Below are positions 1 to 64,000 of a DNA stretch of 64,000 nucleotides, one piece after another (position 1 is the stretch's first letter; each line of letters begins with the position of its first letter). The DNA is from Eledone cirrhosa (Eukaryota). The notes under the pieces were generated by a model. That model was not told the DNA's origin and did no database searches. It was given only the letters and a program-made list of their open reading frames with translations. Position numbers and translations under genes: made by a program. The stretch spans positions 66,836,001 to 66,900,000 of the forward strand of contig OZ024740.1 of assembly GCA_964016885.1 (NCBI GenBank), given 5' to 3'.

Positions 1-3000
1 TCTCAGATGTGGTAAATTGTTTACTTTGCACAGGTGCCAGTGGATCACCCTGCCCATCACATCATGCCTCCAGCCCTTATAGTGCGTCTGGGCTAGGTGT
101 TTACACTCGGATACAATGTGAGCCACAGTCTCCTCTCTCTCTCCACAGATCCTGCACAGTGGGCTAGCCTCCTCCTTGTAAATATGGTGTTTCAATCACT
201 TCGTTTTGAGGGCCTGCTCCTGCGCAGCCATTAACATTCCTTCTGTAGCCTTTTTGAGGTATCCTCTTCTCAACCAGTTCCATGTCTGTGGATCTCTAAA
301 TTCAGTTTTCTCAAAGAAGGTACTATGAAGGGATTTTCCCTGAAGGCTGCTCTTTCTCCTTGGTGTTATTTCCTCCTTGGACATCCCCTGGCCTACTGTC
401 CCCTCCTTCAGTACAGTTCTGAGCATTGGCTCCTTACTATCAGTCACGTATTTGTGTAGGTTGCTTTTCTCCATCTGAACACAGTCCTCTATGCTGATAA
501 GACCTCTTCCAGCCTCAGATCTCCTTAGGTAGAGTCTATCGACATCACTCCTCTTGTGGAACATGTTGTAGATAGTCAATAGCTTCCTAGTCTTCCTATC
601 CATTTCTTTTTGTTCAGCAACATTCCATCTCAGAATTCCCGCACTGTACCTAATAATAGACACAGCTCGGGAATTTACTGCACTTATGGCATTTCTGCTG
701 TTCAGATGTGACTTCAATACGCTCCTTACTCTCCGAATGTATTCAGTTCTTAACAATTCCTTCATTTTTTTGTTCTTTATGCCATCAGCCTCCAGAACGC
801 CCAAATACTTGTATCCTTCCTCAGAGTCAATTTCCTTTATCATCTCACCTGTTGGTATCTGGATTCCGTTACTTCTGCTCAACCTACCCCTCCCCATCAC
901 AATGACTCCACACTTACTAATACCAAACTGCATACATATATCACTGCTTAAAATACGGACAGTGTCAACAAGCACATCCAACTCCTTCTCACTCTTCCCG
1001 AAGAGCTTAAGATCGTCCATGAAGAGGAGGTGATTGATGGTAAGCTCTCCCTTTCCAAACTAGTATCCTGCTCTCACTTTTCGCAGCATAATGGTCAGGG
1101 GCATCAGGGCAAGGACAAACAACAGACTTCACGCTTCCCAAGGATTCTCCAGTTGATGTTAACTCTGTTTCCCAGGACCTCATACTCCTGCCCAGCAACT
1201 GTCTGATGTTATCTGCCACCTTGAAGATCTCCAGGCTTTTGGTGATCCAAGAATGAGGCACCATGTCAAATGCCTTTCTGTAGTCTATCCATCCCATGGC
1301 AAGATCAGTGTGTCTCCTCCTGCAATTCCCCATTACCATCTTATCAATAAGTAACTGGTCCTGTGTAGCACGTGACTTCTTTCGGCATCCTTTCTGTTCG
1401 TCTGGTAACAAGTTGTTTGTGTGGAGGTGATGGTAGATTTCGTCAGACACAATGCTCGTCAACAGTTTCCACATTACGGACAGACATGTGATAGGTCTAT
1501 AGTTGGTAACATCATTACCCTTGATTCGGTCTTTCATTATCAGAACTGTGGTACCTTTTGTCACCCACTCTGGTACCTCACCTGACATCAAGCAGTCATT
1601 GAACATGGTTGTCAGTTTCGGGTGGAGGGATGTTAAATTTTTAATCCAATACCCCTGCACACCATCTGGGCCTGGTGATTTCCAGTTTGTTAGTGCTTTG
1701 GCCTGCCCCTTAAGAGTTTCAACTGTGATACTCAAATCAGTTTGTTGGTGTGCCTGCTCACCGATCTCCCTCTGTACTGTCTCAATCCACCCTGCTTGGT
1801 CATTATGTCTAACATCCTGCTCCCATATTCCTCTCCAGAATGTTTTGTTTGTTCCGTCCCAGGGATCAAGTCGTTGCCTCTTTCTTTCCCCCCAAGCTGT
1901 CCAAACAGCATCTTCTGGTTGTTGTCGATATGCGGTTCTGTTTATACTGACATGACTCTGTTCTCGTATCGCCTGATTTTTGCACTCTTTGCTACAATGC
2001 GTTGCTTCAGTTCCTCTATGATAATATTTAGCTTTTTCCTCCTAGTTTTCTACTTTATTTCTAGTCTATTTTTAGTGCCTATGTTTTTTAGTGTCCCATT
2101 CAGTAGTGACTCAAGCTTTCCAATGTCATTTCTCATTTTCCTGATTTGACCACTCAGTCGTTTCTTCCACCAAGGCTCTGCTCTTTCTTGTCTGTTGTTT
2201 CCTCTCGCTTTTATACTAAGTAGTTTCCTCACCGTATTTGCTGTTGCTTTGAGGATATTGTTGCACTGGTGAAGGCTCCTCGCCTCAAGGTATGGGATGA
2301 CTTTGTTTACCTTAGCTGTTGTTTCTTTTAACTTTTCCTGTCTACAAATCTTAGGTTAATAGGTCTCCCACTATCATTGTTCAATTCATCTACCACTAAA
2401 TTTAGGATGTCAACCGAATCTTGTCCTAGCCCGTCAGCATTCATCTCCTCAGTGGCCGTATCTCTGTTCCAGGTATTATTTATCTCAGTATTCAGATCAT
2501 TGTCTGCTTCGGGTGGTTCCTCCGTTCACTCGACCTCTTCACCTTCATTTCCCACTGGCTCGTTTGCCTGGCATATTCCACCCTCCATCTCCAAGCTAAT
2601 CTCTCTGCTCAGTTCCTCCAGTTCCAGCTTGCTTATCCACCCATTAGTTCTTATTACCCGAGCCTGCCCGGCCAATTTTTGTTCATCTAATTTAAATAGA
2701 CCAATCTCGTTCCAGATGTTATGCATCCGTCTCCTATAGCCCCTCTCCTTGGGGTTACTTTTCAGGTAGCATTGCATAACAGTTCTATTCAATTCTTTCG
2801 TCCAGTTGGTTCTGGTCCCTTTCTTTCTTCTTCTTCCTCCGTCACCAGCAGTATTTGGTTCACAGCCAGGTTCCTGCTGCTGAGCCAGGGAGCACCTGTT
2901 GGGTGAGAGTCTGTCACATGTGTTCTAGTCTCCATTTCACCGTTATTCGAACTGTTAAGGTTCGATATTTAAACACTCTTATCGAGGATTGGCGAATGTA

Positions 3001-3100
3001 TGGTTACATAACCATCTGTGGATTCACCGTCTCCGGTGGATTCACCGTCTCCGGTGGTTGCGCCGCTCCACTTGGCTCTTGTGTGGCATTATCACCACGC
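1..3100 (-). mobile_element. R4/Dong-clade non-LTR retrotransposon (RT + CCHC/REL endonuclease), disrupted; continues past the window start
   Basis: Minus-strand pieces in order: N-terminal GYRRRMHNIW..EQKLAGQARVIR (2526-2792), RT KSPGPDGVQ/YRPITCL/IDYRKAFDMVPH (1007-1735), HLLFMDDLKLF/YKYLGVLE/RLYLRRSEAGRGL (196-1035). After a TGA at 196-198 the frame reads CRICGEREETVAHIVSECKHLAQTHYKGWRHD (CCHC finger + RHD). The 5' boundary is approximate. Confidence 0.9.
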
Positions 3101-4275
3101 TCTAGACGAACACAAATAAACAAACAAACACACAGGCAGAAAAAAACCCAAAAATGAATAAGCATAAGTTTCATTGTAATGTAGTGTTCGAATGTCTGAC
3201 TTAGTTTTTCCCTTCTCTTCTCTGTCCGTTCGCTTGTTTCTCTCTTCATTCTTATTTTCTTTACGTTTTTTTTTTGTTTTTGTTTTTCTCTGTTTGTTTT
3301 TCTCTTTTTTTGCTGTTGTTGCTGTGCTGCTTTGGTTTTGATGTTTGTTTTTCTTTTTTCTTTTGAGTCTATCTATATATTTTGATGCCTTCCTCTTTTT
3401 TAGTAGGAATTCTATAATGTGGTGGCAACAACTAGCAGGAAGCAATGGGAGAGAATAGCGGCGGTAGCGATACTGAGACAGTGGTGGTGGTGATGTCGAT
3501 ACTGAGGCAGTGGTGGTGTTGATGTGATCGTATTACTGTAGTGATGGTGTTGTAGCGGTGGTAGCAATGAAGGAGTGGTGGCGGCGGTGATGGGATAGTG
3601 GTAGTAATGATGGCAGTGGTGGTGGTGATGTGGTCGTATTACTGTAGTGATGGTGTTGTAGCGGTGGTAGCAATGAAGGGTGGTGGCGGCGGCTGTGATG
3701 GGATAGTGGTAGTAATGATGGATGGGCGGCGTTGTCGTTACTGATGTCCGTTCGGTGAATCTATGGGGTTAGTCGCTTATAAGTGTTGACATAAATTCCC
3801 TTAATGTTGGGATTAAACATTTTTTTTAAACTTGGGACAATAATAATAGTATTTATTATTATCATTATTATGTTGAGATTGGTTGTGGTGGTGGTGAAAT
3901 TCCCGTTATCTGGCTGTTGTGTTTAGTGTACACAGAGAGGTGATGGGATAGGTGGTGTATCTAGTTTCTGGTGTTGGTGAGATTGGTGTTGTTTGGCTGT
4001 TCTATATAGTGTAGACAGAGGAGGGGGGGGGGTCTTCTTCTTCCATTTATAGCCATTTTCTTTTTTGAATACACAATGTACAATACAAAGTTGAATATTT
4101 GAATATTTGAGCCTTATAACAATATATTTTGGGTCCGAATTTTTTTGGGGCTCTAGCCGGATGCTTTACGTAGCATTTGTACTAAGAGTTGTTATTTCAC
4201 AAATGATTTAAATATGTTAAAAATTCAAAACTTACGGGAGCGATTTCATGACCTTCTACCACCTCGTGCCTCTTA

Positions 4276-4280
4276 TATTA

Positions 4281-4360
<80 letters not shown>
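4276..4360. repeat. (TTA)n/(TAA)n microsatellite abutting the 3' end of a Dong-like element
   Basis: Direct reading of the sequence. Confidence 0.95.
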
Positions 4361-5040
4361 TTCTTTCATTATTGTTTCTGAGATATATGCCGAGTGCCTT
4401 CCCGACACCTAGGGCAAATAAATTCCCAGTGTACCAGTTAATACAGCACATGGATTTAAAATTAATTTAAAAGAAAAAAAAACCCAGTATAGATATATAC
4501 TCATGTGCATATGCATATGTAAATACAAGGAGGGATATCAATCTTACAGAGATAGTGCTCTTCTAAATACGTGTGCAGTACCAGTCAAAACAATGTTTTG
4601 CACCTCGTGCAGAGAGAGCAAACCAGGAATCAATCTCATTTGTTCCTTTCTTGATCATACCCAGTCCTCCCACAATCACTGGTATGGTAACGGCCTCGAG
4701 GTGCCACATTTTCTCACTTTCAAGAAGCACATATTTATATTTTCGTAGCTTGTCAAACTCTTTTGCCGCGATATTGTGATCACATGGGATGCTCATATCT
4801 ATCAACAAACCGACCTTGTTATGTTGATATTTTAGAATGATGTAGGGAATATTTGCTTTTATGGTCCTGTCAGTATGTACAGGAAAGTCCCAGAGAATTG
4901 TTACTTTTTCTCCTTCAGTCACAACCTCAGGGTGATGGTTGTACCACTTGTCTTCAGGTTTGATTTTGTAATGCCGACATATTACCCAGTGTAGATATTG
5001 ACCATCTCAGTGATGTCTATATTTGTATTCTACTGGTGCT
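4361..5040 (-). mobile_element. 5'-truncated R4/Dong-type LINE 3' end (REL endonuclease + 3' UTR)
   Basis: ORF 4563-4922 ILWDFPVHTDRTIKANIPYII..LLIDMSIPCDHN..KE.DK..KY..PVIVGGLG is a decayed PD-(D/E)xK REL domain. The 3' UTR runs into (TAA)n. Confidence 0.85.
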
Positions 5041-5086
5041 AAAACTTTACATCCAGAGACCGAGTGATCCGTGTCTTGTCTCTCTT

Positions 5087-5297
<211 letters not shown>

Positions 5298-6113
5298 TCG
5301 GAAAACTGGGTAAAATACTCCTTCTGATGGTAAACCGTGGACAGCAACTGCTACAGAGAAACGAAATCTATAATTCCAAAAATTTTATTGACCGCTATGT
5401 ACCATTGAGCTGAACAAGCCTGATAATTCTTCTGTCCAAATATAACCTTATTTTAAAGCTGATCAAGTGTAGAGGGCACTTAGTCGTAATTTGAGTGATA
5501 CTACATACAATTTTCTGTAGTGCCTGCTGACCTCCTCCCATTTATAAGGGTATTTAACACGATTTTCTAAGTTTTTATACATAGCAATCGCCTCTGTTTA
5601 CAGTTATTTCCTGCGCTTAAGATTTTCAACATTTTCTGAGAATTTCTCGTCACTCAACTTCCGACTATTTAATTACAAATGTTGTTTTGTTCGTAGCTGG
5701 CTGCTTACTTTCTATTTAAATGGAATGTTCGTCAATGGACATTTAGCTGAACGGTACAAAGTGTTTCACCGATATTTGAGAAGTACAACATTGCGATTGA
5801 ACACATTTTCAACTGTGGAGTGTTTAGTCAATTGCTTATTAATTCCAGTAGCTGATTCTACAGCTGATCGAATATCTGGAATATACATCTTCAAATCTAA
5901 CGTAGTCATTCAATTTCACAACTTAGATTGTAAAGCTTATTAATATGTCATCTCTGAATCAATTGATTGTAATTTGCTCCTTCCTCTAAACATCTCGTAT
6001 ACCTTCTAAATCATAATTACTTGTTGCCCCTCAAACGGAATTCATAGTTGGCTGTCCAATACTTTCTCATTACTGTGTTATATTACAAGACTTAAATGAA
6101 ACGGACAGTTGCG

Positions 6114-6162
<49 letters not shown>

Positions 6163-8699
6163 TTCCATTGAAACGAATGGAACCATCATATAACACATTA
6201 ATTTTGAAATTAGAATCGAGAAGATCATCTGGGGTATATTTGTTGTATATTACCTTATCTAAGAATTGTTAAGAATTACTACTGTCAAGTAAATATATAA
6301 TTAATTTATATTTATATACGTTTGGATGTTATATATGTATTAAATCTTTGTAGTTTAGCGCAAATCGGTACATGGAAATAGATTTGTTCTTCGTTGTCTG
6401 TTTCTAGTAGACATGTGGGTTACCAAAGACGCCATTTTCAACATCGGAATGTGTGAATATTATTCGTTTCATTATGGTAATTGGCGTTATAAAAGATATC
6501 ATATATTTACAATATTGATTCCCTACTAAAACAAAATCATTTTTTAAAACATTTTTAATCGATTTATTATCAAAATGTCAGTAGATAAATTCCAATAAGC
6601 AATTTTCCTTATTGACAGATGTATTAGAAATTTCATTCCAGTTGTATCCTCATATCAATCAAAAACCGCCATATTAATTTAATATATAGTTTAATGTTGT
6701 TTTATTTTTCGTGTACGATACGTGTTTTAAATTTATCTCATTATAACCTTACGTGTCCCATGAAGTGTTTTTAAGGATTCATATTATCTGTTAAAAATTT
6801 AAAGATATATAAATATTAATTAAACCTCCAGTAATCATTCTAAAACTTCACTTACGTGGTTGAGAAATGTTACTGATAACGTCAGAGACTCTCGTAAATG
6901 TAATTGCTTTAAGGGTATAATTCATTTTGAATAATAATATTAACTTACCATATAATTTTTTCGAGACATAAGCATAGGCATAGCTGTATGGATAAGGAAT
7001 TCGCTTCGAAGCCCCGTAGATGTAGATTTAATTCCGCTGAGTTTTATATTATAACCTAGGTTCAATTAATGCTTTATGATTGAAATTAAGTAGACGGAAA
7101 ATAACGAAGCATGAATATGTATATTTGTGTGTTTATGAATATATGTGTGTTTACCTCTATATATATATGCCCATTTGTGTCTGGGTCTGCATCTACGTTT
7201 ATGTCCCGTCAATTAGTGGTTCAACAAAAATAAATCGATACAATATGACTTAATGAAAAATAATTAATGATCGGTAAAATCATGGCGGCACGCTAGCATA
7301 GGCGCAGTCTAATGAGTGAGACTAGAACAATTATAAATTATATCTACGTTGTATTTATTCGTTTAGTAGATGATATTCGTATGTTATTGTTTAGCTTTAA
7401 GCAACATAGTTTAACGTGAGTGTAATAAGAATTTGTGATATTCGTTCCTGGGAATTTTTATTGACAGAAAATTATAATGTGATCGGCTTTTCGACAACTC
7501 TGAAAATTATATTTATAAAAAAAAATATGTTGTTAAATGATAATATCAGTATATTCCTATAAATAATCTTCATCACAAACTATAATTTTGAATATTTATG
7601 ATTAAAATTTAATAAGATTTTAAATGTCTTTAATGGTTTAGTTGTGAAAGAAGTGGAAGAAAGTCTCCTTTCCACTGTAATTAAACATAGCATCCATCAC
7701 ACCAATATTATCAATAGCGTTTCAGCTGAACTTAAAAGTTTATGAAAGCAAGTTGCTTCCGTTTTCTTTCTTGTAAAGAAGCTCTAAGCAGTAATATCAG
7801 CTTGATAAATAAGACTTAATTTCACTGACATCTTTAAAAGAATATGGAGAATGGCCTACAAGAATTTAGTTTAGAATCTTTATTCTAATAGACTTGTTTT
7901 ATTATGAATTTATAAATTTCACTGAAAGATAAAAAAAAAAAAAATATCCTCATTTTAAATTAATGTTACATTCAACGCATAGTTTAATAAGAAATTGTTA
8001 TTATATATATTTTTTTTATTTCTGTATATTATATTAACATTTGTTTCCTTCAATCAAGAAAGTAAGGCTATTTCCGAATAAGAGAGAATCCAAATGACGC
8101 TAGATACTTTATTAATGCATCTATATCAATACTCATACATTCCTTAACGCCAATAAAATACTACATAATTGTAAATATATCTCATTAGCTTAAACGCAGG
8201 TAATTGTTATTTCTGCATATTCATAAACATACATGCGTGCACGTATCTCAACAAATATATGAATAGGAGGCTTGGAAGATTGATAGTGAATAATTAAATG
8301 AATAGATAGCCCTTAAAGTTACAGTTTTCCTTTTTATTTCTCTCATTTTCTTCATAATATATATTTAGATTTCTTGCTGTTCTTACAATTCTATTCTTAT
8401 TTTATAACCTGATTTAACGAGAACGAATATCTTCCAGAATGTTCAAAATTAATTTGATGGTTGCAGCCAGCTACTGGTGTGCAGTTTATATGCAATTAAA
8501 TGTATCTCACTTCCATCCAAAGTGATCGAAATCCCGCATTGTTGAATCGTGCAACTGGAAGAAAATCACGCCGAATGGAGCCGTGTACCGATTCCCGAAT
8601 CCAAAAAACCTTGGATGAATGTGGAGGAGCAAAGTATATATGAATCTCCGAGGAATATGTTTCGACAGGTTGAAGTATTATTTGGCACCGCCTGGATGG

Positions 8700-10860
8700 T
8701 CTAATACCACGGAAGAACGACGAATTTAGTTTGGTGCCGTCTTATTCTGGCCTAAATTTGGTAGTGGTCAGAATGACTCAAGTGCCGCCTATAATAACCA
8801 CATATAGTCTAATAGCAGTTGTCATCGCGAACATAAATGGTAAGTTGACCATTCTGGATCTATTCGATATTAAAAGATAAAAGCTGATGAATAACAACGA
8901 TGGAGCTAGTCATCTAAACGGTCCAAAAATGAATTGAGGCATCCAGCTACCATGGACGCAAGAATGCCAATATATCATACATGTGGAACAAGTATATTGA
9001 TAAATGCTCTCGGCCCACAAAGACCACGATGTGGGAAAGCCCACCACTTCTACCAACGACAAATCCCCAGCAATGATCATGAATAGAAGTAGCAGGGACA
9101 CAATAAATGCAACATCAGCTGCAGCGTCAATAACAGAGGCAGAAAAGACAACAACAATAGTTACAATCACTAAAAAACAGCAGAAACGCCAGCACCAAGG
9201 TCATCAGATCCAACTTGCGGGACAAACACAAGCACCGGCGAAAACAACCAAAACTAACACACCTAGAGGACAAGAACCTCCGTTACTTAACATAGTCATG
9301 TGTGGAATGTGGCGTGGATGGAGTTGTAACAAACAATCACCCACAAAAATGACGAGAAAAGAAAAAGGATTTCTGAATTCGCCCTCTAGAAATAGGGCAT
9401 AAAGTATTCATAGCCTTAAAGCAAATATCGCTATCAGCACACGTCATCTCCACTCTCCCTCAATCACCACCTCATCCTCATCCAATATCTCTGCAACTAC
9501 CAGTATGACCATCATCACGGACACAACAATCACCAGCAACATACGATTGAAAACACAACCTAAACACCCCCAAAACAACAGCAAGAGCAACAAAAGCAAA
9601 CCGAACAATAAAGACAAACTACACTGCGTAAAACCCGAAAGAAAGAATCTCCAATGTATGGCATAGTGCAACACAGAAAAAATGGAGAAAATAACGTCAT
9701 TTCACCGAGAATAACTGTAAAAAAGCACTTACAAATCATACAGTCAATTCAAGACAGTCCCCAATATAATCGGGGCTTTCCGTAAGTTCATCTCTAAAGG
9801 GATATTCAGCGATATTCTTGCCGAAGTGCCACTACTATCCGGAAAGACGAACCAACAGTAATTCATCCACACGAATAAGATAAGTGGTTCTTCTTACTTT
9901 TCCTCATCATCATCAAATATGGCCTTACTATGGATGGTAGTGTAAATGTACATGGCCTGGTATCGTCTTTGAAGCAGAATCAACTGCTCAAAGAAAACAG
10001 ATCACTGAACATAGATGCACTGGTCATCAGCAAGGTTGCAACAGGCAGCAGAACTGGACACGTCCAGATTCTGTGAGCCGAGAAGCGCTGGCGGTGCTGA
10101 GAAAGATCGTGGAAAGTGGTGATACGTTTGAAGAATTTAGGACAATACCCCTAAATGCGGGGCTCAAAACATTGGCCCAAGTATTAGCAACAAGGATGAT
10201 GCTTCCTATCGTTGCTCTGGTGAGCTAGATGAACATCTGCACGATTACGAACCTTTCCATCCACAATCTCCAACATATGCAATACCTCATAGATAGTGCG
10301 TGGCACTGATCAATCGAAAGCTCTCAGTAACGAACACCATCCGAACATAAGAGCGACCATCACAGCCGATGGTTGCGGATTCATTTCCAAAGGATTTATC
10401 ACTGCTATGCACAGTGACATCTATTCGGTGGTCGGGGAAATCGGCCATCTATAAGAAACACTCAATACCACGCAGATGGTCCAGAAATCCCTAACTAGGA
10501 TGTGCTACCGTGGCGCATTGTTAGTTCGAGAGGAATATTTCAGGTGAAGAGGTGCATTCAGTTGAGCCTGTCCAAGATGAGCGCAGAGCCACGGAACTCT
10601 ATTGAACGTATTTCCCCTTTGCCCGAGCTGGCTTGTGAGTTTATGCCGAACACCTACTGTCATACTAAGGACGGATCTGGATATCAGCTGAGGTATCATG
10701 AGGGAAATGGCGCACCACCTTCCTTTAGTCATTTAGCTGTTGACCAAATATTGGAGGACAGGCACTTTTCTCTTCGGTGAAGCACTGATCATATTTTTCA
10801 AGTTTCACTTCTAGTGGTAATTCGGGAAAGAGGGAGATGCTTCCTCCCAGCCTGTTTCTT
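8700..10860 (+). mobile_element. possible highly decayed LTR (Gypsy-like) retroelement remnant
   Basis: GC-richer, microsatellite-free block with a PBS-like TTTGGTGCCG (~8730), an FHPQS integrase-like trace (~10255) and a polypurine tract GGGAAAGAGGGAG (~10825). No intact frame. Confidence 0.25.
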
Positions 10861-11799
10861 GAAATGTGGATCAGAGCGGTGAGCATGATCGAAGTTAATG
10901 GGCCTGTTACGAGAATGCGCCTGTAGATTGGAGGTGGACGACGAGGAGGACGTACTTGCGCTCGAGGTTAGGCGCATGTGACGATTTTACTGCTTTCGTT
11001 ACGCGTGGCTCTCGAGTATTTTTCATTTTGGGGAAATTTTCTTGTATGTATGCTGTTTTCTTGTTACAATTATTTACACGCAAGCTTCTACTTCGCATTG
11101 TCCTACGTCATTCTGTGTCGACGTTCATGCTTACTTAATTCCTTCGATATTTTCCCCTGTAGGTACGTTGCCCTCATGCTGTGGTGGTGTATATACACGT
11201 TTCTTGCAAATATTGGGTAACCGGTAATAATGTCTTCAAAGGTCTCCATATATCCAAAACATTCTATCCATTGCATGAATGATGTGATAATGATATGAAT
11301 TCGTGCCTATGATATTGACTTTGCCTTGCGTTCATTATATTTTGGCGATTGTTTACTTGTTGCTGGTCAACATTGCTTCTTTGAAGTTTAGCTTATGTGT
11401 TCCATGAACAATATTTTTTTTTATTTTACAGTTCTCGTTATTCGTTGGTTGACTTGCTTAATGCTATGGACAACATATGTGGCAGCCTCGTTTTCATTGT
11501 GTCTTAATTTAAGGATATATATATATAAAATTCTTCTGCTTTCGCGATGCCTCTCAATATCTAGAAGGGAAATATTTGATGTTGAAAATGAGGTATTTAG
11601 GCTTATGGTGGTGATTCTATAGAGTAGTTCGAGTAGTACCATACTTTTATCTCCCACTGCGCATGATAGGTAAATTATGTCAGTATCTGCCTTTGGGTAC
11701 TGCATCTTGGTTCTTTGCCTCATTATCCATTTCTTAAATTATTTGTGGTTGATAAAGAAAACGTTATTATTCTTATTATTACTAAAGGGTGGTGGGAGT

Positions 11800-11990
11800 C
11801 GTGCAATATGCTTTGCGTCATATAGCTATATCCCTTTACCTTCTGCATTCAAATCGCGTTGAGTTTAACTTTGCCTTTCATCCCTCCGGGATCGATAAAA
11901 TAAAGTATCAAATCATGTCCTACTTTGGATGTTATCGACGGTCCCCTTCCATTAAATTGTTGGCCTTGCGACTAAATCGAAACCATTATG
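11800..11990 (+). mobile_element. tRNA-derived SINE with CTTTGCCTTTCATCC..GGG.TCGATAAAATAAAGTA core (family S1)
   Basis: Same core recurs at about 22540, 22740, 42580, 46910 and 47540. Confidence 0.7.
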
Positions 11991-12207
11991 ATGATGATGA
12001 TCCTCATCGTCGTCGTCGTCCTCATCATCGCCATCACCATCAACATCATCAACATGAGGATCATCATCATCATATTATGATAAAGATGATGACAATGGTG
12101 GTGATGATGATGATCCTCATGGTGATGATGTTGATGGTGAAGGCGATGATGATGACGACGACGACGATGATCATCATCATCATCATAATGGTTTCGATTT
12201 AGTCGCA
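11967..12207. repeat. fold-back inverted repeat of SINE 3' end plus (ATG/CAT)n tail
   Basis: TGCGACTAAATCGAAACCATTATGATG... is mirrored by ...CATCATAATGGTTTCGATTTAGTCGCA. Confidence 0.9.
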
Positions 12208-12949
12208 TATGGTGCCCTCTCTTGTTCCATTGATGTGTGCACGGATGCTTTTGGCAATGTCGAAATGTCTTCCAGGATGAAGTCTGTTTTGCATTTTTGT
12301 GGCATTTGTTTTGCTTTCTGGTTATAATTAATGATGCAATGTGAATTATGTGATTCTCTTTGGTTGTGTTTTTTGTGTACTATGTGATTCGTTTTTAGAG
12401 GGTTTGTGTAGAAGGCGATATGTTATGTGTGGCGTGTGTAATATTTAGGGCTTGCAGCTGCTTTGTATCTGAATTGGTGGTATTACTCCATTCCTTCTTT
12501 CATCTTTACTGTTGTTTTGTTCTGATCTTAATATTCTTCTTATTTGCAGTTATTTTCTAGTTACCTGATATACAGTGAATGCTTTAGCCTTTTCCACACG
12601 TTTGATCAATAATGTTCATGTATTGCTTCAAAGTAATCACAGTGCTGTTATTATGAAGTAGTTTCTAATTGTATCTCATCCAGTCCTATCTCTGTGTAAG
12701 AGGAGTATATTCTCTCTATTTCTTTAAATATGTGTTTATGTGTACACGTGTGCGTAAACGAATTTAGGGAGTCCATCTTCCTAATGCTGTGTAGTTTGCT
12801 GTTTCGTTTTCAATTCACCTATTTCACAAGTACATTATATGAAAAACTAATTTTTTTACAGTGCTACCCAGTGCTTTGATGAAATGTGCATGAATTTATT
12901 AAAAGGTGCATAAGCCATGGCCGGAGAGTTTTATTTTATACAAATTTAG

Positions 12950-13470
12950 TATGAACTATCATGAAACACCTCCTAATGAATGTATTTAATGAATCAACTG
13001 TTAGCGTCGATGACTGTTTTAATACAAGGTCTGAAACGTTGACAAATGACTTTTATCTATCTATTTTAGGCATTTCGCCAGTTATGGTGGACTTCAGAGA
13101 TGTTAACGTATTATGGGGACATTGGTTAACTATCCTGTCAACTACACCCCAAACGTATTAGTCCAACTGATTCAGGTCTGAAGAACTGAGACGCCATACG
13201 TTTGTAGTGACGGGATCGTGGAGATGATAACTCATCTATTCTTGAATCGTGTTTTCCTTATGTGACAGCGCAGAGTTTTGTTGGTAGGTGTAAGGTCTTT
13301 CTATCCTCACTCTCTCTATCCAAGGACTCACAACTCTCTGCACCACCTACTTATTGCCAGCAATAGTTTCTCTTAAGCCGTGAGGAAGAAATAAGGAAGC
13401 ATGATATCTCCCTCATTGCTCATGCCTCCCAGAACCATTACACTTGCTGGGACATTTGTGCGTATGACCG
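12950..13470 (-). mobile_element. decayed Tc1/mariner (maT/DD37D-like) transposase fragment
   Basis: Minus strand reads TNVPASVMVLGGMSNEGDIMLPYFF, PYTYQQNSALSH and VWRLSSSDLNQLD*YVWGVV, matching family motifs ASVMV.G.VS, FQQDSAPAH and WPPSSPDLNPLDY.VW. Confidence 0.75.
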
Positions 13471-15360
13471 TTAGAATATACTTTAAGTCAATGATTAGAA
13501 CCTGAATGTACATTTGATTAGTTAGCTTAGTGTCTTCTTTTATCTGAAAAAGAAATTATAATAAGAACAATTTCCCCAAAAAAGTAGGAACTATTAATAG
13601 GTGTGTCCTCAAAGAACTGAGCAGACCCGTAATTGTGATTGAATACGTACTTATATCGTTTAAGTTATTTTGTTATGCGGGGGATGTTTGAGCTTCTTCT
13701 CTCGATAACATCATTCCTACAGAATTGATCAGATTATTTAACTTGTAGGTATGTGTAGAGCTTTGTGTTAGACAGTATTTCTAGCAGGGCCCTGTTTCAC
13801 AGAAATAGTCTTTTGAGCTGCTTGTTTCTGTGCAGGTGTTTACGTTCATCTCTGTTCACAGAGTTTCTTTTTCTTTTGTTTCTGTCTTCTCTTTCTCAAC
13901 GTAAATTTGGTTTCTATTTTGATATTATTGCTATTTCTTTTTCTTTTTTTCGATCGTTTCCTTATAACCATAATATATATGGTCGCTTGCAGTAACAGAC
14001 AAGCCTTTCAGTTCCGAGTTGATATATTTGGAGGACTATACTACTAAAGCACGTGTTACATCAATTTCGCATTTTCATTTCAATATATTCTGGCTACAAA
14101 ATTACCTCCAAATTCTAAATCAAACGCCTGTATTCCTTTTACAGTATGATTTATCCATGGATATATGATAATTCGTTTTTAAATAACATTGGTTATATAT
14201 ATTGTAATTAAGCTGTTATGTTTAGAGATCATTTCATATCGTTTATTTATATTGAATGTACATTTCCTTTCCATTTATCTGTCTCTGCATTTCATTTGTA
14301 ACTATTTTATTATCTTTATAGTTTTTAAACTCTCCATATATTGTATACCCATCACAAGATTTACGTATAATATAATGATTGTCGTGTGTTATTTTTGGTA
14401 TTGTTTTGTCATCTGTTTATGTCAAAACGTCCATTGCAGTATACTTTGTCAGTCCTGCATAATATATCAACCGTATAATTTATATGACACTTGTAATACA
14501 TAGAAATGACAACTGTACGTTCTCGTACTTATACACACTACTTATTTTTCTTGTAATGTTGGTTTTACTTTTTGTCATATCTTCGGACATATTTTACATT
14601 TAACTTTCTCTATTTCTATTCTATTCAGATATATTACATGTTTGCAATGTAGGAGATATTTCCGCCGATCCACTTAGCTTAGCATGCTGTAGCAGTTATT
14701 TAGCTTAGGATTTAATGTTTTCACAGTTTCTGCTGTTATTCCTCACTTTTCCAGCATAAATCTCTTTAATATTTCCTTGTTTTCTATGAATTAGAGGAAT
14801 TGAAGGCAGAAATCATTTTTTTTTTGTTTTGTTAATTTGTTGATTCACTTTTTATAGGAACAATCGCACTATTCTAATTTTGTGGTCGAGCGTCGCTGTA
14901 AAATATCCATTGTCCTTCTCAATAGTAATCTATTGCAGTCTATTTAAATATTATTATGATCTTCGATACATCATGGCATTGAATCCGATATGTGTAAACA
15001 TTGTAAATAGGTCAGTATCGATTTACAAATTATATTTACTTAAAATCTAACTGTGTGATATGAAATAAATTTGATCATTCCACAATATTTTTATACGGCA
15101 TTTGTTTGCTTTGTTATTCTGGAGCTATGTCTACATTGTTTTGCTTCATTTATCTTTGGATACTTATAAATCATATTCCCCTAGTGTCCATTTATGTCCT
15201 GTTTTGTTTTTGGATAAAAGGGTATTTTATTTTATTTAAATAATCACCATTGTGGGCAGTTATCGGTTTATTTATTTTTGGTGATGTCAAATTTTGCTCA
15301 CACAATTTATCGTATGTTTGTGCATCATGTTCAGAGTACACAGTTCACTAAACGATATAG

Positions 15361-15494
15361 TTCTTCTTCTTCTTCTTCTTCTTCTTCTTCTTCTTCTTCT
15401 TCTTCTTCTTCTTCTTCTTCTTCTTCTTCTTCTTCTTCTTCTTCTTCTTCTTCTTCTTCTTCTTCTTCTTCTTCTTCTTCTTCTTCTTCTTCTT

Positions 15495-15524
<30 letters not shown>
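15361..15524. repeat. pure (TTC)n/(GAA)n microsatellite, about 54 units
   Basis: Direct reading of the sequence. Confidence 0.97.
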
Positions 15525-15525
<1 letters not shown>

Positions 15526-16264
15526 ATGTATATTTCGAGGCTAGTAGTAAGCTCTTCTAACTGCTAAAACAGTTTACATAATATTTGACAACTTCTGAAA
15601 TAAACGCACCACATTAATAGCAACAATGAAAACATAAAATATAGACAATCATACAATACAATAAAGTCATAGACATTACTACTTTGGAGATTAGACAGAA
15701 GAAAATACAAACAAGCACATTTGATATGTAAATACATATCTGAACATGGGACAAATCTCCGAAATTTATAGAAAATAAGACATTGTTTGCGAAAGAATTG
15801 TGCCTCTATACATGAAGGTTTTATAGCGAAAGTATTAAGAAAATAAATGACATACATCTGCTGCTCCAAAATCGGATGGAATTCAGTGTAACCTACAATA
15901 ATAAATTAAAGAAATCCAATAAATTAAAAGAAATCCAATAAATTAAATAAATTAAAGATATCCAAAAGCTAGTTGAGTGGATGATAAACATGACTAGAAT
16001 TCGACATACAACCCAGGAATATGGGCAGTTCAATATGCAATGTCAAATACAAGAGCGCTATCGTAGAAGAGAATCGAGCCTGTTATGATTAGTTTCTATG
16101 TAATAACTTTTAAGCACATGACTATTTCTAGGAAAAAAATATATATATATTGATTACATATTTAAATTCTCGCTCAGGGCTGAAGTTAGAAAACACGTCG
16201 TTATCTAATAAATAAATTGTCAGACACAGACACAAATACACACACACACACACACACACGAACG

Positions 16265-16300
<36 letters not shown>

Positions 16301-16491
16301 GTTCGATATATTTCTCTATTGCCAGTGGTTTCATACAAATGTTTGTATCTGTGGAAACATTGGTAACATAAAAGTAAGACAAACAGTTAATATAAATAGA
16401 TTTAACATCCAGCTTGTGTTGAATGCTTTTTTAATTAGTTTGGATGCACACCTATACACACACACACATACATACACACGCATATATATAA

Positions 16492-16562
<71 letters not shown>

Positions 16563-17136
16563 AAGAATAGAGGGAAAAAATACAGCGTTGTCTCATAGCA
16601 TTTAACAACATATTACATATGTTCCACTGCCGATCAGCTTGAGGAACGATTTGTTATTGATTGAACCACCTTAATCTGGAATCAAAAGATCCTCAGATAT
16701 ACCTCAATATGCAAGCTCATCTCTGGTTTTGTGTGAATATCTCCCGTACCTTGTTATATTTACCACATTTCAACACCGTTGTATTCTGCGGTCTCCACTC
16801 ATTGGTTCTTTATTCATCCTAATATCGGATTATTTACAAAACAACGTCTGTCCTTCATCAAATGAGGTCGTGGAGTTCATTCATGCAACATTTATTTGAA
16901 GTGTTCGTTAGGCTATAAGTCATACATAGGATGTGTTAGTGTTGTCAGATAGGAGAAAGAGAAACAATTATAAACAGGACATGAAAGACGAGACAAATAC
17001 GGACGAGCACTCACATACTCACATATGTATGTACGCACATATCCACCCACTCACACACATAACCACATACGCACACTCACATGCATATATATATATATAT
17101 ATATATATATTCACACACACACATACACATATATAT

Positions 17137-17167
<31 letters not shown>

Positions 17168-17209
17168 CACACACACAAACATACATATACGCACACATCT
17201 ATCTATCTA

Positions 17210-17271
<62 letters not shown>

Positions 17272-17543
17272 CACACGCACTTACCCATATACACACGCAA
17301 AGACCCCTCCCTGGTATTGCACAAATACCTACATACACTCACGTATACAAATAGATGTAGGCACGCACGTACACAACCACCACGCCTATATGTGTCCCCA
17401 TCTACATATAAAGTTGCTAACACCTATATACACGCATATATACAGATAAACAAACACTAACTAACTCGCATTCACATACACCCACCGCTACCCCTACCCA
17501 CACAGGCGCCCTCATATACAAGTATACAGGTCTATACCTATAA

Positions 17544-17626
<83 letters not shown>

Positions 17627-17639
17627 GATATATATAAAT

Positions 17640-17762
17640 GGAAAAGACTGAAACGAAATTTCATTTCTCACTCTTAGTACGGCTGATACCTAAATATAAG
17701 TATGTATACGTACATACATATATGTATACAGACGTACAGTAGTGTGTATATATATACATACA

Positions 17763-17817
<55 letters not shown>

Positions 17818-18605
17818 GTATGGGTTTACCGAACATTTATTATAATGCTCGGTTTGTTTCTAAATAAACAGCCCGAATTAAGCCGTACAGTGTTCGGCAA
17901 CCATCGTTGCCCTTTTGTTCAACACTGACAAAGGAATGATGAACTAATTGCAAGCTTATTAGCTATCGTCAGCACCGTATACCTTTCTGTCAGATGATTG
18001 AAGGTTTGAAAGTATATACTTTCCTTATGCATATTACCGGCTGAGCAGACTAATTTGCATATCGAGTGAGTTAGTCGTACTAAGAGTGCATGTATATATA
18101 TATATATATACATACTACTGTACGTATTTATACATATATGTATGTATACATATATGTATGTACTTATACATACTTATATTTAAGTATCAGCCGTACTAAG
18201 AGTGAGAAATGAAATTTCGTTTCATTCTTTTCCATGTATCGTTTTCGGTACGCCCGGCCGATTAACTCACTCGATATGCAAATTAGGCTGCTCACCCGTT
18301 AATATGCATAAGGAAAGTATATACATTCAAACGTTCAATCATCTGACAGGAATGTATATAATGCTGATGATAGCTAATAAGCTTGAAACTAGTTCATTGT
18401 TCCTTTTTCAGTGTTGAACAAAAGGGCAACGATGGTTGCCGAACACTGTACGGCTTAATTCGGGCTGTTTGTTTACAAACAAAGCGCACATTATAATAAA
18501 TGTTCGGTAAACCCATACGTATACATATATATGTGTGTACATGTATGTATATATATACATACTACTGTACGTCTGTATATATATATATGTATGTACTTAT
18601 ACATA

Positions 18606-18610
<5 letters not shown>
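17640..18610. mobile_element. family A HHR-bearing short repeat, two copies in inverted orientation
   Basis: 17640-18090 and 18100-18610 are reverse-complementary versions of the ~440 bp unit also seen at 27920-29600. Confidence 0.85.
18359..18399 (+). ncRNA. type-I hammerhead ribozyme motif (family A, core intact)
   Basis: taatg-CTGATGA-t agct aata agct t-GAAA-C TA G-TT-cattg. Stem I aatg/catt, palindromic ACTAGT stem III, GUU triplet. Confidence 0.75.
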
Positions 18611-18645
<35 letters not shown>

Positions 18646-18649
<4 letters not shown>

Positions 18650-19032
18650 TAAAGGGAAAATAAAATGGTAACAAATTTTTCCCACTGAAAAATATTTTAA
18701 TTAAGAATATATATAAATTAGTAATAAGTATTGGTTAGTATTCAGTTTTAGTTTTAAGTTTTTACTGGTTCCGCATTTCTAATACTTTTCAAAAATAATT
18801 TTGAGATAGAGCGCCCGTGATGTTTGCTCTAATTGAAGAATTTCCAAAACTGATCAGAAGCGCTTTATCTCAAAATTATTTTTGAAAAGCATTAGAAATG
18901 CGCAACCGGTAAAAACTTAAAACTAAAACTGAATACTAACCAATACTTATTACTAATTTATACTTATTCCTAATTAAACTATTTTTCACTGGGAAAAATT
19001 TGTCACCATTTTCTTTTCCTTTTACTAATATA
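18646..19032. repeat. ~390 bp imperfect palindrome next to TA tracts
   Basis: Arms ~18646-18813 and ~18860-19032 are reverse complements with scattered mismatches. Confidence 0.9.
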
Positions 19033-19063
19033 TCACAACTCGTGTGTTACACATCTATTTTTT

Positions 19064-19135
<72 letters not shown>

Positions 19136-19869
19136 ATCTATACATCTATAATATATATATAATCAGTTGACGGAACTAGCATAGGTTTCACTACTAGGAC
19201 CGGTAGCATCTCAGGGTACCCAATAGGTAATGTTGAATAAACACCCAGAGTATGCACATAGTTATTCGCTTCAATACAACGCACGTGAATGGGTACCTTC
19301 AATTATTCCCGTACACGAGTTTCGGCTACACTTAATGCAGCAGTAGAGTGCACATAACCTTCTGTCCGCATTTATTATGCCACAATTCACAATCGGCGCA
19401 TGAGGTTCCATCATCGAGTTTCGCCTAATCACTAACCAATTGATCGAAAGAATTCTATTCCGGTCCGTGCCGCCGATGAATTTATGTAACTGCCAAAACA
19501 GTAAAACGTTAGCAACTGAAATATGTGCGCGTCATCACAAAGCCGTCACCCGATTGGCTACCGATTCAGAAATATACGTGATGGCACCAGACGAAATTCA
19601 AATAGTTCCGCTCTCGTTATAAGCACTCAGCCATAGTGTCTCAAACACAAATTAACAAGTTATTGAAAATTTGGTTATTAGAAAAGTTCAGTCTACAATC
19701 ACTGTACAATAGAATGGTAACATTCGGCTCTTGTCTCCAATTCTCATGGCGGGCATTAAATGCCAACCGGCGATTGGACAGCGTTATAATGTTAGCGCGC
19801 TGTTTGAATTCTAGATATTTCGTCCAGCCCCGTGAATAAACCACTCAATTTATATATATATATTCAATT

Positions 19870-20200
19870 TATTCAATTTATTAAAATTTCCGGTTGGTTG
19901 GTTCGATAACCGAAAGGTTGTCTATATATCGCCAAGGCCCTTTTCGTCACACATTATGTGACCTCCTTAGTGACTAGGTTTTTATTTTTTGTGTCTCTCC
20001 TTCTTTCTGTCCTACACCATTTTGTTTTTATGTGATGTGAACCAGCCAATCGACCGGAAACTTATAATAAATTGATGTAACACCTGACAGATGCGCGGTG
20101 TTTTTATTGGCAGTATGACCCTCACAAAGTATTAAAATATATGTTTCTACACGCGTTCTAGATAAGAAATCTCGCGAAACAAATTCAAAAACCAATGATA
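19870..20200. mobile_element. family B short repeat, inverted half joined to forward half (decayed HHR on minus strand)
   Basis: Homologous to 23845-24085 and 41503-42073. Minus strand reads gtca-CTAAGGA-g gtcaca..tgtgac-GAAA (G5 mutated). Confidence 0.75.
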
Positions 20201-20316
20201 TATATATCTGCTGCAAAATCAAAACAAGATATTTTTGCGAACAATGAATCTTGATGTCGATTTAACCCCCAAATCTCTTTCCAAACTATATAAGGAACAC
20301 TTGTGACCGTTTATGC

Positions 20317-20351
20317 CCTTGAGAAGCCCAACTGGGCGAAACGTACGTAGG
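20317..20351 (+). ncRNA. minimal hammerhead motif, U3-A8 core variant
   Basis: cc-TTGAGAA-gccc aact gggc-GAAA-C GTAC G-TA-gg. Palindromic GTAC loop, GUA triplet; stem I is very short. Confidence 0.6.
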
Positions 20352-20568
20352 TGATATTTTCAATAAACATGTTTTAACGGTCTATTCTCCGATTTTTCAC
20401 TTTCCCACGTGCTTACGCTCGGCTAACTCTCTAGCCCACTAAATATTAACACTTCGAATATTTAATACTGCCGGCACTAGTATCGAGCACCTTTGGCATA
20501 CGCTACTTGGCAAATAACTATATGTATCACCTATCCCTCATTTTTTTCTCTCTTTCTCGATACGTAAA

Positions 20569-20660
<92 letters not shown>

Positions 20661-20892
20661 ATACTTGGGGAGGGTCATATTTGTATATGTATTATTTTTG
20701 ACCGTTGGTCAGTCAATGGCAACATTGAGGACCGAAAAAATTAGATTACCGATATAAAAGACACAGAAGCGAAAAGCGAAAACCAACCAAACAGTGAGTG
20801 TGTTCTGTTATTAATTCTGGCAATATTAGACAAATATGACCCTCCCCAAGTATAACAATATTTGTTTCGACACACGATTTCATATCAAAAAC

Positions 20893-20961
<69 letters not shown>

Positions 20962-21119
20962 GATAACAAGTTATCGTTTTAGATAATCCAGTTAGAGGTT
21001 GTGAGTTATCTGTACTATGGATTGTTTGTACGGCGTTGTTTGACAAGACAGGATGTTACCTTAGTGAGGTAGCGAGTTTACGGGAATTCCCATGCCGGTC
21101 ATTCTTGGAGTAATAGTAG

Positions 21120-21432
21120 TGAAAGAGTGAAGAATAAAATGGTCGGCTGTACAAACACGCTGTACTGAAAGGGTTTTCTTTACACTATTAACAATTTGTT
21201 CATTGATCAGGTGAGCCTACAGGCCGCTAATCACTCGAAATTGCGTCACTCGACCTTAAATGCAGTGTTTACATCTGATCAAATCATTGGAATACTGGAG
21301 GGTGCAAACGGTCACGTGACGCAACTTCGAGGGATTAGCGGCCTTTAGACCCACCTGATCAAGGAAACAACTGTTAATACTGTAAATAAAACCCTTTCAG
21401 TACAGCCGACTATGTTATTCTTCACTCTTTCA
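21120..21432. repeat. imperfect ~310 bp inverted repeat of a PLE pLTR-like sequence related to 60250-60420
   Basis: GAAAGAGTGAAGAATA..GTCGGCTGTAC is mirrored by GTACAGCCGAC..TATTCTTCACTCTTTC. Right arm has a GAAACAACTGTT remnant. Confidence 0.8.
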
Positions 21433-21434
21433 TT

Positions 21435-21493
<59 letters not shown>

Positions 21494-21600
21494 ACCTCAC
21501 ACGCATATACATGCATTCATATACATATATACACGCACATACATGTATTTATACACATACACATACAAATACAAATAAATATATAACAATATATATATAT

Positions 21601-21715
21601 ATAGGAAAATGTATGACCCCGACGGCAGAGCTCAAGCCGTTTCGACGGGTATTTCAGTCCAGAAATAGCCGTCGAAATGGCTTGAGCTCTGCCGCCGGGG
21701 TCATACATTTTCCTA
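21601..21715. repeat. GC-rich near-perfect hairpin (~55 bp arms); related half copy at 22065-22118
   Basis: ATAGGAAAATGTATGACCCCGACGGCAGAGCTCAAGCCGTTTCGACGG is mirrored by CCGTCGAAATGGCTTGAGCTCTGCCGCCGGGGTCATACATTTTCCTAT. Confidence 0.9.
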
Positions 21716-21792
21716 TTACACACTCTACTACCCTAAGTATTGAGTACTCTGGTGCGTTATGGTCCATCTGGTTCCTTACCACAACTCCTTCG

Positions 21793-21867
<75 letters not shown>

Positions 21868-22117
21868 TATATATGTACTTATGTAGATGTGGATGTGTGT
21901 GTGTATATATTTATATTTGCGTGTGTACGGGTAAGGATGTGTATATATATATATATATATATGTGTGGGTGTGTGTGTATGTACATGTTTGGTTATATGC
22001 ACCTGTATTTGTATACACGCACATGCATGTATGCATGTGTTTGTCTATTGGTTTAGATCGGATCTAGCTGTCGAAACGGCCGGAGCTCAGCCGTCGGGAT
22101 CCTGACACTTTTCCCAT

Positions 22118-22149
<32 letters not shown>

Positions 22150-22359
22150 GTATATATATATTAAGTATGTTTTGAAACAGCGAGCAAGTTTGAAATTAGA
22201 AAATAGAAGCTTTCACCCTATTTTTTTACTGAAGAAATGTTAGCCTGATAGTGGGGTTTAGAACCCCCAGAGAAATGGAAAAAAAAAAATATATATATAT
22301 ATATAAGGAAAAAAGATGAAATCGAAAATGCAACTGGAGTCTTATATATTTATTTGGTT

Positions 22360-22392
22360 CCTTACCGGTTTCGCAGTTCTGCTTTTCAAAAG
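22360..22392 (-). ncRNA. hammerhead motif, U3-A8 variant, in a pLTR-like repeat also at 59140-59290
   Basis: Minus strand: ctt-TTGAAAA-gcag aa ctgc-GAAA-C CG G-TA-agg. Confidence 0.55.
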
Positions 22393-22430
22393 TAGAATTG
22401 AGATGGAGGGTTTGTGGCAGTTCTCACATC

Positions 22431-22489
<59 letters not shown>

Positions 22490-22534
22490 ACACCTATATT
22501 TACATATACACCCTCACACACATATACATTACCC

Positions 22535-22880
22535 CAGTGAATTACTGGTACTTTATTTTGTCGACCTCTTAAGGATGAAAGGCATAGTTAACCTCGGCGG
22601 GATTTGTACTCAGATTGTAAAAGCATGTGACTCCACGCTGCAAAGCATGGCGTCCGGCCTTCTAGCGATACTGCCAATCCATAAAATAATAATTGTTTCT
22701 ATTTTAGGCACAAGGCCAGCAATATCCCAGTGCATTACTGGTACTTTATTTTATCGACCCCGTAAGGATGAAAGGCAAAGTCAACCTCGGCGGGATTTGA
22801 ACTGAGATCGTAAAGGGACGTAACTATGCTGGAAAGCATGGCGTCCGACCCTCTACCAATACTGCCAATCCACCAATCCA
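22535..22880 (-). mobile_element. two tandem family S1 tRNA-derived SINEs
   Basis: Each has a minus-strand TGGCAGTAT.G.TAG A-box-like head, a B-box-like segment (GTTCAAATCC in the right copy) and the S1 core. Confidence 0.8.
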
Positions 22881-23199
22881 TAAAATAATAATGATGATAG
22901 TAAAGTAAAGTAATACCATAATACATATATATGTATGTCCACGCGTGGTATTACACTTACAACCACACATGCATATACACACGATACACATGTATGGGTA
23001 TACTATCGCTTTAAAGTGATATATGCAGGATTCGAACAAATAAAATAAAGATCGGTCATTTAGAGAGGTGAACAGGTGTCAATAAATTTAGGATTATACA
23101 ATCAGAATGAATGAATGGTCAACAGTCACTGCATTGCTCGTAAGAAAGAGATACCAGTTGACAGATAGATATGATTAGAATTTCGTGATATATGTCCGT

Positions 23200-23560
23200 C
23201 TTCAATGTGTGAGACGTTGTGCGCAGTACTCCTTCACTCCTATCCGGGAAAATCTAGTGCAGAAAATGTGCAATTCCGGTTGTGCCTGCATACCATGATG
23301 ATCTCAGATTTGTGGTTAACTGAATTATTTTTTTTAATCCTACTATCTCTATGGCTTTGGCCTCACATAGCTTGCATCGTCCATCACTCAGGGAATAGGC
23401 AGCTGCACGTAGCACTATACTCCAGTGGAGATTGTAGTCCATGCCGCTATCTTTCAGCCCCCTGACTAAGACTACTGGAGTGTCTCTTATTCCTTGAACG
23501 AATTGCTACGGTTGTACATCATCGACTTAAAGGTCGTAGATGCTGCACCGATATAGTTGT
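23200..23560 (-). mobile_element. Penelope-like element GIY-YIG C-terminal remnant
   Basis: TTFKS..YN..NSFK followed by YNLHWSIVLRAAAYSLSDGRCKLC, paralleling the C-termini at 32680-32871 and 61449-61703. Confidence 0.65.
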
Positions 23561-23867
23561 GCAATTACAAGTCGGGGTGCCAGGTTGCCTGCACGTGACC
23601 CACAGGGGAGAGCCCGTTGTGACTTTCCTGCGCTTCCTCCATGCCGGCCCATGGGCGCAGTGGATGCCACGTTCGAGGCCAAATTCGGCCGAGTGCCCAG
23701 GTCACGGCACTCGGTTGCAGACGTCCTAATGTGGGGTGGCTCGTAGTCGGTGCCTGGATCATTAAGCGCACCCCCAGATACACCGGACAGATTTCCTGTC
23801 AGCTGTTGGTGACACTAAAAATTCCTCATTTTCATGGAAATGGTGTTAACAACAAAATAAAAATCCA

Positions 23868-23910
23868 GTCACTGAGGATGTCAGAGAACGTGTGACGAAA
23901 GATCTTTGAC
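23868..23910 (+). ncRNA. type-I hammerhead motif (family B, within repeat 23845-24085)
   Basis: gtca-CTGAGGA-t gtca gagaacgtg tgac-GAAA-G AT C-TT-tgac. Palindromic AGATCT stem III. Confidence 0.7.
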
Positions 23911-26553
23911 AAAATATAAACAAGCATCCCGTTATCGGACCAACCAACCGGAAATTTATAATAAATTGAAGTGAAAACCAACAGGTGCGTGTATTATTAT
24001 TGGCAGCATGACAAAAAAGTATAACAATACATGTTTCAACATACGTCTTCAGATAAGAAAGCTTGCAAAACAAATTCAAAAACGAAGTATAGATAGATAG
24101 ATAGATAGATTTTTCTTACATTTGAGATAATAAACATGAACCTTGTCAAAACCTCTCTTAGAGATGCCAGAGCTTTGTGGTTTGTGTATAGTTTATAATT
24201 TTCTCAGCGAGGCTAATCATGTGTTTCATTATATGTGTCATATATGATATCCATACAAACATTTATCATAAATCTTTGTGTCTCTATATATGTATGTGGG
24301 CTTGTGTCTATAGTTTATATGTGCGTGTATATGTTGGGTTAAACAAGGCAAGATTTTAATCAAAGCAATATATCACGAAAAGTGAATAGAAGAATATAGT
24401 ATGTTCTTTAGACATTGGATATATCTCAGTGTAAATCAGAAATATATTAAGAAATTAGATTATGGTTGCTTTACTTATTACCAAGAAAGTTATTAGATCA
24501 GTTCAGTGCAGCTAATTTAGTTACACGTTGTCCTCCTGAAATAAGATTGCCTACTGACAGCGATGATATCTGCTTCAGATTCTTAATGTAGATGCGATGT
24601 TCACTTTTAATCTAACTGTCTTCTATAATCAATAGGCACACTTCGTTCGAACGTCTTTTGAGAGTTTAGATAAATAAAATGCCAACAAAGACAAACTTCA
24701 GAATGAAAATAACGCTTCTCGGTTTTATTGAAATGTATATTGTATCATGAAGTTTGGTATTTGAAAAAGTTCTCTAACAAAATATATAATAAGACAAACT
24801 TGTGGTTGACGAAAGGAAAGCACTTAAAACTGCAAGGAGATTGACGCCGTTTATATTATTTTAATTGTTGGTGTACGTGTTATTAGATGATTGAAGCGAC
24901 AGCTTTCTTATCTGATCATGTGATTTTCCGATGAAGGAAATTACTTTTTGTACTGATACATGAAAATAGATCCTACCCAATAATTTAAATTCCTGTATTT
25001 TACTGTGGTTATTGTTTCATTATATTCTTAAATTCCTTAGCAGAAGTTTGACATTTCTGTTATTTTAGAATACGTAAAATATATATATATATATATTGGT
25101 CTCAGACAAATTAGGGTAGTTCTTCCATCCGATATATACTTAAACTTGTTCAATGCAATGTGGCCACGCATTACAGGATCATCTTATGTTTATTCACATG
25201 GCTACATCTCACATTAACTGTCCAACTAACTAACTCTACATCTTTATTATATCCACATACACTGTCAGGAGATATATTTACTTGTTCAGTTTGGACATTT
25301 CCTTATTCCCTCATTATACATTTTTCCAGAATAGATACCGGGAAAATCAATATCAGTGACAACATTCGAAATATTAAGCGAAATTCTGTCTCGCTTAATA
25401 ATATATATTATTGGTATAAAAAAGGACAAATAACACAATTCTGGTTTCTAATGAACAAAAGTAATATATTACAAAAGAACTGTCATCTTTAATTGTATAG
25501 ATTTGTTTCGTTAATGGCAATAAACTTTTGATTCTTTGAATAGTTATAGTCTGTTATGGCTTTAACAAGCTTGAAAGTTTTTAAAGGTGAAATTATAGCA
25601 GATCTATAGCCAACTCAGAAATATATACGTTTTTACAAAGATCATTATGAATATATTCCTTTCAGTTTGAGTTAATTCCACTCTCAATTTTGTTATTCAT
25701 GGAAGGTCACAATACATTATATATCTGCATCCTACATATCATATGAGACAGAATATCTACAGTGTTGGTCTAAGGTGTATTTGGCTATCTCCTTACTTTA
25801 TTTAGTTTCCAAAGACAGTGAGATATATACTTAAAGCATGTGGTTCAATTTCAATAATCTAACATAAATATGATATGCTATAAACATTTTTAAAAAAACG
25901 CACATATGGCATTACCACTTCCGCAGCTACATTCTGTGCTAATAAATTACAATGATCTATAATATCAACACTGCAAAACAATGGAAGCGCCTTTATATTT
26001 ATTACACGTCTTTAGCCAAATAGTATCTTCATACATATCGTCCTAAAACTGCTCATTACACTCTTCGAAAGCGATGAACATATAATATTTTAATTCTCAA
26101 TATAAATACGAACAGAAAAAAACGGAATTGTCACAGCAGGAAGGTTAAGTTGTCAACAGGTGGATTAACAGAATGCATTAAATAAGCGTGAACGTAAATA
26201 AAACCCCTTAACACACTTCCACTTCTCTTGGTTACAGGAAGCGTTAAGGCATGCAACACGTTCTGGAACAAAATCGATCGAAATAATCCTATGGGAAACA
26301 TGATGGAATAACATGTATATCTAATTTGCACAGTAAAACCCTGCACTGACACATCAAACGAATATAAATCAAAGAGACTAATTCTTGGAGATGCAAAGAG
26401 CTAAGTGCTTTTTTTCATTGACACATTGAAAAGTAACCACTACTCTCTTTATTGTTATTGCGCTAAGTCTATTGATTTGGAGATTACTATATGCTCTCCT
26501 AATAACATCCATACATAAGTTTTAAATTATCTTTATTCTTTTTATATTTACAG

Positions 26554-26730
26554 GTGTCGGTTTTGCAATGGTGATCATCAGTTGGTTTATAACACTTTAT
26601 TATAACGTCATCATCAGTCATACCATATATTACTTTTTTGCTTCAATGAAAAGCGAAGTTCCCTGGACTTCATGTAACAATTCATGGAACTCAGACAACT
26701 GCTTTGTTTTTGATGAAAACCGCCATAACA
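26554..26730 (+). CDS. internal exon of an SLC6 sodium:neurotransmitter symporter (TM3 and start of EL2; glycine/proline transporter-like)
   Basis: Pyrimidine tract + CAG acceptor, GTAAGT donor at 26731, 177 bp, phase 1/1. Translates (G)VGFAMVIISWFITLYYNVIISHTIYYFFASMKSEVPWTSCNNSWNSDNC, with the family motifs YYN.II and PW..C...WN...C. Confidence 0.95.
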
Positions 26731-27039
26731 GTAAGTTATTTGTTATAAATAATATATTATTTATTTGAATCATTTTCGAATACGATTATAATTAATTACA
26801 GTTTTCAATTGTTGATTATAGTCCTGTTATTATATGACTTATTTCATTCATTAGACTGTTAGAGATATATTACAAATATATTCCATTCGGGAGTTTATTA
26901 GATCTAATTTATTTGGAATGTGTCTTAATTGTCCAATCGCTAATTTTGTCTGTTTTACAGAACATATAGCCAAGTACATTTAAACGATACCGGTTACAGA
27001 TGTATAAACAGAAAGAAATCATGGGTATGTTCTGACCAT

Positions 27040-27152
<113 letters not shown>

Positions 27153-27176
27153 CAAACATACACACAAAGTAATCAC

Positions 27177-27300
27177 ACATGGCTGAGTGGTAAGAGAATT
27201 GGATTCGCAATCGTGAGCTTGAGTTCGATTCCACGACCGGGCGATGCATTATGTCCATGAGCAAGACATTTTATTTCACGTTGTTCCTTGTAGCTGGAGT
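27177..27300 (+). mobile_element. tRNA-derived SINE family S2
   Basis: A box TGGCTGAGTGG, B box GAGTTCGATTCC, then TGTCCATGAGCAAGACA. Inverted copy at 49940-50060. Confidence 0.8.
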
Positions 27301-27485
27301 TGTGACCGATATGTAAATTCTCGAGCGTGGGTTCAGCTTGTGTAACACAAAAGCTGGAACCACTTGGTGCAGCGGGCGGGATTTTACCTATCTCTATACC
27401 CACTCTCCATCTCACCAAGCAATTAGTACTTCCATGTTTAGTGGTCTCTTCGGTTTCAGCGTAAAACATTTTTTTAAATATATAA

Positions 27486-27583
<98 letters not shown>

Positions 27584-27612
27584 GTGTAATAAACAATATA
27601 ATATAATTATTT

Positions 27613-27666
27613 CATTTACCAGTGGTTTCCTGAGAGCAAACGAATTTGCTTTCAGTCATCAGAATG
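27613..27666 (-). ncRNA. type-I hammerhead ribozyme motif (family C, core intact)
   Basis: Minus strand: catt-CTGATGA-ctgaaagcaaa TTCG tttgctctcag-GAAA-CC ACT GG-TA-aatg. UUCG-capped stem II, GUA triplet. Confidence 0.8.
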
Positions 27667-27807
27667 GAAAAAAATTCTGGTGTTTTTATTGAATGTGGAT
27701 TTGAAAAACAAAAATATAAGGAATATGAAAGTAAGGCTGGTGGAAGAAGAAGAAAAGGAGAAAAGAAAAATAAATATATAAGTATAAAAACACGAACGCA
27801 CACACAC

Positions 27808-27852
<45 letters not shown>

Positions 27853-27919
27853 CCTACACATACACACAAATACAACAAACATATATATATATATATATAC
27901 ACATACATATATATATATA

Positions 27920-29600
27920 AGTATGTATGTATACGTACGTACATATATGTATACTGACGTACAGTAGCATGTATATATATACATACAGGCACACATACAT
28001 ATATGCACGTATCAGTTTACCGAACATTTATTATAATGCTCGGTTTGTTCGTTTGTAAACAAACTAACAGCCTCAATTACGCCGTACAGTGTTTAGGCAA
28101 CCACGTCACCTTTTTGTTCAACACTGACACAGGAACCTTGTACTAGTTTCAAGCTTATTAGCTATCGTCAGCACCGTATACCTTTCTGCCAGATGGTTGA
28201 ACGTCCGAAAGTATATACTTTCCTTATGAAAATTAACGGCTGAGCAGCCTAATTTGCATATCGAGTGAGTTCAGTAGGCCAGGCGCACCGAAAACGACAA
28301 ATGGAATAGAATGAAACGAAATTTCATTTCTCACTCTTAGTACGGCATTTACTTAAATGTAAGTATGTATGTATACGTACAGTAGCATGTATATATATAC
28401 ATGGTGGCTGCCAACTCGTTTTCGAGTACGGCCACTACTTTATATCCATGTAGGAGAACCCCTACCGATGCGCTGAACGAGTGTGACTTTTTAGTCCAGC
28501 CAGCGACTTGAAAACTCTGGTACAAACACTACACTTGTGACAATTACTGACACATAGTGCTGGGCCCATGGTACCATGTGACGACAAGTGCAGAGAGATC
28601 TCCAGATATAAAGCAATGCCTGTGCCGTGAAGCTTTTATAGTGAGCAAAGGCACTGCACAAAGCCAGTCCCACTCTCTTAACCAAGATGATATTTACCAA
28701 AAAGAAGAACAAGTCAACATCATTGGATACCATCAGGGTTGCAGGTGTTATATCAGAGTTTTCCTTCTCCTAGAATTCTGCCTTGACAAAGGCTAAGGGG
28801 TCATCTCTCCCGGTGATTTTGGATGGCCATTGACTCTTAAGAGCTCCTTTGCCCTTTGACAGGTTTTGTTTTTAGTCCTGCAGGATGTCCAAAGTCACCC
28901 TCCTCACCAAGAAACCTTGGTGGGGTTGCCAGTTTAGTCGCCAACGACCCGACCATGGGACGGGTTGTACTGGGATACATGTTACCAGTAGCACCAACTG
29001 GTGACCTGACATATATATACATACAGGCACACATACATATATGCACGTATCAGTTTACCGAACATTTATTATAATGCTCGGTTTGTTCGTTTGCAAACAA
29101 ACAAACAGCTTGAATTACGCCGTACAGTGTTTAGCCAACCACGTCACTTTTTTGTCCACACTGACACAGGAACGATGTAATAGTTTCAAGCTTATTAGCT
29201 ATCGTCAGCACCGTATACCTTTCTGCCAGATGGTTGAACGTCCGAAAGTATATACATTCCTTATGAAAATTAACGGCTGAGCAGCCTAATTTGCATATCG
29301 AGTGAGTTCAGTATGCCAGGCGCACCGAAAACGATAAATGGAATAGAATGAAACGAAATTTCATTTCTCACTCTTAGTACGGCACTTACTTAAATGTAAG
29401 TATGTATGTATACGTACATACATATATGTATACAGACGTACAGTAGCATGTATATATATACATACAGGCAGACATACATATATGCACGTATCAGTTTACC
29501 GAACATTTATTATAATGCTCGGTTTGTTCGTTTGTAAACAAACAAAAGTAAGTGCCGTTCTAAGAGTGAGAAATGAAATTTCGTTTCATTCTATTCCATA
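27920..29600 (-). mobile_element. head-to-tail family A array (441 bp period, about 2.3 units) with an HHR per unit, ending in a short inverted piece
   Basis: ATGCACGTATCAGTTTACCGAAC recurs at ~28003, 29041 and 29482. HHR cores CTGACGA..GAAAC lie on the minus strand at ~28139-28176 and 29172-29214. Inverted terminus at 29546-29598. Confidence 0.85.
28403..29010 (-). mobile_element. family H 608 bp non-coding retroposon with 12 bp target-site duplication
   Basis: ATATATATACAT flanks both sides (28391-28402 and 29011-29022). Partial opposite-orientation copies at 53145-53533 and ~58160-58370. Strand is inferred from the shared end. Confidence 0.8.
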
Positions 29601-29807
29601 TATATATATATTTATATATATATATCGGCCTGCCCGACCAGCCAGAGGGATGGCGTTATCTTATTGCCAAAACAGCACGACATGCAGTGACCAGCGGCGA
29701 CGACTGGCGCCCGACAGACTGGTCGGTCAAGGTGGTAAAGGCGATACATATATATATACACACACCCACATACATACACACATATACACACATACATACA
29801 CACACAG

Positions 29808-29854
<47 letters not shown>

Positions 29855-30041
29855 TATAATTATAAGAATAACAAAATCAATAAACAAAATACATTTACAT
29901 GAAATCAAAGTAAAGTCAAATATAAAAAATAAAAAATGAGGGAATAAAAAAATATTAAGTTGACAGCGATGCGAAAGAAGGGGAAAGGCACAAATAAAAA
30001 TAAATAATCAAACACACCGTTAAGCAAATGTACAAAATAAA

Positions 30042-30148
<107 letters not shown>

Positions 30149-30503
30149 AGTGGTTAAACAACAGTTAGTTCACCATACCGAGAACAATTATATGTGTGTG
30201 TATATATATATGTGTGTATGTATGTATGTATGTATGTATATATGTATGTATGTATGTATGTATGCATACATGTATGTATTCATGTGTGCGTGTATATGTA
30301 TTTGTATGTATACACTTATTGTGTATATGTTTGTACTGTTTATATTTGTTGTGTGTGTATTTTTCAATGTGTGTGAATGTGTATGTATGTGTACATATGC
30401 ATGTGTATGTGTATGCTAGTATATATATATATGTACATATGTATATATGTTATGGAATACTGTTAACTTATCGCTAAAACAATTTCTATACCTTTCATTT
30501 ATT

Positions 30504-31720
30504 GCTCTAGACCTAGCTATTGACCAGTTAATTTTATTGTTCATTTTCTGTCGATTCTATTAAATGATGAATAGCTCCTGTGTATTTTAACATGTCTATT
30601 GAGCACTCTTATTCGATATGTGTAATTCCACATTTTCCCGAATATTTTTCGCGGATATAGAGGTTATCTCCCTTGCTGAATTCCATGTGCGTATTTAACC
30701 TGGGTTATGCCTTTTCATTCGTTTGGACAAAGCTCGTTGAGGAAGTAAATTTCGCGTCCGCTGGCAACTAGAAGTCTTATATATTTTTATGTGAGCTGAT
30801 AGAGGACAGTTTAAGGATTTACAGAAACCCAAGAAGCTAGATTTACCATCTTTCTAGCGGGTCCGGGTATGCTTTTTACATTCATTTTATTTATTGATTT
30901 ATTGATTTTTTATCTGAGTGTCCCGAATCATCCAGATCGCAATTTTTCGGTCGTATGGTTGATTATAGACTTGTTCTATGTGTGATGGTATTTTAACGAT
31001 AGTTATAGCTCTGATTTATCTAAATTATTGAGCCCTCTGTCGCTCATATCGAATTTTGTTTATCGTGAACTCGTGCGCCGATTTTTCGATACTCGATTAT
31101 TCTACTATATTTAGCTCTAGACCTAGCCATTGACCAGTTAATTTTATTGTTCATTTTTTGTCGATTCTATTAAATGATGAATAGCTCATGTTTATTTTAA
31201 CATGTCTATTGAGCACTCTAATTCGATATGTGTATTTCCACATTTTCCCGAATATTTTTCGCGGATATAGAGGTTATCTCCCTTGCTGAATTCCATGTGC
31301 GTATTTAACCTGGGTTATGCCTTTTCATTCGTTTGGACAAAGCTCGTGGAGGAAGTAAATTTCCCGTCCGCTGGCATCTAGAAGTCTTATATATTTTTAT
31401 GTGAGCTGATAGAGGACAGTTTAAGGATTTACAGAAACCCAAGAAGTTAGATTTACCATCTTTCTAGCGGGTCCGGGTATGCTTTTTACATTCATTTGAT
31501 TTATTGATTTATTGATTTTTTATCTGAGCGTCCCGAATCTTCCAGATCGCAATTTTTCGGTCGTATGGTTGATTATAGACTTGTTCTATGTGTGACGGTA
31601 TTTTAACGATAGTTATAGCTCTGATTTATCTAAATTATTGAGCCCTCTGCCGCTCATATCGAATTTTGTTTATCGTGAACTCGTGCGCCGATTTTTCGAT
31701 ACTCGATTATTCTACTATAT
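30504..31720. repeat. tandem dimer of a 610 bp unit
   Basis: GCTCTAGACCTAG starts at 30504 and 31114. Both units end ...GATTATTCTACTATAT with few substitutions. Confidence 0.95.
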
Positions 31721-31738
31721 AAATATATATATATATAA

Positions 31739-31794
<56 letters not shown>

Positions 31795-31929
31795 ATACTA
31801 GCATACACATACACATACATATCCAAACATACATACATACAGATACACACTTTGAAAAATAAAAAATGTTGGAAAGCCTATTCAGTCATTGGCTTGAACA
31901 ATGATTTTATATATAAAAAAATATATATA

Positions 31930-36600
<4,671 letters not shown>

Positions 36601-36614
36601 TATATATGTATATG

Positions 36615-36754
<140 letters not shown>

Positions 36755-38369
36755 CATTGTTCAAGCCAATGCTATGACTGAATAGGCTTTCCAAAATTGT
36801 TGTCGAGCGGGATTGAGTGTCGATGTAGGTCGAGGCAAAGGAAAATTATGATCACAACTTCATTCAACATATATCTACGTATTTTTTTTATTATTATATA
36901 ACATATTATAATATATTACGTTATATTATATATTATATTATACTATATTATATGATATTATATTAGATAAACTTGAGTTTTGTTTAATATGAGTTTAACA
37001 TGAGTTTTGTTTAATATAATGTTATTGGTGTTCCAAATTGGAGATGGATCATGTTTATTAATACATGTATATTTTATATATGAAAATTAATGGGATTAAA
37101 TCTAAAATATTTCAAAAACAGAAATATGTATTTGGAATCATATAAAAATATGTTTTTAAATTAAGCATTATTTTCGAATATTTCAAATTTGCATTGTATT
37201 CAATTTTGTTATTTAAATTCAATATTCGTATTAATATGTTTTTCCTTTTATTTTCCTCCCTCAGCATTTTTATCAACATTTACATTCCAACGGGTATAAC
37301 ATAAAAGTAATATATTTATTTTTGTTGCAACTCATTGTAATGCATGTTTATTTAATGTGTTTAGTGGCGGTGACACTGGGCTGAATTTAATTTATCCAAG
37401 GGAAACTGAGTTAAAATATGTGTATAATTTAATGTATGTCCTTTAAGTGAAAACTATTTCTAACTCCTGTGTGGAGGGAAAGTCCCATAGGACAACCCAT
37501 TCAGTGCTATAAAGTTAACTGAGTTGTAAATACAACGATATAAAGGCAAATAATATTTCATAGCTTAAATATGATTTTATAGTCCACCGCCAGATAGGTA
37601 AGAGAGAGTTCAGAGTTTAATCGAAGTGGTAAATTTCCAATCACAGTAATTTTAAAATATCAAAGAACGTATATATATAATGAATAAAAGTAACCAGGAT
37701 TAAATAAAATTAAATTAATTCATTGATATACGAACATTTCTATCAATACAGTAAGAAATCACAAATGGAGTAGATTTATACTATCACTGAGGTTATATAT
37801 AAATGAATAAAAATAATCAGGATTGAATTGAATTACAAATTTAATTGATAAACGAACGTTCCTCAATCGATTAAATGATTTATTTAACTTAATCCAGACA
37901 ATATAACAGTCATTTTGCAGGTGGTCTACAAGTAAAATGTTTCCCTTTTCTTTTTTTCTTTTTTCACTTTTCAATTTTTTTTATTTTTCAACTTGCGATG
38001 AGTATGGGTTCTACGTAAGCCTGTTTTGTAATTCTGTCGGCATTACTTGATGAGACCGTCCTGTCTTGCATCATAATTGAATGATAGAACTGGCTTATTG
38101 AAATATGTATACTAAATTGTAAGTCCATAATGGAGTATACGTAAATTGATGATCATTGTGAAGATCAGTTGTAGATATTCATATTTCTATAATGTTTGAC
38201 TATTGGAATGTAATTGAATTATCGTGCACTGATTGGGATGTTGCAGAATCAACATAAATTGTTTAAAATGTTAGCATGAGAATATCTCTTCTAAACTGTT
38301 GAGCATTTTATGATGAAAAGAACTGGTGCTAATTTCATCAATTTTCTCACGAAGGCATTTGCGTTATAT

Positions 38370-38570
38370 AGAAGTGGTTACACAACAGTTAGTTCACCAT
38401 ACCGAGAACAATTGTTTCACTTTAGAGGATCCTCAGCTGAGGATCCGCTAAGGTTAAACAATGTTTCTCAGTATGGTGAACTAACTGTTGTGTAACCACT
38501 TCTACCTAACTCGTCCCATGGACTGAGTGCTCTACCACTACGGATATTACATTCCAGTGTTCTACCACTA
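38370..38570. mobile_element. family G short repeat folded back at its HHR core; other copies at 30147-30190 and 50763-50900
   Basis: GAAGTGGTTACACAACAGTTAGTTCACCATACCGAGAACAATTGTTTC is mirrored around GGATCCTCAG|CTGAGGATCC. Confidence 0.8.
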
Positions 38571-38579
38571 TATATATAC

Positions 38580-38722
<143 letters not shown>

Positions 38723-39129
38723 GTGTGTGTATACATTTAATATAGAAATGGCTTCTACTGAACAAGAACTGTTTCATTCGGAGGAAATCATCAGGAAAGC
38801 CGAATGTAAATGTGATATGGTGGTATTTATACATTTTCTGGTGGTAGAAGAAGGTAGTAATTGGTATGGGTGGAGGTTATTGGCTGATGGATTTAAAGAA
38901 AGGGGTTTCTTTAAAAAAACAAAATTTTGAGAAAAAAATCCGTAGTGATACAAATGCAGAAGTAAATTCACACCAAGTACCTATAGACAAACACAAACAC
39001 ACTGAGAGGCACTCCTAGTTTTTAAGGTTCATTCATCCCAAGCAAACAATCGATTCTCTTCGAGTGGCAATATTAAAATGCTCAGCTAAAGAATGCTTGA
39101 GGTCAGCAAAAATCGTCAGGTATCTACAA

Positions 39130-39218
<89 letters not shown>

Positions 39219-39282
39219 CACACACACTAACACATACACACACACACACACACACATACACACACTTACACACACACACACG

Positions 39283-39341
<59 letters not shown>

Positions 39342-39546
39342 ACATATGTATATATATATATTTTTAAGATTAAATTATGCAGACAAAAAGGATATTCTTT
39401 AAGTGGTTATGCTAACATGGTGTGTTAAAGTATACAAAATGGTCAGGTGTTTATAATCACACACAGACACACAAACACACATACGCACACTACACCTAAG
39501 CACCCATATATGTGCATATACATACATACACATATAAAGAAAATTT

Positions 39547-39583
<37 letters not shown>

Positions 39584-39632
39584 TCACCCACACACACATC
39601 GGCATATATATATACACATACACATTTATATT

Positions 39633-40048
39633 CTAGGGCGGCTAAAATTGCCGAGATTCATGGGCGAGTTCTCTCCAGCGGTCTCTGTCCTTCATTATCG
39701 CTGCTATGTCCTGCGTCTCCAACAGACCAGTGTCTGTCCTTAGAGCATCAACATATGTTAACCTTGTTCTTCCACTTCCAGTGTGTCCATGTATGCGCCT
39801 TGCACTGGAGAAACACCAGCACTCTCGCTTTACTGTAGCACCGGCTCAGAGCAGTAGAGTTAAGGCGAAAAAGTATTTGGGAGCAAAGATTGGGAATACG
39901 GTAGATGATGTGGTTGAGAGGAAGAGCAAAGCCTGGGCGGCGTGCTACAGCTTGAGATCAGTGTGGAAGTCGGACCTTCGTAAAGACCTGAAAATCCGCC
40001 TCTTCATTGCTGTTGTGGAGTCTGTGCTGCTGTACGGGTCTGAGACAT
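39633..40048. mobile_element. RTE-clade LINE fragment with 5' inversion
   Basis: Minus strand 39633-39790 reads GSGRTRLTYVDALRTDTG..IMKDRDRWRE (C-terminus). Plus strand 39855-40048 reads [32 protein letters not shown]. Confidence 0.75.
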
Positions 40049-40079
40049 ATAAAAATATATACATACATATACACACACG

Positions 40080-40203
<124 letters not shown>

Positions 40204-40324
40204 GGTGTTGGATTCTTAATGCGTCCGTATGCAGTAGGCCGTATGAGCATTCAATGCTCTCATACAGCAGAGTATATCACAGAATATAAGAGAATCAGTG
40301 TTGCGACTAATGGAATATATTGGA

Positions 40325-40416
40325 CATATTACGATCGTTTCTCTGGCGACCAGCTCGAGGCACGATCGATGTGATGATCGAACCTGACTCTGAAAATCAC
40401 AAGGTCCTCAGATACG
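40325..40416 (-). ncRNA. type-I hammerhead motif with extended stem II in a TA-flanked ~240 bp insert
   Basis: cgtat-CTGAGGA-..63 nt..-GAAA-C GATC G-TA-atatg. Confidence 0.65.
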
Positions 40417-40437
40417 TCTTGATTCTACGAAGCAGAT

Positions 40438-40484
<47 letters not shown>

Positions 40485-40488
<4 letters not shown>

Positions 40489-40820
40489 ATATAAGCTATC
40501 GCCGTATTCTGACTAAAGAAATTAAAGAAATTATTTAGCCTGATTGTGAGGTTAAGAAACCTCGGAGAAATGTAAAAAAATGAGTACTGACATACATGGG
40601 AGTCGAACCCACATCTTTGGTTATCCAGATCACTGTACTACGATTACACCAACGTACATATCGACTCCCATGTACGTCAATACTGATCTTTTTCCATTTC
40701 TCCTAGGGTTCTTAACCCCACTATCAGGCTAAATAATTTCTTTAATTTCTTTAGTGAAAATACGACGATAGCTTATATTTATAATTTCAAATTCGCTCGC
40801 TGTTTCGAAAATATTCTTAA
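40485..40820. mobile_element. family D inverted repeat with a tRNA-like spacer
   Basis: Arms 40485-40605 and 40660-40785 are complementary. Minus-strand spacer has TGGTGTAATCG (A-box-like) and GGTTCGACTCC (B box). Further D copies at 22160-22290 and 35328-35575. Confidence 0.7.
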
Positions 40821-40920
40821 TTGATATATATATATGTAAAAGGTAAACAGAAATAACAACACAATCGGTACAGTATATGGAAAGTATATATTAGGTTAAC
40901 GCTTGATATAGCTGGAAGAG

Positions 40921-40958
40921 GGTCTAAATGTTTCGGACGCTAGTCCTTCATCAGAAAA
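40921..40958 (-). ncRNA. decayed minimal hammerhead motif
   Basis: CTGATGA-A-GGAC TAGC GTCC-GAAA-C; stems I and III are poor. Confidence 0.5.
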
Positions 40959-41171
40959 AATAATGAGAAATAAGATATATTGAGGGGACGGGCGGGATGG
41001 AATTGGAAACAAATTTCTTTAGATAAAAATATATATTTATTAATTAACTAATTAAAGTTTAAGCAAAGAATCGCTGCTTTCACCCTTAACGGGATATTAT
41101 ATATTTGATATATATTTATCCTTATCGAGTCCTTTTTGGATTTTAGTCTTTAAATTTATTATCATTACAAT

Positions 41172-41203
<32 letters not shown>

Positions 41204-41425
41204 TTAAAAGTTAAACATCAAAGAATGAGTTTTACAATAGATTAGAAGCACTCAACAATGAAAGGTTTTCCAGAGTTATTAATATTAATTCAAATATTAA
41301 CAAAATAAAAATTCTAATCATATATATATATATATACATATACATACATGTATATATACATATATACATGTATACATACATACACATATACACATATATA
41401 TGTATACATATGTACACACTCACAT

Positions 41426-41502
<77 letters not shown>

Positions 41503-41511
<9 letters not shown>

Positions 41512-42070
41512 ATACATTGGGAGGGTCATGTTGCCAATAAGAAACACACGCACCAGTTGCTTTCACTTCAATTTATTATAATACATTTATAATAAATTTA
41601 TAAATTTCTGGTTGGTTGGTTGGTTCCACAACCAGATAGTTGTTTATATATTGTCATAGTTCTTTCGTCACACACTCTGTGACCTCTTCAGTGACTGGGG
41701 ATTCCTTTCTTTGTTTCTGTGCCTCTCCTTTGTTCTGTCCTACGCCATTTTGTTTCAGAAACAAAATGGCGTAGGACAGAACAAAGGAGAGGCACAGAAA
41801 CAAAGAATGGAATCCCCAGTCACTGAAGAGGTCACAGAGTGTGTGACGAAAGAACTATGACAATATATAAACAACTATCTGGTTGTGGAACCAACCAACC
41901 AACCAGAAATCTATAAATTTATAAATTTATTATAAATGTATTATAATAAATTGAAGTGAAAGCAACTGGTGCGTGTGTTTCTTATTGGCAACATGACCCT
42001 CCCAAAGTATAACAATATCGGTTTCAACACACGATTTCAGATAAAGAATCTTGCTAAACAAATTCAAAAA

Positions 42071-42073
<3 letters not shown>
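41503..42073. mobile_element. family B element as a near-perfect ~510 bp palindrome (centre 41757) with an HHR on each strand
   Basis: Arms differ by a few substitutions and an 8 bp indel. HHRs at 41653-41695 (-) and 41819-41861 (+). Confidence 0.92.
41819..41861 (+). ncRNA. type-I hammerhead ribozyme motif (family B, core intact)
   Basis: gtca-CTGAAGA-g gtcaca gagtg tgtgac-GAAA-G AA C-TA-tgac. CUA triplet. Confidence 0.78.
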
Positions 42074-42110
<37 letters not shown>

Positions 42111-42396
42111 GCATACAAGTAATTTATACATGTCCAAAATGCAAGTAGGTAAAAAGTACTTAGATAACTTAGTAACGTGAGGCGGATCGAAAAGGGGCAT
42201 GGGTTGCAGGTAGGGGTGGGGTGGGATGGAGCGGGAGGAGATAGTTTATCGAATGACGTATTTTGGGGAACCTGTCGTTCTGGTGGCCAGAATGGTTTGT
42301 AATATTTGTATGGTGCATGCAATTCGTTATATATATATATATATATATGATTTCTAATGAATGAAACAGTTCTAGTCCTGTAGAATCTCATTTATA

Positions 42397-42453
<57 letters not shown>

Positions 42454-42577
42454 GTGTGTAAGCGTGTCCTCGTGTGTAGCTAAGTGTGTATGTATGTACA
42501 TATGTGTACGAGTATGTGTTTATAAGTATTGTTAATAACATTATACGAATTACATTGTTGTTACTACTAATATTATT

Positions 42578-42665
42578 AGCTTTGCCTTTTATCCTTATGG
42601 GGTCAATAAAATAAATTACCAGTCAAGCACTGAAGTCGATTTAAGCTCCTTTCCCCTTTCCCCTA
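42578..42665 (+). mobile_element. 5'-truncated S1 SINE just upstream of the SLC6 exon
   Basis: CTTTGCCTTTTATCCTTATGGGGTCAATAAAATAAATTACCAGTCAAGCACTG. Confidence 0.7.
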
Positions 42666-42763
42666 AGGGGGTGGGAGGGTTAAATGGGTGTGCACGCTGC
42701 CTTGTGTGTGCGTGCGTATATGTGTGTATATAATTATATACATCTACATCCTCTATGTTTCAG

Positions 42764-42821
42764 GAAATGTGTCAACGCTATATACATCTGGCCTGAAGAC
42801 ACCAAGTGAAGAATACTACAA
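42764..42821 (+). CDS. short SLC6 exon (end of extracellular loop 2)
   Basis: TTTCAG acceptor, GTAAGT donor at 42822, 58 bp. Its phase-1 start matches the 26730 donor. Reads NVSTLYTSGLKTPSEEYY, with an N-glycosylation sequon and the family (T/S)PSEE(Y/F) motif. Confidence 0.88.
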
Positions 42822-43190
42822 GTAAGTTTCAACATAAACAGATCATCTTTTTAATATTTGTATCGTCTTGTCATATATTCTGTTCTTTATCAGCGATTAA
42901 TTTGTTGTTGTAATGAGGGGTTATTCAAATTTAAAACAAAACGAAGAATTGCATGAATGTATCATATCTTCAGTTATAATGTATATTTTGTTACTTTATG
43001 TGGTTACTTGCATTCAGCGTGTTTTTGCATTCTATCACTTTTTTCTATTACCTTTCGTGTGTTAAACGTATTAGTTGTGTTTAGTTTAAGAGAGTGGATT
43101 TTACAGTGCAGATAAGCGATAAATAGACAGACAAGGAGTTTTAAATATAACCATTACTGTATAGTTAAATCATTTAATTCACACACCCTC

Positions 43191-43289
<99 letters not shown>

Positions 43290-43331
43290 TCTCTCTCTCT
43301 CTATTATCTATCTCTCTCTCGCTCTCTCACG

Positions 43332-43405
<74 letters not shown>

Positions 43406-44206
43406 CGCACACACATACACACACAAACACACACACACACACATACACACACACAGTTCAGTCCCATCTTCATGCGTGTTAACTTCCACTGGCTGTGAAA
43501 TTTGAAATACGGAACCTATGCAGAAGTCCACCGTTATTAAATATTCATATGTGTTTTTTATGTCGATGAAATATAGTATCAATCATTTTAATTTTTAAAT
43601 TAATCAACTATACACCTCCCTATAATTGTCAAACTTAGAAATTAATATAAAATACTCCAAAAAAGCTAAGCATTTCCTGTTCTAATCTACTTTGAAAGAG
43701 AATGCTTAGAAAATGTATCTAGTACACACTAAAATCACATCAACCATCTAAAGAGATGCATAAATAGACCACTGTAGCTCCTGAAATATATGACGATGGT
43801 TTCTCACTTCTCGAAAAAACCTGCTGTGTCCGAAGTCTACGCTGAGCAATGTCAAACTGCATGATTTTTAGATATAAATGCAGAACACTTGGTGAAATAT
43901 AAATGACTGAATATACCGCAATCTAAAATATAAATGAAAATGCTGAGCTTAGGCTAAAGTGGTACATGCTTTCGCTACATGTCTACTCAATCATAGATAA
44001 TGCAGTCTAAAACACCAACTGCAATTCAACAGTAGCAATACTGCTAAGAATAAAAGAAAAACAGCTGAAGACTACAAGTTTAGCAATAGCTATCAGGCCA
44101 ATCTATTCTACTTTCTATCATTGAACAATTCTTTCAAACAGAGATAACGACTATTTTACAAAAATGCATCGAGAAAATTCCATCTCGTAAAATCAATATG
44201 TCAATT

Positions 44207-44245
<39 letters not shown>

Positions 44246-44529
44246 GGCATACATACACGCACACACACACACACACTCACACATATATATATATATAGAA
44301 AGAGAGAGAGAAGGAAGGAAAGAGAGATGTGTGTGGTTGTATATATTTCGGTATGTTTTTGTCCGATCGTTCTGTTTCGTAACCCCCACATACACAAACA
44401 AGTATTAAACGCATTGCTGATCCAATGAACAAGATACCCACTGATATATATATTCATTGCTAAATATTGACACAAATTCGCCGAAATTTGTTTAAAAACG
44501 TGTTTGTGATGGGTTAGCAACATTATTTC

Positions 44530-46050
44530 CACCATTCAAACCGGATCTGAGTTTCGTCCTCTATTTACGAAAATACACTTTTCTGAGCACATCGTTCATT
44601 TCTTTTCTATGGGTATCTGTTAAAGAGGATAAACACCTTGGCAATGCCAAATTTCCCCTTTTTGGCTTTCTGTTGTTCTTACATAGTTATGTCTTGACAT
44701 TTCTGCCTCTCTAAATGATTGTATGTTCTTTCCATGTTTATTCATCCATTTCGCATTATGAAATGTCTCTCTCCTTCATTCTGTTTTCCTAATTTCTTTA
44801 ATCTCATGAATTGAAGGGGGTTCTTTTACTTGAATTGTCTTTGTACCAATTTCCCTGCTTCGCTTATCAAATCTTTCGATTCTTTGAGCTTTCAGCAGTA
44901 ATTTCCGTTTCAGGGTTTCTTTGATTGATCAATTATCAAGGTTTGAAGTTATTTTGTATTTATTAATCACCTTCTTTCCTTTTCTTGACTTGACAGATTT
45001 CCCAGCATTTATTCCGGCCAAAATCGATATATTTCCCTCATCATTTGAATTTTTTCTAAATTTATATTTTCCAAAGTGGTTCTATAGTCAGATTTCTGTT
45101 ATTTTTGCTCTTTCCTTAACACAGATTTCTTTTATGCTGTTGCATAAATAACCTCATTTAAGTTTGATACATCAGTCTCAACCTCTTCAATTATTGACTT
45201 AAAAGCTTGATTTCCAATCCTCATGCGTCTTTTGATCTGGTTGTTGTTTGTCAGTTTTTACAAGAACTCTCTTTCACCTTTACTAATGTTTTTTTTTATT
45301 ATTTCTCCTAATTCATTGAGAATTTCTTGTTTGTTCAATCCGACCTGTATACACATGAGTAAAAATATCCCCATCCATATTGCCAATCTATCTTTCCGTT
45401 TGAACCTGTTCTGTTGTATATCAGATACGTTCAATATTTGTTAAAGTTCTTCTGTTGACAACTTAGTCAACATCTATCTATTTCTGATATTGATATTCTG
45501 AAATATGTTTCAACTAATAACGCTGTATCTGTTAATCTCTTGTTTTTAAGAAATCTTTTTTTAATTTGCAACTTTGTTTTCATCCATGTTCGGTTTGAAT
45601 CCTTGATTTCTTTCCCGCCATACCATAAAATAATTTACTGTGTTATTATTCTGATTGTTTGCACAATGAGTGACAGAATGTGTATATCACTTCTTGATAC
45701 TCTAATAGAGTCTATTTTATACGCTCAGATAGTTGTATTCCTTCCACTGCTGAACTTGGAAAACTTCGGTTGGGTATACTCTCCTTCGAGTTACAATTAG
45801 AGTCCGATTTAGAGAAGAGCTAATTTCAGCTGCTGACCTTTCGACCTATTTTTTCCCTTGTTAATCCAAGCGATGACCTATCCGTCAGTTAGATATTGAG
45901 GAGTTTTATGTTTGTTTCTTTTCGCGTATTATACTTCACTGCCAAGGGGTAATTTTGTTCATGATCCCACCTCTAGAAAGATTATCAACTAAGATTAGTA
46001 AGCTTGCCCTGTCCACGGGACAGGGCTACCCTCAATCGGAAACTAGTCAG
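44530..46050 (-). mobile_element. highly decayed LINE 5' portion (probably RTE-like endonuclease region)
   Basis: A-rich minus strand, microsatellite-free block and a WMG.F trace near 45370. No intact frame. Confidence 0.35.
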
Positions 46051-46814
46051 GTATTTCTCGACTATGGTGTTTGTTATTTTTAGAGCTGCCATTAATATTT
46101 CCTTCAAGTAAATATGTTGCGTTTAATAAAGACATCTTTACTACTACCACCTCCGATAACGCTATTACTATTGTTATTATCATTATCAACATTATTATTA
46201 TTATTATCATTATTGTCATCACCATTATAGTTGTTGTTGTTGTTTTTGTCCTTGTCGCTACATTATGTAGCCATTCTAACAGTGATGTTATCATCGTTTT
46301 TATTGTTGTTATAGTCTGAGTTGTTACTGATATTGTTGTTGTTTTTTTTTATGTGCCTTTCTACAGAAAAAAATGTTTAGGTAGATTGTAGTTATCGTTG
46401 TCCTTATTGTTAATTTCTGATTTGTTGCTAATTTTGTTCTTATTCTTCTTGCTCTTTACGTCTTCGCCTGACCCGACTTCCGTAACCAGTGAAAAGGCTT
46501 TGCGGATACCACTATGCATGGATGGTAGATAGGTTAACATCTGTGACTGCAACTTCTTCCTCAAAATTTAAAATAGCCATTTTAAATTTTTTTGAAAATT
46601 CAAATAGGAAAAATTATGAAACGTGGTGCATGACCCCTTTCTCCGTTGGAAAATATATGACACTTCTACAGCGTTTGGATGGTCACTTAACAAAAAATAA
46701 ATTCTGAAAACTGTCCTGCTGCAATCGGTGAAAATATGTAAATCTGAGCAAAAACCTACTCCCGAATGAACCAGTTTGTGTAGACACCAGTGGCTTCATT
46801 ATTATTCATATTCA

Positions 46815-46995
46815 GAGTGGTGGATTGGCAGTATCGGTAGAGAGTCGGATGCCATGCTTTGTGGCATAGGGTTACGTCCCTTTACGGTCTGAGATCAAAT
46901 CCTTGCGAGGTTTACTTTGCCTTACGGGGTCGATAAAATAAAGTACCAGTAATGCACTGGGATAACTGCTGATATTGTGCCAAATATAGAAACAA
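46815..46995 (+). mobile_element. family S1 SINE (another at 47450-47655)
   Basis: GGATTGGCAGTATCGGTAGAG head, GAGATCAAATCC B-box-like motif and GGGGTCGATAAAATAAAGTACCAG core. Confidence 0.8.
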
Positions 46996-47946
46996 TTATT
47001 CATATTCATTTTCACAGTGATGATCTTATTAACACGGTATCATTTAATTGGCTCTCTATATAGCTGTGTAACCTCCAATAAACAGTACTTTCTGCTGTTC
47101 TCAAAAGGCCTGATTTTATTTGATCATGAGCAGCTATCAATCAACTTTCTCTCTGTCTCTTAAGATCACATGTTGTCAATGAATTCCATGAAGATCATAC
47201 TTTTAGTTCCCCCGTTCCCTTTTGAAAAAGATCATGTAATTTCATACTCTCTCATCGGCACAATTTCTCAGCAAGCAGCCTCTGTGTTTAATCTTATTTA
47301 CTTTCAAAGTTTCCAATCTAAGACGTCTGCTTTTAGCAACACGCATTAAATCTTCTTTCTACGCAAATCTGGACAAAAACTTATTTTCGAATGAACCTAC
47401 CTGTGTAGAACTCATAGCATTGTTATTATTATCGTTTTTAATATTATTGAATTGGAAGAATCGGTAGAGTGTCGGACATCATTTACACCATCGAGTTACA
47501 CCCTTTTACGTTCTGAGTTCAAATCCCGCTAAGGATAGATTCGCCTGTTATTCTAACGGCGTCGAAAAATAAAGGAACAGAAATCTACTGGGGTCGATTT
47601 TATCGACATTTTCCTCTCCCCAAATGATTGACCTTGTGTTTAAATCAGAGACCAATATTATTACTGTTATTATTAAATTTCTTACTATCCTTGTTTTTTA
47701 TTTTTTGTTCTATTATGTTTATCCTGTCAACATCTTAATCGGAGTAATGTGTTGAAACTATTGTAAAGTATTGAATGCGTTACGAACTCTAATCTATCAT
47801 CTTAATTTGTCCTATGTTCTGTGTTATATATGCTACGATTTTCATCTACTTTTCAATAATACTTCTCTATATTTCTATCTATAATGATATAAACACGCCG
47901 AGCTTAAGTATCATTCACTGACAAAATCAAAACTCTAATCAGTTAA

Positions 47947-48001
<55 letters not shown>

Positions 48002-48059
48002 AGTAAGTAAGTTAATTTTTATTTTTCTATTTTTTTAAAGAAATTTTCTTATTTTACTT

Positions 48060-48132
<73 letters not shown>

Positions 48133-48206
48133 TACATATATATATATATATATATATATGTGTGTATATATATGTATATATGTATATATATATATATACA
48201 CACGCG

Positions 48207-48237
<31 letters not shown>

Positions 48238-48468
48238 GTCTGAGTGTGTGTATATGCATGTGCGTGTTGTGTGTGTATTCACAGGAGTGTAATCGTGTGT
48301 GGATATCAAAACCATATATATGGCAATTACTAGCACAGAATTCGGAATGGATTCGTGCCAAGATTCCCATTCGGAAATGATAACACCAATACCGCATCCA
48401 AATTCTTCTTTTTCTTTTTGTTTAGAGACAAGGCAACATTCAAATTTCTGTAACTTTCATTCACACAT

Positions 48469-48510
<42 letters not shown>

Positions 48511-48535
48511 GCGCATGCACGTGTGGGCGTATATT

Positions 48536-48600
<65 letters not shown>

Positions 48601-48611
48601 GAGAGTGTGTG

Positions 48612-48674
<63 letters not shown>

Positions 48675-49815
48675 ATGTGTGCGTGGGTGTGTGAGTGTAC
48701 GTGTGAGTGTGTGTATATATGTTTTATATATTTACATGTATTGATAGAAAGTAAAAGATATAAAAATAGCCAAATAAAGAGATAGGTAGATAAATCTTCC
48801 TTCTGGATATTTATGTTTTTCGAACTAGGAAATTCATTTTCCCATAAATTTAGTATACAATACATTAGTAGATATCTTCTAAATTTGATAATAAATCCTG
48901 TAGACTGAACAGAATTAATAAATGTTTTCCCTTTCTATAAGTAAATGGCCCTCTATCGTCTTGTGTTAGTGGTGGTGGTGGTTGTGGTGGTGGTTGTGTT
49001 TGTACGGAGGTGTTGCTGGTTGTTCTGGTGATGGTGATGGTGGCGGTGTTAGTGGTAGTAATTTTATTAGTAGAACTTTGAAGAGGAACCCATATATATG
49101 ACACTCTATATATATTCAGGGAGCGTGAATTTACTTACTTAGAAAGAAGGCTTTGTGTGAAAAAAATATACATGCTAGTTAAATCCTTTCATTTTCTGAT
49201 AAGGAAAAGAAAATGAAAGACAGTGTATATCTGCACAAATACCTAATCTACCTCAGTTTTATTATCAGATTTATTCTTGTAGACAGAAATCAAACATCTC
49301 GAGATTTTGTGTTTCACATCTTGCAAAGATCTGATATGAGGATATAGAATAGAAGTCAGGTTTACCGCTATGCACATAGATATATAGATGTATACTGCCA
49401 ACCAATGATAATTTCAAAGCAACTAGTACGATTTCGCTCATGGATATATGTGCAAATGAAATTGAAACGAATCTCGCTCTCCGCCATCTAACACTGTGCT
49501 AGCTAAATATATGGGTTGTAGCAACTAGAAAAAGAAAATGTTGCACAAGCATTGGGATAGAATTTTCTTTATTGGTCACAATATTCTGATATGCAAAGTA
49601 GTCCGCAGCGGAATTTAGACGAAATGCACAGAGTGGAAACATATATCGCAATCCATCATTTGCGTGGGTTTTCCGTATCGTCCAAGCAGCCTCATATACA
49701 CATACACATACACCCTAAGCCTTGTTGGATTACTGGTGGGTCAAAAAAAGTGATTAACATAGAGCTTCTATCACATTTAACGAGATTTATATTGGTTAAC
49801 ACCAACAACAATATA

Positions 49816-49846
<31 letters not shown>

Positions 49847-50106
49847 TACGATCGGCTTTCGTCAAATCGGACCGAGCAAACAATGTTTCCTTTAGTCTTT
49901 CAAATTGTTAATACTATCTATCGGTCGCAACTTCAGGTAGAAAGAGCAACGGTAAATAAAGTGTCTTGCTCAAGGACATATTACATCACCCGGTCCGGGA
50001 AACGAATCATAAGCTCACGATTGCGAATCCAATTCTCTAACCACTCAGCCACACGCCTTCACACACACACATATATATATATATATATACATACGTATAT
50101 ATATAC

Positions 50107-50224
<118 letters not shown>

Positions 50225-50395
50225 AAATAACGAAACGAAATTAAATTTCGTTTCGTTATTTCTTTTTATCGTCTCCGCTGAACCGGTACGTACTCACGCT
50301 CTATGCAAGTTAGTCTGCCCACTACTAATTTTCATAGAAAAAGCATATAACGATATGTGCTTTTACGATTCTCCAGAGAGGCCGGAAGATAGGTA

Positions 50396-50440
50396 AATAT
50401 TGCTGATTAGTTGTAACAACAACGAAACTAGTTCAATATT
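50396..50440 (+). ncRNA. hammerhead motif in a diverged family A relative (G8 mutated)
   Basis: aatattg-CTGATTA-gttgt aaca acaac-GAAA-C TA G-TT-caatatt. Confidence 0.65.
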
Positions 50441-50658
50441 CCTTGTCTGGCTTTCTGGAGAATAGAGGAAAGGTGTTTCCTCAAAAACCAGTATGACTCT
50501 AAAAACCGGTTTGTCTGTGTGTTTACATACAGAATAGCTGGACACTCACAGTAAAGTGACCAGAGAAAAACTTGGTACATTTACATATGTATACGTGTGT
50601 GTATTCATATGCATACTAGTATTTCAGTATACATATGTGGATGTACATTTTTAACTTA

Positions 50659-50742
<84 letters not shown>

Positions 50743-50985
50743 TATATATAGATATATCGTAATACGAGGTGAGCATCCAGTAAGGTGAAACAATTGTTCT
50801 CGGTATGGTGAACTAACTGTTGTATAACCACTTCTACCGAACTCGTCCCATGGACTGAGTGCTCTACCACTACGGATATTACCTTCCAGTGGTCTACCAC
50901 TATATATATATATTTATATATATATATATATATATATATAAAGAGAGGGAGAGAGAAATGCATACATGCATACATACATGCATGC

Positions 50986-52395
50986 ATCATCATCATCATC
51001 ATCGTTTAACGTCCATCTTCTACGCTAGCATGGGTTTGGACGGGAATTTTCTCACTTGAGGTGTGATTGCTTGTCTTGCTCGTATAGGACTGTCTGGTGG
51101 GTTTTCTACGGCTGGATGCCCTTCCTAACACCAACCACGTTTACAGTGTGGACTGGGAGGTTTTTACCGTGTTACCTACACAACCATATTACAGCGTGGA
51201 CTGTGTCTTTATTTGTCGTGACACATACACGACCTCATTTATTTAGGACTGTATGTTGTGGTACCAACATCACTTTACATCGAAAGGGGTGGTGTGGATG
51301 GGTTGGGGGTCGTGTGAGAGCGGGGATTTTTGTTAGGAGGTGCCTACTGACTGTAGGTTTCGCTTTGTACTTAGGCAAGGCGGGTTTTCTGTCTTACTGC
51401 GTAACAACAAAGATCTCGGCCCAGTGGAATTGTCTTGGAGAGGTGTAAGTGTGTGAGGTCGGAATTTATCAAGTCGTCCCAGGTTTTTCTGGGTCTGCCT
51501 ACTCCGTGGCTACCGTCTATTTTTATCGCCCTGCACTTTTTTATAAAGCTGTCGTCTTTCATGCACATCACGTGACCATACCAACCAAGTCTTCTCTCGA
51601 GTAAACAGCCTCTGATCCCTCTTATTCCTAATTTCTCACTTAGTTCATTTATGCTTTGCCGTTCACGTATATTACTATTACACATCCAACGGAGCATGCA
51701 AGCGTTGTTCCACTCCCGTCTGCGTACATCCTCTGCACACAATGCCCAAGTCTCACTGCCATGTAACATTGCTGTTCGTATGCAGGCATCATACAGCCTG
51801 CCTTTCAGTTTTAGATGGAACCCTTTAGCGGCCAATAGTGGTATAAGCTCTCTGAACTTTTTCCATCACGTTCTGACTCTAGCTACTGTACTTTCAGAGC
51901 ACCCTCCACCACTGCTGATTTTGTCACCCAGGTAACGGAAGGTGTCCACTTTTTCTATAGAACCATCTGTGCAATGGAATGAGCTAGTATTCTGTGGGCA
52001 CATGTGGCTACTTAGTGCACCTGAGCACCGGCCACATATAAAATCTATATTCTTAGTTAGCTTACATGTGATCCCACTACATCTTTTAAGCACCCATACT
52101 TTGCATTTGGGACATAACATGGTGTGTCTGCCTACTCCTTTCCTACACACTGAGCATGGCCATTTCCCAGAAGGGACCAGTGCCCTATTTTCCTTCCTAC
52201 ATACTAGAACTTTAGTCTTAGACAGGTTAATTTTAAGGCCTTTTGATTCTACGCCATGCTTCGATGTTTGGAATTTCTTCTCTAGTTCAGCCATTGATTT
52301 AGCTATGAGCGTTGGATCATCTGCGTATAGGAATTCCCATGGGCAGCCGGTCTTGAACTCCTCTGTTACAGCCTGAAGGGCAATAATAAATAATA
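50986..52395 (-). mobile_element. 5'-truncated RTE-clade LINE with a Cys-rich insert in RT and a (GAT)n tail
   Basis: LLFII..EFLYADD..KINLSKTKV, FRYLGD, KGRLYDACIR.AMLHGSETW, RRLGWYGHV, GRPRKTW. One stop at 51866; tail appears as (CAT)n at 50986-51003. Confidence 0.92.
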
Positions 52396-52687
52396 AATGT
52401 ATGCATACATCCATACATACATACCTAATTCGTCCAGGTCACTTTAGTATTTTTACTTTACAATTTTACGCTCAATTGCATACAATCGAATGTAGAGGAT
52501 ATTTTGAAAATGTTATTTATTCGTTTGAAAAATTAAATGATTGCATTTTAGTTGTGGCTTCGGACTCTGTCTCCTGGCAATCACTGCATATACGCACACA
52601 AACACATACACACATACACGCGCATACACGCACGCACACACGCGCGCGTGCGCACGCACATACACACCAACACACACACATACAGAC

Positions 52688-52764
<77 letters not shown>

Positions 52765-53060
52765 AGTCATTGTAATAAAAATTCACCCTCCACGCCTACT
52801 ATAGTATATTGTTGGAGGTTCCTCGCAAGGTAGAGAGTATACTTTGCTAATCTCGTCGAGGAGAAAGAAGAAAAGCAATAAGATTCGCTAGGGGTGTATA
52901 GTATATTTAGAAGTCAAAATCTGAGAACATGGACAGACAATTAAAGAATACGAATACAAGCATTTCTCATCAGTTAACATCTGAAGGTCATTACAAATTG
53001 ACTGCTTTAAATTCAATAACACCCCTTTTATACGTGCATGCATATATGTATATAAATGTA

Positions 53061-53138
<78 letters not shown>

Positions 53139-53144
53139 AGTAGA

Positions 53145-53530
53145 TGACCCCTTAGCCTTTGTCAAGGCAGAATTCTAGGAGAAGGAAAACTCTGATATAA
53201 CACCTGCAACCCTGATGGTATCCAGTTCTTCTTTTTGGTAAATACCGTCCTGGTTAAGAGAGTGGGACTGGCTTTGTGCAGTGCCTTTGTTCACTATAAA
53301 AGCTTCACGGCACAGGCATTGCTTTATATCTGGAGATCTCTCTGCATTTGGCGTCACATGGTACCATGGGCCAAGCACTATGTGTCAATAATTGTCACAA
53401 GTGTAGTGTTTGTACCAGAGTTTTCAAGTCGCTGGCTGGACTGAAAATTCACACTCGTTCAGCGCATCGGTAGGGGTTCTCCTACATGGATATAAAGTAG
53501 TGGCCGTACTCGAAAACGAGTTGGCAACCA

Positions 53531-53533
<3 letters not shown>
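53145..53533 (+). mobile_element. truncated family H copy between TA tracts
   Basis: Reverse complement of ~28403-28805. Confidence 0.85.
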
Positions 53534-53623
<90 letters not shown>

Positions 53624-54634
53624 CCAACAAATTAAATATCCCTTTTTTTGGTTATATATATATATATAAATCATACAATTTATATTGATCTCCAGATTTT
53701 AACTGATGAGAAATGCTTGTATCCAGATCCATTAATTGTCTGTGCTCTGTCTCCTCGCCGGAATTAGCAAAATATTCTCTCTACGTTGCGAGGATGCATA
53801 CCTCTTCAGAGGGAACCTCCAAAGATATACTATTAGTAGACGTGGAGGGTAATTTTGTATTACAATGTCTGCTGGTGGTCTACCAAAAGAATTTATTTTT
53901 ATATCTAATATCACTTTTCATCTTAAAACGAAAGGTTCTCCCATATCTTAACGTTAGATATCTTTATTGCTGGCGATGTTGTACTAATATGCCAGTTTCA
54001 GCACTCGGTTATCAAACGGAAACGTAAAAGCCAAAGTAACTATCTTCACTGCAGCGTCCCTCTCTGCCGTTATACATGGTCGTGAATCTTGGGCAATAAT
54101 CTAAAGAATACAACAGCGAATACATGCGGCCGAAATTATACCTCCGAACGGTACTTGATAGAGTGTGTGTGCGTTGCACGGAGAAATTTGTTGTTCCCGT
54201 TTGTAAAATAAGTTGGATCACTTTGAATAAATAATGAATGAATATTACATAATTTATCTACTAAGTTTCGTTATTATTGATTAAATATAAATAATTGTGT
54301 TGCTTATTTTAAGATTCACTTCTATAAAATGTTCAATTGTCAACACTTCCGGTTAGCGATCGCTTAAATAAACATTCATATATTTCTGTCACTAATCTTC
54401 TCCTAATGCACTTTATATATAATATCATCTTTTTTTAATGTTTCATGGATTACGTTACTGTTTACATAAGACAGTGTAACGTAGTATTCGTTCAATTTAT
54501 GTGTATGTTGTCAATTACGATTTTATTTGATGTATTATATCTCCATGCATATATACTTGCGTATAATATCAATATGCACACGATATAATATCACACAATA
54601 TGCACACGATATAATATCAATATGCACATGATGG

Positions 54635-54670
54635 GCAGAAAACCACCCTTCGGGTGGTTTTTCTGCTAGT
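54635..54670 (+). mobile_element. Helitron-like 3' terminus (hairpin + CTAG|T)
   Basis: GCAGAAAACCACCC TTC GGGTGGTTTTTCTG immediately followed by CTAGT. Confidence 0.45.
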
Positions 54671-55420
54671 GTATATAATTATGTACATATGTCCTTATTA
54701 TACACATATATGGGTGTATGTGTGTGTGTAGGCGTATGTCTGCATATATGTGGGTGCGTGCGAAAGTGTTTATGAATATCTATGCAATGTCTGTTAGGGT
54801 GAATGAATGTGAATATACAGAGAACATTTCGAATACCATATTATTTACTATAGCGAACAGCTACATTAGAAGCATGTTCAAACGTAGATATCATAAGCAA
54901 TTTATTCTTGTGAATGTGGGATTCCCTATGATACATTTACTTTAATATATCCCTAGGTTTCGATTGTCAACTACCGAATATCTAAATAAGGAATATATGT
55001 TATATTAGCAAACCCATTGTAAAAGATCCATCGCTTATTATCTGACGTAAAAACAAATCCGCAAGAGTTGTTCTTGTGTAATTCCTTTTTAAATCCGTTA
55101 TGCACGCGCGTAATTATACTGAAAATAATGACCATCTGTTAACATACTGTATAATGTTAGATTTAACCAATATGTTGCAAAGAAGCATATAATTAGAATG
55201 TCATTTACTATTTCAGAGCTCTATCCAGATTCGCATAGCCTGCCTCCATTGTATTTCTCTCTCTATTTCTCTCTTCATCTCACTCTCTCTCTCTGTCTAT
55301 ATATATATATATAAACATATATATATATATATATGTAGGAGGTGAGTTTTATTGTAGTACAATAAAGCAATGCAGATATCGGATAAGAAGCACTCTACAG
55401 TTTGCAGGACTGGAGTATAC

Positions 55421-55746
55421 ATAATATAAGATCAAAAGATGGTTAAAGGAGTTCCATGTATTTTATTATGCGCATTTCAAAAACAAACATCATCATGCAA
55501 TAATATTTGTGTTTTCATCAGATAAAACAGAAGAACATGATATGAAGGCTAAAAAACACTTGTGGATAGTGCAGTTTTAAATCAACATGTTGATTTAAAA
55601 CTGCACTATCCACAAGTGTTTTTTAGCCTTCATATCATGTTCTCCTGTTTTATCTGATGAAAACACAAATATTATTGCATGATGATGTTTGTTTTTGAAA
55701 TGCGCATAATAAAATACATGGAACTCCTTTAACCATCTTTTGATCT

Positions 55747-55754
<8 letters not shown>
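55421..55754. repeat. 334 bp spacer-less palindrome (1 mismatch seen), HHR on each strand
   Basis: Centre ACA|TGT at 55587/55588; right arm runs into (TA)n. Confidence 0.95.
55646..55718 (+). ncRNA. type-I hammerhead ribozyme motif (mirror copy at 55457-55529, minus strand)
   Basis: tgttttat-CTGATGA-aaacacaaatatt..gatgtttgttttt-GAAA-T GCGC A-TA-ataaaataca. Palindromic GCGC loop, AUA triplet. Confidence 0.82.
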
Positions 55755-55840
<86 letters not shown>

Positions 55841-55887
55841 ATGTGTGTAAAATAAAATGTGGAGAGGAGGCACACGAGTTAGGATAT

Positions 55888-57996
55888 ATATATATATATG
55901 AAAACAAGGAGAAATAGACTATTGTGAGGAAGAAAAATATATTGTTTTCCTTTTTTGTTTCTCTCTCTCTTTTTTCTGGGTTAGAAAATGATTAAAACGA
56001 AATGTTTTATTTTGTGTGAAGTGTTAAGGTATTAGTTAATTTATTTATTATTTAACAATGGCATTTATTTATCTATTTATATATATAATTATTGTCTATT
56101 ACCGGTTTCAGCATTTATATGCATTATCAAATGATAGTGAAATGTATTAGTGTGGTGTCGCACATGTTAAACAGAAGGTGCAGAAAGAATAATGTTATAT
56201 ACAAACAAGGTTTAAGAAGTGAAAAGAAAAGAGAAAAAGGAAAAAAAGAAAAACAAAAACGTGCATAATGTTTCTAACGTAAAAAGTAAATGTGGAAGAA
56301 AACATAATGTTATTTACAAGCACAGTCATTGAAGTTAAGAAGTTCAAAATGTGTTAATATCGCAAGAGTGCTTAGTTGAACCATGGTTCCGTGAAGGAGG
56401 CAAATGGTGGACTGTGGTTTGATATGATTTCCCTTTTTAGAGAGTTAATATGCAGGGGAAACAATTCTTGCTGGGTGATATTTAATTTATTTAGAGAAAA
56501 AGGATTAGGTAGGGTGTGAGGGAAGTAACACTTGTAAATGTTTGATGGTTTGTTGCAGTTTTAGATTGGTCCAATATTAGGGCATTGAGTAGTGGTTGAA
56601 ATTTATTAATGAAATGTGTTTCCTTATTGGTTCGTTGGATGAAAGTAGCGTTGTCTCTGAATCTGTAAATGGGGAACATTTTAAAGTTTGGATGTTGGTT
56701 GAGGGCACAATCAGTGATATGTTCACTACATGCAATCTTTCTGTATTCCTGTATTTTAATTTATGATTTATGGACGGTCATACGTTGACGGAGGCTGTTT
56801 TTGTTTGTCCTATGTAGTGCTCTTGACAACCTGAGCAGGTCATACGTCCAAACACACAACATCATAAAGAGCAAAAGACAACCTAAATCCATACAAAACA
56901 TCCTCACACAAGCCAAAATCCAACAAACCCTCACAATTACCCCTATAGTAACAAAATGCGGAAGGCCCAACAGTGCCATATGCATAAATCTCATAGGAGG
57001 TTCAACATTCCATTTTAAATAGGGACAATCTTTAACAGTTAAATGCAACTTTACATGTGCATTTGAAAACCGTATCTATGTTTTGACCTGCTCAGGTTGT
57101 CAAGGGCATTACATAGGACAAACAAAAAACAGCCTCTGTCAACGTATGACCGTCCATAAATCACAAATTAAAATACAGGAATACAGAAAGATTGCATTTA
57201 GTGAACATATCGCCAATTGTGCTCTCAACCAACATCCAAACTTTAAAATTTCCCCCATTTACAAATTCATAGACAACGCTACTTTCCTCCAACGTACCAA
57301 TAAGGAAACACATTTCATTAATAAATTTCAACCACCAATCAATGCCCTAAAAATCGGACCAATCTAAAATTGCAACAAACCATTAAACATTTACAAGATT
57401 TACCTCCCTCACACCCTACCTATTCCTTTTTCTTAAATAAATTAAATATCACGCAGCAAAATTGCTTCACCCTGACTATTAACTCTCTAAAAAGGGAAAT
57501 CATATCAAACCAGTCAACCATTTGCCTCCTTCACGGAACCATGGTTCAACTAAGCACTCTTGCGTTATTAACACATTTTGAACTTTGTAACTTCAATGAC
57601 TGTGCTTGTAAATAACATTATTTTTTCTTCCACATTGACTTTTTACGTTCCACATTATGCACCGTTTTGTTTTTCTTTTTTTTCCTTTTTCTTTTTTCTT
57701 TTCACTTATTAAACCTTGTTTGTATATAACATTATTCTTTCTGCACCATCTGTTTAACATTTCACTATCATTTGATAATGCATATAAATGCTGAAACCGG
57801 TAATAGACAATAATTAAATATATAAATAGATAAATAAATGACATTGTTAAATAATAAATAAATCAACTAATAACTTAACACTCCACACAAAGTAAAAAAT
57901 TTCGTTTTAATCATTTTCTAACCCAGGAAAAAGAGAGAGAAACAAAAGAGGAAAAACATATATATTTTTTCCTCATAATCGTCTCTTTCTCCCTGT

Positions 57997-58000
<4 letters not shown>
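55888..58000. mobile_element. Neptune-like PLE 3' end (GIY-YIG + pLTR) as an inverted pair with ~930 bp arms
   Basis: Plus strand 56843-57367 reads KSKRQPKSIQNIL..KCGRPN..IYVLTCSGCQGHYIGQT.NSL.QRMTVH. 55888-56842 is the reverse complement of 57084-58000. Confidence 0.88.
57765..57806 (+). ncRNA. hammerhead motif, U3-A8 variant, in the PLE pLTR (mirror copy at ~56096-56137)
   Basis: TTGATAA-t gcat ataa atgc t-GAAA-C CG G-TA-atag. Confidence 0.6.
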
Positions 58001-58074
<74 letters not shown>

Positions 58075-58461
58075 GAACTCATAAGAGTCAACGGTCATCC
58101 AATAGTGTGTAAATATGTATATACACATGTACCGCACAGTTAAACCAATGGGAGTGAAGGACCCCTAGCCTTTGTCAGGGCATTCTTCTAGGAGAACATA
58201 TCTCAGGAAACTGGGATAACTCCGATATAAAACCTGCGGTTCAGTAGTTAACGATGATGTTGATCTTTTCTTCTTTTCGGGTTAAAGCTACTGTCGCTCA
58301 GAGAGTGGGATTGGTTCAGTGCACAGTCTTTCCTCACTTAAAAAAAAATCTTCATGCACATGCATTGCACGATAGAATTAATTAATAATATTTTATAATG
58401 GTATATCATGCAATGGTCATACTCGATAACGAGGGGGCAGCCATCATCATATATGTATATA

Positions 58462-58582
<121 letters not shown>

Positions 58583-59089
58583 GGAGAGAGGGGGGAGAGA
58601 GCGATATAGATCTTTTGTCGCTCGCATCACCAGTCTAAGGAGAAGATCGATACTGGAGTCGTGTCCATAATTCATATGTGTCACTTTGAGCCAATCCTCT
58701 GTGAAATGCGCGTAACAGGTTGATATGCAATAAATATGTTTCATATGTAAACGAAAGTTCCTCATTTTTTCTTATTATATAAATTCTACCTGTGCATAGA
58801 CTGCTTGATTTGGTGCCAATTATATATATATATATATATATATATTTATAGAGAGAGAGAGGGAGAGGGAGAGCCAGGGTGTGTAACGGGAGCTTACTGC
58901 AGGTTTATCCAGGGGAGCACCCCGATGTTTAGGTTCACGTCAGTATTGAGGTGTAGAGCTACACAGAGGGAAATATAGTAATACAAGGACGATTTTTTTT
59001 TATTTGTAACGCGTCTTTAGCTATTAATCAGCTCATGGTTTGATCTGTATCGATCTATCTGTATATATATATATATTAGAAAGTGAGGG

Positions 59090-59920
59090 GTTTTTGACAA
59101 AATGAAAAATAACCGGTGTCCTACACGAGTGAAAATATAGAGAAAAAAAGTTGAAATCGAAAATGCAACTGGAGTCTTATTTAAAAAAATATATATAAAT
59201 ATTTATTTCGTTCCTTTACCGGTTTCGCAGTTCTTCTGCTTTTTAAAAGTAGAGTTGAGATGGAGGGTCTGTGGTGTTTTTCACACCTGGTTGGTCTTTG
59301 AATGTTACTTGTTTTATATGGAAAAAAAGTAGCTCGAAACGCCAGGTTTTAGAGAAGTAATTTGATTGGTTGGTGAATAAGTATAACAAATTTCGCGCCA
59401 GTTCCCGTAGTTTTTTTTACTCGTAGTTTTCTTACTCTGGTAGTTTTTTACTCTTTCATAGTAATTAGTATTTTGTAAGAGAGAGAACATAGAATGTTTA
59501 TATTTTTCAGCATCCATAATGACACCAGCACTTCCCTTGTCCGCTTCCTTAATTATAATGCCCGTATTGTTTTTTTTAGTTCATGGATAATCTCCCATTC
59601 CCTTCGACTCGTGTTGGGTTTGGGTTTAAGTTGCGGTTGTTCATGGTATGGGAAAGTAGCTATGTGGTCACAAAATTTGTCCAGAACTCTGTTTCTACCT
59701 TTTGTTTGGTTGTAGCTGCTTTTATTCCGTATTCACCTTGTCAAAGAATTCCTCTGTGAGACGTAATTTTCTACAGAAATGTGAGATATCGTCATTTATC
59801 TCATTGAGGTTAGAGTATTGTGGTGTTGGTGTGAATTTCAGTCCTTTGGAGATAATGTTTACTTGTTGGGCTGAGAGGTTTGTATTTGAAAGGTTGATTA
59901 TTATATATATCATATAAAAT
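59090..59920 (-). mobile_element. PLE N-terminal/RT-start fragment joined to a pLTR-like segment
   Basis: IINLSNTNLS..ISKGLKFTPTP..FCRKLRLTEEF, then IIIKEADKGSAGVIMD. Segment 59140-59290 matches 22310-22430. Confidence 0.8.
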
Positions 59921-60126
59921 TGAGTCTGCAGGATTAGAACTCATTAACTTAAAATCGATTCCTTTGAAATCTTCAGAAAACTTCTGAAAACCTCAAATAA
60001 ATAAAACCGTTCTAGTATCTTGTAGATGTCATTTCCTTATTTAATATTTTACTAAATCATGCTCCAACTCTACTGACCGTATTTTTTCCCGTATTAAACT
60101 ATGCTATCTTTCAATTCAACATTGTT

Positions 60127-60210
<84 letters not shown>

Positions 60211-60247
60211 CTCTCTCTCTCTCTCGCTATATATATATATATATATA

Positions 60248-61730
60248 GTTAAAGAAAGAAGAGTAACATGGTTGGCTGTACAGTAAGGGCTTTATTCAAA
60301 GTGCTGACAATTGTTTCGTTGATCTGGTGCGTCTAGAGTTCGCTAATCGCTTGATGCTGCGTCAATCAATCTCCAATACGTTGTTTACAACCAGTCAACA
60401 CATCAAAGCAAGTGGATATGAAAATAATACGCAAGGCATGGCTTTTATAGAAGAGTGGTGTTAAACCAAAACAATAACATCAGTAACAAAATAGCTAGAT
60501 AGCAAATAATTAAAACAATAACATTAATAATAAAACACGCAAGGTAAATAAACAGAGAAGATACAGCTGTATGAGGTGACATGTAAAATCTAAGATAGGG
60601 TACATTAAAAGTAGTAGTAATTTTGAGAGATTGAGGAAAAGTAAAAGATAAAGGAATAAAATAATAAAATGTACTTAGAGTCAGATTTTAGAATTTCTAC
60701 TGTAAGTGCAATTATGAGAGATTTAGATACAAATGAGCTGTGGGTCTGATAAATGAGCAACAATATAAACGGAGATTAATTTATGGTATGACAGATAAAT
60801 GCTTGTAGTAGATATTTCGCCTATTGTACTATCTTAGTGAGATTGGTGGAGGGAGTGTATAGAGACTTATGTATCTATGGTAGCTGATATTAAGTGAAAT
60901 TGTGGTTTCAGTATGTTAAGGTTTAGGTGGTTTAGTCCTAATTGTGGGATTACTGGTTCGAATTGTGGAGGTTTACGTTTCGTAACATCAGTCACAAAAT
61001 AGCGTATAATTAAAACAATACCATCAATAATAAAACATGCATGGTAAATAGATAGCGATCGTGGCGAATAAAATCAAGGATAGGGTAAATTGAAATGATA
61101 GTAATAATTGTTTCTACGTTAGGCACAAGGCCAGCAAATACCCAGTGCATTACTGGTACTTAAGAAAATGAGAGATACAAAGGGGTATAAAAGTAACAAG
61201 AAAATGTACTTAGAATTAAGTTCGTCTGTAAGTGTTCATGAGTGGTAATATGAGATATGTAGATACAATTGTGTGGTCCGAAAGAATGAACAAAAGTCGT
61301 GATTAATTTATGGGCTAACAAGGTAATTAATAAATGTTTGTAGTAGACACTGTGCCTGTTGTATTATCTTGATAGTATTGATGGAGGGAGGTTGGAAGAG
61401 GTTTACAGCAATTTATGGTTCTGAAAAAGCTGTAGGAGAGTGCGGATTTCATACGTTAAAGTCTAAGTGGTTTTCTATTAATTTTGGGAATGCTGGTTCG
61501 AAACACGGTGGTTTAAATTTCGTAAATCTGGTAGCAATCTTATGTCTGCAGAAAATGGATCTTTCTATTGTGCTGTTAAGCAGCTTCCTATCATACCTTA
61601 AGATATATAGCAGTTCCAAATTACAGAGCCCGCAGTGGGACATACCGTTGCTATAGGCTTTTGCTGCCGCTAATTTCGACCAGCTGAATTTTGAAGAATA
61701 CAAAATTTCGACCAGCTAATTTTGTAGAAT
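60248..61730 (-). mobile_element. PLE 3' fragment with internally duplicated 3' UTR and a decayed long-stem-II HHR (60302-60410)
   Basis: FSWSKLAAAKAYSNGMSHCGLCNLEL..FCRHK. ~60475-60860 resembles ~60985-61390. Minus strand reads tgct-TTGATGT-gttgactggt..accagatcaac-GAAA-C AATT G-TC-agca. Confidence 0.7.
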
Positions 61731-61759
61731 ATATATATATATATATATATAAAATTTCA

Positions 61760-64000
61760 GGTTATCAATAATGTAGTGATAATATATCGTTACGTTAGAG
61801 ATGAACAGCGTACGTGCAGGTTTGCTCAACGAGTATAAATTATATTCCGGAGAAATGTAGAAAGGATGAATATAAAATGAAAGTGCTTTTGTTAAAAAAG
61901 GAATTTATTAGGTATTGACATATGTTTCTGTAACAGACCGAATACCTATGTATCGCTGCTTGCGTAATCATATAATGTTAGCAAGTATTCGATAGCAAAT
62001 GTATAATCAGTTGTCACTTCTTCAGAGATTTTGGATAAACTGGATAAAATCAGAAAAATTGAAGTATTTATATTAGTAAAAGAGGAAGGAACAGAGGGGA
62101 TAGAATATGACAGATGGTAAAATAATTTACTGCTAAACAAGTATATAATGGGTTTTTAATGAGAATACCATGAGTAAATCTAAATAAGAAATTTTGGGAG
62201 TGCCAATTTTAATCTCTACTTGACCAACTGGACAGTGGACAGGGCTGGTCATTTGGTGCAGTAGTATTAACTATAAAGTGTCAATTGGGGAAGGGGGAGA
62301 TTTCGATTGCTACTAAATAACATCAATGCTAGTATCCAGCTGGTATATGCACTAGGGAATTGAATCAAGAAATCAGAAATCTCATTTTATCTATAGCAGT
62401 TTGTATTAAAAGGTAAATAATAGAAGAGTTGATAGAATTAAGACTAATAAAGAATGTTCATATCTATTTTGACAATAAAACGGGGATAGAGACAGTCGTT
62501 CAATCCTGGTAGTATTTATAATATGAAAATGTAGATTTTAAGCGATGGTTACAGTATAACGATCGCTCTATTCTGTTATTTAATAAAATGTTTTTGGATT
62601 TCATAATACAAAATAATTCTACATTACATAATTTACAAAATTCCTGTCCATGGGTAATGGGGGGGCATCGCTATTATATCCCATTTTAGGTGAAATTGTT
62701 GGTTATTTTCACGCAGCTGCCAAGCCTTGTCTGCGAGTGTTGTTACATAACGCTGGTTTTCATGTTTTATCGAATAACGATGTCTATAAAGGCGTGATTT
62801 GAAGGAGGTGGCTGTAGATCCCACATAGTACCACTTCTGTCTATCCGATTCGATAGTACATTTGTATACGATGTTGCGTTCAAGACACTGATTGTTCAAC
62901 GGACACATTCCTGGTTGGACACAGTTGCAATTACAATTTTGCGTTGTTGTATTGCCATGGATGGGTTGATGAGGTTGCTTATGTAGGACAGGATGTTGTT
63001 TGTTGTTTTGTGATGTTATAGCTAATGTTTTACGTGTATTGTTATGTGTTGGAAGGCGTTTAAACAACCGTTTTGCGTTAAGCTTTTTTATATGTTGTTC
63101 AATATTAGGGGCGGTTGAATATGAAAGTCGAATAGTGTTAGGGTTTAAGATTTTATTATATTTATGTGATGTTGGAAAGTGTTTTCTAACTAATCGAAAG
63201 AATTTTGAGGGTAGATTGGTTTTAATAGATTTGTTATAGACCGGGTTGTACCAGATATACTCCTTACATCGCCTTCTGTTTGGTGGTGTGCGACTATTAT
63301 TGTGTCTATTGCGGTAGTGTATGTATGGTGGTGATTCTGTGCTATTTCTACTCCTATGCGATTTATTTTGGGTGTTTTGGTGATCATTGACTATATACTC
63401 TATATTATCTAGGTGACCGGCTTTCCTAAGTGCATCATCATAATACTTGGCATGTTCTTTGAAGGTTTGTTGGTTGGACGATAGGCGGGAGATTCTAAGA
63501 GAAACATATCTAGGGATGGATTTAATTATAGAGAGTGGATGGTTAGAACTCGTATTTACATATTTAAGGTTCTCATTTAGTTTATGGAACGGTTTAATCG
63601 TATCTGTATTGAGATTGAAAGTAACATCAAGGAAATTGACCTCTTTGAGGTTATATTCAAATGTAATATTTAATCCTAGTTCTTTAAAAAGTTTTCTGAT
63701 ATTTTTACGCATCCTTTCTAAATTCTGGTTATTCATATGCTTAACTAATAGGAGCGCATCGTCACGGTAAATTCCACCGTGGAGATCCTTGAATTGTCCT
63801 TGTAATCTGTGGGTGATATAAATTCCCACAAGATCTGTTACTTCCGCCGAATCATTAGAACCCATAGTGATATCAAAATTAGAAGGTCTATCTTTGCGAA
63901 CCCAGTAGCTATCATCGAATTTAACTATAGTTTTTCTCGCTTCCATAATAATTTTAATTTCAGCATCCGTAAGGTCGGAATTATCCTTAGCGAACGAAAG
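61760..64000 (-). mobile_element. Penelope-like element, RT + GIY-YIG nearly intact; runs off the window end
   Basis: 437 aa ORF with MGSNDSAE, GGIYRDDA, NFLDVTF, CNC..CPLNNQCL, IVY..YYVGST..FKSRL..H. Homologous to the 32-34 kb copy. Its 3' region has CTGAAGA..GAAA-C ATAT G-TC at 61917-62025. Confidence 0.95.

What the first reader, a model, noticed from the sequence alone, without database searches (positions are those of the whole stretch)
18359..18399. Stem covariation among family A hammerheads indicates selection on the fold
Stem I is taatg/cattg here, acggtg/catcgt at 29172-29214 and aatattg/caatatt at 50396-50440. Stem II changes from agct/agct to gttgt/acaac, while CTGA..A, GAAAC and the TAG of stem III mostly persist. 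Different sequence with the same pairing is the best internal evidence that the motif was functional in the source elements.
Basis: seen in the sequence. Interest (0 to 1): 0.7.

Follow-up and report, generated by a model that had tools for sequence, protein, structure and literature searches.

The report
Hammerhead repeats with U6-type promoter

Summary
The three motifs are real type I hammerheads (C3 at 18364+, 29208-, 50403+) in 430-500 bp non-coding repeats; 37,922 genomic sites match the core pattern, control 0. All three stem I differences of the 18359 copy from its family majority are CpG transitions private to that copy, and copies decay neutrally (core 1.8% vs flank 2.2%). Between seven subfamily masters, 8 of 12 pairs change on both sides and none breaks (tree-aware neutral chance about 0.04 per pair), so selection acted on the source elements. 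All five window copies carry private lesions. Arrays, inverted arms, a one-sided tail and (AT)n flanks fit Penelope-mobilised non-LTR retrozymes, a known class. The unusual part is a 12-mer (octamer) plus TATA just upstream of the ribozyme, matching this genome's U6 (3 independent loci) and RNase MRP promoters but not U2. Its spacing is 5 bp short; transcription and cleavage are untested. This scan had already noted the promoter layout on other DNA of this genome; I reached it before looking.

The parts
17634..18612 (.). One two-armed insertion of retrozyme subfamily A1, flanked by (AT)n: inverted arm 17634-18077 (-, ends in the ~60-bp tail) and arm 18091-18612 (+, ends without tail)
18204..18233 (+). 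Conserved hairpin followed by a T-run; marks the tail end of insertions
   Evidence: sequence; end mapping; T-runs
18275..18286 (+). 12-mer TATGCAAATTAG (octamer core), same motif as upstream of host U6 and RNase MRP genes
18318..18323 (+). TATA-like box, 42 bp after the octamer; TATA+30 predicts a start near 18348 (inferred)
18352..18357 (+). Stem I bulge (majority AGGTAT), likely partner of loop II; G18353T in this copy
   Evidence: position matches the HH9 bulge
18358..18400 (+). Type I hammerhead, A1: stem I 18358-63/18395-400, core 18364-70 and 18385-88, U.U at the base of stem II, 6-nt loop II, palindromic stem III ACTAGT 18388-93, predicted cut after T18394 (GUU); four CpG transitions private to this copy
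17936..17978 (-). Hammerhead of the inverted arm; A13>C and C15.2>T, predicted dead
27921..28402 (-). A2 copy; 12-mer 28249-28260; hammerhead 28135-28177 with two stem I mismatches
29011..29603 (.). A2 insertion (29011-29544 minus arm, 29546-29603 plus tail fragment); 12-mer 29286-29297
29172..29214 (-). Hammerhead, A2 (GUA site); private G16.2>T at 29180 destroys the stem III palindrome (self-duplex +2.2 vs -4.8 kcal/mol)
50217..50666 (+). Family B copy (467-bp unit) between (AT)n tracts; 12-mer variant 50302-50313, TATA-like 50344-50350
50396..50440 (+). Hammerhead, family B; private G8>T at 50408 in the catalytic core, predicted dead; the family itself has the canonical core

Best explanation
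The motifs are decayed copies of type I hammerhead ribozymes in abundant 430-500 bp protein-less repeats (non-LTR retrozymes) whose source elements kept the fold by paired changes, and which likely use an internal copy of the host's U6/MRP-type upstream signal to start transcription, are predicted to cut as dimers into unit-length, likely circular RNA, and are likely inserted into (AT)n tracts by Penelope-type enzymes. Shown: motif anatomy, family-level covariation, neutral decay of copies, arrays and end pattern, match of the 12-mer and TATA to U6 and MRP promoters. Inferred: transcription starts about 10-30 nt before the core, runs through the next unit's promoter and is cut at the next hammerhead, so each monomer carries a whole promoter; two neighbouring hammerheads pair through the 6-nt palindrome; a host ligase closes the circle; a Penelope-type reverse transcriptase copies more than one round. 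My odds: selected hammerhead in the masters 0.95; Penelope-mobilised retrozyme 0.85; the box is a working promoter 0.65; it is read by Pol III rather than Pol II 0.6 of that.
For: Covariation: 7 masters (A1-A4, B1, B2, C) that are homologous outside the ribozyme: 12 of 12 pairs intact, 8 vary, all 8 on both sides; neutral simulation on the flank tree gives P(intact and double change) 0.023-0.041 and P(intact given it varies) 0.10-0.21 per pair. With D and F added, 11 of 13 pairs change on both sides, 0 of 500 shuffles reach it, slid controls at most 3. Core 9 of 9 identical between A, B and C while stems are 12-13 of 24 and flanks 49-72%. B1/B2 differ by one double change in stem II at 99% flank identity; that pattern has 4,165 matches, and 100 of 100 listed carry the compensated form. 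Stem III stays a palindrome while changing: ACTAGT, ACATGT, ACGCGT, ATGCAT. Retrozyme traits: no ORF, GC 0.34-0.35, tandem arrays (18 hammerheads in 10 kb), circular fold z about -9 to -10 for B and A4 units. Penelope traits: minus-run then plus-run arrays, tail on one arm only, (AT)n flanks, scattered 5' ends, as described in 10.1101/2021.04.23.441226; 0 of 180 family A 3' ends fall in the bin of the cut site, so the template was not a cut linear monomer. Promoter: 12-mer at -77 to -79 with TATA at -30 in 7 of 15 U6 loci (3 independent places) and in 1 of 1 MRP gene, 0 of 15 U2 loci; 11-12 of 12 letters kept between A, B and C; background 29-45 per Mb in shuffles, and 40 of 71 real hits precede a hammerhead.
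Against: No cleavage or transcription data. Octamer-to-TATA spacing is 41-43 in the repeats but 46-48 in U6 and MRP. U2 genes here also have a TATA-like run near -35, so TATA does not mark Pol III. T-runs of 6-7 sit at the tail in A3 and some A4 units, as long as host U6 terminators, which would stop Pol III before it copies the next promoter; absence of T4 in the body is not significant (P 0.05-0.69). Families D and E lack the 12-mer yet D has 14,592 matches. Family A has U.U and family C has A.A at the base of stem II, and A1, B and C have a GUU triplet; an axolotl hammerhead with the same U.U cut only 22% in 1 h as a monomer (PMC7229834), and 8 of 9 predicted Xenopus retrozymes did not cut (bioRxiv 10.64898/2026.07.22.740005). 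No autonomous partner shares sequence with the units. Only three deep lineages underlie the tree test, and the structure was drawn from these same sequences.
Confidence: 0.72

Rival explanations
1. Ordinary promoter-less retrozymes: the hammerhead is selected, but RNA comes from read-through by neighbouring transcription, and the 12-mer is kept for another reason (a POU-factor site acting as enhancer, or an RNA or protein signal).
For: A review states that retrozymes do not seem to harbour promoters (PMC7761336, passage). Spacing is 5 bp short of U6 and MRP; families D and E spread without the box; no clear PSE could be aligned.
Against: The 12-mer, its orientation and a TATA at constant distance are kept in A, B, C and F across 49-72% flank identity, and TATA+30 lands on or one base before an AG in every family shown.
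Confidence: 0.2
2. The units are detached pseudo-LTRs of an autonomous Penelope-like element; the ribozyme was selected in that element and the short units are by-products amplified as satellites.
For: Xenopus retrozymes are homologous to pLTRs (bioRxiv 10.64898/2026.07.22.740005). The genome holds intact 760-aa Penelope-like ORFs whose 3' repeat has a hammerhead with a palindromic stem III and GUU site.
Against: No unit matched the 3' region of 25 Penelope-like fragments or 33 loci of the one family fetched, other than as separate nested insertions. Arrays consist of short units only and carry their own subfamily-specific paired changes. Other Penelope families were not examined.
Confidence: 0.1
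3. The paired changes arose without selection, by CpG decay and by template switching in short inverted repeats.
For: This is what happened in the 18359 copy: its G-C to A-U change is two CpG transitions; CpG sites mutate at 5.4% against 2.2% elsewhere.
Against: Among 155 copies it is the only private double change; the 7 others are subfamily states. Most master-level changes are transversions at non-CpG sites (G-C to C-G, A-U to U-A), and the unpaired core is invariant, which hairpin correction cannot explain.
Confidence: 0.03

Closest known systems
Metazoan non-LTR retrozymes (Cervera and de la Pena 2020, PMC7229834: passages and section 15 read; Li, Clavereau and Pollet, bioRxiv 10.64898/2026.07.22.740005: parts 1-3 of 5 read)
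   Same: Type I hammerhead in short, low-GC, ORF-less tandem units with many dispersed copies; weak palindromic helix III; U.U at the base of stem II as in axolotl HHR_Amex2; co-occurs with Penelope-like elements.
   Different: Units are 430-500 bp, above the 150-450 bp quoted; they carry a U6/MRP-type upstream signal, whereas a review says retrozymes seem to lack promoters (PMC7761336, passage); GUU triplet in three families; circular RNA not shown here.
Newt satellite 2 (Coats, Zhang and Epstein 1994; paper not held; known from its citation in PMC2220036, and from recall)
   Same: Hammerhead repeat with an internal snRNA-type promoter; dimer-type short helix III.
   Different: Reported as Pol II; here the motif matches Pol III-class genes (U6, MRP) and not U2, in an invertebrate-type genome. 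No homology tested.
Schistosoma Sm-alpha SINE-like elements (passages in PMC6765202, and PMC2770079)
   Same: Promoter followed by a hammerhead in each unit; upstream unit transcribes the next.
   Different: Sm-alpha is tRNA-related (gene-internal promoter); this box is the gene-external type, and the stem III here is a bare 6-nt palindrome.
Penelope-like element pLTR hammerheads (passages in PMC6765202, and 10.1101/2021.04.23.441226)
   Same: Palindromic very short stem III, tandem and inverted layout, one-sided tail, (TA)n targets.
   Different: No RT/endonuclease ORF; full stem II with a 6-nt loop and a conserved stem I bulge rather than a minimal motif; tail about 60-75 bp rather than 30-40.
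Rfam Hammerhead_HH9 (RF02275)
   Same: Type I topology, 6-bp stem I, bulge and 6-nt loop II align.
   Different: 34-36 bits against a cut-off of 52; stem III loop absent. Not a member.

Membership tests
Type I hammerhead ribozyme | Core C3-U4-G5-A6-N7-G8-A9, G12-A13-A14, A15.1-U16.1, H17 | tested here: met
   Invariant in masters; intact in 151 of 184 sampled copies; intact in the 18359 copy, broken in the 50396 (G8) and 17972 copies.
Type I hammerhead ribozyme | Helices I and II with covariation, helix I open | tested here: met
   pair 10.1-11.1 is unpaired in 8 of 11 rows.
Type I hammerhead ribozyme | Helix III able to form | tested here: inconclusive
   No room for a hairpin loop; the 6-nt palindrome gives a self-duplex of -4.6 to -7.5 kcal/mol, so only as a dimer.
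Type I hammerhead ribozyme | Loop I-loop II tertiary contact | tested here: inconclusive
   Bulge 5-6 of 6 and loop II 4-5 of 6 kept between A, B and C; the contact itself was not modelled.
Type I hammerhead ribozyme | Site-specific self-cleavage | not testable with these tools
   Needs an in vitro assay.
Non-LTR retrozyme | Short ORF-less tandem units, each with a type I hammerhead, GC under 50% | tested here: met
   no ORF of 100 aa other than simple-repeat frames overlaps the window copies.
Non-LTR retrozyme | No LTR, PBS or PPT; dispersed monomers plus arrays | tested here: met
   End mapping and arrays; no terminal repeats seen. PBS and PPT were judged by eye only.
Non-LTR retrozyme | Expressed as linear and circular unit-length RNA | not testable with these tools
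   No raw RNA reads were available; circles cannot be told from tandem DNA in contigs.
Penelope-mobilised element | 5'-truncated tandem plus inverted arm, tail at one end, microsatellite targets | tested here: met
   (A ends at unit 60 or 427-430; B at 51 or 444-449).
Penelope-mobilised element | Shared 3' or pLTR sequence with an autonomous partner | tested here: not met
   None found in the one family and 25 fragments examined; other families unexamined, so this lowers 'derived from that pLTR', not 'moved by Penelope enzymes'.
Host U6/MRP-type (type 3) promoter | 12-mer TATGC(A/T)AAT(T/G)AG in sense, upstream of TATA | tested here: met
Host U6/MRP-type (type 3) promoter | Spacing of 46-48 bp from octamer to TATA | tested here: not met
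   41-43 bp in A, B, C, F.
Host U6/MRP-type (type 3) promoter | Proximal sequence element | tested here: inconclusive
   No clean PSE aligns even among the U6 and MRP loci.
Host U6/MRP-type (type 3) promoter | Drives transcription from about TATA+30 | not testable with these tools
   Needs 5' end mapping or a reporter.
Rfam HH9 (RF02275) | Score at or above 52 bits | tested here: not met

The most novel reading that the evidence does not exclude
A lineage of animal retroposons has moved the gene-external U6-type Pol III promoter inside its own unit and uses a dimer hammerhead to cut read-through transcripts into circles that carry that promoter, giving self-transcribing circular RNA retroposons at more than 38,000 copies; the 5-bp shorter spacing may tune or switch the polymerase.
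Probability: 0.4. Interest if true: 0.72.

Novelty: new variant of a known kind. Interest (0 to 1): 0.52.

Why it matters
How animal retrozymes are transcribed is open: a 2020 review says they seem to have no promoter and rely on read-through (PMC7761336). A box that matches the host's own U6 and MRP genes letter for letter, at a fixed place before the ribozyme in four families, makes this testable with one reporter and one 5' end map, and would extend the newt satellite 2 layout to an invertebrate and to the Pol III class. The set of masters is also a natural mutational scan of a dimer-type hammerhead (U.U or A.A at the base of stem II, GUU site, four palindromes). As a lesson in method, CpG decay of a CG/CG stem mimics a compensatory change in a single dead copy.

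Tried and rejected
Rfam at gathering score on four loci: no match; HH9 on the whole genome: one sub-threshold hit. R-scape was not available; replaced by pair counts and a tree simulation. Selection on individual copies rejected: non-CpG change rates were core 26/1427, stem I 32/1216, stem II 14/834, 12-mer 29/1503 against flank 505/22831, all P>0.3; loop II 9/834 gave P=0.03 uncorrected in seven tests (family B left out; most copies were top BLAST hits, so they lean young). Families D and F were left out of the tree test because a pairing descriptor found them and D shows no flank homology. T4 avoidance as a Pol III sign: not significant. Partner search: 3' regions of 25 Penelope-like fragments and 33 loci gave no shared sequence; Pfam and PDB gave no significant hit for the 760-aa ORF; the Atlas tied it to GIY-YIG and HTH_animal clusters. 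A tRNA-derived head was not tested. Papers: nine searches listed no description of these families or of a U6-type promoter in a retrozyme; most subscription papers and repeat databases are outside the library, and the bioRxiv supplements (species and family tables) could not be seen. Coats 1994 is not held. A look-up of earlier notes by sequence returned nothing.

Full report
Observation. The three motifs are present as quoted. A strict descriptor finds exactly these three in the window, with C3 at 18364 (+), 29208 (-) and 50403 (+); BLAST adds two more copies of the host repeat at 17821-18077 and 28015-28356, both minus. The window is G000:C1:66836001-66900000 of a 3.0-Gb genome, AT-rich and full of microsatellites. 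An octopus-like animal is my inference, not a call result. Rfam gives HH9 at E=4.7e-7 for the 50385-50456 copy, below cut-off. The core pattern has 37,922 exact matches and 0 for the reversed control.

I fetched the 30 best relatives of each of the three copies and 1 Mb of evenly spaced sequence (100 stretches). The majority stem I of subfamily A1 is ACGATG/CATCGT. The 18359 copy differs from it at 11 of 260 places; the three in stem I (C18359T, G18360A, C18398T) and one at N7 (C18368T) are CpG transitions, and G18353T hits the stem I bulge. The TA/TG state is in 1 of 41 A1 copies. CpG sites change at 5.4% (196/3648) and others at 2.2% (660/30480). Among 155 copies this is the only private change on both sides of a pair; 7 other doubles are subfamily states, and 35 of 72 one-sided changes break the pair. 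Core, stems and 12-mer mutate at the flank rate in copies. So copies are not under selection. The copy folds at -12.6 kcal/mol, z 0.19, against -19.4, z -1.57 for a near-majority copy. The other four window copies have private lesions too: G8>T at 50408, G16.2>T at 29180, two stem I mismatches at 28137-8, A13>C at 17950.

The conclusion holds at the level of masters. The sample yielded subfamilies A1-A4, B1, B2, an older family C found by profile search, and D, E, F, G found by descriptor. A, B and C are homologous outside the ribozyme; F matches C weakly; D does not. In 7 masters of A, B and C, all 12 pairs are intact, 8 vary, and all 8 vary on both sides. Between families the core is 9/9 identical, the stems 12-13/24, the flanks 49-72%. 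Independent neutral evolution on the flank tree gives 0.023-0.041 per pair for an intact double change and 0.10-0.21 for staying intact given change; 0.21 to the eighth power is about 4e-6 (my arithmetic). With 11 real copies including D and F, 11 of 13 pairs change on both sides and 0 of 500 shuffles reach this; the 8 unpaired cells are all at 10.1-11.1. B2 differs from B1 by one U-A to A-U swap at 99% flank identity; the pattern has 4,165 matches and all 100 listed are the compensated form. Stem III has no loop and is always a palindrome, in four versions; 100 of 100 listed matches of an SS pattern are ACGCGT. That points to dimer cleavage, as described for Penelope and newt hammerheads (PMC6765202, passages). 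Caveats: three deep lineages, structure drawn from the same data.

What the element is. Units are 430 (A1), about 480-500 (A4), 467 (B) and 310 bp (D), without ORF, GC 0.34-0.35, in arrays (18 hammerheads in 10 kb at C4), with strongly paired circular folds (z -9.1, -10.1, -4.2 against doublet shuffles; the (AT)n part inflates A4). This is the non-LTR retrozyme class (PMC7229834, passages and section 15; bioRxiv 10.64898/2026.07.22.740005, parts 1-3 of 5). Insertions are a minus run followed by a plus run. Of 180 family A 3' ends, 59 fall at unit 40-79 and 109 at 400-430 or 0-19 (the latter include spurious matches to AT-rich tracts); none falls in 200-219, where the cut site is. Of 21 family B ends, 7 fall at 40-59 and 13 at 440-467. 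Where two arms are seen, one usually has the tail and the other does not, and both abut (AT)n. This is the Penelope signature in 10.1101/2021.04.23.441226 (passages). The 18359 motif lies in the plus arm of one such insertion, 17634-18612. The genome has young Penelope-like elements with 760-aa ORFs in 3,017-bp tandems; I call them Neptune-like from the cysteine motif before the endonuclease, a label and recall. They share no sequence with the units, so the partner is not named.

The promoter-like block. Alignment of units showed a kept TATGCAAAT(T/G)AG upstream of the ribozyme. I fetched 15 U2, 15 U6 and the one MRP locus. The 12-mer is at -77 to -79 with TATA at -30 in 7 of 15 U6 loci (three independent places); 6 more in the C19 cluster have it displaced to -271, one has it at -276, one has none. 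MRP has it at -78 with TATA at -30. None of 15 U2 loci (three distinct upstream types) has it. In A1-A4, B, C and F it precedes a TATA-like box by 41-43 bp, and TATA+30 falls on or next to an AG 13-29 nt before the core; D and E lack it. It is kept at 11-12 of 12 letters between families. Shuffles give 29-45 hits per Mb; 40 of the 71 real hits precede a hammerhead. Against a plain U6-type reading: spacing is about 5 bp short of the host's 46-48; U2 genes have a TATA-like run too; T6-T7 runs at the tail of A3 and some A4 units match host terminator length; stem I pairing extends 5' of the predicted start, which fits a read-through or circular RNA but not the first transcript alone.

Mechanism. 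Shown: anatomy, master-level covariation, neutral copies, insertion pattern, motif match. Inferred: an upstream unit starts transcription at the 5' edge of its hammerhead; the RNA runs through the next unit's promoter; adjacent hammerheads pair through the palindrome and cut; a host ligase closes the monomer (as reported for other retrozymes, PMC7229834 abstract); a Penelope-type RT copies more than one round and inserts at (AT)n. Activity may be modest: the axolotl motif with the same U.U cut 22% in 1 h as a monomer and better as a dimer, and 8 of 9 Xenopus predictions did not cut.

Known versus new. The class is known. Internal promoters have precedent in newt satellite 2 (snRNA-type, Pol II) and schistosome repeats (Pol III) (PMC2220036, passage; PMC6765202, passages), while a review says retrozymes seem to lack promoters (PMC7761336, passages). 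Nine searches listed no paper on these families or on a U6-type promoter in a retrozyme; PMC11892584 and PMC2770079 (passages) gave background only. Earlier notes of this scan describe the same promoter layout elsewhere in this genome; I reached it, before that look-up, and they are not independent support.

Verdict. Observation confirmed; interpretation right in outcome, wrong in its headline example. New variant of a known kind; interest 0.52, nearly all of it from the promoter block.

Noticed in passing
window 32095-32208 (-), after the Penelope-like frame 32950-34224 (-): The 3' repeat of a Neptune-like element holds a type I hammerhead with a stem II insert of about 90 nt, a 4-bp stem I, a palindromic 8-nt stem III and a GUU site; also in intact copies (L314). 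Standard descriptors miss it.
   Followed up: partly
L314 (G000:C4:204132500-204142400), L315, L316: Young Penelope-like family with 760-776 aa ORFs in 3,017-bp tandems and (AT)n ends; 47,364 first-look candidates; no significant Pfam or PDB hit.
   Followed up: partly
window about 57770-57820 (+), after the GIY-YIG frame 57023-57367: Decayed hammerhead-like motif with an ACCGGT palindrome in the 3' part of another Penelope-type relic.
   Followed up: no
L243-L253, L317 (family D, 310-bp arrays): Very young retrozyme family, 14,592 pattern matches, ACGCGT stem III, no 12-mer promoter box.
   Followed up: partly
L110, L116, L120, L214, L310 (family E); L116 (G); L094, L285 (H): Further hammerhead families: E with a long stem III in short tandem repeats, G with a long stem II and ATATAT stem III, H minimal with an AAGTACTT palindrome.
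   Followed up: no
L275, L276, L278-L281 (U6 cluster on C19): 6 of 11 fetched U6 copies of this cluster have an insertion of about 190 bp between TATA region and gene that displaces the 12-mer to -271.
   Followed up: no
L204 (-) near 4461; L154, L283, L151, L216: Other repeats carry the 12-mer: one with a gutted hammerhead downstream, others with none visible.
   Followed up: no
window 196-2924 (-): Frameshifted non-LTR retrotransposon reverse transcriptase relic (RVT_1 E=3e-11).
   Followed up: no
window 41709-41805: Perfect inverted repeat of about 45 bp arms; gives only sub-threshold miRNA matches, probably a small fold-back element.
   Followed up: no
window 62393-64000 (-): Second, more divergent Penelope-like relic, 57% identical in protein to the one at 32950.
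   Followed up: no

What the first reader, a model, noticed from the sequence alone, without database searches (positions are those of the whole stretch)
27920..29600. Head-to-tail 441 bp HHR monomers: retrozyme-like array that could yield circular RNA
About 2.3 tandem units carry one hammerhead core each, have no coding capacity and end in a short inverted piece. Established: non-LTR retrozymes are tandem few-hundred-nt HHR repeats processed to monomeric circles, and terminal inversions are typical of PLE insertion. Inference: the array was copied from a circular or multimeric RNA by a PLE RT. Both local HHR copies have stem defects.
Basis: partly seen in the sequence, partly recalled or inferred. 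Interest (0 to 1): 0.75.

Follow-up and report, generated by a model that had tools for sequence, protein, structure and literature searches.

The report
Penelope-type hammerhead repeat, interrupted copy
This is one damaged copy, split by a second mobile element, of a 441-base ribozyme-motif repeat found thousands of times in this animal genome; its ends indicate it was likely pasted in by a Penelope-type jumping-gene enzyme, a known kind of genomic parasite, and whether it makes circular RNA is untested.

Summary
The repeat is real: about 2.3 units of 441 bp, two minus-strand hammerhead (HHR) motifs with one defect each, and a 58-bp inverted end. The two cut sites are therefore 1,037 nt apart, and this locus cannot release a 441-nt RNA.

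The family is large: 3,352 exact intact HHR motifs, and 14,082 matches to an adjacent 27-mer. Copies are not circularly permuted. Of 226 arms, 201 end at one of two fixed sites 57 nt apart, mostly at (TA)n, and 61 of 63 inverted insertions carry one end of each kind. This is the Penelope-like (PLE) 'tail' signature. The window's inverted piece is exactly that tail.

Arms run through the HHR cut site without stalling (2 stops in 113 arrivals) and reach 9 units, so the template was longer than one cleaved monomer. An uncut multimer and a circle both fit; no RNA data were available. Intact Hydra- and Neptune-type PLEs exist in the genome, but no partner was identified.

Verdict: a new family of a known kind (non-LTR retrozyme / non-autonomous PLE); the circle is unproven.

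The parts
27912..29603 (-). Whole insertion of the HHR repeat family (direct arm plus inverted tail), including a later 608-bp insert
   Evidence: self-BLAST; arm mapping
27912..27972 (-). Last 55-61 nt of the direct arm, ending at fixed site A against (TA)n
27973..28402 (-). Unit copy A (about 24 bp missing in its TA-rich part)
28136..28176 (-). Type I HHR motif, copy A; stem I 3' strand has two mismatches; predicted cut after 28141
28391..28402 (.). Left copy of the 12-bp target duplication of the secondary insert (right copy 29011-29022)
28403..29010 (.). 608-bp fixed-length repeat of another family, inserted in the unit's internal TA-rich tract; not part of the HHR unit
   Evidence: partial copy at 53142-53548
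29011..29451 (-). Unit copy B, 441 bp (reference monomer; q1 = 29451)
29173..29213 (-). Type I HHR motif, copy B; G-to-U change breaks stem III and its palindrome; predicted cut after 29178
29334..29391 (-). Read-through copy of the 57-nt tail (q62-118) between sites A and B, holding a predicted hairpin
29452..29546 (-). 5'-truncated partial unit (q347-441), no HHR
29546..29603 (+). Inverted arm = exactly the tail (q61-118), ending at fixed site B against (TA)n
27570..27911 (.). Left half of the older repeat (with its own HHR motif at 27662) into whose TA run the array inserted; right half is 29604-30050
   Evidence: both halves are contiguous in the copy at 35745-36565; HHR
26556..26732 (+). 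Upstream exon of an SLC6 (sodium:neurotransmitter symporter) gene; the HHR strand is antisense to it
   Evidence: PF00209, E 2.7e-17; that the array lies in an intron is inferred

Best explanation
This is a mutated, secondarily interrupted copy of an abundant non-coding 441-bp hammerhead-motif repeat that was likely inserted by a Penelope-like (PLE) reverse transcriptase-endonuclease acting in trans on an RNA longer than one unit. Shown: dispersed high copy number, two fixed 3' ends 57 nt apart next to (TA)n, variable 5' ends, inverted insertions with one end of each kind, and arms that pass the HHR cut site. Inferred: the endonuclease cuts both strands of a TA run; one DNA end primes at site B (3' of the tail hairpin), the other at site A (5' of it); both cDNAs run upstream, stop at variable places and are joined head to head. 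In this window the B-primed cDNA covers only the tail. The HHR has a 2-bp stem III with a palindromic ACUAGU loop region, so it is predicted to cut only as a double hammerhead, that is in multi-unit RNA. I take an uncut multi-unit transcript as the usual template (about 0.5) over a ligated circle (about 0.3) or end-to-end template jumps (about 0.1). This locus is predicted to be inactive.
For: Copy number: 3,352 exact 36-nt HHR matches, control 0; 14,082 exact 27-mers, control 0. Ends: 201 of 226 arms end in windows covering 11% of the unit; 176 of those 201 have a (TA)4+ run at the end, against 25 of 167 5' ends. Of 77 inverted pairs, 63 had both ends at A or B, and 61 of these are A+B, p 2e-16. 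Cut site: 2 stops in 113 arrivals against 1.7% background. Length: 47 of 77 arms exceed one unit; the longest has 9 HHRs. HHR pairing over about 230 units: the stem I pair 241-277 occurs as G-U 170, A-U 48, U-G 4 (222 of 229 paired), and the only core position with a common variant is N7. The double-hammerhead fold is 6 kcal/mol below two single folds lacking stem III. One copy in a non-TA target has a 9-bp duplication (L245). Intact PLE ORFs with Hydra-type and Neptune-type linkers exist in this genome. Literature: two internal start sites define the tail, both strands are cut and extended, and HHR cleavage is not needed in vitro (PMC11167929).
Against: No autonomous PLE with a matching terminal repeat was found among 90 PLE loci compared (30, 60; the few hits looked like separate neighbouring insertions). 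Fourteen of 77 inverted pairs had an end outside A/B and two were B+B. The preference for an uncut multimer over a circle is weak: A arms never stop at the upstream B site (0 of 30) while B arms stop at A in 5 of 61, Fisher p 0.17. Twenty-nine variants are shared by all units of an insertion, in 67 insertions, and young arrays are nearly homogeneous, as a monomer circle would give. In 55 of 61 pairs the B arm runs past site A, which needs strand displacement or two RNA molecules. The double-hammerhead fold (-17.8) is far above the cofold minimum (-42.8), and stem I has probability about 0.16 in a natural dimer. Samples were picked by similarity or exact motifs, which inflates apparent HHR conservation.
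Confidence: 0.78

Rival explanations
1. Circle-templated retrozyme: multi-unit transcripts self-cleave as double hammerheads, monomers are ligated into ~441-500 nt circles, and the PLE enzyme primes internally on the circle and reads round it.
For: Arrays up to 9 units and no stall at the cut; young arrays are homogeneous, e.g. L165 two identical units 2% from the nearest sampled outside unit, L179 0.2% within; 29 all-unit shared variants; HHR core and stems kept across subfamilies; a natural cut-to-cut monomer folds well as a circle, z -5.3. Circles are shown for other animal retrozymes (PMC7229834) and proposed for PLEs (PMC4209133).
Against: No clear scar at the ligation nucleotide: 9 of 235 units differ at H17, rank 10 of 103 A columns, and GUU is a standing variant in related copies. 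Some arrays grew at DNA level (L021 and L141 repeat a two-unit block). Only 1 of 9 Xenopus dimers cleaved in vitro (bioRxiv 10.64898/2026.07.22.740005). No reads at the HHR cut in the anole PLE (PMC11167929).
Confidence: 0.3
2. The units are 5'-truncated ends or pseudo-LTR debris of an autonomous PLE, with tandems made by stutter at insertion, not an independent family.
For: The anatomy equals that of PLE ends; a Neptune-type PLE here has a minimal HHR in its 3' UTR and two TA-bounded ends (L227/L233). Two of 63 unpaired 5' flanks join a Hydra-type ORF in line (L149, L099).
Against: Upstream of a unit lies another unit, an inverted arm, TA or unrelated DNA. The 63 unpaired flanks share no common body and break at scattered positions. 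The two in-line ORFs belong to different families and are cut inside the endonuclease domain.
Confidence: 0.08
3. DNA-level satellite: units spread and expand by unequal crossing-over or DNA transposition; the HHR is incidental.
For: L021 units 4 and 2 are identical at all 15 variable sites, and L141 alternates likewise.
Against: Most insertions are 0.5-2 units, dispersed, with fixed 3' ends, variable 5' ends and A+B coupling; there are no terminal inverted repeats of fixed length.
Confidence: 0.04

Closest known systems
Metazoan non-LTR retrozymes (Cervera and de la Pena 2020, PMC7229834; Li, Clavereau and Pollet, bioRxiv 10.64898/2026.07.22.740005)
   Same: Non-coding few-hundred-bp unit, 38% GC, one type I HHR per unit, dimers to multimers, PLEs in the same genome. 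A U-U pair at the base of stem II and a weak palindromic helix III recall the axolotl motifs.
   Different: Most insertions hold one HHR; ends, inversions and tail are those of PLE insertions; the HHR is of the weak, dimer-dependent PLE type rather than the efficient invertebrate type; no RNA or circle shown; no sequence link to an autonomous PLE found.
EN+ Penelope-like element insertion units (PMC11167929; PMC8557442; PMC3846280; PMC4209133)
   Same: Variable 5' truncation, partial tandems, head-to-head inverted copy, tail on one end, two internal start sites, (TA)n target, minimal HHR with palindromic helix III.
   Different: No ORF; the whole body is one repeated unit; the tail is 57 nt rather than 30-40; the one-A-one-B rule is counted here (61 of 63), while the papers state it only as a tail often or optionally on one end.
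Non-autonomous Chlamys PLEs such as MRC1 (PMC8557442)
   Same: Non-coding elements making multicopy head-to-tail insertions by PLE machinery.
   Different: Those mostly lack canonical HHRs and resemble their autonomous partner at the 3' end; here an HHR is present and no partner match was found.

Membership tests
Non-LTR retrozyme | Short non-coding unit (about 150-450 bp, up to ~970), low GC | tested here: met
   441 bp, GC 0.376, longest Met ORF 38/79 aa; sister subfamily about 460-550 bp
Non-LTR retrozyme | One type I HHR motif per unit | tested here: met
   descriptor and pairing; not detected by Rfam
Non-LTR retrozyme | [quoted passage not shown] | tested here: met
   L092 has three intact HHRs 442 nt apart; 18 of 77 and 1 of 36 arms span two or more HHR positions
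Non-LTR retrozyme | [quoted passage not shown] | tested here: not met
   both motifs defective and 1,037 nt apart; a decayed member, not an active one
Non-LTR retrozyme | Self-cleavage of the RNA | not testable with these tools
   folding only
Non-LTR retrozyme | Expression as linear monomer and circular RNA | not testable with these tools
   no RNA holder listed
EN+ PLE-type insertion (non-autonomous) | Two fixed 3' start sites defining a tail, present on one end | tested here: met
   201 of 226 ends; 61 of 63 pairs A+B
EN+ PLE-type insertion (non-autonomous) | Variable 5' truncation with tandem and head-to-head inverted copies | tested here: met
EN+ PLE-type insertion (non-autonomous) | AT-rich or (TA)n target | tested here: met
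   176 of 201 A/B ends
EN+ PLE-type insertion (non-autonomous) | Terminal similarity to an autonomous PLE of the same genome | tested here: inconclusive
   none among 90 PLE loci; only top-scoring PLE families were sampled
Autonomous PLE | RT plus GIY-YIG ORF | tested here: not met
   no ORF in the unit or in a shared upstream body

The most novel reading that the evidence does not exclude
The family propagates as a small circle closed at the double-hammerhead cut, and a Hydra-type PLE dimer primes the two target strands at two different fixed sites (A and B), at times on two different RNA molecules. Loci L149 and L099, where a unit arm runs in line into a Hydra-type ORF, would then be template-switch chimeras that name the mobilising enzyme. 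With tens of thousands of copies, this would be a genomic record of how PLE tails and inversions arise and of circle-templated retrotransposition.
Probability: 0.2. Interest if true: 0.65.

Novelty: new member of a known kind. Interest (0 to 1): 0.36.

Why it matters
The locus itself is a dead copy. The family is useful as a large natural data set on PLE integration: the near-strict pairing of one A end with one B end links the two in vitro start sites of PLE reverse transcription to the two target strands, and it explains head-to-head inversions without an antisense template. It also ties a retrozyme-like repeat to PLE machinery by its ends rather than by co-occurrence. If circles were shown, it would be a tractable system for the open question whether retrozyme circles are real transposition intermediates.

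Tried and rejected
RNA evidence: no RNA holder listed; this is no evidence either way. Three contig runs were laid on an intact unit: two runs of one sample gave 7,758 and 8,088 contigs, the third none; contigs cannot show ends, strand or circles.

Rfam: no HHR hit at the finding.

A 63-base DNA search of the tail found nothing because common words are skipped.

Circular permutation: rejected. Pile-up of 5' ends at the HHR cut: rejected (2 of 113; 3 of 241 over all arms).

Ligation scar at H17: 9 of 235 against 1.5% background, uncorrected p 0.012, rank 55 of 349 columns. The A-to-T change at that place is 2-3% in the contig runs, but GUU is a standing variant in related copies, so it was not accepted.

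Primer collision: B arms stopping at site A in 5 of 61 (p 0.057; 6 of 62 with the window, p 0.019), A arms at the upstream B site 0 of 30; not significant.

A basal stem joining sites A and B appeared in 87 of 137 short folds but had probability 0 in a 320-nt context; rejected.

L021 and L141 alternating units were read as DNA-level duplication, not dimer circles, because the outer units do not match.

L038/L245 looked chimeric but is an insertion into a PLE copy with a 9-bp duplication. L109 has its own B arm.

One search folded a wrongly chosen stretch that included flank; it was not used. In one search the L141 stretch missed the tail; not used. The TA count (112 of 201) was made on TA-collapsed sequence and is replaced. 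The protein atlas could not be used.

Full report
Coordinates. q numbers count along the reference monomer, the minus strand of window 29011-29451 (q1 = 29451). The HHR lies at q239-279 with the predicted cut after q274. An 'arm' is one uninterrupted run of unit sequence on one strand.

1. Observation. Self-BLAST gives unit sequence at 27912-28397 and 29011-29546 and an inverted piece at 29546-29603. The 441-bp period holds between 29051 and 29492. Between the first two units lies a 608-bp element (28403-29010) with a 12-bp duplication, a member of a separate family (40 of 286 candidates scored, all near full length at 97-100%). Without it the direct arm is 1,015 bp, 2.30 units. A type I HHR descriptor finds cores at 29208 and 28171 on the minus strand, each with one defect; shuffles give an intact hit in 1 of 5,000 monomers. 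Rfam sees neither. The cut sites are 1,037 nt apart. The array sits in the TA run of an older repeat whose two halves are contiguous elsewhere in the window, downstream of an SLC6 exon on the opposite strand.

2. The family. The genome (3.0 Gb) has 3,352 exact matches to the intact 36-nt HHR and 14,082 to the 27-mer next to it; both controls are 0. I mapped arms in 150 fetched loci merged to 126 stretches. They came from the best hits (30 loci, plus 9 further best hits and an extension of L021), from position-ordered hits (30 loci, plus 10 regions, nine of them picked for tandem or inverted spacing), and from the first 100 hits (30 loci plus 40 regions). Arms at stretch edges and one segmental duplicate (L026) were dropped, leaving 226; arms under 28 nt or wholly in the TA-rich part are not mapped.

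3. Ends. 96 arms end at site A (q40-69, mode 61), 105 at site B (q102-121, mode 118), 25 elsewhere; uniform ends would put 11% in these windows. 176 of the 201 have a (TA)4+ run at the end, against 25 of 167 5' ends. 5' ends are spread over the whole unit. Of 77 head-to-head pairs, 61 are A+B, 2 B+B, none A+A, and 14 have an end elsewhere. The window insertion is a further A+B case, with a B arm that is exactly the 57-nt tail. Copies are thus not circularly permuted.

4. Template. In the sample 47 of 77 arms exceed one unit and 18 of 77 span two or more HHRs, up to nine; in the sample only 1 of 36 does. Arms reaching the cut site stop there 2 times in 113, equal to background. A cleaved linear monomer is therefore not the template unless jumps are exact. 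Tests between multimer and circle did not decide. There is no firm scar at H17. Primer-collision counts lean weakly against a monomer circle. Of variants absent from the 15 nearest outside units, 501 are private to one unit, 34 shared by some, and 29 shared by all units of an insertion, in 67 insertions, which fits a circle or homogeneous source arrays. L021 and L141 show DNA-level duplication of a two-unit block.

5. Ribozyme. Across about 230 units N7 is the only core position with a common variant (C 162, T 70), stem I tolerates G-U, A-U and U-G at one pair, and stems II and III are 97-100% paired; ascertainment by motif inflates this. Stem III is two pairs around two bases within a palindrome, the build described for dimer-dependent PLE and amphibian HHRs (PMC4209133; PMC7229834). 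The double fold is 6 kcal/mol better than two singles but is not the minimum-energy fold. Activity is untested.

6. Partner. The genome holds intact PLE ORFs: 778-781 aa with the CxCX5C linker given for Hydra (motif from PMC8557442 section 11) and 636-1096 aa with RVT_1, in some also GIY-YIG, and a CX4CxxC linker of Neptune type. Clades are assigned by motif only. None of 90 PLE loci has a terminal repeat like the unit. Of 63 unpaired 5' flanks, four hold PLE ORF sequence. Two are explained otherwise. Two join a Hydra-type ORF in line; with PLE DNA this abundant, two is not clearly above chance (my estimate, not computed).

7. Mechanism. Shown: anatomy, counts, end rule. From the literature: an anole PLE protein cuts and extends both strands of AT-rich DNA, starts internally at two sites whose interval is the tail, is predicted to be a dimer, and does not need HHR cleavage (PMC11167929). 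Inferred: the same here, with the two strands using different sites. Not shown: transcription, cleavage, circles, the partner.

8. Known and new. The element fits non-LTR retrozymes by anatomy at family level and PLE-type insertions by all three end features tested; this locus fails the 'two intact consecutive HHRs' test. PLE origin of animal retrozymes is argued in bioRxiv 10.64898/2026.07.22.740005, and a tail on one end is stated in PMC8557442 and PMC3846280. Six searches turned up no description of this family or a count of the A+B rule; they cover only the held library. That the genome is a cephalopod's is a recalled impression, not tested. Two unreviewed notes of this scan report the same kind of element; they are leads, not support.

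9. What I read. PMC11167929: parts 1-2 of 4 (abstract, main text, start of methods). bioRxiv 10.64898/2026.07.22.740005: parts 1-3 of 5 (through Discussion); supplements closed. PMC4209133: parts 1-2 of 4, and a term search of the supplementary files held as text (one file not searched). PMC7229834: passages and Discussion; its supplement, which may list species, could not be read. PMC8557442: passages and section 11. PMC3846280 and PMC13282606: passages only. Other papers: search listings only.

10. Verdict. Real feature, partly misdescribed; new family of a known kind; circle unproven. Interest 0.36.

Noticed in passing
window 17612-18628: An older copy of the same family (about 82-84% identity) in a complex inverted arrangement, with an intact descriptor hit at 18364 (GUU triplet).
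   Followed up: partly
window 50222-50460: A more distant relative (68-73%) with the same layout: strong hairpin at the TA-bounded end (z -5.9) and an HHR-like motif, Rfam HH9 34 bits, below cut-off.
   Followed up: partly
window 23872, 27662, 38794, 41691/41823, 55521/55654: Four further HHR-motif repeat families in this one window, several as inverted pairs. The genome seems rich in such PLE-type non-coding elements.
   Followed up: no
window 31935-34495 (ORF 32950-34224, minus): 5'-truncated PLE with Hydra-type motifs. Intact 778-784 aa tandem copies exist elsewhere (L221, L222), including many with equal scores, suggesting a young family.
   Followed up: partly
window 55850-58000: Inverted PLE fragment with a GIY-YIG domain (PF01541) and Neptune-type linker; 12,243 first-look candidates in the genome.
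   Followed up: partly
window 28403-29010: 608-bp fixed-length young repeat (97-99% between copies) that sits within 25 bp of a unit arm end in 7 of 126 fetched stretches; class not determined.
   Followed up: partly
window 30497-31720: Another tandem of two ~612-bp units, 97% alike, between TA runs; no HHR descriptor hit there.
   Followed up: no
L246 (L149) 1016-2343 and L247 (L099) 5373-7737: Unit arms with an A end that run in line into the endonuclease region of Hydra-type ORFs of two different families, with another element's end as the opposite arm; template-switch chimeras or later insertion with deletion.
   Followed up: partly
L245 3300-6360: A two-unit array inserted antisense in a PLE ORF with a 9-bp duplication; the inverted arm of that PLE carries part of the array, so it appears to have been copied again as a passenger.
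   Followed up: partly
L227 2100-2722, L228, L233: Neptune-type PLE with a minimal palindromic HHR in its 3' UTR and two TA-bounded ends about 50 nt apart: same anatomy as the repeat, no clear sequence similarity.
   Followed up: partly
window 196-2924: Frameshifted non-LTR reverse transcriptase ORFs on the minus strand; RTE-like by recalled motifs, not tested.
   Followed up: no
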